From Podarcis bocagei (lineage: Eukaryota), in assembly GCA_964188305.1 (NCBI GenBank), contig OZ076885.1: a stretch of 64,000 nucleotides of DNA. One strand, 5' to 3'. Every line of letters starts with the position of its first letter. The first letter of the stretch is position 1. This document shows positions 1 to 64,000 of the stretch, piece after piece. Below the pieces are notes generated by a model that worked only from the letters and a program-made list of their open reading frames with translations, had not been told where the DNA came from and did no database searches. Made by a program: the position numbers and the translations under genes.

Positions 1-197
1 CCTTGCTTTGTATAGCAGCTCAGATACTCAGAATAGCAACGTGTATCAAATGGTTCTTTGATCAGACTCTGTTGGGACCTGTTTATTTCCAGCTTCCTCA
101 CTATGTCTCTTGTTAATAGCATGTCTAAATCAGATCAGCACTGCAGCAGAATCAGGAACATAAATGACCTTCTGTATTTGATTCTATACTCTGGCAG

Positions 198-350
198 ATC
201 TACATACGCAGCACAGATTTTGATCGGACCCTGATGAGCGCTGAGGCCAATCTGGCAGGACTGTACCCTCCAGAAGGGTGGCAAGTGTTCAACCCCAATA
301 TTTCTTGGCAGCCTATTCCTGTCCACACAGTACCTGACTCAGCAGAGCAT
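198..350 (+). CDS. ACP2: Lysosomal acid phosphatase, internal exon (equivalent to human exon 4); upstream exons lie outside the window
   Basis: cag|ATC...CAT|gtaagt, 153 nt; [51 protein letters not shown], histidine acid phosphatase motif. Confidence 0.96.
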
Positions 351-677
351 GTAAGTCACTTTCAGACCTAAGTACCAGTAGACTGGACCTTCTTGCATAA
401 AAAACCTCTCTCTCTCTCTCTCTCTCCAATTGTTTTCATCTACCCTGAATGCTACCATTCCACTTCTGACTCCTTAGCGATTCCCGTTTTGGAGCAAGTT
501 GCATTTCTCAGGCCCCATTTCACCTGTCTGGAGGCAGGCAGCCTCTCTTAGAAGCATCACTTTGCTTTCAGCAATTAGCCCATTAATAAGCAGACACAAC
601 AGTTAGCATTGCTTGTAAAGATGGATTCACGGTCAAATGATCCTCTTAGTGAACATCTCTATTTTGCCTCTGTCCAG

Positions 678-776
678 CTCCTGAAGTTTCCATTATCTCC
701 CTGTCCCCGTTACGAACAGCTGCAAAATGAGACCCGGCAGACAGCAGAGTATGTGAATAAGACCATCCAGTACATG
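678..776 (+). CDS. ACP2: ACP2 exon (human exon 5 equivalent)
   Basis: ag|CTC...ATG|gtatgt, 99 nt; [33 protein letters not shown]. Confidence 0.96.
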
Positions 777-866
777 GTATGTCAAGTTTGATGTACTTCT
801 CTTTCTCTTTATACAATGGTGGTGGCATGGAGAGGTGGAAGAGCTGACTGTCTTTTGCTCCTGCAG

Positions 867-956
867 GGATTTCTGGAGATGGTGGCAAACAAGACTGGAA
901 TTCAGGATGTCTCCCTCGAGTCGGTCTGGAGTGTATATGACACACTCTTCTGTGAG
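867..956 (+). CDS. ACP2: ACP2 exon (human exon 6 equivalent)
   Basis: cag|GGA...GAG|gtgagc, 90 nt; [30 protein letters not shown]. Confidence 0.96.
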
Positions 957-1532
957 GTGAGCTGTCCATCTGTAGTCATTAGTCATTTGCCCTACAACCC
1001 ATTTAGTATCAGAAGCTGTCTGTGCTCTTGGCACTAGAACCCAGGCTCAGGGGCCAAATGCGGCCCTCAAGGCCTTTTCGGCAGCCCGTGGCAACATGAG
1101 ACACCCCACCCAGCAGCCCTTGCACTGCCAGATGAGGTGGTGTGAGGGCTCTGACAGGGTCCTGGAGTCTTCCTGTCTCCTTCCCAAAGCCTAGTTAGTA
1201 CTTTCCTAGATTTGGGGAGAAGTTGGGAGGGCTCTGGGACCTTGCCAGAGCCTTGTGCCTCCTTTCCAAAGTCTGGTGCCTTGGTTAGCCAGCAGTATGC
1301 GGACTGTGGGGGGGGGTGTAAAATTTGGCCTCGCTTCCCCCCCCCCACGGGTGCGACAAAGCTGTGTGTGGCCCACAGGTTCCATGCTAAATTACTCTTG
1401 TGGCCCACTTGGTAAGAAAAGTTGGACCACCCTTCTCTAGGCCACATTCTCTCTCATCAGGCTACACCTCTTGCTACCCCTGCTCTGCACCTTCCTTGAG
1501 TGCTTTTGCTTGCTTGGAGGATGCAGAGCTAG

Positions 1533-1534
<2 letters not shown>

Positions 1535-1572
<38 letters not shown>
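1535..1572. repeat. (GT)n microsatellite
   Basis: Perfect GT run in an ACP2 intron. Confidence 0.95.
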
Positions 1573-1575
<3 letters not shown>

Positions 1576-1850
1576 AAGAAAGCTCTGGTCCCTGTGTGGC
1601 TGTAACATAGCCAGCTGCACAAAAGGAAGAGTCACATCTGTTGTTCCACCCACTTTTTGCCTTTGTCCTCACCCACCACTGACATGTGACCACCCAAACA
1701 AATTAAGAAACAGCCTCCCCCCAACACCCCCCCCCCGATTTTAAAAACTGGGAGGGGGCAAAAGGCCTTAGTGGGCACCAAGGGAGGTACCCACTACACT
1801 AGGGGCTCCATTTCTGGCAGGCCCTTCCACATGGCCCTAATTGTGTTCTA

Positions 1851-2230
1851 GGGATGCAGGTGGCACTGTGGTCTAAACCACTGAGCCTCTTGGGCTTGCC
1901 GATCAGAAGGTTGGCGGTTTGAATCTGCACAATGGGGTGAGCTTGTGTTGCTCTGTCCCAGCTCCTGCCAACCCAGCAGTTCAAAAGCATACCAGTGCAA
2001 GTAGATAAATAGGTACCTCTGTGGTGGGAAGCTAAATGGCATTTCCGTGTGCTCTGGCTTCTGTCACGGTGTCCCGTCGCGCCAGAAGTGGTTTGGTCAT
2101 GCTGGCCACATGACCCGGAAAACTGTCTGTGGACAAACGCTGGCTCCCTCAGCCTGAAAGCGAGATGAGCGCCACATCCCATAGTCACCTTTGACTGGAC
2201 TTAAGCGTCCAGGAGTACTTTACCTTTACT
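1851..2230 (+). mobile_element. Sauria-type SINE, near full length
   Basis: tRNA-like head gggatgcaggtggcactgtgg, core agtgcaagtagataaataggtacc, tail tttaccttta; flanking direct repeat taattgtgttcta / taattgtactcta (11 of 13 match). Confidence 0.85.
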
Positions 2231-2915
2231 TAATTGTACTCTAATAGGAAAACTGCACTGAGAAGTAAGATGATCGCAAGAGAACAGAGCAGATTTGAAA
2301 CTTCCTTCCAACACAATTTCTGCTCACAGAAATTCTTTTCTGTGGGAGAGGCTTATCCTGTCTACTTTAGAGTCAGCCACAGATGTGCGAAGAACCTTCC
2401 CTTGTCAAGTTGAGAAGCAGGTGTTAGTGCAACGTTAAAATTTGCATAATCAGTTTTTACTTAAAAGTGTGAGCATCACAGTCAGACATGTTAGACCTGA
2501 AACTCCATGCAATAATGAATATTGTGTCACTTGGATAAGTAGATTAATCTGCTTATTGTGAAGGAAAGCTTGGGAGTTTACAAAATGAAGGCTACCGGAG
2601 GCTGTTAGGAAAGCACAGTTCCTTCCTCTGCATCCCAACCCTTATGCACACCAAAGATTTGAAAGCAAAGTATTTTGTCTTCATGAATTCTGATCATAAT
2701 GACTGTTGAGTTTTGATCCAAACAGCATTGCTTTACAAATGCATCTGTGGTCCTGGGTTGAGGCATTTAAGTTCAGAGGGCAAAAATTTGCCTTAGACCA
2801 TAGGGCAAGCTCATTCCGGACCAGCTGCCATAACTCGGGGGGGGGGGGCTTTCATTCTTGTTTGCCTAGTTTGTGTCTCTGAGTGGCCTCTCTCTCTCTT
2901 GCAACATCTTTCCAG

Positions 2916-3048
2916 AAAACACACAAAAAACATCTTCCCGATTGGGTAACTCTCAGTGTGATGACTCAGCTGAAGCAGCTGAAAGATTTCAGCTTCGAAT
3001 TCCTCTTTGGGATCCACAAACGGGTGGAAAAAGCTCGTTTGCAGGGTG
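2916..3048 (+). CDS. ACP2: ACP2 exon (human exon 7 equivalent)
   Basis: cag|AAA...GGTG|gtaagt, 133 nt; KTHKKHLPDWVTLSVMTQLKQLKDFSFEFLFGIHKRVEKARLQG. Confidence 0.95.
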
Positions 3049-3146
3049 GTAAGTGAAAGAACATGGAAGGCAGGTTGGGAAGGAGTGGAGGAGCATTCAT
3101 TCACTGGTCAAGAACTAGGTTCTGATAGTTTGTTCTGTTTCTGCAG

Positions 3147-3235
3147 GGGTCCTTCTGTCTCAAATAAGGAAAAACCTTACTCTTGCTGCAAATGCCTCCA
3201 CACCTCGCCACTTCAAAATGCTAATGTACTCAGCA
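3147..3235 (+). CDS. ACP2: ACP2 exon (human exon 8 equivalent)
   Basis: cag|GG...GCA|gtaagt, 89 nt; (G)VLLSQIRKNLTLAANASTPRHFKMLMYSA; frame continuous with neighbours. Confidence 0.95.
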
Positions 3236-3723
3236 GTAAGTTTGTTTCTGGGAGCTGTGCTTGCCTTCTCATTATTACCATCTTGTGAACTAAACAAAAA
3301 AACAGCTGCAGTTTCCAGCAGTTTCTCCTGCTCTGTGAAAGGAATAAGCAAATTAGTACTTCCGTCTCTTTGCAGCAACTACGGATGCTACAAAAAACCC
3401 CCAGATGCTCTCACAAGCAACAGAGAACTTTGTCACTTAGCCTCTCCTTGTAGCACAGTTCCCAATGTTCCGCTTAGTTTATTTATTTACTTACTAAATG
3501 TGTTAGTCGCTTTATCTTGTCCAGGGCAACCCAAAGCAACTTACAACCAAACAGGGTGTTGAAATAGGTGCCAGCCTTTTTTCCACGGCCCTGGAGCCCC
3601 TTTCTCAGTCTTCCTACCAGCCCCTTGGGAATCTCTGCCAATCTGCCTTCTTCTGAAATGTGGTTTTAAGTCCCCTTCCATATGCACAAAGGAGATGTTC
3701 ACATTTTTCTTCCTCTTTCTCAG

Positions 3724-3830
3724 CATGACACCACCCTTGTGGCACTGCAGATGGCTCTGGATGTTTACAGCGGGAGGCAACCACCATATGCCTCGTGTCA
3801 TATATTTGAGCTGTATCAGGAGGATGATGG
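3724..3830 (+). CDS. ACP2: ACP2 exon with the catalytic HD motif (human exon 9 equivalent)
   Basis: cag|CAT GAC...GG|gtgagg, 107 nt; [35 protein letters not shown]. Confidence 0.97.
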
Positions 3831-4409
3831 GTGAGGGCTTCATGAAGCATATCAATCAAAGGAAATGGTATTCAGAGGCAGTAATCTATCAGCCTGCTGT
3901 ACCTTAACTTTTGTCCACATATTCATGGGAGATGAAATGAGGTAAAAGTAAGACTTGCAATCTTAAGATGAAGAAGGGTTTATACTTCTCTCCCCTGTAG
4001 TGATGGAGTTACCAGTGAATATATTAGTAAAGCCTTACGTCTGATATGACTGTGATAGAATTACAAGAAGGAATATCAACAGTACTTTTATGCATATCTG
4101 AATTTAAGAACACCTGACAAAGCACATATAGTATATTCCTGTTAACAGTCCTGTTTGTAACCCAAGGTACCACTGTACTTTTATGAGTTATTTGTAACTA
4201 ACATCCAGTCTAATTTTTAGTTTTTGCCCCTTGCTCAAAAACAAGGAGGGACAACCCAGCATTTGTTAATTTCTAGCATTCCTCATGCATCTTAGGGTGG
4301 AAGGGGGTTGTACGATGATTCAGGGCTTGATTCCAGTAGAAAACATGATATGAAGATGGACGGCAAATAATCAGAATCTCAGTTCCTCTCTTCCCTGTTT
4401 TGCTCCTAG

Positions 4410-4585
4410 TAACTTTTCAGTGGAGATGTTCTTTCGGAATGAGAGTGGGAAGGAGCCTTACCCAGTGCAGCTGCCTGGCTGTGCACAGCGTTGTCCCCTG
4501 CTGAATTTCCTGCAACTCACTGAGCCTGTTACTCCACAGGACTGGAAACAAGAATGTCAGATAGCAAGCACCATGAAAGACACAG
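4410..4585 (+). CDS. ACP2: ACP2 exon (human exon 10 equivalent)
   Basis: tag|T AAC...ACA G|gtgagt, 176 nt; [58 protein letters not shown]. Confidence 0.96.
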
Positions 4586-4680
4586 GTGAGTGGAGGCTGT
4601 TCCAGTAGATAAGCCAAAGAAGGACTGAAGTGATTTCAAGTGCCATAAGCATTTTTTTCCCCCCACTTCACCCTCTGCAG

Positions 4681-4817
4681 AACTTATTGTGGTTTTGGCT
4701 GTCTGTGGATCCATCCTCTTCCTGCTTATTATCCTGCTCCTGACAGTACTCTTCCGTTCCAAGTCCCAGCCTCCTGGCTACCGGCACGTTTCCAATGAAG
4801 GAGAGGAACAGCCTTGA
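4681..4817 (+). CDS. ACP2: ACP2 last coding exon: transmembrane helix and GYRHV lysosomal sorting signal
   Basis: cag|AA CTT...CCT TGA; (E)[44 protein letters not shown]. Confidence 0.97.
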
Positions 4818-6622
4818 CATTTGCTCCAGCCCCTCCTGAGGCAGCAGGAGAGCACGGTGCTGACTCTAGAGACAAGAGGGGCTTCTTTCAGTGACTAAGG
4901 GTCTTCTTCATTTGTCCCGATTGCTGCTTCTAAGCCAAAAGGCCCAGACTCTGTGGTGGAGCTGTTGTGACTATCGGTGCAGTCGAGCTGCCAAGCGAAT
5001 AATACCGTCATGAACTAGGAGTGAAATGCAAGCATGATTTGGGGTTGCTGTTTGCCAGTACGCGACTGGTTCTATCAAGGACCCCGGTCTTGCTTCTTTT
5101 GAACCCAATATGCTGAAGTCTCTGCTACTGGTGCAGAATGGGCAGCCTTCCCAACTGAAACCTGCTGCTCCTCAGAAAGCCTTGCTTCCACCTGGCGGTT
5201 GTTACTTGAACCTCCCTGAACTGTGGGAAAGGGGCCTGGTGCTATAACTGCCTTCTCCAGCTGAGTTATTACCTGGGAATCAAACCACTGCCTCTCTGTC
5301 TTATGTACTTGGCTCTTAGCCACAGGGTCCATACAGAAGGATAAGGTTGGGGCTGGACCCAATCTTCTATAACAGAGGAAAAAACGACTTTCTCAAAAGC
5401 AGCCTTCTTCCCATTTGTCACTGACTACAGAAATTCAGTAAGTGGAACGCAGTACACTTCCTCTGTCTCCCCACTATTTTCAGCCTCAACGTATTCTTAC
5501 AAAGCAGTGCAGCCTTGTGTTTAGTGGGAAGTGAACTAGTGGAATTTAGAAGTGCTTATTAGCAAAGGCCTGGCTACAATCTTTAAATGCCCTATATCAT
5601 GCACAATATTCTGGACCAGCAGAGATTCAAAGAAAATCTGCTGTTTTAAAAACAAAGGTAAGTCTCTGAGGCAGAAAAAGTAGCTAAGTATGTTGCCCTA
5701 TAGAAAGAATCTTTGTGTATCAAGTGTAGCTTGAGAATTTCACAGTAAGGATCTGCAGCTTTTGTGGAAAATCCTCCTATCACGCCACACTTTATATATG
5801 ACAGCATACTTATTCTTTCTAATACATCTTCAAGCACTTTCTCATCATGCATGTTATATCTGACATGCAAAGAACACAAAAATAAGCATCTCTGCTGTTC
5901 TAAAAACACAAAGAAATTAAGAACACTCACAGCTGCACACAAATGTCTTGGGTACAAACAAGAAGAGAAAAAGCGAGCCCAGACCCAGTCTTGAACAGAA
6001 GTGCTTCTGAGCATATACAGAATGTGTTTCCTTCATGCTTGAAAAACTACAGCTTACCTGCTCTCTACATACACTAAGGAATAAGAGTCCAGGCATGATT
6101 GCAAACACAGGCATGAGTTCCCCAGCATACTTTGCAATCAAATAACACAGTCCTCCTCTCCAAAAAACTGAACACACTCTTTGCTTTTCTTTCCTCCCTG
6201 CTGCTTCCCATCTCCTTTCAGACATAGCTCCTCAAAACAAGAAACCAGTGTTCTCTCTGCACATTTCTCTGTCCTGCTCCCATAGGCAAGAAAGCCTCAT
6301 TCCTTCGTCTTCACCCAGGGCTCAGTCCAGGAAATCTGAGGCCAAATCCAGAAAACAGAGTCTGTCCTTTCCCTCCTTAAAAGTAGCCCATGCTGGTTTT
6401 TCTCCCCACCTTTCCCAAGTGCAGCAATTGAATTCTTCAGAAAAGAATCAGAGGCTTGAAAAGAACAAGAGGTGCTTAATAAGAACATCACTTGTTTGGT
6501 GTTTTCCCTTGGATGCAGAGAGGAAGCCAGGATTTTTAAATATGGGAGCTGGATGAGAAAGCAGCTCTGCTAAGTGGGAAGAGTTAGTTACTGGGACAAC
6601 AGCAATAAATATTTAAAATGGC

Positions 6623-6764
6623 CAGTGCTATTTTTTAAAAAAATGAAAAGAAGTGCCAGTACTCACCATGAAGTTCTTACAGTAAGCACCACACTTTTAA
6701 CATTTGGAAGGGGGGGAGGTGCCGGCACTGCGTATCCCTGAGTACCCCTAGGAAAAAACCACTG
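6623..6764. mobile_element. hAT-type MITE (CAGTG termini)
   Basis: Ends CAGTGCTATTTTT...AAAAAACCACTG; decayed 8-bp TSD; ends resemble the elements at 7588 and 37772. Confidence 0.55.
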
Positions 6765-7444
6765 GAAATAACAGACATATCTAAGCATGGGATTGTGGGG
6801 AGCTGGCAGAACTAATCTTTCCCCCAGAAAGATGTGCTGCTCATTCTGAGGCTTCAGCACATGCATTAAAATAAAGACAGAGTATTCCTGTCCCTCACTA
6901 CATTACCCATCTTCCTAGTAATCATATTTATTGATGCTTCCATTGCAAATAGCGCTATGTAAGAACCACCCTCCTAGGTAAGGCCAAAGTTTTACCACGG
7001 TGGCCAATCAGGTGCCTATGGGAAGCCTACAAGCAGGACCTGAGTGCAACAGCACTCTCCACACTTGTGATTCCCAACAACTACTTTCAGAGACATACTG
7101 CCTCCAACAATGGAGGCAGAGCATAGTCCCCATGAATTTGTCTTTCAAAGTCACCCAAAGCCACTTTCTGCACTGCAGCTTCTCACTGTTGATAAGAGAC
7201 CCGAAGAGTTCTGGGTTGACAAAGTCCATTATATTCTTGCAGAGAAGCTGGTAAAATGTGGGCTGGATGAGTTAATTGCTTAGGGGGATTTGCAGAGGAA
7301 GGGGGTACCTGGGTGTCATCCCTGGGGGGGTTGACATCGCGCCCCCCTGGGATGCTTGCCCCACCCCCACGGGCAGCTAGCCCCCCCCCCCGAGTGCACA
7401 GCATGTGTGCCGCTCCAGGTGCCAGAGCAGCTAGCTCCGTCTCT

Positions 7445-8522
7445 GATTTGTAGCTGATTGACTGGCCAAACCCAAAGAGTGTTCACTAATGGTTCCTCAT
7501 CATCCTGGATAAAAGTGACGAGTGGGGTGCTGCAAGGTTCGTCCTGAGCCCGTTGTTATTCAATGTCTTTATAAACTTGGATAAAGGCTGGACTGTTTTT
7601 CAACTGGAACTCGCCGGAATTCAATTCCAGCACCTCTCAGGTGGGCGCCATTGCCATTATAAGAGAAGAAGGGAGGCGTTCATGGTGAGTTCTGGCACCT
7701 TTTCCCAGAAAAATAGCACAATAAAAAGGTATTGAGCATATGCTCATCAAATTTGCAGATGACACCAAACTGGGAGGGGTAGTTAATGCCACAGAAGACA
7801 GAATCAGGATTCAATATGACCTTAACAAATTGGAGAACTGGGTCAAAGCTAAGAAAATTAATTTCAATAGGGACCAAGGTAAAGTTCTGCACTTAGGCAG
7901 GAATAACCAATGGGGGACACCTGGCTTGCCAGTAGAAAGTGAACTCGGGGTCTTAGTGGACCACAACCTTAACATGAGTCAGCAGTGTGATGCAGCAGCA
8001 AAAAAAAGCTAATGCTATTCTACACTGCATCAACAGAAGTATAGTGCCCAGATCAAGGGAAATAATATTCTACCTTAGTCATACCACCCCTGGAGTGCTG
8101 TGTCCAGTTCTGGGCACTACAATTTAAGAAGGATATTGACAAGCAGCAACATATGCAGAGGAAGGTGACCAAGATGATCGAGGGATGAGAGGAGATATGA
8201 TAGCCATCTTCAAATATCTAAAGGGCTGTCACATGGAAGATGGAACAGTCTTGTTCTCTCCTGCTCCAGAGTGTAGGACCAGAACCAATGGATTCAAGTT
8301 TCATGAAAGAAGATTCCAGCTAAACAACCAGAACTTTCTGACAGCAAGAGCTGTTCAACAGTGGAACAAACTTGCTCAGAAGGTGCACCTTCCTTGGAGG
8401 TTGTTAAGCAGATGTTGAATGGTCATCTGTTATCGATGCTTTGGTTGAGATTCCTGCATAGCAGGGGGTTGGACTAGATGACCCTCAGAGTCCCTTCCAA
8501 CTCTACAATTTTATGATTCTAC
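7445..8522 (+). mobile_element. CR1 LINE 3' fragment, degenerate reverse transcriptase
   Basis: Translates to MLIKFADDTKLGG, LGVLVDHNLNMSQQCDAAAKK and RGDMIAIFKYLKG; ends in a CR1-type attttatgattct tail; frameshifted. Confidence 0.9.
7588..7720. mobile_element. MITE nested in the CR1 RT region
   Basis: Interrupts the CR1 just before the FADD motif; ends gaaaaatagcac and shares catggtgag with the 6623 element in the opposite orientation. Confidence 0.5.
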
Positions 8523-9621
8523 GAACCTGCATATATTGCATACATCTGGCAACACGTCATGCAATATAATTCTGCAAAAAAAGGGGGGGAAATGGCCAAC
8601 TCTGTTTGCAGCTGTCAGCATCTATATTTTCCCCATTGCTGATCACCCAACTGCATGGCATGGTTCCTGCAGGGCAGGATGCAAACACAGAGGCAAATGA
8701 AGTCCAGCACAATTGGTTGATTACTATTACATGTATTTCCTGCAAGCCAGGTAAAAAATCAAGAGGGGCAAGATTTAAAGTTGTCTGCTTTGGTACAAAT
8801 TGAGGGCAGAAAAGGTTTCTGTGATTTATTGTTTGAGTCTCTGATTGTTGTCTTTGTAATTCACTTGGATAATTTTCTTAGCCTCCCCCTCCCCCCCAAT
8901 TAAAAACCAAGTGGAGAAAATCAAGACTGGACTCTTGTTCTTTCTTCCTCTGAGGAGGTTTTAGAGCTGGACCAAAAGGGGGGGTGCAATTGCAAAATAC
9001 ATCTTTTTGCATCATGGATCCTAGTGAGAAAACATTTCACCCCAAGGGAAAACCTGCCTTTATGAAAGTTGTCTGTATATACTACACTTTATTTTACTGT
9101 TTCTTTATGTAAATTGATGTATTTGTAGGAGTGAGTTTATAGGGTTCCACCTACTCTGCGCATTTATATCTGGTGTGCAGTTGGAACATCTTGAAACTGC
9201 TTCTTTTTAAGGAATCAAACTTGAGCATATGGAAGTAGAAGCAGGGGAGGAGATTATGAGGCGAGTTGAGCAGATTTTCAACCAAGTTTGCAAAGATGGG
9301 GCTCCTGAACCTTTTTCTTCCTACTATGGTTATTATTCTTTGATTCCTGCCCAATAACACTTCTTTTGTTCCATAGCTCTTACCAGAGGGTGGGGGAGGA
9401 GGGAGTCAAGATCTAAAAGGCCTGGTTCTTGAAAGCAAAATTATGCAAGTTACTGAAACTTGCATAATTCATTCTATGCACAGAACTTCAGGTTATTTGG
9501 GATAATGTTTGTAAAGCTCCTCGTATCTGGTCTTTGGATGTGCCTACTTCCTGGTTCTTTTTCTTCTTAGGGAGCAGTTCAGCTTCTCAGGCATTACCCA
9601 AAAAAATGTTCCATACAAAAC

Positions 9622-9627
9622 TTTATT
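9622..9627 (-). terminator. DDB2: Candidate DDB2 polyadenylation signal AATAAA
   Basis: tttatt on the + strand about 630 nt beyond the DDB2 stop, followed on the transcript by GT/T-rich sequence. Confidence 0.6.
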
Positions 9628-10251
9628 GAATATATCTCAATTTGTAAATGAGGTGAACAAAACAAAATCCCAATAGCAACTGCTGCAATATGAAACCCAA
9701 GCCACCTGCCTTAGTCTCAAACAGCCTCTTCACGAAGTCTGTACTTCTATACCTAGGCCACAAGCAGTTTATCAATCAAGTAAATGCTTCTAGCTTAACA
9801 GTTGCCTCACAACATATCTGCTTTGAGGAAGCAGTGCTGGGAAAGAACCCTTGAGAAGGGAAATTCTCACATTTTGAACTGGCATGGGAAGACAAACCCA
9901 GGTTGCTCAATACACTGGAAGGGGAAATAGTGTGTTCTGAAAATGCAAACTGAACTGTCAGCATAGCCCAGTTCTCTGCATTGTGCCATGTCCCAGACAG
10001 TTAAAAATCTGCAAGTGTGCACAAATATGGTGCTCCTTTAATTGGGTCAAATGCATGTGAGTATTGAGCGTGGACCCATTCTTTGCTCTTAATAAAGGAT
10101 TTTGAAACATACCATCCGTGATCCAGCAACATAACATCCATGATCCAGAGAAGCTGGGTTAGGGTAAGGGCTTGCTTCTCTCTGAAGCCACCATTGCCTA
10201 CCATGCCAGCACAGGCTTTGCTCTAAATGAACACCACATATGCTTGCCTGA

Positions 10252-10508
10252 TCAGTCCTCTGAATATTTTCCTCTCTTCTTCTTCTCTTGTAATTTATGC
10301 TCTTTGCCCTTTGTTTTGGTGCTCTCTAATTCAAGACTAAATAGTTTAGTTTTAAGTTTGCTTGCTCCTGTGGTTGATTGTCTTTGGTTCTGTGTCCCCA
10401 GTCGAGATAAGCGTCTGCATCTCATTCCCTGCTCTGTCATGGACTGCATGAGACACTCCTGATTCTGGGTTACCATTTCCTCCCGACTCCAGACCAGAAT
10501 ATTAAAAC
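10252..10508 (-). CDS. DDB2: DDB2 last coding exon (10)
   Basis: ggcag|GT TTT AAT ATT CTG GTC TGG; (G)FNILVWSREEMVTQNQECLMQSMTEQGMR...EKKKRGKYSED*. Confidence 0.93.
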
Positions 10509-12138
10509 CTGCCAGAAAAAAGGGACAATTTTAGGAATTCTGCTTTGGAAAGCAAAATAAAAAGTACATTCTAAGAGCTCTGACCATCACCAGCGAAAAT
10601 AAAGGAATTGTTCACATGATGCTGATACAAATGCTTTGCTCATATACTACGCAAAAGAATGAAACTTTACTATCTCTCCTCTTACCCCCATCTCTCTTCC
10701 CACTTTCTTTCCCGCCAAACCCATATTGCCTGTAACAGTAATGTCTCACTCTGAATGTGACTGGCCTGTATGAAGAAATATCTGACTTGAAAACAGAGAC
10801 TCTGTATGTACTATTGTTACCCAAGTACATATTTTAAATGATGATGATAATAATAATACATCCAAGAGCTCAGACATTGTCTGCCAGACCTGCTTACTTC
10901 CCAGCTACTAAGGTTTAATGGAGTGATTGGCTTTTGATGTTAGATCTACAAAGTCTCATTACAGGAACAGAATCCAAAGTAGTAGCTAATAATCAGGTAT
11001 ATCAGTAATTCATCTTTCCCAACACTTAACAGTACCTTTAAGTTAGACAGCTATGCCTGAGTATTTTTTTATTTCATATTTTCAAACACCTCTTAACACT
11101 TTATAAACCTCTTTAACACTTAAGACAGTTTCTTAGTGGTTTATAAAATTGTGTGTGTGTATGCGCCCCTGCAATTATGTGTAGTATATATATGGAGAGC
11201 GAGAGAGAGCAGACAAGGAAACTGAGAAACAACATTAAAATACAATACAATAAAATCCCCCAAAACAAACACAAAGTGGCAAATTATAAAAGCATCTTAA
11301 GAGTCAATTATCCCTTCCCCCTTCCTTGACTCACAATATACAGCATTCATCTCAATGACACACACACATTACATCCGAATTCTGTCTTACATCCACTCAA
11401 ATCATACATCTGCTGCTCATTCAGTATCACTCATTCCATTCTATTCTCACACATCCACCCGCTCACACACACAATCCACACACTAACTCCCACAGTATCT
11501 CCCACTCAGTCACTAGTCATCATCACCAATCACACTGTGCACTCAGCTAAAAACGTACTGCAAAAACACCAGAAGACAATGAAGCTATAGCCTGAGTGAA
11601 TCGTAGAAAATAACAAAACTAACTGCAACCCATTAATCATGCAGATTTACTGCTCCTAACAGCAATCTGCCTGTCACTCAGGTTGCTGCCTCCCACCCAA
11701 GACTCCCCCCCCGCCTCCTTTCTTCTCGCCAAGGAATCCTGATACGCCATTTACTTATCACCTGGTGTTTCTCCCCTGTCCCTTGCTCTCTTGCATGCCT
11801 TTATGATGTTGCCAAATTACCTCCAAGCAAGGAAGGGTCCGCTTAAGAGATGAAGCAGACTGGTGGAAACTAGCAAAAGTGTACAGGTTCCGTCCACAAT
11901 CCTTGGTACAGACAAAGGCACTGGTATACTGGTACTGCTAAAAGGTTTATTTGTCCCAGGTGCTAGGTAAATTTACTTAAAGAATCCATATAACTGCCAA
12001 GGTTAATTTATTATGGGCCTTCTGTCTTTTGCATTACTGCCTAAAAGGCCAATAGATGGCAGCAGTACTCTCCTTTCAATAGACTGTTCCACCCTATCAT
12101 TTCTAAGCTAAAGAACAAAGTAGTCAAGGGTCAAAGTA

Positions 12139-12622
12139 CCGTATTTTTCCGTGTATAAGACGGTGCTTTTTGTTTTTTTTAAAAAAAGGCAAAAATTGGG
12201 TGTCAGCTTATACATGGATAATGAATGCAGAGGGGGGACATGTGATTAATGCCAGCAGCAAGCAGGAGATTGGCAGCGGTGATTGGTGGTTGTGGCAAGG
12301 CCTGCTGGCGATTAGCTGCAGCAATTGGGCAGGCAATCGGTGGCTGTGGCGAGGCGGGTAGGCAATTGGCGGCCACAGCAAGTGGGTGGGTGGGCTGTTG
12401 GCGGCTGCGAGCAGGCAGACAATTGGCGGCTGCAGTGAGGTGTGTGATCGGCAGTGACTGTGGCAAGCGATCGGCAGTGGCGGGCAGGCGGGCGAACGAT
12501 TGGCAGGAGTGACCTCCCCCACCCCCCCAAAAAGCTAAACAACTTAATTTCTTAATTTTGGGTTTAAAAAAAATAGGGGTCGTCTTATACATGGGGGGCA
12601 TCTTATACATGGAAAAATACGG
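12139..12622. mobile_element. Tc1/mariner (Tc2/pogo-like) MITE with an internal GC-rich minisatellite
   Basis: TIR CCGTATTTTTCC(G/A)TGTATAAGA matching at 21 of 22 positions; TA on both sides; internal ggcaggcaattggcggc-like repeats at about 12255-12510. Confidence 0.85.
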
Positions 12623-13093
12623 TAGGTGTGACTGTGACAGCAAGAGATTGCATGTGGAAAGACACAAAACTGGCCCGTTCACATGCTAAGCAGGGACTGG
12701 TATCTTTAGCAGCAAAAGGATCCCACAGGAATGGGGTGATGAACTCTCCTCAACCTCATATTTTCTCTGTTTCTGGCTTGCTTCTGGTAACAAAGCCAAG
12801 AAGGTGGCTGGAAGTAAGGCATGGGAAGGGTTCTGCACCACTCTCTCTTGTGCTTTTATTGTTAAAGCACCACTCATTCTTCTGTGTATGTAAACAGTCT
12901 TAAAATACAACTTTTGTAGTTGTTGAGGAAAGGTAGGATAAAAATGTCCCAAATGAACATCTAGAAAGTGTTATAGGTATAGCCACAAAATCCCACCCCA
13001 TTGTCAGCATGCTTTTATCTGGAGAGTGCCTGATTTTATCTGGTGAGAACAGTGGTCCATTATCAAATGTGTAAGATTAAACCAACCACTCAC

Positions 13094-13139
13094 CCATTCC
13101 AGAAGCCAGGGTGTCTCCCATAGGGTTAAACTTATTGAG
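13094..13139 (-). CDS. DDB2: DDB2 coding exon 9
   Basis: gcag|CTC...ATG G|gtgagt, 46 nt; LNKFNPMGDTLASGM. Confidence 0.96.
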
Positions 13140-14055
13140 CTGCAAATGTAAACACAATAATGCATTGTATCCATGTCGGTTGTTCACTTAACATCATCAA
13201 TCAAATAAAAAACCAGAACATTCTGGACAGAGAAACGCCCAGCACTGGATGTGGAAAGAGTTTTGCACAAATCAGCAGAGCTTTGAATAGAAGGTCTCTC
13301 CATCTCCCACCTATCAGTCTATCACGAGATGCGTATGGTGACAAGAAGCAAAGGATTAAAAAGATTTTTAAAAGCCTCCTGCAGAAAATTAACTGACAGA
13401 TCTAACCAGGAGCCTCAGTAAGCGGCTCTCGTGAAATCTGGCTTAGGAAGAGGCAGCTCTGGCAACAGGAGATAAAACGTTTCTTCCACCACAAGAATGG
13501 AAATGAACCTCTGCCTCAGAAACTGCATGGGCGCACAATTAAGATAGGTTTTTTTTAAAAAAAATCAGGGCTCTGATTTCAATTCTGAACATCTGGTGTG
13601 GAAATAAACAACTCAGGTATTCTTTCCCACAGCCCACACACCAAATGAATTGACATGAACTTTGTTTATTGAAGTTTGGAGACAGCTGTGCATCTCCTCA
13701 TTTCTGGAGTTTAGGAAATGAAAGGCATGCCTCTGGAGGAAAGGGTGGGGCTATTACAGTAGTCTGTCCAGGCATTCAGTGGAAAGGCTGGAATTTGCAA
13801 CATTGCAAATGGCTAGTTCAGCAGCTCTTTAAAAAAAGAACAGCTAAGAAAACCTAAAAAATACAAATGTCTCTGCTACAGTTCACAAACACATTCATCA
13901 GTGGCAACGACAAAAAACTGATTCTGATGATCTTGACTTTGCAGAAAGTGGAAGGTGCCTCTTCCTCCCTGAGGTCTCCACACAATGTAGAAACTCTGAC
14001 AGCTCTCACACTTCTTGCTGGTCAAGAGATACACATCAAATGCATAGACACACAA

Positions 14056-14205
14056 TCATAGAATTGCAGAGTTGGAAGGGACCACCAGGGTCATCTGGAA
14101 GGGACCATCAGGGTCATCCAAGCCCCTGCAATGCAGGAATCTTTTCCCCAACATAGGGCTTGAACCCACCACCCTGAGATTAAGATTCTCCACCGACTGA
14201 CCATA
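14056..14205 (-). mobile_element. Short retroelement with a CR1-like 3' tail (CR1 fragment or CR1-mobilised SINE)
   Basis: catagaattgcagagttggaagggacc is the reverse complement of the CR1 tail seen at about 8480-8520; contains an internal tandem duplication. Confidence 0.6.
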
Positions 14206-14740
14206 CCTAAGTCATCCCACATGTACAGAAAACTCCGGGGTGGGGAAGGGGTCTCATCTCTGACCTTACACCATGCTTTGGATGATTCAGTAGCAGCAAG
14301 AAGTCTTGTTGCTGCCAAAGATCTCCCAGGTGCAACATGGGGTCAGAAGTGAGACACAGAGGAAGGTCAGAGTAATGGAAACCACAGGTGCTGGCTACCA
14401 AGACAAGCTAAAATGTGTGAAGCCATGGCCACATCCAGTACAATAGAGCAGTCCAGGTTTCAGAGGATATCTCTCCATTAGGCACTAGTGGTCCTACCAA
14501 AAAGTGGTAACACAGGGCCTCCCCACCCAAGTGAACTCCTGCTGTGAATATGTCTGTCCTTAAAAAAGAGCTGTGTGAGCTATTCTTAAGGAGAAGCGCT
14601 GTATTGGAGGCAAACATTTGTCACAAGCAAACCCATCAATCAGTTGCACCATATAAGAAAAGAAATTATTATTTCCCTAACCCTCTCACTTTTTTGGGGC
14701 TGGGGCACAGTAGCTCTTTGGACATGCTATCTACACTTAC

Positions 14741-14905
14741 CGAGATAATTCCAGATGCATTTGGATCGTGCAGCTGGCACACCATCTCCCCACTGTTTCC
14801 ATCAAATATGTCAATGGTTCTCAACTCGCCCACTGTGTAGCTTGGGAACCTAGGGTCTGGGTAACGACCCACCACAATGAGGTCATAGCGAGGATGCCAT
14901 GTTGC
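14741..14905 (-). CDS. DDB2: DDB2 coding exon 8
   Basis: tttag|GCA...TCG|gtaagt, 165 nt; [55 protein letters not shown]. Confidence 0.97.
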
Positions 14906-15470
14906 CTAAAATAAAGAAGAGATGGTTAAGCAAGGTCAGTGCTAAACTGATACGTGTTACAGAGGACTAGGATGACGATGACAACAACAGTCTTATCAAG
15001 TGCTGGCGTTCTGTGGGTCATCCAGATTCAGCTCGTACCCCCCACATGGGAGTAAACAAACTGCAGACCTTTCAAGGTAACATAATGTAGCAACATAATT
15101 TCCATAGGTTCTTACTAACCCTACCACTTGGAACTTGTGTACAAATCTAGGGAGACGTTCTGATTACAACTAGGTGCCACTGCCCTAGGATTCCTTCTGC
15201 CCAACCCTGCCACCAATAATGGTTGCTGTCACTGTAGATTCCAGTCTAAGGTTGTATACTGGAATGCTTATTTATATAGATTCATAATCAGAAGCAGAAT
15301 GAACCACTCTCCTCAATATCCTATACTTGAATCTATACATATAGAAAGAGCCTGTCCATAAGGCTCCCAGCAATTTTCCATACAGGAGTTGTAGGATGCT
15401 TTTCTTCTTAACTCTCTGCTCCCTGCATCAAATGGGTCACGCTTCCAAGTCAACACTCCTATTTCTTCAC

Positions 15471-15616
15471 CTTGATAGGTGTAAGGTGCTGGAACTGCCG
15501 ATGGGGATGTGAAATCAGATGCTGGGGTTTGGACCAATCAGAAGAGGAATAGACCCGGATTTCATTGTACTGGTCAGTACTCAGTAGCTTAGCCCCATCC
15601 GTTGGGCTGAAATATG
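15471..15616 (-). CDS. DDB2: DDB2 coding exon 7, containing the FQH lesion-probing hairpin
   Basis: cccag|CA TAT...AAG|gtgaag, 146 nt; (A)[48 protein letters not shown]. Confidence 0.97.
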
Positions 15617-16720
15617 CTGGGGAGGAGGGGGAGAAAACAGGAATATGTATAAATGTATGTAAATGTATTGTGGCCAATAACAAAATAAATTATCAATGAA
15701 ATTTTATATTTATATATTATATTTGCAGCTATGATTACTATCTCACTATGCTTATTATTAGTAGTAGTAGTCCTGTAGAAGAATTACAATAAATGTGTAA
15801 TTGTTGAGTGATGGTCTCTTCTAAAACAAATAAGAGCAACATTTGAATATGTCCTAAACAGCACCAGTTATAGACATAACTAGAATGTAATACACAATCT
15901 TATCAGAGAACAAAATGCTGAATTTCCACCAAAATCAACCAAACTATCTGCATAAATCCTTAAGTACCACTGATTTCATTAGGTTATCGGTCTCTAAATT
16001 CAATTTCCTTGGACTTAATTAAATAAATTCACACTGACTTCACTTTTAGCTTTACCACACACTTTTTAAACAAGACTGAAAATGTGAAATGACAATTGCA
16101 GAATTTGGGGAGGCAGGGACTGGTTTAGAATTCAGTGATTCTGAAGTAACATTTAATATAAATCTTGAATATTGCACTTGGATATTTGAAATACATAGTG
16201 TGGCCTAAACATCAAGTTTTATTTGGAATCTTTTTCAGATGCCCAAATACTGATTGCAAGTAAATGGCCTAATCAAAGACCTCCTATGTTGAAGGATAGG
16301 GAAATTATTACTATGATTTGGAATTTGGCTGAAAGATGTGCATTAAAGAGATGGTAAACAATTCTTGTTACACTTTATTTATGAACACAATTCAGACATT
16401 AAGAATAAGATTAAGAATAAGATTAAGATTAAGAATAAGTGTTGCATAATATATTTTTTAACATGGAAAATAATAACTAAGCCAACACCTCTATTCTTCT
16501 CTGTTGTTGTTTTTATCCTGTAGGGCTAACATTACTATTAAAACTTGATTTAAATTTTAGCAAGTCTATAGACACACTCAGTATAGACACACTTCATCTT
16601 TTTGACAAGACATGTGAAACTATGACAGGAATAGGACTAGTGTTTGTTTTTTTCCACATATCTTCCAATTTCCTTCACAACTTAGGCCAAGGTTTGAAGG
16701 CACCTTATAATGTGCTTGTA

Positions 16721-16935
16721 CAGTGGTACCTCGGGTTACAGACGCTTCAGGTTACAGACTCCACTAACCCAGAAATACTACCTTGGGTTAAGAACTTTGC
16801 TTCAGGATGAGAACAGAAATCATGTGGCAGCAGCAGGAGGCCCCATTAGCTAAAGTGGTACCTCAGGTTAAGAACAGTTTCAAGTTAAGAACGGACCTCC
16901 GGAACGAATTAAGTTCTTAACCTGAGATACCACTG
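16721..16935. mobile_element. Tc1/mariner (Tigger-like) MITE
   Basis: TA|CAGTGGTACCTCGGGTTA...TAACCTGAGATACCACTG|TA; very similar copy at 51544. Confidence 0.88.
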
Positions 16936-17119
16936 TATCTCATTTTATCCAAACAATCTTGCGAAGTAGCAGGACTGGCATTGACCTTTACAAGGCCAAC
17001 AGCTGGTACAGTGAATGCAAGGTTTAAAGACAAAGGCATGTGGCACTGACCTGAAGCACGCACAAGCCAAGAATGGTTAGGTGGCAGAGTATAAGCCATG
17101 AGCCACTTTGCTTTCTTAC

Positions 17120-17297
17120 CTGCATTAACGGGTTTATCATGTGGAAGTACATGAAGAGAACTTGACTTGTCCTTAATGTTTCTCAGATCCCATATCTTTA
17201 CTGTCTGATCCACAGAGGCTGTAGCTAAGAGCCAATCACAGTGAGAATTGAATTCCACGTGAGTTACTTTCTTTTTGTGCAGTTTCAGGTTCCATAC
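17120..17297 (-). CDS. DDB2: DDB2 coding exon 6 (WDxR motif)
   Basis: gcag|GTA TGG...GCA G|gtaaga, 178 nt; [59 protein letters not shown]. Confidence 0.97.
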
Positions 17298-17756
17298 CTG
17301 CAGTGGATAAAACAAAAGCCGAAATGCATTACAACTACAGAGCAAGAGATTTAGACATCAAACATAATTTTCTAGGAGATGGTAAAACCTCTTTTAAAAA
17401 AAATATGATATGGAAGACAGGAGAATATATGCTTGTATTCTAAATCAGCCTAATAAAGACAATTCCAAAACTCTACCAGAGATCAAAGATTAATCTAAAT
17501 AAGGAACTTCCAGGTTCTCCTCCTGGGGAATATGATCTCTGTAGTAAAGGGAACCTATGGTTCTCCAGATGTTGTAATACTACAACTCCCATAATCCTTG
17601 ATCAGTGGCCTTGCTGGTTGGGGCTGATAGGAGTCCCAAATCATCCATGATATATATTCTAAGTCAGGGCAACATTAGGCAGATGTTAAAAATACCCAAA
17701 ACCTATGTATGTCTGATCAAAGCAGGCTGTAAGGCAAAGAGGAGGGGCACACTAAC

Positions 17757-17856
17757 CTTTTCACCCTCAGTACTGAGCAGAACTACGTTGCCCACATTAT
17801 CACCTGTCGCCACAGTCCGGCAAGTTGCAGATACATCAACACTGCAGTACCAGAAA
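17757..17856 (-). CDS. DDB2: DDB2 coding exon 5
   Basis: tttag|T TTC TGG...AAG|gttagt, 100 nt; [33 protein letters not shown]. Confidence 0.96.
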
Positions 17857-19272
17857 CTAAAAAAGAAAGAAGTACAAATTCAGAATGTTCACCCCCTAGA
17901 TGTACAACTAAGGTGGTTCTCTGTTCTTAGCAGAATGCAAAAACAGTATTTATATAAATAATGGAGTCACAGCTGCGCTGAACTGAACCCTAGTGGCATT
18001 CTGATGTGGGATCAGTGTTGGATTATTTATCAAGTAGTGTAAAAAACCCAACAGGCATCACTTGGAAAAGCCAAGCACACTCTTTAAAACATTCACAATG
18101 TGTATCGCATCAGTTCTAAGTATTTGAAATGAACACTAATTTTAAGTGTTGGAAAAGGGGTAGATAAGTTTGGACGTCGTGAAACACAGGAACCCAAAGC
18201 TAGCCCAAGACACTTCACTGCCTGGTGTATAGGTCAAGATGGCTCACCACCATCACACACACACTCCCATGGATACAGAAGCTGAGCAGACTGGCAGATG
18301 ACTCTTATTTCAGCACTGGGGGTGAGACAGCATCCACCACACTTCAGAGCAACAGGCTAGCTTAGGGGGCAGGAAATAGGGGCAGAAGGCAGACCTTGTG
18401 GCACACACTGCTCTTATAGGGAAATAGTTGAGGGGCTCAGAAAGTAGAGCAAGGGGCTTCTACTACTGCCCTAAAACATCTGCTAACATATTCTGTCCAA
18501 TGGTAGGGTTCGTCCTGCAAGTGTGAGAGCCAAGTCACGCTTTCTGTGGCAGGTGAGATTGCTCCTTATCTTTCACGTCTTCCAGTAAACCTCCAAAATG
18601 CTTGAAAAAGAAACCCAGATCTAAACAAGCATTAGAATTCTATACATTCCTCTTTCTTTGAGCATATTGCATGCTACCTCCCAATACTAACTCCCAAACA
18701 TGAGGTGCAATTTATATCTTCAAAAAGTTTCCCTTCCTGTATTACTTTGTTTTAATGGGAGACATGCAGCTGATAAATGTTCCTGCTATATGAAAGCAGA
18801 CCTTATTGGCTCTGATGCACAGCCACACTTGCTCAGTTCGGGACAATTAGGCAGTGTAAAGATAAAACCCCAGAACCTGTCTTGTTCACTCTTCTTTGAG
18901 CATGTGTGACATGGTTAGAGTGCTGCAGTTTGTAGAATTCCTACTGAAAAAGTTGTTTGCCTTCTCTACGTGTCAGGTGTGCTATACAGGGTATGCTATG
19001 CACCCAAGGAAAGAGGGATTTCCAGGATCTCAACACTCCATCAAGCAAAACACTACTCAAGTGCTCATGCCCACGAAAAAGCCAAACTACTTCCATTTGC
19101 TATTATGCACAACAGTAATCGTATTCCAATCCACATGATCAGAAACGTATTGCCTCCAATAGGCCCAGGGAAACAGCCCAAGCAAATGCTAATAATCTGT
19201 CCTGGCACATTCAAAGGAAGGGTAAAGGAAATTTATGAGCTGAACAACGACACTGCCCTTCTCACTCCTCAC

Positions 19273-19439
19273 CAAACATCATGGAATTCATGGTCACAGA
19301 CTGGGGTGCGGGAGATCACTTGCGCTGGTCGGCCCTCAAGGTGCTGTAGACTAAGGGTGCCATCCCCTGATGCCACATAAAGATTTGCCGACTCAAATGG
19401 GCTGAATTTCATGCCTCCAAGAGAGTCTCCTGGGCCTTT
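19273..19439 (-). CDS. DDB2: DDB2 coding exon 4B (duplicated, predicted mutually exclusive with 4A)
   Basis: Pyrimidine tract...ttccag|AAA GGC...GTT TG|gtgagg, 167 nt, open frame; KGPGDSLGGMKFSPFESANLYVASGDGTLSLQHLEGRPAQVISRTPVCDHEFHDV(C). Confidence 0.88.
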
Positions 19440-20151
19440 CTGGAACACAGATGGGAAGAGGAGAGGAATATGCCTAAGTTACTGAGGAAGGATGGGAATA
19501 GGCAGTCAGCACAACCTGGCAGAGATGCACTGAGTTCAGGCTCTAGGTGAATTCACACCTACCTACTTAATGCTGAACATTGCACCTTGTACAGTACTAG
19601 CTCTGAACTAGTTAACTTCTCAGATGTTGCATGCAAATTTCTTTCAGAAGTTCCACTTCAAAAATGTTGAGAAGCTATACAATATCCTCTTCAAAAGCAC
19701 CAAGCAATTTAAAAAAAAAAACTAAGAGAGAAACATTAAGCCATCTGTGTGCTAGTAGACTGGTTTATCAAGCTCCTTCTTGCGGAACTATTAGTATTGA
19801 CTTTCTACTCTTACATTCTTTAACACTTCCAGTACCTATTTAAACATAGAGCAAACAAAGAATTTTGCAGAGCTAGGATAATTCTGAGGACAACATATAA
19901 CATTATGTCTCAAGTCACGACACACACCCTCTGTCTTTAAACAAGTATAGTACTAAATATTCCCAACTGTGTATAGAAAACGCAAATAAGTTCTGCACCT
20001 TTATGATAAAGCCAGGCAACTTCCCACATATTAAAAAGTTCCCTTCAGCTACATTAAGGTTCCTCTTGTTCCAACTAAAGGATGTGAATGTGGCAACTGC
20101 AACTTGATATCCCTCCACACAATTGAAAAACCAAGAATAAATTGGAACACT

Positions 20152-20467
20152 AGGGCTTGCTGATCAGAAGGCTGGCGGTTCGAATCCCCATGACGGGGTG
20201 AACTCCCATTGGTTGGTCCCTGCTCCTGCCAACCTAGCAGTTCGAAAGCGTGTCAAAGTGCAAGTAGATAAATAGGTACCACTCCGGTGGGAAGGTAAAC
20301 GGCGTTTCCGTGCGCTGCTCTGGTTCGCCAGAAGCAGCTTAGTCATGCTAGCCACATGACCCGGAAGCTGTATGCCGGCTCCCTCAGCCAATAAAGCGAG
20401 ATGAGCGCCACAACCCCAGAATCGGCCATGACTGGATCTAATGGTCAGGGGTCCCTTTACCTTTACT
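20152..20467 (+). mobile_element. Sauria-type SINE, 5'-truncated, between DDB2 exons 4A and 4B
   Basis: Shares gatcagaaggctggcggttcgaatc, gtgcaagtagataaataggtacc and the tttaccttta tail with the 1851 copy. Confidence 0.85.
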
Positions 20468-21993
20468 ATTCCATCCTATTGAACCTCATCACTGAAATTG
20501 TCCATTATATATTTCTAGGAAGGTATTCGTTCACAACCTCTCTGCAGCTGCATCCAGTGTATTGTTTATTTTACTTCTCAACAACCATTGGATCTTCTGG
20601 AGATTCCATAGCATAGAGGAAAACTAATCTAATTCCATCAATCTTCGCTTTGCTGCATCAAAATGTGAAGACTTCACACAAAAACTTATGTCACATTTAT
20701 TCCTTTACACAAGGACCTCCATCTGTGGAGGGGTATAAAAATATTACATGAGGATATCCAAGCATGTGTCTGTTTTGCTTCTGATATATGCTTCAGATAA
20801 CTACTGTGAGAATCAGATTCCTGATGCCTGAATTAAGGAGGAAAATAAAACACTCATGCAACCAAACCTACATTCAGGTTGACACAGATAAAAGTTTATT
20901 CACACATTCTTCCCAAAGCTGGTGTTAATATCAGTATCAGGACAAAGTAACATCAAATAAAGTGCTCAATGAAGTTTCAAAAGATCCTAAGATAGCTTAA
21001 GAACAAAAAATGTGAAACTGGTAAGCATTCAAAATGAACCCAAAAACAAGGGATATGGTATCACAAGATGCTGACAAAATAAGGATGAAAAAAGAAGAAG
21101 AAAAGAAATTCTAATGTATCTCAGTCTATTGTCATTGAAGGCTTTCCTCAAGTGTCAAAATGAAAAGCAGCCTACAGAGATCTCTGTTAACAGCATCACT
21201 TATTCACAGCTGGCAACACAGGTGGATGCCACAATATTCAACAGACTTATTGCGGCAAGAAAGTTTGTGAAGAGCCCACTTCATCAGATGCACTTCTTAA
21301 AGGTGCTACAAGGCTCTTTTTTGTGTTTGCTCATAGTCCGAAACACTGGTGCCCAGAATAAATGTAAATTGTAATACTGAATATGTATGTTTCATTTGTA
21401 AATATAATTCAAAACAAGCTTAGGAACACAATAAAATAATATCCACTTCTTTGTCACGTGCACAGGGGAGTTCCCAAACTACCAATCCCCTACCACATTT
21501 CCAACATTAATTTGTTCTGTTATGGCTCTTTATCTATCTATTCATTACAGTATGTTTGTTATTGCTCGGGTATATGTCACATGTACAGACAGATCATGTA
21601 CATTTAAGGCCATAAATTCAATCTGATGCATATTTGGGAAATATATCTCTGCCAAATGAGAAAGAACCCTTTAGGCAAAGAGATAGGCTTCTGCAAAATG
21701 ATTCACTATGTTTTCCATAGCGATATCAAATTGTACACTGTTTTCCTCCACATTGTTTTTTTACTTATGTAACCTGCCTTAAGGCCCAGTTTCATGGGGC
21801 TAAAAGATAAAGTACATGATTAAAGCAAATAGTAGTGATTCAAGAAGAGCAAATCATTCACATTCTGAGTGAATAACTCTGGTAAGAGCAGGGTGAGGGC
21901 CGACCCATGCCGAAATTGCACCACTTCCTCTGTTTTGTTGCCTTCTAATACTAGAAGCAGTGAGAGGTGGGAAAAACTTTTATCACATCTTAC

Positions 21994-22139
21994 TCCCAGT
22001 TGTCGGTACTGGTGAAGACTCGAATTGTATTTCCATTAAAATCCCGCAGGGCAGTAGTTCCAGCAACTGATGAAGTGTACAGCTCACTAGGGTTAAAAGG
22101 GTTAAACTTCATTCCTGTGATGGCCCCTCCAGTTCTCAT
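21994..22139 (-). CDS. DDB2: DDB2 coding exon 4A (mammal/fish-like version)
   Basis: tatag|ATG AGA...TGG GA|gtaaga, 146 nt, open frame; [48 protein letters not shown](D). Confidence 0.92.
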
Positions 22140-23384
22140 CTATAATGAACGGGATGAATAAAAACAGAAAGCCACTCAGAGATGAGGAAGAAGGAAAGTC
22201 CCTCTTGTTATCTCATCTAACACCAGTACAAGGCAGCATTCATCTTTATGTGGCATTAGCCAAGCTGAACAAATATCCTCATAGAGGAGAAGTTTCCTCT
22301 GGCCAATACAATTTCTGTTAAATAACTGCCATGTTGAAGAGCAAGCCTGCAGAACTCCTGGCACCGTCTACATCTTGAGTGGCTTGGCTCAGCTTCTTCT
22401 CAAGGTTGCCACCATGAACTAAACTGTTGAAAGTCACCTACTCAACCTCTTTACAAGAATGGGTTGTTCTGTGAACAGTTGCTAAAGGACTGAACCTAAG
22501 GGTACCAGAGGTGGGAGCAGGGAAAGGGATAAAGGATAAGACCGCAGACAAGTAATGTCCCAATGGAGGGAGGGGGTACTATATATGAAGAGTTTCAGGA
22601 GCTCAATTTGGGGGCTGAATTATTACCTTCTTGTGAGGATTTGGGAGGATAAAATGCAACATGGAGGTGATGCCAGGAAAGCTGTTCTGGATGATAAACA
22701 ACAGCTTGGGAACTCTGAAACTTCCATATTCATTGTTGCCATAATACTCCCCCTTATTTTTGTTTGATAAAGGTGCAAATGAAAGTCCAAAGTCATGTTT
22801 CTGCCCAGAGTATTAGTCTTATGCTTTTGTGAGCTTTTCTTTGGAATGTCTAGGACGATATTATTTTAAAAACATTTGCTTGAATACAGACAGATATACA
22901 AATCATAGCAGCTCAGTATCCTTGGAGAAGACTTGGAATTCTCAAGGAAGCTATTTTCTTCCTCTGGGTTTGCTCACCCTTTAGAAAAGATGAAGTTCAC
23001 TCCACAGATAAACACAAGTGTATTTTGCCAAGGAATTATTAACAATTCAAAGCAAGGCCGATGGAAAATATTATTTCATTTGCGGGGACCTCATTCCTTC
23101 AACTCAATGAAGTACTTTCACATCTAACAAAGCATGAAGCTGAAATAAAGAGTTAAGACAAATAAAAAACCTCTCCAAATACGTATGTATTTTCTATTTT
23201 AGAGTAAAAATTATCTAACTCAAATATGTAGCCAGATCATTCCCTTGCATAGAAAGCTGGGAAATTACAACACAGATTTATCCAGTGCAATGGAGTTCTA
23301 ACTAGAAGCCTTCATCATTAATCTACATACCGCTCTAACACAGAGCTTGCATAGACACTGCATTCGATCTTCACAATGACTTAC

Positions 23385-23576
23385 CCCTTTTATGAAGCAG
23401 CTTTTATTAAGCATTTCATAGTCCCAAAGGATGATGTCTCCACCTTTGGAACCCACAGCAACTGTGCTGGGGTGCGTTGGGTGCCATTCCAAGCATGTAA
23501 CCCTCCTGTCAAAGGGACTTGCTGTGCGGAACAGGCGGTACGAATAGAGGGAACGTACAAAGGGCACCTGAAGACA
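23385..23576 (-). CDS. DDB2: DDB2 coding exon 3
   Basis: aacag|TGT CTT CAG...AAA GGG|gtaagt, 192 nt; [64 protein letters not shown]. Confidence 0.96.
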
Positions 23577-23589
23577 CTGTTACAAAGAC

Positions 23590-23592
<3 letters not shown>

Positions 23593-23622
<30 letters not shown>
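23593..23622. repeat. (GA)15 microsatellite, read as (CT)n in the polypyrimidine tract of DDB2 exon 3
   Basis: Perfect repeat ending about 15 nt before the acceptor AG on the minus strand. Confidence 0.95.
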
Positions 23623-23625
<3 letters not shown>

Positions 23626-24871
23626 GCCCTGCAATTCCCATATACTCAAGTCTGTGCTACTCTTCCAACTACTGTATACTGCTAACAGGTTCAACTGTGG
23701 ACCATACTACACTACATGCATCCATATGTATCTTCCCTCTAATTTTCTTTTTTAACAGAAAACAACCTCTAGATCAGGTGTGGATCAGGAAGCTTTTTGG
23801 CCAGATCTTCATCTCCCCACACCCTGCAGGCTAACTTTGATAGGTGAGTCAATGAGCTGTCAATCAGCTGATGTCATAATGATGTCATAATGTTGTCAAC
23901 ATGCATTTCTGCATCTAGATGATGCAAGCTTCACCAGAGGTACAACAAGAGGAGCTGTGGAACTCTTTATCTGCTCGTTTTTCTACTTTAAATTGTTCCC
24001 CTCCCCAGCTGGTTTTCTCCAGAAATGATAAGGGGAAAAGGAATATGGTGAGAAGATGAGCAACACGACAATGAGAAATTATTATCCTGTCCATACAGGG
24101 GCAAGAGTGAAAATAAATGGTACTATGTATTCCATAATTTTACATTTGATGTGGTGGAGGAAAGGAAAAGTTTGTAGATAGCCATGGTTTAGCGTTGCCT
24201 CTCATCATAACCTTAATGCTATGAGCCTGAACAAAGCACTACAGTCACACACTCCCCCCTTCTCCTTGCCTCCTCCTGCATGGCTAAATCAGCAGAATTT
24301 ACTTTAGCTTTTAAAGAATCCCAGCTTAGTTACAATTGGACCAAGGATGTTGTTTTTATAGAAACTTCAGTTAGCCTATCAAAACAGGCCAGCTTCATAA
24401 TCCGTGGTTTCAAGTTGACTTGTTATGAAACTTACTAGAGTTTTGTTTTAAACCAGGATTCCTGGTTCAAAAATAATGCTAAGCCAATATACTTTAAAAG
24501 TGGAACTATACTCTGCCATAGTCAAAATAAAAAAATTCCTTCCAGTAGCACCTTAAAGACCAACTAAGTTCAACAGGAGGAGGAGGATGGAGAAGAGTCA
24601 GTCTTTCTCAAGCTCATTCTAGCTAAACTATCATTTAGCATTATGTGCAAATGCAACCAGAGTGTCATGCAGGGGGGAAAAGGAAAAATCTACACATGGC
24701 TGTATTATGCATACTATGGAGGAGGGAACATAAACATGGGTCAAACAGTCAATAATAACAGAACTGTAACTCTTTTCTCCTCCACACTACTATGCAGAGT
24801 ATGCATTTAGATAGAAATAGAAACTGCAGGAACCTTAGGTGTTCGGCCAGTTTGTAAGGAAAAACACCTAC

Positions 24872-25002
24872 CTTTCTGAGCTGTGTCCCAATAGCACCAC
24901 CCAGCATATTCTGATGTAGATAATGGACAATGTTCTTCTGTGTCTCTCGCTGATGGAAGAACACTCCTGTTTTTCTGACCATGGATCCATGGAAAGCTTC
25001 TC
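24872..25002 (-). CDS. DDB2: DDB2 coding exon 2 (DDB1-binding helix region)
   Basis: ggcag|GA GAA...AGA AAG|gtaggt, 131 nt; (G)EAFHGSMVRKTGVFFHQRETQKNIVHYLHQNMLGGAIGTQLRK. Confidence 0.9.
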
Positions 25003-28000
25003 CTGCCAGACAAAAGCAAAAGTTATATTACTACCTACTTACATGCTCACTTAGGACAGATTTCAGGTTTTTAAAAAATAAAATAAAAATGGACACATAC
25101 CCCAAACTGGAGCCAGGTGCAATGAAACAAAAAAAATACTTTAAAACAAATTCTAGTCAGTTTTCAAAACAAGCCACTTCAAATCATGAGTTATAAGGCT
25201 GGCTTGTTAAATTAACCAGAGCCTATTTTAAACTGCAGTCTCTGGTTTAATTGTAATAACAAGCCAGGATTCTGTGAAAGCAAAATAAAACACTGCTGAA
25301 GTCTCTTGCTGGACATGTTGAAGGAGGTAGGGCGTATACAAGCCCAAGTTTGGGTTGGACTGATTCCAGCTTCTTACACATTTAATGCTAAACTACTACA
25401 TGCAAAGTACTCCACTGAGCTCAATGAGGCTTACTCTCTGGTTAAGTATGAATAGCATTGCAGGTTAACTCTCACTACACTAGACTAGGAGCAGCAAACT
25501 TTGGCAACCACTGGTTAGGTGGGTGTATAATATTGAGTGGTTTAAGTTTCTGAGCTACTCCAACTCTTCAGTTGGCTGGGTGTTAAGCAAAAAAAACACA
25601 CCAAAATAGTAGAGGGCAATGAGAAGACTATGCAAGGAAATAACAATGGCTGCAACAGGCCTGAAAAAAAACAGAGGCTGTATTTTGCCCCCTTTCTGAT
25701 CTGAAATAGGTTAGCAGTCAGTATAGCTCTACCAGGTTAAAAATGAGCTAAAAACTAAGGCAGCTGGAGACATCATTCTTAAAGCACAGTGGAAGAAAAT
25801 AAATATTGGCCCAGTTTAGGATAAAAGCACAATATTCCAGATACTTCCAAAAGAATGAGTACATAAACCCCAGCCAAGCCCCCCGGAGTTCCTGCAGAAA
25901 CAGAATATTCCAGGTTTGTTCTGTAGCCTACAGAAAATGTGCAGAGCTATTGGCAGGCTGTTCTCAACAAACAAACCTGCTGACTCTTCATGGAAAAGTC
26001 TAAAAACACTGTTGTCCAGGGAGAATTTTGCTGAGCAACTCAGCTTGGGATTTGTTTTCGAACATTGGTTCTGTGTTTTGTGTTTAATTACCAGAGGCAT
26101 CTACAGCAACACAGAATCTGACTGCAACATATCTAATCACCCCCAAAGCAAAGGAATTCGGCATATTGCAATTTCTTAGGAGTCAGACGACAACAGTCCT
26201 CATCATGAGATAGAAGCAGATTAAATGAAACTCTTGAAACATGTATTTTTGCAAGGAAGGGTCCATAATAAAACAAAAGTGTTTCCTTAGTCAACCAAAA
26301 GGTGAGAATATTAAGGATGCAACCCCCATTCAAATAACAGCAAAACTCCCCACTGATTTTAACTGGCCTGGTAAATCTCTCTGTCATAGCAGCATACATA
26401 AAAAGGGGGCACAAACAGAGGTGTTGAGTGCTCCCCCATCCCTGGCAAGTACTTTTCTTATAGTCAGTCTTACTTTAAACCAGAGATTTCCAAACTGTGT
26501 GCTGTGACACCGTAGTGTGCACTTTGTAGGTGTGTCGCGTGAACACTTCCTGCACTCTTCCCGGGGCTGGAAAGGGGGTAGTTTAACCTCTGGTTTCCTA
26601 GTAAAACTGAATTACTGTGTTGCAAGTTGATGCATGCCTAAAAACTGTGTCACCAACATGGAAAGTGGAAAGCTCTGCTTTAAACAGTGGAGCATGAGAG
26701 TGCCTGAAAAGGGACTCTACTGGCCCTTTCCACCGCATGAATGGGGCAGACTCAGATTTCAAAAGATGCAGTCTCATTATTGCCACATACAATATTGGGT
26801 CTCTGTCATTCCTCAGCTGGGAGACTCCTCATCAGAGGACAACCTGTAGTCCCCAGCACTACCACAAGCCTGGGATCAGACTCAGGCTGAGGTGAGGCCA
26901 TCCACACCACAAGTGAGTTCAGCTTCTGGGGTTGCGTGTGCACAAGTCCTGAGTCTGGAGGGGAGATGGCACCTCAAATGCTAGACAGGATCCACCTCAA
27001 TAGAAGGGCCTGTCTGCAGACAAGCACTCCATAGGGGCCAATGAGACTTCTGGATGAAGGCAGCTGATAGGAGTCATCTGGATTTAGGGTGTGAGTCCAG
27101 CACTTCCAGCTCAAAAAAACCCCCATACTTGGCTGGAAGAACTGCTGGAACAATGCTTTTGTACCAGAACTGTGACAGATTTGGCTGACTGACTAGCCTA
27201 AGCCTGACCTCAGACCTGTCACCTGCCATGCCTTTGTTTGCCCATGGATTAAACTTGAAGATGACCTCAGACTATCCCGAGCTTGCCTCTCGCTAGGCTT
27301 CTTGTTTTAGGCCCTGATTACTTGGACCATAACCTTGGATACCACTTCTGCTTGTGCTCCTGTCAGTATTGCCTTAACCCTAATCCTGTTTCCTAAAGAA
27401 TCTAGTGAGAGCAGTACAGCCCAATTTTGAACATGCATGTGTCCAATGCTTTTACACTTCTAGCCTTATCTGCACTATTGAGAGACTTCTAATGTCAAAA
27501 GACTTTTAACACAGAGAGTTATATTTGGACCTGCTTATATCATGAAGATTATTTCTTTAAGAGGCTTTATTTTCTAACGTTTTTCGGGTTGTACAAAGCT
27601 TCATCTTCTTTTTAAAGCCAGTGCAGTTTTTTGAACAACACTCGTAAAATAACATTCAAACAAAAACTAAGTGAAGTGTTAAAATAGGTCCATAAAGGGA
27701 GATATGGAAAAGATAGATTAAAGTGCTTTTACCAGATAAATTGGAAAGGCAAAATATACTGGACTGCTGAATGGGATAAATAAGTTTCAAGGAAAGTTGA
27801 CCAAATGTTCCTGTACTTGTCTTTGTGTTCACATCAATGCATTACTAGTTCAAATAGGGAAAGGGAGTGTAAACCATTTATTCACTGTTGTATGGAAAGG
27901 AACAGCTTCTCCTTCCAGCATTGAAGCACCATTCATTTCTCTGACCCTGGAGCACACATGACTCAGGGCCCAGTGGTGAATTCCAAATAGCAGGAATGCA

Positions 28001-28447
28001 ATTGCAAAACATGCATATATCTGAAATATAATGAAGTTTGCAGGACCAAATTAAATAATTACCAGAACTCAAAAAGTGTTACAACTGAGCAGCCCCACAT
28101 GAAGCGGCAAAGAATTTGATTTCTGCTTCATATTGCTGTACAAAGCAAACTTTTAAAACTCTCCCAATTTCACTATGTGGGGATTAAATTACCTTTGTTA
28201 GTTAAGTGGCAAACCACCAAAACAAGCTGCATTTAGAGCTGATTTCATTATTACTATTTTGGCCTAGAGAGAAGCAAAAGGCTTGCAGGAAAAATGACAG
28301 GGGAAAAGATTAAATATGAAGAGATCAAATTACATGTACCCATGGTCTGTTAGCAATAGCAACTATCTGAACAAACAATACCACTAGAATCAAATTGAAT
28401 TAGCATTACATTGACACATATGAGAAATGTATGTTTTTAGGCCTTAC

Positions 28448-28622
28448 CCATTTTCTCCAGAATCTTGGGGGCTTTTTTCACAAGTAATTTATTTGCATAT
28501 GGCTCATTTTCCAGCTCTCTGGTGTCTCGCTTCCTTTTCCCAGTTGTTTTTGCCTCTTTTTCTGATGGACACTCAGGAGACTTTTGTAGTTTCTTGTCCC
28601 TTGACTGCTTCCCAGGGGCCAT
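28448..28622 (-). CDS. DDB2: DDB2 first coding exon, Lys-rich N-terminus; acceptor lies 1 nt before the ATG, so a non-coding exon is upstream
   Basis: accag|a ATG GCC...ATG G|gtaagg, 175 coding nt; MAPGKQSRDKKLQKSPECPSEKEAKTTGKRKRDTRELENEPYANKLLVKKAPKILEKM; phase 1 fits exon 2. Confidence 0.88.
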
Positions 28623-28879
28623 TCTGGTAAATCACTGAGAAAGACCAACAGAGTGGGGGATATAGTCATAGAAGAACTCTTTAGATTCTTAAGAAAAGTA
28701 GCATACATTTTTAAAGTAGCTTAAAATGGAAGTAAACAGCAAATGTAACATGAGATTTCAAGCCCCACCATTTCATAAATCCTCACCAATACTTTCTTAT
28801 TATGCATTCTCTTTTTACATTTATATCCCAGTTTTCTTCCATCATGGAACTCCAGATAGCATGCAAAAGTTCTGAGGAG

Positions 28880-28997
28880 GTTCTGAGTAAGTGTGACTAG
28901 CCCAAGGTCACCAAGCAGCTGCATGTGGAGGAGCAGGGAAGCGAACCCAGTTCACCAGATTATGAGTCCACCGCTCTTAACCACTACACCACACTGA
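28880..28997 (-). mobile_element. tRNA-derived SINE 5' fragment
   Basis: Reverse complement cagtgtggtgtagtggttaagagcggtggactc...gggttcgcttccc shows A-box and B-box-like motifs. Confidence 0.65.
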
Positions 28998-30769
28998 CTT
29001 TCCTTTCTGCAGGATCCAACAACCCCCTCAGTCAATTTCATTTCTTCCCAGAAACTAAGGATTACTCGCTTAGTACTGTATAGGTATTCTTCTCCCTTCC
29101 CTTGATCTTAAGAGGATAAGAGCAAGGAATATCAGAAAACAATGAATTGCCATGAAATTGCCATAATTGAAGTTGTTCAATCTCTGAAGCATCAGACGTT
29201 AGTAATTGACTGGATGAGGGCAAAACAGACTGAAGCTTAATCCACACAAGACAGAGATTCGGAACAGATAAAGTACGCCATTATGCAGCGCACAGTTAAA
29301 TTATGCAATCAACCTCCATAAAATAATATTCTTGTGTACAGTCTATAGATATTTTAACTTGAAGCAGTCAAAAGGTGTTTAATTATTCTACAGCTGCATT
29401 TCACAATTATTATTTTTTAAAAAATTATTATTAAATTTATTACCTGCCCTTCATCAACAGCTCCCAGAGTGGGTTACAACAATTTAAAATTCAGTGTTAA
29501 AAACAGGTCAAACAAATGGTCACAGGAAAAGGTTGGTAACTTGAAACACACACACATCTCAGATGCCAAATGCTAGGGTAAATAAACAACAGCCCAGTAA
29601 TGAGAAGCAGACCGGTAGTGGTTGTAAGCAGGGGGAGATGAAAAATCAGAGTGGGGTGGGACTGCGTTCATATCAATTATTCTCAGCAGGAATAAAACCT
29701 CATTTAATTCTGAATAAAACATACCAAAACGAACTGACTATATATTATTCTGTAAAGGCAACATGCCTGGGGGGGGGGGGGTGAAATAATGTGAAATAGC
29801 AAAAACACTTTGACAAACATACTCCAGTATCCTCAATCCAGCTTCTCCTGTTTTCCCCCCTGCTGCTCTGAAGGGCTTCTCCCAAGTCCCAAGTGGGGAG
29901 GAGGAGGTCAACATTCATTCATCTGGTTCCTTAGGGTCAGTCCTTAACAATGGTGCTGCCTGCGGAGTGCCAAAGCACTGAAGCTACCTCCATGTTTTGT
30001 GCCCTAACTTTCTTCAGAAATGGCCAAGTGATTTACTTTTTTGATAAAAAATGAAAGCGAAAAATTAGAAGGGGGTTTTCTGCTGGTCTTGGGGCCCCCA
30101 AATCCTATCCATTTTGCCATCTGTTAGTGGTCCTGGGTCAACCTGTATTCAAAAGGCACTGGAAGCAAATGTAGCCAATGGTTGCTAGACAAATTATGCC
30201 TGCTCTTTCCAAACACATTTATAATACAGTAGTTTCCTAATGGCCATACGATATATAATGACAAAGCAATTTATTTTACCACATGTTTATTATCAAAATA
30301 TATAAGTACAAGGAGTTGTGGCATAGCTAGTGTGTGGCGGTGTGCATTTGAATATGAGACCCTCAGAACAAAAACCCTGTTTAACACCTTGTGTTGTCAG
30401 TGTCCTTAATAATAACGATGGTGATGATGATGATACTTTGGGGCATTATTCAGTGGCTAAAAAGCTCCCCTTTCATGCTGACTGGGCAGCTCTAGGACGC
30501 TGGAGACAGAGACCTTCCTGCATGAAAAAAAAAAATAACGGGTCTTCGACCCCTGCAACCCTGAAATACTACACCACTGATCTTAACACACAAAATATTT
30601 TCACCAGTCTGGAGCAATAGCTAAGTGCAATGATCAGAAAAGAAAGGAAAAAATTCAAGAAACCATCGTAGAAGGAAATACTGCAGGGGGGCTACTCCTC
30701 CTCTCTCTCCCTCAAATACAGCACGTGAAACAACTTTCAGTTTTATGTAAGTTCAATATTATTAGCATA

Positions 30770-31460
30770 CCAGAGGCGGGCCAAATAGTACAAGGCTGCC
30801 TAAGTAGAACCGCCCGCCCTCCTCACCCTGGACCAAAACGAAAAAAGCCCACCGCCTTTCAGGCGTGAGGGGACTTTGAAATAAGGTTGGGGGCAGCAAG
30901 GCGGAGCCCGAAGCAAAGAAGGAGGTCCTTGGCGTCGGATAGCGAGAAGCAGGGAATGCAAGCGAAGGGGAGGGCTGTGTATCCTCCGAGGGGGGAAAGC
31001 GCCTCCCGAGCGCGGGAGCCTCCGCCACAAGTTGCAAGGGGTGCAAAGGGGAAGCGGTAGCCAAGGGCGCCCCCTCACCTGAACTCCCTTGACCGCACGC
31101 TCCTTGCTAACGAGGCCGCGCCGGCTGAGGAGTGGATGGACAAAAGACGCGGGAAGAAGGAGCCGCCTCCTCGCCGGTTTCATAACCTGAGCGGGGGGGG
31201 GGGTAAAGGAAGGAAGGAAGGAGGGAGCCGAGAAGAGCTTTACGCGGGAAATTAGTCGGGTTCCGGCGTGGCTTCGGAGTGGGAACCGTGCGGCTGGCAG
31301 GCGAGCAGGCAGCCTCCCTCGGCTGAGCGCTTTCTCTTTCCTCTCGCCGGAAGGAGGCGCCACGAAATGGTCTGCAGCTGCACCGAGAAAGAGCTCTCCC
31401 CGCGGCCTTATGTTTACGTATAACCTAAACAAGCTATAGTTTAGGGCCGCACTCTCTTAG
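30770..31460 (-). promoter_or_regulatory. DDB2: DDB2 CpG-island promoter and probable non-coding first exon
   Basis: Abrupt CpG/GC enrichment; minus-strand donor CAG|gtgagg at 31079/31078; E2F consensus TTTCCCGC at 31244-31251; GC boxes. Confidence 0.75.
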
Positions 31461-34400
31461 AGCCCCCCCAAAAAAAATTAAAGGGGAAAAAACGATGTAC
31501 ATTTCCGAAATATAAGATAGAAAACAAATAAAACCTATATACAGCAACAGTGTTTTGTGTTGTGTAGGCTCCTTTTTCTTATGTGCAAATGGCTTTAGAT
31601 ACCTATTAGGTCCATAAATTACCATATAGCATATATTCAACACAAAAAACAGCGGCAATTTGTTGTTGACAAAGGACAGCTGGACATAGAAAGGGCCCCA
31701 TTACCTTCAGCAGCTTTGATCCGGCCCTGGTTACACCAGAATTTGGCCCTGGCGGCTGATTTATTTGTTCTTTAAATCGTAGGAAGAGAGATATAGGAGG
31801 GTGGTTGCTTCTGTAAGTGCCGCTGGGAAGCATCCTGGGGCGGGGAGGGGAAATAAGTTATCTGAACGTGTGCAGAGTGCCACGGCCATAACCACTGGCA
31901 GCTCAAATGCATAAACAGGTTCGGCCTGCGCCATACTCGAACCCCGGAATCAGTTAGCATAGGAGCCAACTCCTAGGGGCCGAGGGGGTCTTCGCCCCTC
32001 CGCCCCAAAACTGATGGGCATTGCCATTCAAATTGAGTGCACTGTGTCATGTGATTGATTATGCGGGTGGGGCTTACCTAGGTTCACCCCCCCCCCCAAT
32101 ATTTTATTCAAGTTGGCACCCCTGGCACTTGGAAACTTGTGGGAAAGTGGAGGTTGGGAGATAAATCCCTAAAAAGGAAAGAAATCCATGAATATAGTAT
32201 GCTACATTTGTGACATTGTTTATTCCAGCTCCTACTGGACGACACTCGTGGACATGGTGCAGTAGTGTATAAAAAGCTGGAAATCATGGAAAGTTCCAAG
32301 CCAGCATGGATTCATATATGAATGTTTCCTCATTTAAGAAACCCCATGCATGGGGGGGTGGGGGGAGGCATGTTAGAAAGGAGTGACAAGAATGGTATCT
32401 CAAATACAGCAGTTGCTAGTTATTGTTTTTGCAATGTTTTAAAGCTATTTTTAACTTTTTACTGGTAATTCCATTGTTCTTTTTATAAACAATTTTGAAG
32501 GTGTATTTTTTTTCTTACAATCAAGGTATAATTTTTTTATTAAATAAATAACATTACAGATTTTAGGCAGGAACCACTCGAACGTGATTCCTCATCCTAC
32601 AGTCTGAAGCTATATGGTCAAGTTAAGAATTGCATCGAATGTTTCTGATTATGTAGCTCAGTACTCTGATTCTCATGAAGATGGAAGCTTTCTATGCTTC
32701 TCTTAGGTGGCTGTTGTACTGTGAGATTGTGTTGCTGGCAACCCCTTCCTATACTTCAGGTTATTGACCACTAACTAAATCATGTGCCCTCCTTGCACAT
32801 TAGGCAGGGATATCAGCCTGAAACCGTCTTTCTGGCCTGCATACATTCACCAAACCATCTGTACACTCACTGCATATGTATACAAACTTTTTATGTGTGG
32901 CCAGGGATCCTAGGCACACATAGTTAGGTAGCTCATCAAAATTAAGTTTCATTTCATTCTGTACCTTAAAACATGCGGAAGTCACCTAGGATTATTTTTT
33001 TACATGTATAATAATTTTAAATTAGCAGCAATCTTTCATGCACTGTGTCAATGTCAAAAGGAAAAGGACTTCCAGCACAGATTCATTATTAGGAAAGCAA
33101 AATGATGGACAAATGGCAATACTCTGCCAGGAAGGAAAGAGCAATCAAGAGCTGCCAAATGAGAGAGGGAAAGAACAATCAAATGCAAATTGCATCAGGC
33201 ATGTTTTAATCTATTATTGATGCTGCAATTGATTAAAAAGCCAAATTAATCAATTCATTATTTCAGCTCTAATTGTATCCACAGTCAAACCTCATTTGAG
33301 TAAATTAAAAGGCACATATTGGATGCAGTTTACAAGCTACTTTTTCTGGAATAGTCTATGCTGCTGTTCTGGATTATTCATTGCTCTCATTGTCTTCTTT
33401 TCAGAGACCTATGGATTCCCATCCATTGTCAATGGTTATTCAGTAAATGCAAATTGTCAAAAAATATATAGATGTTTCCTTTTACATCCTATTCATAAAC
33501 CCTGAGACATCAGTTACTTCACCGGCTTGAGAAGGATATATAAATCAACAGCTAAAGGGAATACTTTGCCATGGACTAATTGGGATTTTTGTCATACTAA
33601 TTTGCATTTGCTTCATATTTGAAAGCATAAAACTGTATGTTTCTTCAAACTTAAGCTGATGCACACTTACCCAGAAGTCTCATTGCTTTATTTTCTTTAG
33701 ACAACAGTATTTTTTCATACTTTCTAATATTTGTATTGTTCCTTTTTATTTTATATTAAAAAATACAATAAAGATCATATTGAAAAAGAAGTCTCACTTT
33801 GTTCAATGAGACTTACTTCCAAGTGAATGCGCACAGAACTGCAGCCTTATAATTATGTTAAAAAAAATGCCACAAGTGGATGTAGCATTAGAACAGGGGT
33901 CTGGATGTGGCCAGCAGGCCATCTCCCCTTGCCCCTCCCCCATGGGCCAAGTTTGACAGGTGGATCCATCTGTCTAACAATCACTAGATGTCACTTTGCC
34001 TGTGAAGTGTGCACAACATTTGTCTGTTGCCAACCACCAGCTGGTGGGTGAGAGTGGGGAAGCCCTGTGCACAGGTCTATTTCATCCATCCATCCATTTA
34101 TTTATTTTAATAATTGACATACCACTTAACTGCAATAGCCTCTAAGCAGTTTACAGAAATAAAAGAGAAGCAATACAAATAATCTGAAACTATAATAAAT
34201 TTAAAATGCATGCTGGGATTAAAAAAAAAAGTCTGGAGTAGGCACCAGAGGTTCAGCAGGGAGGGGGCCTATGTGCTAGGAAGGGATTTCCCCTGTGCCA
34301 ACAATTAGCTGATCATCGGTGTCTGCAACACACCTTAGTTGGCCACTGCCTCCCTTGTTCCATGAATCCCAACGGTTGCCACCCTTCCTTGTAATTCAAC

Positions 34401-35487
34401 ACAACCATTGCCTCGGTTTTGCATACCAGAAGACCAGGAACTAACCTTTCTGAGTAAGCACACTTGGCACATCTCTGCTAACTCCCAAAGTGGTTGTGGG
34501 TTTGGTTTTTTTAAGATGGATTTTAATATAGACAATTGTCTGTAGACAGAATATTACAGCTGAGCAGCTGTACTGAAGGGGGAAGGATCTTGCTCTGAGC
34601 AGTACTTTGATGGGAAACCACCTGGGAATCCTGTGTAAGCCACTCTGAGATGCTTGGAGGAAAAGCGGAGTATAATAAAGTGGAAACATATAACGAAAGA
34701 CCTGGTGCGCTGAACCTGGGTGGCCCTGTTTTTATCGGTTTTGAAGCAAATGGATGCCACCCACAGAGAAGATAGTGGATCCTACATCCAAAGCAAACTC
34801 GCCCAGCTATGCGGAAGTATAACAGCGTGTAAATAAATAAATAACCAAGCAGGCTGATAAGGACCTGTGCTAATCTGTTCCTAGGCCTTACAAAATACTG
34901 AGAACAACTGTTGAGGGTGTCAGTTTGGTACTGGGGAGAAGGGAAATTGACCAAGAAGACTTATTTGGCCTGAGATCTTCTATACATTGTTGGAACTCCT
35001 ATCAGTCCCAGCTAGCATGACCAATTGTTAGGGATTATTATTAAGATGGAGTCCAGCATCTGTAGAGCTGCATGTGCCCTGGTCCTGATGCACAGTATCC
35101 TGGAGAGAGGAATTAGGAAGCTGAGGCTGTGTTCCATGGAGTTCAAAGCTGCCCACCCACACTCTGTATGGGAAGTTTCAGGAAGGAAGAAATATTTTCT
35201 TTTCACACTCTTTGGAAGCTTTACCTTTATGTATCAATAATGTGTTTAGGTTCAGAGCTGGATGTCAGTGCTGAACCTGAGACCTTTGAGCATTATAAAT
35301 AGCATGGGAAAAGGTTTCAGGCAGGCAGGTTGGGGGGGGGGGGAATAGCATCTTAAGACTTTTCTCTTTTTTTCTCTGTCCCTTCCTGCAAGCTCTGAAC
35401 AGCATTACACGTCTTCTCTTCCAGCAGTGGCTGGAAGGATGGAAGCATTCCTGTCAGTCTGCAGATACAAGGCAACATTTTGTTGTA

Positions 35488-35567
35488 CAGGGTGAGTCCT
35501 TTAAAAGAGGCCCCATGGATACAGAGTACACATGTTCCATGGGGCCTCTTTTAAAAGACTCGCCCTG
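35488..35567. mobile_element. 80-bp palindromic mariner-type MITE
   Basis: 32-bp TIRs CAGGGTGAGTCCTTTAAAAGAGGCCCCATGGA matching at 30 of 32 positions, 16-nt spacer, TA on both sides. Confidence 0.85.
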
Positions 35568-35754
35568 TATGTTCCATTTCAAGTGTCCTTATTTCAACTT
35601 CAGGATTCAGTGTAAATATTTATGAAAGATGAAAAATTGAACTGACTCATTAAATATTAAGAGAGTTATGTGTTTGGAAAAGAACAAAAACAACAACAAC
35701 AACACCCAGATACCTGGCCATGTTATCTGTCTTTTGTGGAAAAACCAGTGAAGT

Positions 35755-36330
35755 GTCTTCTGGCACCTTAAAGACAAACACATTTCTTATGACGTAAACC
35801 TTTGTGCACTACAGTCCATTTTCATCATATGCATGAAGTTTTATTCTGAGTTGTAAGTATATATACACTCTTTTGGGGGGGAGGGTATTGTAAAAAGTGA
35901 GGGCAGAGGGAAATGAAATGCAGAAAAGTACAGACATTGAAAATTACATACTTAACAGCAATAATTCACAAAACAATTCTTGATGGCACAGACATCCTAG
36001 CATTGGTAAGCCAATTAATACATATAATGTGCTAAAAATCCTTTGGCTTGGCTCAATCCACAAGTGATAGCATTGAAATTCTTGATCTATTGTAATTCAG
36101 CAAGTCTCCCTTTGAACTTCATTTGTTCCATGGCTACATAAGAGACTGGCCTGTTTGTCCTATGTTGAATGCCCAAGGGCATCACTGGCTGGTGATGCAG
36201 TAAATCACATTGGAAGATGATCATGTGAATGAACCCTGCATGTTGTGGGTGGCATTATTAGGTCCTGTAATAGTGTTGTCAAAGTAATTATAAGGACAAG
36301 GTTTGCATATAAGTCTGTCACAGCAGAATC
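35755..36330 (-). mobile_element. Degenerate Penelope-like retroelement fragment
   Basis: ggcaccttaaagac...ttcatca(t/g)atgc terminal motif, also seen at about 21230-21320 and 24545; no intact ORF. Confidence 0.45.
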
Positions 36331-36623
36331 TCTTTCCAAGGAAATGAAGGTAAAAAATCCACTACTGTCAGCATACTGCATGGACTATTGTGAGAGATCA
36401 ACAGAATTTAGTTTTAGGGGGTTTAAAAGACAAAGGATTTTTATCAATTTCCATCATCCCTGGCCATGCTTGCTAGGGCCAATGAGAATTCTAGTTCGGA
36501 AAGAGCTGGAGGGTCAAAGGTTACCACTCCTGCTCCAGAGCAAGGCTGAAATTAATGTTTTTAAATATGTGGTTTACTCAAGAGTATGGACTACAAGTCT
36601 GAGACCTAATCTTGATCAGATTC

Positions 36624-36842
36624 CAGTTGTACCTCGGAAGTCGAAAAGAATCTGCTCCCAAAGTCCGTTCAACTTCTGAAACATTCGACTTCCAAAGTGC
36701 GGCTTCCGAATGGTTGCAGGAAGCTCATGCAACCAATTGGAAGTTGCAGAAACCCTGTTGGATGTTCAGCTTCTGAAAGAACATTAGAAAACCGGAACAC
36801 TCACTTCAGGTTTTCGATTGTTCGGGAGCGGAGGTACGACTG
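36624..36842. mobile_element. Tc1/mariner (Tigger-like) MITE, diverged
   Basis: CAGTTGTACCTC...GAGGTACGACTG|TA. Confidence 0.7.
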
Positions 36843-37771
36843 TAATGAGGTATTTTAATGAGATCTAAACAGAGAGATACCTTAATGGGGGCCACTAGCC
36901 TTTGTCTGAGTCAGTTATCTGGAGTCTGAGTTATTATTTTTTGTTTTTCTGGAACAGATGGAGCAACATAAACTAAGTGTGGTGACTTTAAAGGCTGCTG
37001 CACAAGTTACATTTTAGGTGACAGTGATATGCATTTAGGATTACATCCTACTGAGTTCAATAGAATTTGTTTCAGAGTAATCATGTTTAGGACTGGGATA
37101 CATGACTGAAGTTGTATTTTTCCATTCTGAAAACTTAGCATCTATGTTCCAAAATGTGTAATACCTATAACATACAGCAGGGAAGTTCCAGTTGCCATCA
37201 ATGTTCAGCGGCTTGTTTTCCTGATGCAACGTGTGTGCAAAGTCTTTTCGCTTATCACCATGTAACCAACCAATGGTTCTCACCCATATGTGATTAGGAA
37301 AAAATTGTCCAGGGTGTAAGCTCCAGATAGAAATTAGTTCTGGCAAGTTTTATTTTAGAAACTGAGACTCTATGTGGGCAGTAGCCTTCTTCCACCTAAC
37401 AAAACAATAGTAATAAATCCAAACCTATACCCTCTGCAATAACGGAAGCTCTAGATTGTTAGGGCTAGCATAAACAGAAAGTAGACTGGAAAAGGAAAAT
37501 GTTCCCATGCATGTAATGCAAAACCTTGTCTCAAATGTTGAGTCATAGCTAAACTGGTTTAAGGGAGGTGGAGAACGCAGCTCCACTTTTCAAGGATCCC
37601 AAAGAGCTGTAAAAGGTAGGAACTGAAAACTGGAGGTGGAGTGTTAAAATGAGAGAAGAGGAAGAGAAAAAGGGTTGTTTAAAAACAAAACAAAAAACCC
37701 GGAACCAAATTAGGGGATGAGGGAAAGGAGAAACCTGGCAATAAGAACATGTCTTTTACTGCATCAATAAG

Positions 37772-37917
37772 CAGTGCTTTTTTCCTGGGGGGTATGCAGG
37801 GGTACACATACCCCTAAATATTTTGTGAATCTAGGTTTGGCCTCATTGAGGGGCAGTATTTCAATATAAGTAAGAAAATAAGAGTACCCCTAAACATTTT
37901 TTTTTAAAAAAGCACCG
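37772..37917. mobile_element. hAT MITE
   Basis: TIR CAGTGCTTTTTT / AAAAAAGCACCG; perfect 8-bp TSD TCAATAAG. Confidence 0.88.
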
Positions 37918-38299
37918 TCAATAAGGCATCTTTTTAAGCATAGGAAGACACCATGGCCTTCAGAAAGGGTGAGTGGGGAAGGGCTGTAGCTCAGTGATAA
38001 GAGCACATGCAAAAGATGAAGGTGAGGGAAGATCCCAGCTGGAAACCCCAGAGAGCTGCTGCCAGTCTGTGTAAACAGCATTGGGGTAGAAAGGCTAATG
38101 GCAGCTTCCTATTTAAGACTTCTGGTTTCTCTTCAGACAAACATCTCAGTGCTCTGTTCCTGGAAGCCAACAAACTGGCTGTTTGTGCCCAAGGGAGAAG
38201 TGGGGCAGCAGAAAAGGTGAGTTGGCTGTTCCAAGAGCGCAGCGCCAGCAGCCTTGTCAAGGAGTTTCCTCACTGCAGTGCCGAGCCCAGCAAACCACT

Positions 38300-40000
38300 A
38301 AAAAGCAATCTGGGAAGGAGGACGCCCGGGTGAATCACTGCTTTCTCCTCTTTTGGCAGGAAAGAGCCCTACAGCCCTTCGACAGGCTTTGCGAGTGCAG
38401 CTGTCTGTTCCCTTTTTGCCCCATGGCAGAAAACCCTCCGCCTCGATATCCCCGGAGCCTCCTCGGTGCCTGCTTGTTGCTTCAGCCTGAACTGTGCTCA
38501 GCGGCTTAAAAGGAAAGAGGAGCGACAGGGCCTGCAAACCGCACCGGTTGGAAGGTTGGAATCCCTGCTCGCGTGAGGGCTGCGCCGGAGTCACGCACTC
38601 TCCACATGTGCAGAGGCGCTCCCACTTTCCCTCGCCTGTCCCGACTGAAACCCGGCTCCTTCGGAAGCTGAGCCCCGGCTGCGGTTATGCGAATATCACC
38701 ACCCCATTCCCCCACCCCGCCGCTTTAAATGCGGCCAGCTCAGCCTCTCCTGTTGCTGCTGGGCAGGGCCTCCCTTCATCCCCACGACGACAGCGGGATA
38801 ATTGGATCAGAAGCTCCCTCCCTCTCGGCCCGAGGCAGGAGGGTGGAGGGAGCCTTCTTTTTCTTGCCCAGCGAGCTCGCGCTCCTCGCTCGCCCGCCCG
38901 CAGCCCAGGCCTCTTTGCGCGGGAGTCGCGCCGCGCTCCCCTTCGGAGGTCTCCGGGGGGCTGCGTGGGTCCGCCTACCGCCCGGGAGGCGGGCCGGCCT
39001 CCCCCCTCCCCAAACGCTTCGCTGTCCGTCCGGCCGCTTGAAATAGGGGGAGGGGCGACGGAGCGAACGAGAGCGAGAGTTTGCGCCGCGGGAGAGGAGC
39101 GAGAGGCGGATTGATCCAGGCAGGGTGGGCTTGGCGAGGAACGTGCCCAGCCTTTCCCCCCTCGGACGCTTCGCTGGTTGATCCCGGCGAGCCCCAGGAC
39201 TCCTCTCCGAGCGGGAGTCTCCGGAGCAGCAACTTGGAGAGGTAAGTCTCCTAGTAACCTCCTCTCCCTGCGGGCTCTGCTCGGGGGCTGGACTACTAGC
39301 AGCGTCTCCAACAAGAGCCCATTCTTCTAGCAGGGAAAAGAAAGGGAGATTCTTTTTGGCCCCCCCCCCCCGTTTTGGGAGGGTGGGACCGAGGTGGTAA
39401 GTTCCTTTCTTGGAGCTGTTCCCGAGCAAGGAGCCACAGGATCCCTGTTCCCTTTTTTGCTGCGCTCGACCTCCTGCTCTGCGTCGTGGAAAAGGCGCTC
39501 CGAGCCCTTTCGCCTCGCCAGACAGAGAGCGATTGTCCTCTTCGAGGCAGCAGCTGCGGCAGCTTCGAGAAGGTAACGCAGCAGCGACTCTCGAGGGAGG
39601 GGGGGGGGAGGATAACTGAGTCGTCTTTATTTTCCTCTCAGGACGGCTGGCGGGCGCCCGGGGCTGCTCTCGCCCTCTTTCCACCGTCGTCGTCCTCGCT
39701 CCCCTCCTCCTCCTCTCCCCTAGTCAGGGCTGCTGCGCGTGCGGAGGCGGCGGGGCGCGAGCGCGCTCCGGGTCTCCCACGTTGCTCTCTGCGGACATTC
39801 TTTCCGCTGGATTGCGCGGGGGCAGGTAGGTCGTAGCCCCTGTCCGGGGCAAAACTGCCGCCGCCGCACCCACTTCCAAGATCTCTCCGGTGAAGGAGAG
39901 TGGGAATGGGGGGCGGGGAGGCATGGGTTTCTTATAACGGGTGGGAGGGACAGACGCGCTCGCCAACTTTTTCAGTTTTAAACATTAGGAACTAAGGATT
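38300..40000 (+). promoter_or_regulatory. PACSIN3: PACSIN3 CpG-island promoter with non-coding first exon(s)
   Basis: About 1.7 kb of very high CpG density; several + strand donor consensus sites; the next + strand coding exon is the PACSIN3 ATG exon, which has its own acceptor. Confidence 0.72.
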
Positions 40001-40479
40001 TGGCAGCGTTCTGAACAGGTTTGTTTCATACTTGTGGTCCTCTCCCTCCTCCCCACCCCCTTTCCTGTCATCGCTAAGGCCGATAACTTTCGGGTGGGAA
40101 CCCCTCTGCTAGGGAGCACCCTCGTCTGATTGGTGCGGAACTGGGCTCGGGCGCGGGAGATAAGATGACAGAGCTCCTTTGTGAAGGAGGATCTGGTGCG
40201 AGTGCTTCCCACAATGAAACTGGAAGCCACGGGCCTTGTAGGGGAGTTTAGCAAGAGGGGCTGCCAAAGAGAGTAAAAGCCACTAGGATCCCTTCCTCCA
40301 CACTTATCATTCCCCCCTCCACCATCTACAACTTGATGTTTGAAGGGCTGGGTAAAAACGCTTCTGCTTAGCCACCAAAATGAAATTTCCTCCTGCAGGA
40401 GATGACTGAATATTACAGTTCTGGGCCGATCGGAATTTGATTTGTTTAAAAGGTGGGGTGCCAAATAAGAGTATACTAC

Positions 40480-40521
<42 letters not shown>

Positions 40522-40575
40522 TTTATTTATATCCCGCCCTCCCCAGCCGAAGCCGGGCTCAGGGCGGCTAACAAC
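40480..40575 (-). mobile_element. (AAT)n microsatellite plus LINE (L2-like) 3' end
   Basis: AAT run followed by tttatttatatcccgccc...ctcagggcggctaacaa, a common squamate LINE terminus; family assignment from recall. Confidence 0.55.
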
Positions 40576-43500
40576 AATCAAATAATCAGTCAAATAGTCA
40601 CACAATCTAAAAATAGTTCATTAATTGGTGATATCAAACTAAGTCATACTCTGAGTAGAGCCATTTATATTATATTATTGGCTAGCTTATACTGTAGTCT
40701 AAAATTTAGTTGTTTGTAATATATAGATTGGATTTTTAAATTAATTTAGTATTTAAAGCTTTGGGAATTCCGACTGGAAAGAAGGGGTGGGACAGTTTCA
40801 AGCTGCATAGCTTGTACACTACAGAATTAAAATGGAAGTAGCAAGCCTTGCCAGCAGAAGGTGAGATGCAAACAGCTGCAGTATTACTGCAGTTTTGTGC
40901 TGAGAGGAAAAAGTGGAAGGGAAGGTCCCCTTGTAGATGCTGAGGATATTATCTCTGTACGGTTGAGTGGCATTTTGTTGACGACTTAGGTATGGACATG
41001 CAGACACCAGGGGTTGCTCTCTGAACCTGTGTGATCTTGTTACCTGGCTCCACAGATATTTTTATTTTTATTTTGGGTAACTCTGTCCATGAAGGAAAGA
41101 AGCTAATATGCTGTGCTGATATTCTTGTACAGGGAACTTAATACTGGATTTCTGTTGTAGCAAGAGAGAAAAGACCATCTGTGGTTTGTCCTTTCTTGGT
41201 CATGGAAGAGGTCAGAAGCTCCTCAAAGGAAATGTCAGAGGAGCTTTGCAAGCTGTACAAACTGTGAACCAGTATAACAGCTTTCTGTGCCAGCTAAATT
41301 TTCCCTACTTGTTGCACTTAACACAATCTATTTATTTGAAGGGCTGGTCAAAAGGAGGAGGGAGATAGCCACATGCAGCTTCAAATGTGCCCTTCTGGAT
41401 TTCTCATACAGCAGATGGCTTCCAAAAATCACAAATACCAGGGACAGTAAAGTCAGCCATGAACCTATTTGCATGGAAATGTGTGAGGTTTTTACCGATG
41501 GTTAATAATATAACTCTCAAATGCCTCCCATAGTATTAAAGAGTTAAAACCTTGCTTTAAAAGGCGTATGTTCATTCCACTAAACTTTACCTTGAATAAC
41601 ATTAAGAGGATTTGCAATTATGAAGCAGAGCGTTAAACAAATGCTGGATAGAACTGTTTCTAGGTGTGAGCCGATTGCTAGGTGGAGCAAGAATGGCATT
41701 TCTGCTACTGCATTACAGAGTTAGATGCATTGTGGCTCAGGGGAGGTTTGTTTTGCCTCTGGGTCTTCTGACAGTTCTGGCTGTTGAAGAAACTTAAGGG
41801 CTGCTTAAGTTGACACACATAGTCACCAGTTAGGAAGTAGAAATGTGTGAAATGTACCATAACTGTCTGTCTGCCATCAGTCTGCCATCAGTTTTGGCTA
41901 TTTTATTTTTTGAAATAGTCTTCTTCATACAAAATAATCCCTTCAGCATGCCAAACACATGAGCCTTGCTTCTTCTCAAACCAGACCCCAGGTACTGTGT
42001 AGGACCCCAGGTACTGTGAGGTATAAGATTGCTCCTCTGTTTCCACCAGCCTGACTTTTACTCTCTGCAGAACCATGTTGCTGCTTGCCCTAAACCCGGT
42101 GTATGGGGGAAACTAGAATAGGCGCAAAAACTTTGTGGATTGTAGGACACTGCAAAGTTAACTAGTAGTTTGTCTCTGTTCCTTACACCTTAACTGCAAT
42201 ACTTGTTCGATATAAATTGATGTCATAAACTCACCCTGGAAACAACTGGAATAAGGGAAAATGAGACAACTATACTAGGCTATTTCCAGAGGTACAAGGT
42301 AGCTTTTGGCATGATAAACTGTGATACTCAGTTCTAGGTCAGTCTTTGGTGCTTCTTTGCACTGTTAGCATATGTAATCAAGTAACTGATATCTTAAAAC
42401 TTTGCATGTTTGGGGCCTCGTGCTCAAACAGACGCCAACCACTGGATTTATCACTTAGCATCACCCCAGCAGATCTGTAAATCTTTAAAGCAGGCTGAAT
42501 ACGCCATCCTATAGCAGATCTCTCCTCTTGCCCTCCTGTCAGGGGACCTAACATTTTAGGCCCATTTACCAAGTTTAATTGAAATAAGGGTTGAATTCCT
42601 TTATCTTCATATGCCAGCTTGAAACATAGTTTGATTAGCTGAAGAAAAACATCCTGGCGGAGGGCACGTTTCATTGCCTTGTATAGCAAATGGGTCAGTT
42701 CCTGACCTGGGAGACCATGGAAGCCCTAGAAGCTCAAAAAGAAGTCATAACATGTATAGCGGCATTTAGGAATGGAGCATATATGTGTAGTGATGAGTTC
42801 ACAAGGTTTAAGATAAAGAGGCATTATTTTTTGCAAGTTACTATGCATGTATTTGTTTATTATTTGTGCCCTGCTCTTCACTGAATGGTCCCAGGGTGAG
42901 TTACAAAAATAACACAATTAAAACAGGGACAAATATATATTCAAACCAGAACAAACTAGCCAATGACAAAGTGAACAAAACAACAGCACAGAATAGTAAT
43001 GTAGGAGGAGGAAAAACACCTACCCCAAAAACACCCTATGTAAAGAGAGGTGACCCCCAACAAGGAGCTTCCTGATGCTGCAATATGCCCCTTGTGGGGG
43101 GTTGTCATCCCACAACTGGGACATCTTCTAGACCAAAGTGCCATATTGTGTATTTGTGTGCATTTCATAGCTTATGCTGTGCACATACTTTGTGCACTGG
43201 GTATCCAAGTACGAAAGTAATCAACTGCTTGATCTGTGTGTCAATAGTGAGAAACGTATGTGTGGCCTGTACTGATTAATATATTTGAAGGAAACTGTGA
43301 CTAATCTATCCTGTTGAAGTACAATATTGTAAATCTGTTCTGCTTTAGCATTGTAAACGTGTATCCTTATGGCATTCCTCCTCTCGCTACTGAACTCCTT
43401 TCCTAAAAGACTTTTTCTCGCTGGAGAAGATAAGCTTACCTTATCCATTCCTGCTGAATGGAATGCTCTATTGCCCATTTGGAATGGTGGCTTTTGGCTT

Positions 43501-45771
43501 CAGTGGGTGAGGAGGGAAAATGGGCAAGGGAAGCTGCCCAGGGAAGCTGTTGGAATGCTAGTGATAGGAGGGTGGTTCTCTGCCTTACTGCCACCCAATT
43601 ATTTTATATGATTTGTGCTGTATTTGTGATGCTCTATTGTTTTATTTTGTTAGTGTTATTTATCATTTGTAAGCCCCTTTGCAATTCATTTGAATGAAAT
43701 GTGGCATAGAAAAATAATAAATGAAATCAATCAAATCCTGGCCACTACTGCCTACAAAAAAAATCCCACAGATTCAGCATGGTAGGGTGATGACACTGGA
43801 CTATTCTACAGGGACACATTTGGCAAGCTAGCGTAGCCCATGCTCTCTCAGCCATATTTCCACATTATTATATAGGTATAATAATGATACTCTTTTCCCA
43901 CAACACATTGCAAACTTGTGGGATCACTTTTCTTTGGTATGAGGTAAGAGTTGAAAGATCATGAACTCTATTGCTACATTTTTGTTTTTAGTAGACATAT
44001 TAGTGCCCGTTCACAGCCACACAAAAATCCTGAATGATAATAATGTGGGACAGCAGTCACTTCTCCACCAGAAAAGACCAAAAAAGGAAGTTCCTTCTCC
44101 AGACTTCTCTTTGTTGAACTGAGTAGCTCTGCTTCTTTGAATATCAGTCATTGTTATTTCATTCATTGCTTGCAAACACTGTAATATGGGAGCAAACCTG
44201 ACTAAACAAGTGCTTTATTTTTTAACAGGATAGCTGGGGATTATGGTCCATTTGTGGGGTGCTGCTTCGCTTGTGAATTGTACCTCAGATGCTCCAGGCT
44301 AAACATGTAGTGTTAGATGAACCAAGGCGCTAGCCTCATTCTGCAAATCTGCTGTGACTTTTTTTCCATTAAAAAAAACTTTTGGGTGCTTTAAATAAAA
44401 CTGAACTGATCGGTGCTGCCTGTCATTAAAACAACATTCTTCTAGACTTGAACTAAACATGCCCAAGGCACTAATTGCATTACTTCCAACTTCCTGATGA
44501 ACTCTAGAGGTAGCCTGCCTAGTATTCTCCATGCTGAGTTTGTTCATACAACACAATATTCTTCCTGCATAACAAAAACATTTCTGCATTTAGACAGAGA
44601 TGGATGTTGGAAGGCAAGAAAACTCAAGCTCTTTCTGACCAGGATCTGGCATTAATATGTTAGCAACATAATATGATAGTACAGTATTAGTATATGTCTT
44701 CTGTTGAGATGGATATGTAGGGTAAAAGTAGGGTAAAAGCTGAAGTACAAAGTCAGCTATTGGGAACCATACAGAACAGCAAAGATGTCTTAGGGCAGCA
44801 GCTACTACTTTGTTTACAAAGCTTTATAGAGGCTTCAGTAAAATCTACCTTAAAGGTGAAGGCCTTGCTATAACTATATGGGAAAGCTAAAAACAGTGGT
44901 CTGTCCTATGGAACTCAGTTGAATTGCTCATACTGATGTTCTTATTGCCTGCTGCTAACCTTTAATGTTTGAAAATCTGTAACAACTTTCTGTAGGTATA
45001 TTTACAATGGTATAAATAACTAGACATGGTAGCTGCTTCATTCAAGAGCAAAATGTTGAGTTGAATGAGGTGACTAGTGAAGCTATACAGGATTTTCATT
45101 CTTCTGTTTGATTCTTAAACTGCATTCTCAGTTATACGTTGTATGGGTTGAGCTTCGTAGATTATCAGTTAAAAAACCTATTCTGTTTTCCAAAGAAAGG
45201 TATTATTGAGATGCTGTATTGCGGGATTCCAGATCCTGAGACTGGATATTCTGTGAAATACTTTTAATTTCTTTTTGGGGGACAGAAAATAAAGAATTTC
45301 AAATTTAGACTGAACTGGAACAGATATGCTTGTTGCTTATACGGTTGAGAAGTTTGCTTCTCAAGTGGCTGTGCTTCCTTTAAAACCAAGATGAGCACTC
45401 TGTGGTCCTCCTGATGATATTGGACTCCATCCCCCAACATGCCTGACCATGGGCCATGCTGGCTGGTGGGAGCTGTGGGCCACAGGTTCCCCATCGCTGC
45501 TGTAAAACAAGGATGGCCAGCTGGTGACCTGTGAGTGACCTCCAGTCCTGAAATTAACTTTTTTTCAGGCCCCTATTAAGTTTCAATCATGATAATAATA
45601 ACATATTTTCTAAAGTTTTCCTTTTGAAAAGGAAACAGTTTTCAAAAGTTGCAAGATGTCATACTGCTATAAATACAAAAGCTAAAGAGAGATGCAGTTC
45701 TCGGCCATGTGCGCTATGACTTTGGAGCCCTTACTGTTAGATGATGCCAACTATGTTGCAGGACCTGAATG

Positions 45772-46011
45772 CAGTGGTACCTCTGGATGCGAGCAGGATC
45801 CGTTCCGGAGCCCTGTTCACATCCAGAAGCGAATGCAACCTGCGCGGGTCGCGATTTGCTGCTTCTGCGCATGCGCGTGATGTCATTTTGACCGTCTGCA
45901 CATTCGTGAGCGGCGAAACCTGGAAGTAACACGCTCCGTTACTTCCGGGTCGCCGCAGCGCGCAACCCGAAAATACTTATCCTGAAGCTGCTTCAATCCG
46001 AGGTATGACTG
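45772..46011. mobile_element. Tc1/mariner (Tigger-like) MITE, CpG-rich
   Basis: CAGTGGTACCTC...GAGGTATGACTG|TA. Confidence 0.78.
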
Positions 46012-46731
46012 TACTGATAAAATGTTCAGACTAACCTGCCAAATAAATTTCGGGCCCCAGCCCACCATCTGGAGAGTATAGTGACTCCTGAGACTATAGA
46101 AGTTGGCCTTCCCTTCTCTAACCTTTACACTGACATTACACGGGTATGGATTGCTATATGTGGTGTAAAGAAGGGAGAGGTCAGAATACTGGCAAGCTCC
46201 CCACACCTCTCTCTAGTCATCTGTGTCAGCACTTGCCTCGCATAATCCACAGCCTTCAAAAGAGGTAGCTGAACACAGTATTGACCACACAATGCCTCCT
46301 ACACAGTAGTTTCTAGTCAATTACAGGGCCAGTTTCTGCTTGCTAGTACTGAGCTGTCATATCAGTAGACTAGCATAGGGTAGGTTTAAATCACTGACAT
46401 CAGAACTATACTAGAAAATATATGGGATTGACTTAAAAAGTGTTTTTCTTTTTATTTACAATGTTGTAGTGTTCACTGTTGCTTCTGTAACGTGCCTTGA
46501 GGATGCAAATGAACTGCTCTGATCGCTTGGTAACCTTTTACGTAACTAACTTTATCACAAGTTAAGACAAGTTCTGTCTGAAGAAGGACTGAAAAAGCCA
46601 TTCTGGGAATAGGCTTGGTAAATATCTTAAGGTCACACAAAAATGAGAATGTAAGAAAGGTTGTCTATCATCTATCTATCTATATCTGTCTTCTGTTTTC
46701 GGATGCCCTCTAGCAGATAAGAAGCCTAGGG

Positions 46732-46972
46732 CAGGGGTCAGCAAACTTTTTCAGCAGGGGGCTGGTCCACTGTCCCTCAGACCTTGTGGGGGGCTGGACT
46801 ATATTTTGGAGGGGGGGAAATGAACGAATTTCTATGCCCCACAAATAACCCAGAGATGCATTTTAAATAAAAGCACACAGTCTACTCATGTAAAAACACG
46901 CTGATCTGCAGGCCAGATTTAGAAGGCGATTGGGCCGGATCCGGCCCCTGGGCCTTAGTTTGCCTACCCATG
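46732..46972. mobile_element. hAT (Charlie-like) MITE
   Basis: TIR CAGGGGTCAGCAAACT / AGTTTGCCTACCCATG; perfect 8-bp TSD GCCTAGGG. Confidence 0.9.
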
Positions 46973-49854
46973 GCCTAGGGTTAAACTCCTTAACTGATTT
47001 GTTGTGTATCACCTAGGGCTGTAGAGATTGATGGGATTTGCTACTTTTCAGGCCACTTAGTGTTTGTCCCATCCAGCAGTTTACCTTGGTAATCCTCAAA
47101 ATAAACCTGGCAGGCCAGTATTACTCTGCTCCCATATTAGAAACGGGTGAGAAAGATGAAGCTGAGAGAGAAGCTCTTACTAAGGCCAAGCAGTGAATTA
47201 ATAGTGGGGCTGAGCATTGGACTAGAGATCAAGCTCATTGCGTATGCTCTTAACCTTGCACAGTGTAAAAGTGTGTGCCTCAGCATGTCTGATACTGGTT
47301 CTAAGGCATGTCTGCACACTCATTGGTTCTCTGGTTTCAGAGCATCTCTTTCTTAGTTCCTGGTGTGTTTGGATTTTCCCTAAGCATGACTTGAATAATC
47401 AATCATATGGTTAATGTTAGATTTTTAAGAAGGTCCACTGTCATAACAAGTCACTTATATAGCTGTTTATAGCAGAAGAGCCTGACATATCAGACCCCCA
47501 ATATTGTATATCTGAAGTCCATAGTGGAAAATGTTTTGTTTAATCACAAGTGTTTATAGCCCAATGGTAGCTGCTTTTTCTTTAACCATTGCATCAAACA
47601 GCCTTTTGCCAATGCCCACTCCTTCCTCTCTCCACTCCCCGGTAAGATTGAATGAAAACCGAGGGACATAAAGATGGTGTTTCGAAGTGGTTTCGTCAGC
47701 TTTGATGTGCATTGTAGCCACCATGACCTATTTCAAAATTAAACATTGATTGATCCTGGTTTAAACAGGTTTTGCTTCAGGTTTAAGTGTACTTGTTTGG
47801 CTACAATTGGAATCCTACAAAAAATAAAGTTTTATTGGTGAATCTTAACAGTTGAATTACCAGCTCTAGAGGAATGCATAGTATGCAGTTTGTCTAGTCT
47901 CTCATCCTGATCAACTTTTTAAAGTGGTTAACTATCAAGTGGACTTTGCTTAAAGTCTAAACTAATTTCTTCTATGATGCTCCTGCCCATTTTGTTGCAC
48001 ACACTTCTTGTGAGCTTGTCTTTTTACTGCCTGTGCTTGGGAGTAGGGACTGCGAAACAACAGTGCAACCCAACATTGGCATTGTTGAGCTTAGAGGAGG
48101 AGTTCTTTCTATGTACCTTGATAAAGAGTAGGAAGTAATCTGCAGTACAAGGTGGCATGGCAAACATCTAAGGGAAAGCATACACCTGTGTTTTCAAGTT
48201 ATTTCTGTTTTTGTCCCCAGCCTTTTCCCCTTTATCAGTGTGTGTTCTCTTCTTTGCTGCTCAGGATTTCTTCAAATGACTAGTTTTTCTAGGCTGAAGT
48301 CCTTGGCAGATGTCTACACCTGGATAAGGCAATTGCTGAAGGCTATGGGTGGTTCTACTAAATCACATGACCTGCTATGTATAACTTTATACAGAAATTG
48401 CTCTCTGTATATTCGCTGTGTGCTTTTGCCAACATCTAAATGGAGTTAGTTGTGGTGGAGAACAGACTTAGTGATCCCAAACTGGAAGCATCTTGATAAG
48501 TCTCGCCTGTACTTATAATATGTCTGACAGAGGGCTGCAGAGATAGTATCTGAAACAGAAAACCTGGGATTAAAAGACTCTAATTTTACAGAATGCAGAC
48601 TAGGGCTCTTCTTCTGGAGTGAGATCATGATTCTCCATGTAGAAATGGGCAAGGTGTGCGAGGGTGTATGGAGAGAAACAATTTGCCAGCAATACTAACT
48701 GGGTGAAGAAACATTCTGAGGAATGTGCCTATAGGGAGGTGATTACATTCTCAGAAACCAGCTATCAGTCTAAAGGGTTTGGGTTGTAAACCCGGCTAAT
48801 GCTAGCAACATCCTTCCACTTGAGCCCATGAGCTCAGCGCTTTTTAGAAAATGTCAATACAGTCATGACAATTTAATGCATATAGTGCAAACTTTGTTTT
48901 GCAGCTCTAGAATATTGTGACAGAAGCTGCATGGCCAAGAAGGGAGTATACTTCCCACACCAAGATTCTATTTTTCGTATAACACTATCTTCTGTTAAAA
49001 ATTAATGTAAATATCTGTAATAAAACAAAGTAATGAGGAGGAAGCATTATTTTGCACAGTATTGTGTTCATTACGCAGGCACAATTACTACTGGAACCAA
49101 GTGGAAACCAGCAGTGGACCAGTTTTAAGAATTGCCAGCTAACTTCCTTTTTTCCAACAGGGATGTACCACAGTTAGTTCCTCATGCCCATTGTTTTGAA
49201 AGGGACATTGGAACAGTGTCTTGTTAGGGGGAAATAACACAGTTGCATCCTGCATTCCTCAACATTAAAGCTTTGGCAATGTGGCGAGGAACATAATTGT
49301 GCTATAATGTCATCTTGTTTCTGTGAGCTGTTGTATGGCTTCAAACAGTCTTTTTTCAATATGTGAAAAAAATAAATTGGCACGTCTGGAAAAAACTGTC
49401 TAGCTTAACTTTCTCAGATGGTCACTTTTAAGTTGGTTTTGTTTTTGTTTTAAATGGGGGAAGAGTCAGGCAAGCACATCCCACATGCAGCTTGAAGTGG
49501 TTCAGAACCCCTTGGTTCTGCTGATCGGCATGAGAGGGTAAATAGATAACATTATTAGATCAGACTCTGGTTTTATGATGTGCCAAACCTTTAAAGCAGC
49601 TGTGGTTGATGGGAGCTGGAAAGCACGAAACATTTGGAAGTCAGCAAAGGCTTTTCTAAAGCAAAATTCCCATATGAAGCATGGGCTAAGCAGATCTGGT
49701 TGGTGGCATCTCACTCTAGCCCAGGACAGATCATAAGGAAGAAAGTGGCATCATACGTGGTTAGAGGCATAGACTGCAGAGGAGTGAAAAGCTGTTACTG
49801 GCAACTTCTCATCAATCAGTAGGAAGATCCAGATATAAAACATACAGAGATGAT

Positions 49855-49855
49855 G

Positions 49856-49889
<34 letters not shown>

Positions 49890-50030
49890 TAATTTATTAT
49901 TTATACCCCGCCCATCTGGCTGAGTTTCCCCAGCCACTCTGGGCGGCTTCCAATCGAGTGTTAAAAACAATACAGCATTAAATATTAAAAACTTCCCTAA
50001 ATAGGGCTGCCATCAGATGTCTTTTAAAGA
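49855..50030 (-). mobile_element. (AAT)n plus LINE (L2-like) 3' end
   Basis: AAT run then tttataccccgcccatctggctg...ctctgggcggctt; same architecture as the 40480 element. Confidence 0.55.
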
Positions 50031-50564
50031 TGTCCATGTTGCACAGCTGGAAAGTTAAAAGCTTTAGGACCTAATTGGGGGAAAGTACAGTGAGTTGGAA
50101 GGGCACCTCCAGAGGCTCACAGAGGCTACGCTTTGAAAGAGAGCCATAATTATACTTTTTAGAATGTAGCTCTAAGTACTGTACTTGGGATTTTCAGAGT
50201 AGTTACTTCCATTCCATTGGCACTAACCATCCTTCGAATGTTGTTTCCATTTGAGGACTAAATGGTACATTTTGTTTAATGTTGAGAGAGCTGATAAATC
50301 AGTTAAATCTGGTCTCCTTTCCATGCTGAGGAAAATGTCGTCACCAAGTTGTTGTTTTCCATAATTTACCATTTATTAAGGAAAATAATAAAACACAGCA
50401 AATTCGTAACTATTTGTTATGAATCATGCCAATTTTTGTAAATCAACGCTCATAAAAACGTTCTGGTAACACGTCTGAGCACATCTAAATTCATAGGTTT
50501 TAAACTCCATTCTGTACTTTCACTTTCAACAAATTTGAATCAATATCGTAACATCTATTCTTTC

Positions 50565-51072
50565 TTCTTTTTTTAAAAAAAAATTATTAAAGTTTTCTTG
50601 GTTTACAAAGGTATGCGCAATGTCTCTTTTTTCAAGTTACATTTTCCATAGGTCAGTTTCATCTGTTGAGACATTAGGGTTACATTAGGAAGAAGGAGGG
50701 GGGGAAATGGAGGGGGGAAAGGCGAGTGGGGTTGGGAGGCAGTGTTTCTATTTTTCTTAATGTATGTGTGATGGGTTTTGTGTCAGAGTCGCTTGTGCGG
50801 GTTTTCTTTACTATTCACTTTTGTTTCTTTGCTGGTGAGAGAGGTTGGGGTTGGCCTAGGGTGTGGTTCCTTGTTTGTGATTGGCTGTGTTGAACTTTGT
50901 TTTCATGTGTGAGTGGGGTGGGTAGGTGTTTTTTTGAATCAGGTTAGCCGTATTGATTCGTATGCTGTTGGTGGATTCTTGTCGTTGTCTTGTTGGGCTG
51001 TGTATGTGATAGAGGGGAGCCATACTGGGGTGAAAGTATCTTCTATTTGTCCCCTTGTCAGTTTCAGGTTTT
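50565..51072 (-). mobile_element. 5'-truncated L1-like LINE (ORF2 C-terminus, 3' UTR, A-rich tail)
   Basis: Minus strand reads NLKLTRGQIEDTFTPVWLPSITYTAQQDNDKNPPTAYESIRLT*, then a C/A-rich UTR and an A-rich end. Confidence 0.55.
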
Positions 51073-51543
51073 TCATGGATGGTGGGCCCTCCCAACTCAA
51101 CTCTTCCATCTGCTGTTCCTAGGCATATCTATCCCTGCACTCCTTTTCCCCTCCCCAACCAAAGAGGCCTCTAAATTCTGCAGAATAGGCTGGTGTACAG
51201 CTGTTGGTCTCTAGGGTTCTACCTCTGGACAGCTCTGAACTTTTATGTTGTCTTGGATTTTCTTCTTGGAGGAAGTAATTGAGTAAACTAGTTAATACCA
51301 GCAGAAGTGTGAACAATGAATCTCTCCATCATCAAAGCAGAGGAACTGATTACAGTGAGTAACAGAAAAATGGAGTTGGAGTAAATACCCCCCCTTTCCT
51401 ATCCTTTTGCTCCATTTTGTAATAGCTACACAGCCCTTCATATTAATGAATCCCAATAAATGTATCTTTGTCTTCACAAAGTTTTTTTTAAAAGAGTTTT
51501 GTTCTGATATAATAGCTTAGAAGTCCCCCCCCCCTCCAAAATA

Positions 51544-51770
51544 CAGTGGTACCTCGGGTTACATAACGCTTCAGGTTACAGACTCTGCTAACCCAGAAAT
51601 ATTACCTCGGGTTAAGAACTTTGCTTCAAGATGAGAACAGAAATCGTGCTCCGGTGGCGCAGCGGCAGCAGGAGGCTCCATTAGCTAAAGTGGTGCTTCA
51701 GATTAAGAACAGTTTCAGGTTAAGAATGGACCTCCGGAATGAATTAAGTACTTAACCCCAGGTACCACTG
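51544..51770. mobile_element. Tc1/mariner (Tigger-like) MITE
   Basis: TA|CAGTGGTACCTCGGGTTA...TAACCCCAGGTACCACTG|TA; same family as 16721. Confidence 0.9.
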
Positions 51771-54700
51771 TATTATATCAGGCAGTGTTCACCTGGCTGG
51801 TGCTTTGAAGTGCTGGAACACATTCAGTTGTTCCCTGAGTACATCGGGCACAACTAAAGGGTAAAAATGTATATTCTGTATGTTAATAATAATAAACAGA
51901 GTTGTCTGGTAGTCTGACTGGGAAACTTGCTTGGGTACATGCCTGAAGCAAATATTGAGTGCTACTAAACCTAGAGCAATTTCTACATTACGGAAATAGG
52001 TTAAAAAATAATAATCCTCTGCACTGAAAAGAACCACGAATCTTCACAGTGAAACAAGTCATCAAACTTTCCAAACTGTAAATAGGACTTGGTGGCCAAT
52101 ATTTTCTTTCTTTTTTTTTGCAGTGATTCCTAGTGTAAATAAAACACATTAAATATAGTTCCACAAACTATTTTAAGTCTGTAAATATGTTAAAAATGAA
52201 ATATCCATGTGCAATGGGTTGAAAATTATAAATTTTGCCCCATGGTTTGGTGTTTTGTTTTTTGGTTAATGCACAATTTTTCTGCTCTACTTGGCTCCTC
52301 TTGTTCCTTGGCTAGGGCACAGTACACAGATTGTGTCATCATTGTTCATAAAAGCACTTGTAATCAATGAGAATGCCATGGCAAATAACAGGAATTCTAA
52401 GGGAAACATGAGGAATACATGCAGCTTTTGCTATTTATCCAGTTATGTCTTTGGTTCAGTTGTTTTAGGAAGAGGTTGAAGAATGTATGAATCATTTGCA
52501 ATTTATCAATTAGAGAAAAGCCTCACTGTGTTTGTTGTGCTACAGTAGCTTTTCCCCAACCCAGTGCCCAGTAGTCAAAAATATCTGGAAGGCACCAGAT
52601 TGGGGGAGGCTGCATTATAACAAGAAAGGTTTAAATATTGGGGAAACAATCTGACTCTGATGTAAGCTGCCAAAGGGGGAAAGCAGGACAGCCAAGCTCT
52701 TCAAGGCTTGTCTAGAAATGAATGGATCCTGTCCTCGGAGGGATGGTTTGGGAATGAACTCACTCCTCCTACAACATAGAGACGGGAGGGAGCAGATTGG
52801 TTAAATTTATTGAGCTGGAAGTGATCTGGTTTTCATAAGTAAGTTGACATTGAGGTTAGAAATGTAATGACACAAATGGCAAAATGCTTTGAAAGTACTG
52901 CAGTACTGTAATACAGCTGATTCATCTGGAGATGAGTCAGGAGAAGTGATACCATTACATATTAAAGTTAAAAATACCCCACCTTCAGCTGATGAGGGTG
53001 GTAACAAGCAAATATTTAGCTGTGAGCACATATGCTATAAATTGGTACTATTTAGGTGCTTAGAGAAAGCTGAGGATTTATTCTCTCACCTATTTCTGCA
53101 TTAATGAATTAATGGTGTCTTTTCCGTTAGATGTGGCACATTTGTTCACTTTCAGAGATAATGAAAGAAAGGTGGAAGCTGGAGAGCTCTAATTTCTCAA
53201 TTGAGCAACATCTATCTTGTTCCCCCCTTGGATTGAAGGCAAAATAAAATGTATGGTTGTCTGTAGAACTGCTGTGGACTGCATTCTGAATAAATTGGTA
53301 TCTGTTGGCAATACGAATTACAGTATCCTGAAACTAAGAAAATTATATGCTTAATGTTAGAGAAACATCTACGAAGTCATAGCTTTGGAGACGGGCTGGC
53401 TAAGCATATAAAGTCTAGTACATATTTTTGAGGTACAGAAATATATTGGGCCCATATTACCGACTATCAGGAGCACAGAGGAGTGTTGAGTCTTTGATCT
53501 GGCAAACTGGTCTGTTTACATTGGACACATCCAATATGGTTCCATATGCAGTTATTAACTGCTGGGGGATTTAAGAAGCTGAGTGTCCTGAAATCCCTTA
53601 GGTTGACTCTTCTCTGCCTCGCTGTTTTGCCAAGGTTTCTGGTGTGGAAATAAATCTCATCTCCTTCTTGGAAGATGTGTCACTTGTGGGACTGGAACAC
53701 TTGGCTAAATCTTCTCTGAAACTGGATCAGGCATTTGAAATAGGCATAGATTCCAAGGGAGAGGCCGGGAAATGCTCGTTCCGGGCTGCTTTCTCAACCA
53801 GGTGACTCTTCCTTAGGGAGTGCCCCCTGGACAAGGAAAAACACCCATTGCACAAGTGTGCATGCATAGGATTTACTTGCTGCTGTTCAGCACAAGAGCA
53901 ACAGCTCTTAGCTTATCAAGCTCCTCTTCAAAAAGCATACTGTGTTTAAAAGCTTTACTGTGCCATAGCTGCAGCCCACAAAGTGAACTTTGGGTCACTC
54001 CAAAAATGTGAGTACTAGTGTTTCTTTATGTGTCATCTTAAAGGCCCAGTGGATTAACTGCAGGTGGCGGCAATGCAAATCTTAAAATTTAATCTAAGCA
54101 GTACAGGTATTTCCTGTTGCTTTGCTTTTTTCTTTACTGAATGATGATATGTTTCTTGCTTTTTGTTTTCTTTGTTATTGGTGTCTGATTTGTATTGCGT
54201 GCAATGTACCTTTGTTGGTTTGATTATATTATATTAAGTCTCAATAATACGTTGTAAAATCTAAACTAAGATTATTACTAATTGAAGTTGATACAGAACA
54301 GTCTCTGCTCCTCACCACCAAGTTTGTCATTAGCTCTTGGTGGCTGTTGCTCAGTCACTTGTGCTCACATCCTGGCTAGTATTGTAAGCAGGTCTTCTTG
54401 TGACACAAGGTGGCAGGGAAGATAGAGAACACAGCGGGGACCTGGAAAGGTTTCTTGTTTTGGAATCCACTTTCCCAGAGGTCTACTGAAAGCTAGCTTT
54501 ATTCTTGTTTATTTGCAGAATAATTAATATTAATAGTATAATAATGACTGTGGGTAATGTGGTTTCAATGGAGTGAATGAGAAAATATTCCTGAAGTATG
54601 AAAAGAAAGTAAGTAATGAGTAGGTAGAGGGTCCTGCAGGTCCCAAGTAGAACCATGTCAGGCTGGATCCCTTACTCCAGTTTGGAAACACTGGAACATG

Positions 54701-57700
54701 AGATTATCCCAGTTGACAAACCTCATTGGACTTTGAGCCCCAAGTCCCGTAAGGATTACCTCTACTTGCTGGTGTGCTGCGTGTTTGGATGTAACATAGG
54801 GTAATAAAATACATTAGCTTTTATCTGGTCACAATAAGTTGGATACCCCGTGGGCAGCTTGTCTGTTGGTGTGTACTGCTGCCAACCACAGAGGCACCGA
54901 GTGGTCCTGTTGGTGGAAAAGCTTCAGACGGTTGCACTTTTCTTAAACTTCCACTCAAGTGCCCAGGCACCACCTGGGCGTATTGAAGGGTGGTGCACAG
55001 GGAGAGGTTCTGTTTTCAGTAAACCTATACAGGTGGATAATTTATAGCCAGGCTTCCTGGAGTGTGTGGGCATGTGATGACAACAGTCCATATGTTTCAA
55101 AGCTATAGGTCAAATAATTCAAGTAATGAGGAATTTCCCCCCTTTTAAATTCTGGCTTGTTCTGTGTTTGCCTCCCAACACAAACATTCTCAGCTTTCAC
55201 TCTAGAAACTGAAGAACTAGATGCTTTAATTTGTTTGATTTGGCATCTTAAAGTCATTTAAATAACCCCTGAGCTGCAGATTCGGGACTATGTTTCTTGT
55301 GACTTTGGTGTTACAGAATGGTAGCCTTGGACCTAGAGTTTGTATGTTCAAAAAACAAAAGAAACTCACAGACAGAGAGAAAGTGCTTATAATTTGAGAG
55401 GGAGGAGGGTGTTGGAGGGGCATAATTACTATAGTTAGAGAAACTCAATCCACTGTAGAGGAGTTAACCTTTCCCAAACAAGTTCTTAAAGTAAAAACAA
55501 AATGACCCCCATAGGTCACTCCTACAGTAACTTGACTTCTTAATTATTACACTCTGGGCTCTCCCTAGTTTAGCTCGCAAGGAATCAGCAGTTGTGTTGA
55601 TGCGTTTAATAACTTAAGTGGTCCCTGTATGAGCATCCCCACATGGTGCTGTGCATAAGTCAATATACATTCTGCCTGCAGAAGTTTGCAGCATTGCTTG
55701 GGGCCCAGTCGGAGCAAATCCAGCTGGGTAAACTTCATTTCCTAGCCTTTCAGATAGAAGAAATCACTTGTTGACTCAAATTATGTGGAAGCTGAATTTT
55801 GATTGTCCAAAGGATATTTATTGTTCAGTGAGTGTTGTTTTTATTTAAAAATGAGATGCATCTATGAAAACCATAAATAAGCATCATTTTTATCTTGGCT
55901 GTAGGATGCCCAGAGGAGGAAGTCAGGCAGATTAATTGAGGCAGGTGGGAGAGCTGGGCTGTGGGCCAGTGCTGCCTGGACAGGAGATCCATGTTTGTGT
56001 TGGCTCTTTCCGGTTGGTGAGGAGCTGTTGCTTTGTACAGCTGTCCTGACTGGGCCTTTTCATACCACCCTGATACTTCTAAACTCTGGGGTAATATCTT
56101 TTTACAGTAGGACTTGGCATATTTCCAGTATATTTGCTAGAGAGTGACACCTTGGATTGCAGGGGGTAGCTGCTCCTGTTGCTATATTTGAGGGTGCCCC
56201 TCCCTAGATTCTGCTGAAACTGAGAAGTACACTCTGGGTGAGAGGGTTTTCTTAGTTGTCAGATGCAGTAGCTGTATTTGAGTCAGGCCAGTGAGAATTG
56301 GCTACAAAGCTGCGTTGACTCCACTTTTTCCAGTGTACTAAGCAAGCACTTTAAGAACCTAGAGACGTCCCTTCCATCCCTTGGTATCTGGCAGCCTTGT
56401 GTTTGGGTATGTAAATCTGTAACGAAACTGGGACTCTTAAAACGTGTGTGAGGGAAAGTGAGCCTAGTTTGTTGGGACGGAGTCTTTGGGCTTGCTTGGT
56501 AGCTGATTTAACTTCCTTGGTGGTCAGGTGAGCTAGGGCTGTTAGAGTTTTCAGTACCTAAACCAGGAGCATGCATTTTAAAAACGCTTTCCCACGTAAC
56601 AGGAGAGGGCCGATGTGGCAACATAGCAGTGGCTTAATCTCCTTCTGTTTGGGTGCCAGCTTTTCTCTTAAGGATCTCTCGGAGCATTCAGTATCATGGA
56701 AACTATTGCCACAAGCGTTTGAAGGGAGGATGAAACCCAGTCCTTTGTGCCATGGGAGCTCTGCCTTGCCATGGGAGCAAGTTGGATACCTTTCCAGGGT
56801 GTGGGGGAGCTTTTTATAGCAAGGAATGTGCAAGAGGCAATGAGCAACAGTCAAATATGTCCATCAGTCATTAACCATGAGCTAACCTTTATAGTGAGCT
56901 ATGATAATGGAATCCTCCTGTCACCAAAACAGGCTGTGGAGGGTGCCTGGGAACCTCTATTTTTGCTGTATACATTACATGCATGCCAGCTGAGACCACT
57001 GACACAGTCTTACTAGAATTGTAGTGACTAGATAAGCATGTGTATATTGCCGAGTGAATATCTAGGAAAGTGAGACCGAGGAAGTGGTTTTAGGGTAGCA
57101 TGACCAGTGCACCAGAACAATGCTATAGGACAGAGCACAAGAGGTGGGGGTGCCAGGTGCCACTAAAATTTGAGAGCCCAAAGTCTGCCACTGGAGGCTG
57201 CTAGGGTGAAAAGTGAGCAAATGCACTACAGTGTTGCCACTCTTGTGGTGGTAAGATATAACTATGGTCTGCTTAAACCCAAGAGCTCAAGCAATGACAA
57301 TATTATTTTGTTCTGTTAAACAGCTTGGTAAGTTCTTTTCCTTCCAGAAAGGGAACAAACAAAAGTCCTTTGATAATACCGTAAGAATCAAGGCAGTCTG
57401 CAGAACCTTGGAGATTGACTGATGACATTAGCTTTTTGTAGGCAATGTAGTAATTCTGAATATTACATAGGGGCTTGGATGTACTGAAATGACACATCTA
57501 GTCCCTTAAAAATCTATATACAGTCTTCCTCTGGGATTCAGCTGTTGCAGGAGCAGCTTCCAGATTTCTCCCCTGGGACAGAGAGATCCCTTACCAGAGA
57601 TGCCTCCCACACTCCTGACTGTGAACTGAATTGGAAAAGTAGGCAGCTGGGGTGAACGTGCCTTTGTAGACTTGGGCATGTCCCAGTCTGGCCCTAACCC

Positions 57701-57994
57701 AACTCCTCCCAGCATTACGGAAAAGACTTGTCCTGTAAGTACTTTGTGCTACTAGTGGTACTTGTATGTGAAGATTCCCCCACAAGGAACCAGAAGGCCT
57801 ACCTCATTCTTGTCCCTGTAGATAGTGACCAACATTCCTATATAATGGGGCTAGCCTGTTTGGGTTTGGATGACACTCTACTTTTCAGTGTCTCATTGGA
57901 ATTGCCATGTTCTGCTACATATACAGTTATTTTGCTTTTCTTCCCAGCTGCTCCAAAATCTGCAAAAATTCTCTGCTGCAAGGAAACCAGAGTG

Positions 57995-58048
57995 ATGTCA
58001 TCAGAAGATGATACTGGTGGGGAGGCACCCAGTGGCAGTTTCTGGGAG
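57995..58048 (+). CDS. PACSIN3: PACSIN3 (syndapin III) first coding exon; exon begins at 57948
   Basis: MSSEDDTGGEAPSGSFWE|gtaaga; matches the PACSIN SFWE start motif, closest to PACSIN3; synteny with DDB2 and ACP2. Confidence 0.93.
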
Positions 58049-58433
58049 GTAAGAGAGGGCAAGATGGAAATAAAAGGGTTCCCCTTTGTCTAGAGTCACA
58101 TAGGATGTGCTAAGAAATACTAAATCAACCTTGGTTTTAGTACCTCCTGACAGAGATATACAGACAGCAAACCCAGGACAAGTTGTCATTGGATGCCCCT
58201 TTTTTAAATGGTTCCACGATCCTTAGTGCTGAATAATAATAATAATAGTCCCTGGAATGTGTCCATAACAGAAAACCCAGTTACCGCCCGGCCTTGCTTG
58301 CTCCAGCTGAGAATTTGGGTGGGGTCCTGGGATGGGAGTGAACCTAGAGCTCAGAAGCCTTCAAAAGGCTTGCCTGTTCTGCCTAAAGATATATCTGAGA
58401 TGTGTGCAAGAATGACTGATGGTGTTAATCTAA

Positions 58434-58658
<225 letters not shown>

Positions 58659-60257
58659 TAGGAGGGCATTTTGAAGTCCTGTGAACAGAGACCCCAACAC
58701 TTCGAGTTGGCTTGCCCCCTCAGCTAAGAGTTAATGAAATAGAGGTGCTGACCTGGCAACCATGAGCAAGATAACATCGTATCTTGGGGTTAGGCAGGGA
58801 AAACAAAAAGTTTATAAATTTGGAGAGGAATGAAGAATGTTTAAGGATGTTTTTTGTTTTTTAAAAAATAACAAGGGGAGAGAGAGGACAGAAACCTTTC
58901 CAGATGTAGCAAGGATATAGTAAAGGATTAGATTTAGTCTGAAGTGTATTATGGGAAAAACTTTTTGGTTTTCATGTTTGTTCTTCTAAGTGTCGGTATA
59001 AACATTTTTCTAGTATTAAAGACATAACATAGTCTAATTGACATCTGCCTGGTGTGCTCTATATTTCCCCCTTTTTTATTTACCTACCCAGCAAATATTT
59101 AACTATTTATTTGTTGAGTTATTGTGTGGTTAAAATATTTTTTTTAATAAAAGAAAATAAATGTGTTATTTGTTCCATTTTCTACTACTGTTGTTATGGA
59201 GGAATCTGCTCAAATTAATTATACAAGAAATGGCTTTGTTAAAACAAGTAAAGCTGATGAAGGGTTTTAGTTTTGTGGGAATGCCCTCAGAAAGTCTATG
59301 GCAGGGGTGAGGTCTCTGCAGCCCACTGGCCAGATTTGGTCCTCGAGGTCATGTTCCCCAAACCACACCCACCTGCCCCCATATGTGACATCGGGTGTGG
59401 GGCAGATAGAGACACAAATGGATCAGCTGTGGGACCAAGTTCTCTGTGGAGAACTCAATCATGCAGGTGATATCTGCAGAAAGCATGGTTGAAGTCACTT
59501 CCCTTTAGCTGTTGGACACTTGAGTTCAAACCTGCTTGAGTGTCTGCATGACCCATGTAGCTGATCCCTGAAGGAGGCAACATTGCAAGCCTTAAACTCG
59601 GTACTTTGCCAAGCATAGGTTTGGCAACACCCCTTGTGCTGTGGTTCACAAGATACTTTGACAGGTGAGTGGGGCAGCTGCCTTACAGACGGGTTGATCC
59701 ACCCACCAGTCAAAGTTGGCTTGCAGAGTGGGGGTATGGATAACCTACTGGGCCAAAACGATTCCCCATCCCTCGTCTATAGGATAAATTTTGAGGGGAA
59801 GACAATTCCACTTTCATGGCTTTCAGCTACTGTCCCATTAATTGAGTGCTAAGTGCCACACAGGTCAGAAGAATTCATCAGCCCACAGAATCTGGTCAAC
59901 AGAAAGACTTGTAGGAGGAGCAAAAAGTAACCTGGCACAGTGTACTGGGAAGGCTATGTGTGATGGTAAAAAGTAGGCGATGAGAGACTTGGGTGCAGAT
60001 TGGAGGACTGCCAGTACAACTCTGGATGATCATTTCTTGGATTATAAAGATGGGAAGTCAATCAAGTCTTTATGCAACAGAGACTGAGCAGAAGTTTGTT
60101 GGCACACACTCTAGTTGCAGTTACCTAGGGTTGAGCTCAGCAAACTTTCTGTAGGCAGCAAATGCACTGTCTCACACTACTATCAATATGTGTTCCTCCC
60201 ACGCAGCTCTTTCTTTTTGAGCAGTAAATGTACTTTTGAGATAGATGACTTTGGTAA

Positions 60258-60653
<396 letters not shown>

Positions 60654-60872
60654 TGATTAATCAGCTTTATGGTCTGGGACTTAACAGATGGCAAAACAGC
60701 TCAGTCAGCCTATTGTCCAGCCTCATGTTGCTGGTCATAGGCTAGGCAGTGTTGAGATGTAAATTGTACTTTGCTGATTTCCTGCCACTTTCTCTTGAAT
60801 ACAGCTGCTTGTCTCTGTATGTGATGGGAAATAACACTGCTGATACATTATTCCATATGGTATCTCTCTTAG

Positions 60873-61061
<189 letters not shown>

Positions 61062-61730
61062 TGACTCTCTTAAGATGAGGGAGAGTCCTAAAAGCAGGAA
61101 CAAAAATCAGGGCCTTTTCTGTGGTGGTCCACCTGCCTGTGGAACCGTGCCAGGGAGTAGTTAGGCAAACTCTGTCACAGATCTCACAGATCTCTCTTAA
61201 GAAGACTTTTCAAAGCTTTTTTAGAATGACCTTTAGAGATTGAAAGGCGATGGCAGCAATTGCTGGTTTTGTCTTATTTTCATGTTTGAATACAATGTGA
61301 TTTTATAGTTGTATAATTGTTTGGTGTGTTTTGAAAAGCATTTCACTGTTTGTAAACCACCCTGTTAGGTAACCAACCAGAAAAGTGGCATGGCAGTTTT
61401 AAAAATTAAATAAAAGAAACAAGCTGGATTTTGGATCTTTGTCGCTGACTAAATTCTGTGGATGGAGAGGCAGCCCAGTGTTTCAATGGATAGTCCTTTA
61501 AGCAGATGGGCCATTGCCCTTGGCTGCAATATTGGCTGCCCGCTAACCAGACAGAGAACTCAGAAAGCATCAAGTCACTGTTGAGCCCCTAAACTGAATG
61601 GTGCTCATGGAAGAGAGCTGTATAAGTCAATTACTATACTCTCATTCAACTGGTGAAACTAAAAGAGTAACCTGCAAGAAACATGGGTCCCACCTTGGTC
61701 CCAGTACCACCTTGGTCCTGAGCATTATAG

Positions 61731-62027
<297 letters not shown>

Positions 62028-62073
62028 TAAGGTTTTTTTCCCCCTTGAAAGGCTACATCTCCTGGTACTATAG

Positions 62074-62340
<267 letters not shown>

Positions 62341-62700
62341 TAAAGTAAGTCGTGTATTGTATTATCCTGCTGAAATCAGCACTCACCACTATTTCTCTAT
62401 GGAACAGAAACGAGATGCATAATATACCTGGCATGATAGGAACATGCAAAGCTACCAGCCCAGAGTATTTGTCAATCTAACCAAATATTGACTACACTGC
62501 ACTCCAGGGTGTAACCTGTTCCATTTTTAGTGGCGTTGTCTGGGATCAAACCTGGGACCTTGTTCTGCAAATAAGCAATAAATTCCCCTCCACATAAAGG
62601 ATGTCCATTGTCTGTGTTGGATTGGGGGGGAAGAGGAAGCATTCAATTAATATTCTGAAACATTTTTGGAACTAGGGACTGATAACTTTCTCCCCTCTAG

Positions 62701-62940
<240 letters not shown>

Positions 62941-63574
62941 TGAGAATATGAATTCCCATTAACAAGAGCATACAGAGGCTAGGCCCTTGCAGATTTTGAG
63001 ATAAATGTCATAGAATGCAGGGCTGTTGTTAGGCCTGCTGGAAGGGCAGAAGCTATGACTGGCACTGTGCCTCTCCTCTGTCCCGCCCTGATGTAGCTCT
63101 GCCTCTGCTTGTTCCACCCATTAGTCTCAGAGTGAGGATTCTGGCAGGATTTTCCTCTCCAGCTGTTGCTGATCTCAGGGAAAGCTGCAACAAAGGCAGT
63201 TCTGGATTCTTGATTTGCATCTGTTCACTATGAAGAGAGATGTCAGCTAGCCAGGCCCTTCTTACTCAAACACAGTTCATGTTAGTTCTACAGTGAAGTT
63301 AGTAGATAGCAAACATTCTGGCTTTCGTAGCTGGGTGCTGTGCATCCAAAACCCGACCAGATGGCATACTGAGCATGCTGGTCCAGTGGCTGTTGGCACA
63401 AGATTACAAAGAAGGGAAAGACAAGAGAAGTACAGGAAATAATAAATTCCTATCTTAACCTTTACTGCAATGTAGAGTCTGCTTTTGTTAACACGAATAT
63501 CACCAGCAGTAGCTATTCTGCAGCATAACCTTGCCCTTTTCTTGATTTAAAAAGGCTTGTTTGCCAATCCACAG

Positions 63575-63640
63575 GTATTCATACCAGGAGGAGCAAAACA
63601 GTCACTTCTATGATACCCTGAAGGCCTCGGCCTGTATGAA
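63575..63640 (+). CDS. PACSIN3: Candidate PACSIN3 66-nt symmetric cassette exon in the linker
   Basis: ccacag|G TAT...ATG AA|gttagt; open in phase 2: (R)YSYQEEQNSHFYDTLKASACM. Confidence 0.45.
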
Positions 63641-64000
63641 GTTAGTATGAAACTTAAGACTACTTAGGGTACCTGTTTCCTTGCTTCTCCTTTGCTGTAG
63701 CTTCTTAATACTTTCTAGTTAAGGAGATGGGCAGTGTTAGCACACTCTTTTTCAATTTCTCCCAAATAGACACCTTTTTAGCTTTCTTCAAATAGACCAC
63801 CTTCTGTCTACCCTGATTGTAGTCACCTAGGGCTTTTAATGTAGTTATTTCCATAACTGGTCAAGGTTACTGGAAATACTGTGTTTTTGAACACCTGCTA
63901 TTCTGCTCATTCTCGTTCTTTCTCTCCCCCCACTCCCCCCCCCCACAGCTAATGGTGACTTCTTTGCCTTCCATGTTTTGCATCTTCCTCTTATTTGTTC

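Follow-up and report, generated by a model that had tools for sequence, protein, structure and literature searches.

DDB2, a WD40 substrate receptor of CRL4, is the earliest sensor of UV photoproducts in chromatin, and losing it leads to xeroderma pigmentosum group E. In the stretch of DNA from the lizard Podarcis bocagei analysed here (64,000 nucleotides, referred to as the window), the DDB2 gene includes two versions of exon 4, designated 4A and 4B. Exon 4B ends in a Cys/His loop with the spacing C-x-H-x-x-H-x-x-C at the place where 4A has D-N-W-D. The locus raises the question of whether 4B is a real exon of the gene and, if so, what its loop does at the site where damaged DNA is bound. The initial annotation had suggested that the Cys/His cluster could bind zinc or act as a redox-sensitive element, and that the loss of the 4A Trp would reshape the lesion pocket.

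Exon structure of DDB2 in the window

The exons of the window were found by tblastn to align along teleost and bird DDB2 proteins. The peptide encoded by exon 4B matches only DDB2 chains in the PDB at E <= 0.01, and the Phe-Gln-His hairpin of DDB2 is present in the same gene, on the minus strand. As judged from these alignments, the gene is DDB2 beyond doubt. Its features, in the order of transcription, are listed below.

10303..28622, minus strand: rough span of the coding exons of DDB2 (teleost and bird DDB2 proteins aligned to the window by tblastn)
near 28446-28622, minus strand: DDB2 exon 1 (tblastn)
23385..23578, minus strand: exon 3, which ends ...CFIKG and joins to either 4A or 4B
21994..22139, minus strand: exon 4A of DDB2, 146 nt, phase 0 to 2, acceptor ttatag, donor gtaaga
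19273..19439, minus strand: exon 4B of DDB2, 167 nt, phase 0 to 2, acceptor ttccag, donor gtgagg
19273..19300, minus strand: Cys/His loop at the 3'-end of exon 4B, V-C-D-H-E-F-H-D-V and the TG of a split Cys codon
17757..17856, minus strand: exon 5, whose first base T completes the split codon, followed by FWYCSVDVS...; it holds the equivalent of Trp239
about 15468-15656, minus strand: exon with the DNA-inserting hairpin HRQFQH (tblastn)
10303-10509, minus strand: last DDB2 coding match (tblastn)

The loop is encoded by exactly the last 28 bases of exon 4B, which read on the minus strand (G)TC TGT GAC CAT GAA TTC CAT GAT GTT TG and are followed by the gtgagg donor. Exon 4A ends ...STDNW + GA, and the codon split with exon 5 becomes Cys after 4B (TG+T) and Asp after 4A (GA+T). 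When joined to exon 5, 4B reads ...TPVCDHEFHDVC-FWYC and 4A reads ...TDNWD-FWYC; the spliced translations run ...SRTPVCDHEFHDVCFWYC and ...TSTDNWDFWYC, respectively, and the 4B ending also reads ...SRTPVCDHEFHDVC-FWYC across this joint. The two exons share 34% amino-acid identity over their first 44 residues. Exon 4B exceeds 4A by 21 nt, which is exactly 7 codons, and the alignment places the extra residues at its 3'-end, so that both the extra length and the reading across the exon 5 joint are as first described. As the lengths of 4A and 4B are both 2 mod 3, the use of both exons or of neither shifts the reading frame, and the use of one at a time keeps it.

Elsewhere in the window, the GC content between 38001 and 40000 is 0.62 versus about 0.42 in the remainder, probably marking the CpG island of a neighbouring gene. 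A tRNA scan of the window found none.

Splicing of exon 4B

Contigs from four small transcriptome-sized public runs, representing four related organisms and four studies, were placed on positions 17700-23600 of the window. These runs are RNA-like by a guessed label, and the spliced joints in their contigs show that transcripts are present. All four runs contain the joints 23385>19439 and 19273>17856/17855, which connect exon 3, 4B and exon 5 and whose introns have canonical ends; in run X1 a single contig of 2282 nt passes through exon 5, 4B and exon 3. The joints for the other version, 23385>22139 and 21994>17855 (exon 3-4A-5), were found in run X2 only. Contig depth in this run was about 60-82 for 4A and 204 for 4B, values from which no ranking of the two forms in abundance can be inferred since the runs were chosen because they contain exon 4B. 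Among the contigs of the four runs no joint between 4A and 4B was found, contigs being able to miss rare forms. Hence exon 4B, taken as an exon in the initial annotation, is genuine, is spliced into transcripts and is mutually exclusive with 4A.

Across the 167 nt of exon 4B there were no differences from the window in runs X1-X3 (three organisms), and over about 1130 nt an intron contig of run X2 carried 54 differences and 13 gaps. In X2 and X3, exon 5 begins with C instead of T, with the Cys after 4B and the Asp after 4A both kept. One contig of depth 2 in run X3 joins exon 3 straight to exon 5 (window 17855-23385), skipping both copies of exon 4 and shifting the frame. The intron between 4A and 4B holds a repeat at 20150-20466, at which contig depth lay between thousands and hundreds of thousands in each of the four runs. 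It has numerous loose ends, resembles a tRNA in its 5' part, and is probably an abundant SINE, perhaps Sauria-SINE-like, as would suit a squamate.

The arrangement resembles that of the tandem-duplicated mutually exclusive exons known from OGDH (4a/4b), U2AF1 (3/Ab) and SCN5A-type genes (5a/5b). These are likewise adjacent homologues of the same phase, ancient and under purifying selection, used one at a time, with a frameshift when both are included. The DDB2 exons have the same phases and the same flanking exons, are not joined to each other in the contigs, and occur as orthologous pairs in distant species; the pair behaves like a member of this class. DDB2 is unmentioned in the main text of the two human tandem-exon catalogues found, in keeping with an absence of the pair from human annotation, and human DDB2 presumably has a single exon 4.

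Age of the exon pair and selection on 4B

Within its length filter, a word search with the 55-residue exon returned two ORF fragments that share 75% identity with the lizard exon and end in ...APDCGHELHNV and ...APDCGHENHNV. In the genomic contigs of these fragments, L001-L006, 4A is followed about 1.6 kb downstream by 4B and about 1.15 kb further by exon 5, and the donors are GA|gt for 4A and TG|gt for 4B, as in the lizard. The label bird-like reflects their nearest named protein, a partial DDB2 from the bird Todus mexicanus. A region search with the goby protein yielded three proteins. Profile searching across 1.84 billion representative proteins added many more 4B-type fragments together with full-length teleost proteins, and a search with the full length gave 120 teleost DDB2 models, among which isoform pairs 7 residues apart occur in many species (Morone, 493 versus 486 aa; Acanthopagrus, 492 versus 485 aa). 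One isoform of the pair ends ...SRTQDCGHDHHNVC[YF]WYCC and the other ...TDTLN[YF]WYCC. Both forms are already annotated by NCBI as isoforms X1 and X2 in many teleosts, with models numbering in the dozens, and the sequences themselves are therefore not new.

In a maximum-likelihood tree of the exon peptides, the 4A clade has a support of 99/97 and the 4B clade of 96/92. Lizard, bird and teleost sequences occur in each of the two clades, which dates the duplication before the split of ray-finned fish and tetrapods, and the single exons of the invertebrates Lingula and Haliotis place nearer to 4B. Between the lizard and a bird-like contig, dN/dS was 0.16 for 4B, 0.26 for 4A and 0.30 for exon 5. 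By these sequence comparisons, 4B is under purifying selection and the pair is ancient.

The sauropsid contig L008 carries a well conserved 4A at 3146-3292 and, at 4904-5068, a 4B that is 60% identical to that of the lizard. In this 4B the Gly-Pro-Gly-Asp and Ser-Gly-Asp-Gly positions are changed, the frame is open and C-G-H-E-Y-H is kept; constraint on 4B may have been relaxed in this lineage.

Conservation of the Cys/His loop

Proteins were sorted by the body of the exon alone, with the loop excluded, which gave 95 4B-like sequences. Earlier counts had been partly circular, the sequences having been picked by the motif itself, and were replaced by this one. C-x-H-x-x-H-x-x-C is kept in 88 of the 89 loop-bearing vertebrate 4B sequences, most of which are teleost and related by descent, so that they do not represent 88 independent events and the lizard and bird sequences carry most weight. 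The remainder of the 95 consists of three Lingula proteins with a short invertebrate form and three loop-missing models or fragments (P0004, P0036 and P0026). In the genomic ORF fragments the last position of the motif reads W, which is the TG of the exon plus the g of the donor. The sole exception among the 89 is an anchovy paralogue (P0061, Engraulis encrasicolus 'DDB2-like', residues about 185-200), in which the loop reads G-G-H-D-D-H-N-V-W, both Cys having been lost together and both His kept. The spacer positions vary (G/D/V/I, D/E/S/T, H/N/Y/F, N/D and V/L/I).

In these alignments the four Cys/His positions are invariant in lizard, bird and teleost 4B exons, far beyond what chance would give. 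The motif thus withstood the comparison of orthologues by which, according to the initial annotation, a lack of conservation would speak against a role. The same annotation had given this spacing for chicken DDB2, and it was found here in the bird-like contigs.

The single exon 4 of invertebrate DDB2 has a body somewhat closer to 4B, with a mean identity to 4B versus 4A of 0.41 versus 0.34 for Lingula and of 0.34 versus 0.31 for Haliotis. This exon (P0065 of Lingula, P0068 of Haliotis) carries a Cys-His pair before F-W-Y-C, in the form N-C-H-D-F-W-Y-C, and its short loop, equal in length to that of 4A, has a single Cys and a single His, whereas the full pattern of four residues is found only in vertebrate 4B. 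The N-C-H-D of the invertebrate exons indicates that a Cys-His pair at the pocket predates the vertebrate duplication.

Position of the loop relative to the lesion pocket

According to a review of the structure 3EI1, Pro191, Ile213, Trp236 and Trp239 of zebrafish DDB2 form a shallow pocket near the flipped-out 6-4 photoproduct. This pocket makes no hydrogen bonds with the lesion bases, and a hairpin enters the duplex with its residues Gln372 and His373. A phmmer alignment of exon 4B to 3ei1_B placed Pro at chain position 117, Ile at 139 and Trp at 162. These are spaced as 191, 213 and 236, with a constant offset of +74, and three of the four pocket residues are accordingly encoded by exon 4. 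The zebrafish ending T-D-S-W-D-Y, which is 4A-type, contains Trp236, and Trp239 is the exon 5 Trp of [FY]-W-Y-C. This alignment to a 4A-type structure supports placing the 4B loop on the DNA-binding face, next to the lesion pocket, as the initial annotation had done.

The pocket positions read Thr/Val/Trp/Trp in lizard 4A and Pro/Gly/(C-H loop)/Trp in lizard 4B. The 4B pocket differs from the published one at two of the four positions, with Gly for Ile213 and the Cys/His loop for Trp236, and Pro191 is kept. The Gly is invariant in all 53 4B-type sequences aligned. At the position of Trp236, Trp is found in lizard and bird-like 4A and in the zebrafish structure, and most of the 48 tabulated teleost 4A forms have Leu, Arg or Met. 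As aligned, this is the position of a variable, mostly hydrophobic wall residue and not of a fixed Trp. The claim that 4B loses the Trp of 4A consequently holds in so far as the loop replaces Trp236, and has to be qualified in that this Trp is itself variable among 4A forms.

The solved structures of DDB2 are those of zebrafish (3EI1, 4A08, with 6-4PP or CPD DNA) and human (3EI4, 4E5Z, 6R8Y). They show the product of the same gene, folded into the same seven-bladed WD40 propeller, and share with the 4B form the hairpin HRQFQH and the exon 5 Trp239-Tyr-Cys. All of them are 4A-type, as seen from T-D-S-W-D-Y in zebrafish and from the aligned body in human, and the 4B form is unlike them in its loop, longer by 7 residues and with C-x-H-x-x-H-x-x-C for Trp236, and in having Gly for Ile213. 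A search for a structure or biochemistry of a 4B-type DDB2 found none.

Structure prediction and motif searches

AlphaFold2 was run on the 4B isoform of Morone. It gave the DDB2 fold, with a confident propeller (core blocks 85-94), a pLDDT < 50 at loop residues 196-199 and, in Foldseek, a best match to 3ei1_B with a TM of 0.84. In the control, the 4A isoform of Morone, the pLDDT was also < 50 at loop residues 192-200, although the 4A-type loop is ordered in crystal structures. The equally low control makes AlphaFold2 uninformative on the 4B loop, and the use of its low pLDDT as evidence against a preformed zinc site was dropped.

Small Cys2His2 or Cys/His zinc sites, such as zinc knuckles, offer a likeness in that 4B also has, in a span of 9 residues, four Cys/His that are invariant and separated by variable spacers; four such residues close together in sequence are the usual feature of a Cys2His2 zinc site. 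They differ in that the spacing of the 4B loop, C-x-H-x2-H-x2-C, matched no described zinc motif, a Pfam scan having returned WD40 families only and a PDB sequence search with the 27-residue loop segment zero matches. The loop was also compared with carbonic anhydrase, in which His-x-His ligands lie on a strand. The two Cys of the loop are spaced C-x7-C, i.e. 8 positions apart, with no CxxC, and the next Cys, that of W-Y-C, follows 4 positions on. A zinc or redox role of the 4B loop, as first put forward, is a plausible hypothesis.

Interpretation of the 4B loop

The most likely single reading of the conserved quartet is a metal site, which we propose tentatively. Exon 4 contributes a part of the WD40 propeller whose loops on the top face give three of the four pocket residues. 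Choosing 4B retains the Pro, exchanges Ile213 for an invariant Gly and replaces the wall at Trp236 by a loop 7 residues longer, in which Cys, His, His and Cys are fixed among variable neighbours directly before the exon 5 Trp. The four residues would act as one unit, most likely as ligands of a Zn2+ ion, which would stiffen the longer loop. The lesion pocket would then be more polar and have another shape, and the 4B form might have a damage preference or affinity unlike that of the 4A form known from work on human and zebrafish.

Ranking next is a loop free of metal, whose invariant His and Cys would touch the flipped-out dinucleotide or nearby phosphates in place of the Trp236 wall. It is suggested by the replacement of a pocket residue by the loop and by the general tendency of His to stack on bases or to bind phosphate, and the low AlphaFold2 confidence, seen also at the DNA-inserting hairpin (334-338), would fit a loop that becomes ordered only on DNA. 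Nevertheless, direct contact rarely requires that four Cys/His be invariant and fixed in their spacing while the residues next to them vary, and the published pocket binds the lesion without hydrogen bonds to its bases, which leaves this reading possible but doubtful. A role of the same loop in contacts with protein, either a partner recruited to the lesion or the histones of nucleosomal DNA, with the lesion pocket not shaped by it, would agree with an exposed, conserved loop on the top face of the propeller. We consider it improbable, as DNA occupies that face in all solved complexes and no partner is known for it.

Improbable to a similar degree is a redox switch, in which the Cys pair of the loop, or one of the pair with the W-Y-C Cys of exon 5, would be joined in a reversible disulfide and thereby adjust DNA binding during oxidative or UV stress. 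Neither loop Cys varies, the third conserved Cys is near, and the only lineage lacking a loop Cys, the anchovy P0061, lost both together, although this is a single example and possibly an effect of annotation. Such a switch would leave the two invariant His unexplained and would employ C-x7-C where CxxC is usual, in a protein that resides in the nucleus, a reducing compartment. The idea that 4B is a decaying or neutral copy with a functionless motif draws on the divergent 4B body of L008, beside a 4A that is well kept, and on the annotation models that trim the loop (P0004 and P0036). It is strongly disfavoured, to the point of being very hard to credit, by the splicing of 4B in mRNA-like contigs of four organisms, by the low dN/dS of the exon and by the invariant Cys/His from teleosts to lizards; even in L008 the C, H and H are retained and the frame is open.

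Implications

No literature was found that connects DDB2 with exon duplication, with mutually exclusive exons or with a Cys/His loop, and the structural work found for DDB2 is all on the 4A-type protein. For annotators, models projected by homology can trim or merge exons 4A and 4B. The public models P0004 (Todus mexicanus) and P0036 (Periophthalmus) begin with the 4B body and have the Cys/His loop cut out, and P0169 (Lucifuga dentata) strings 4A and 4B together in one protein. P0216, another model of the Periophthalmus species of P0036, has the full loop.

In its widest form, the metal-site reading would mean that fish, reptiles and birds carry a second, metal-dependent UV-DDB sensor, with a pocket built around a Zn-bound Cys2His2 loop and directed at different lesions or of different affinity, that mammals lost it, and that the textbook pocket is the derived half of an ancestral two-sensor system; as a whole this picture is unlikely, and we offer it as a conjecture. 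The questions that the exon pair raises for DDB2 are whether the 4B form binds metal and whether its lesion spectrum is different. From teleosts to lizards and birds, an exon that changes the pocket at two of its four positions and bears an invariant Cys/His quartet has been kept since these lineages split.
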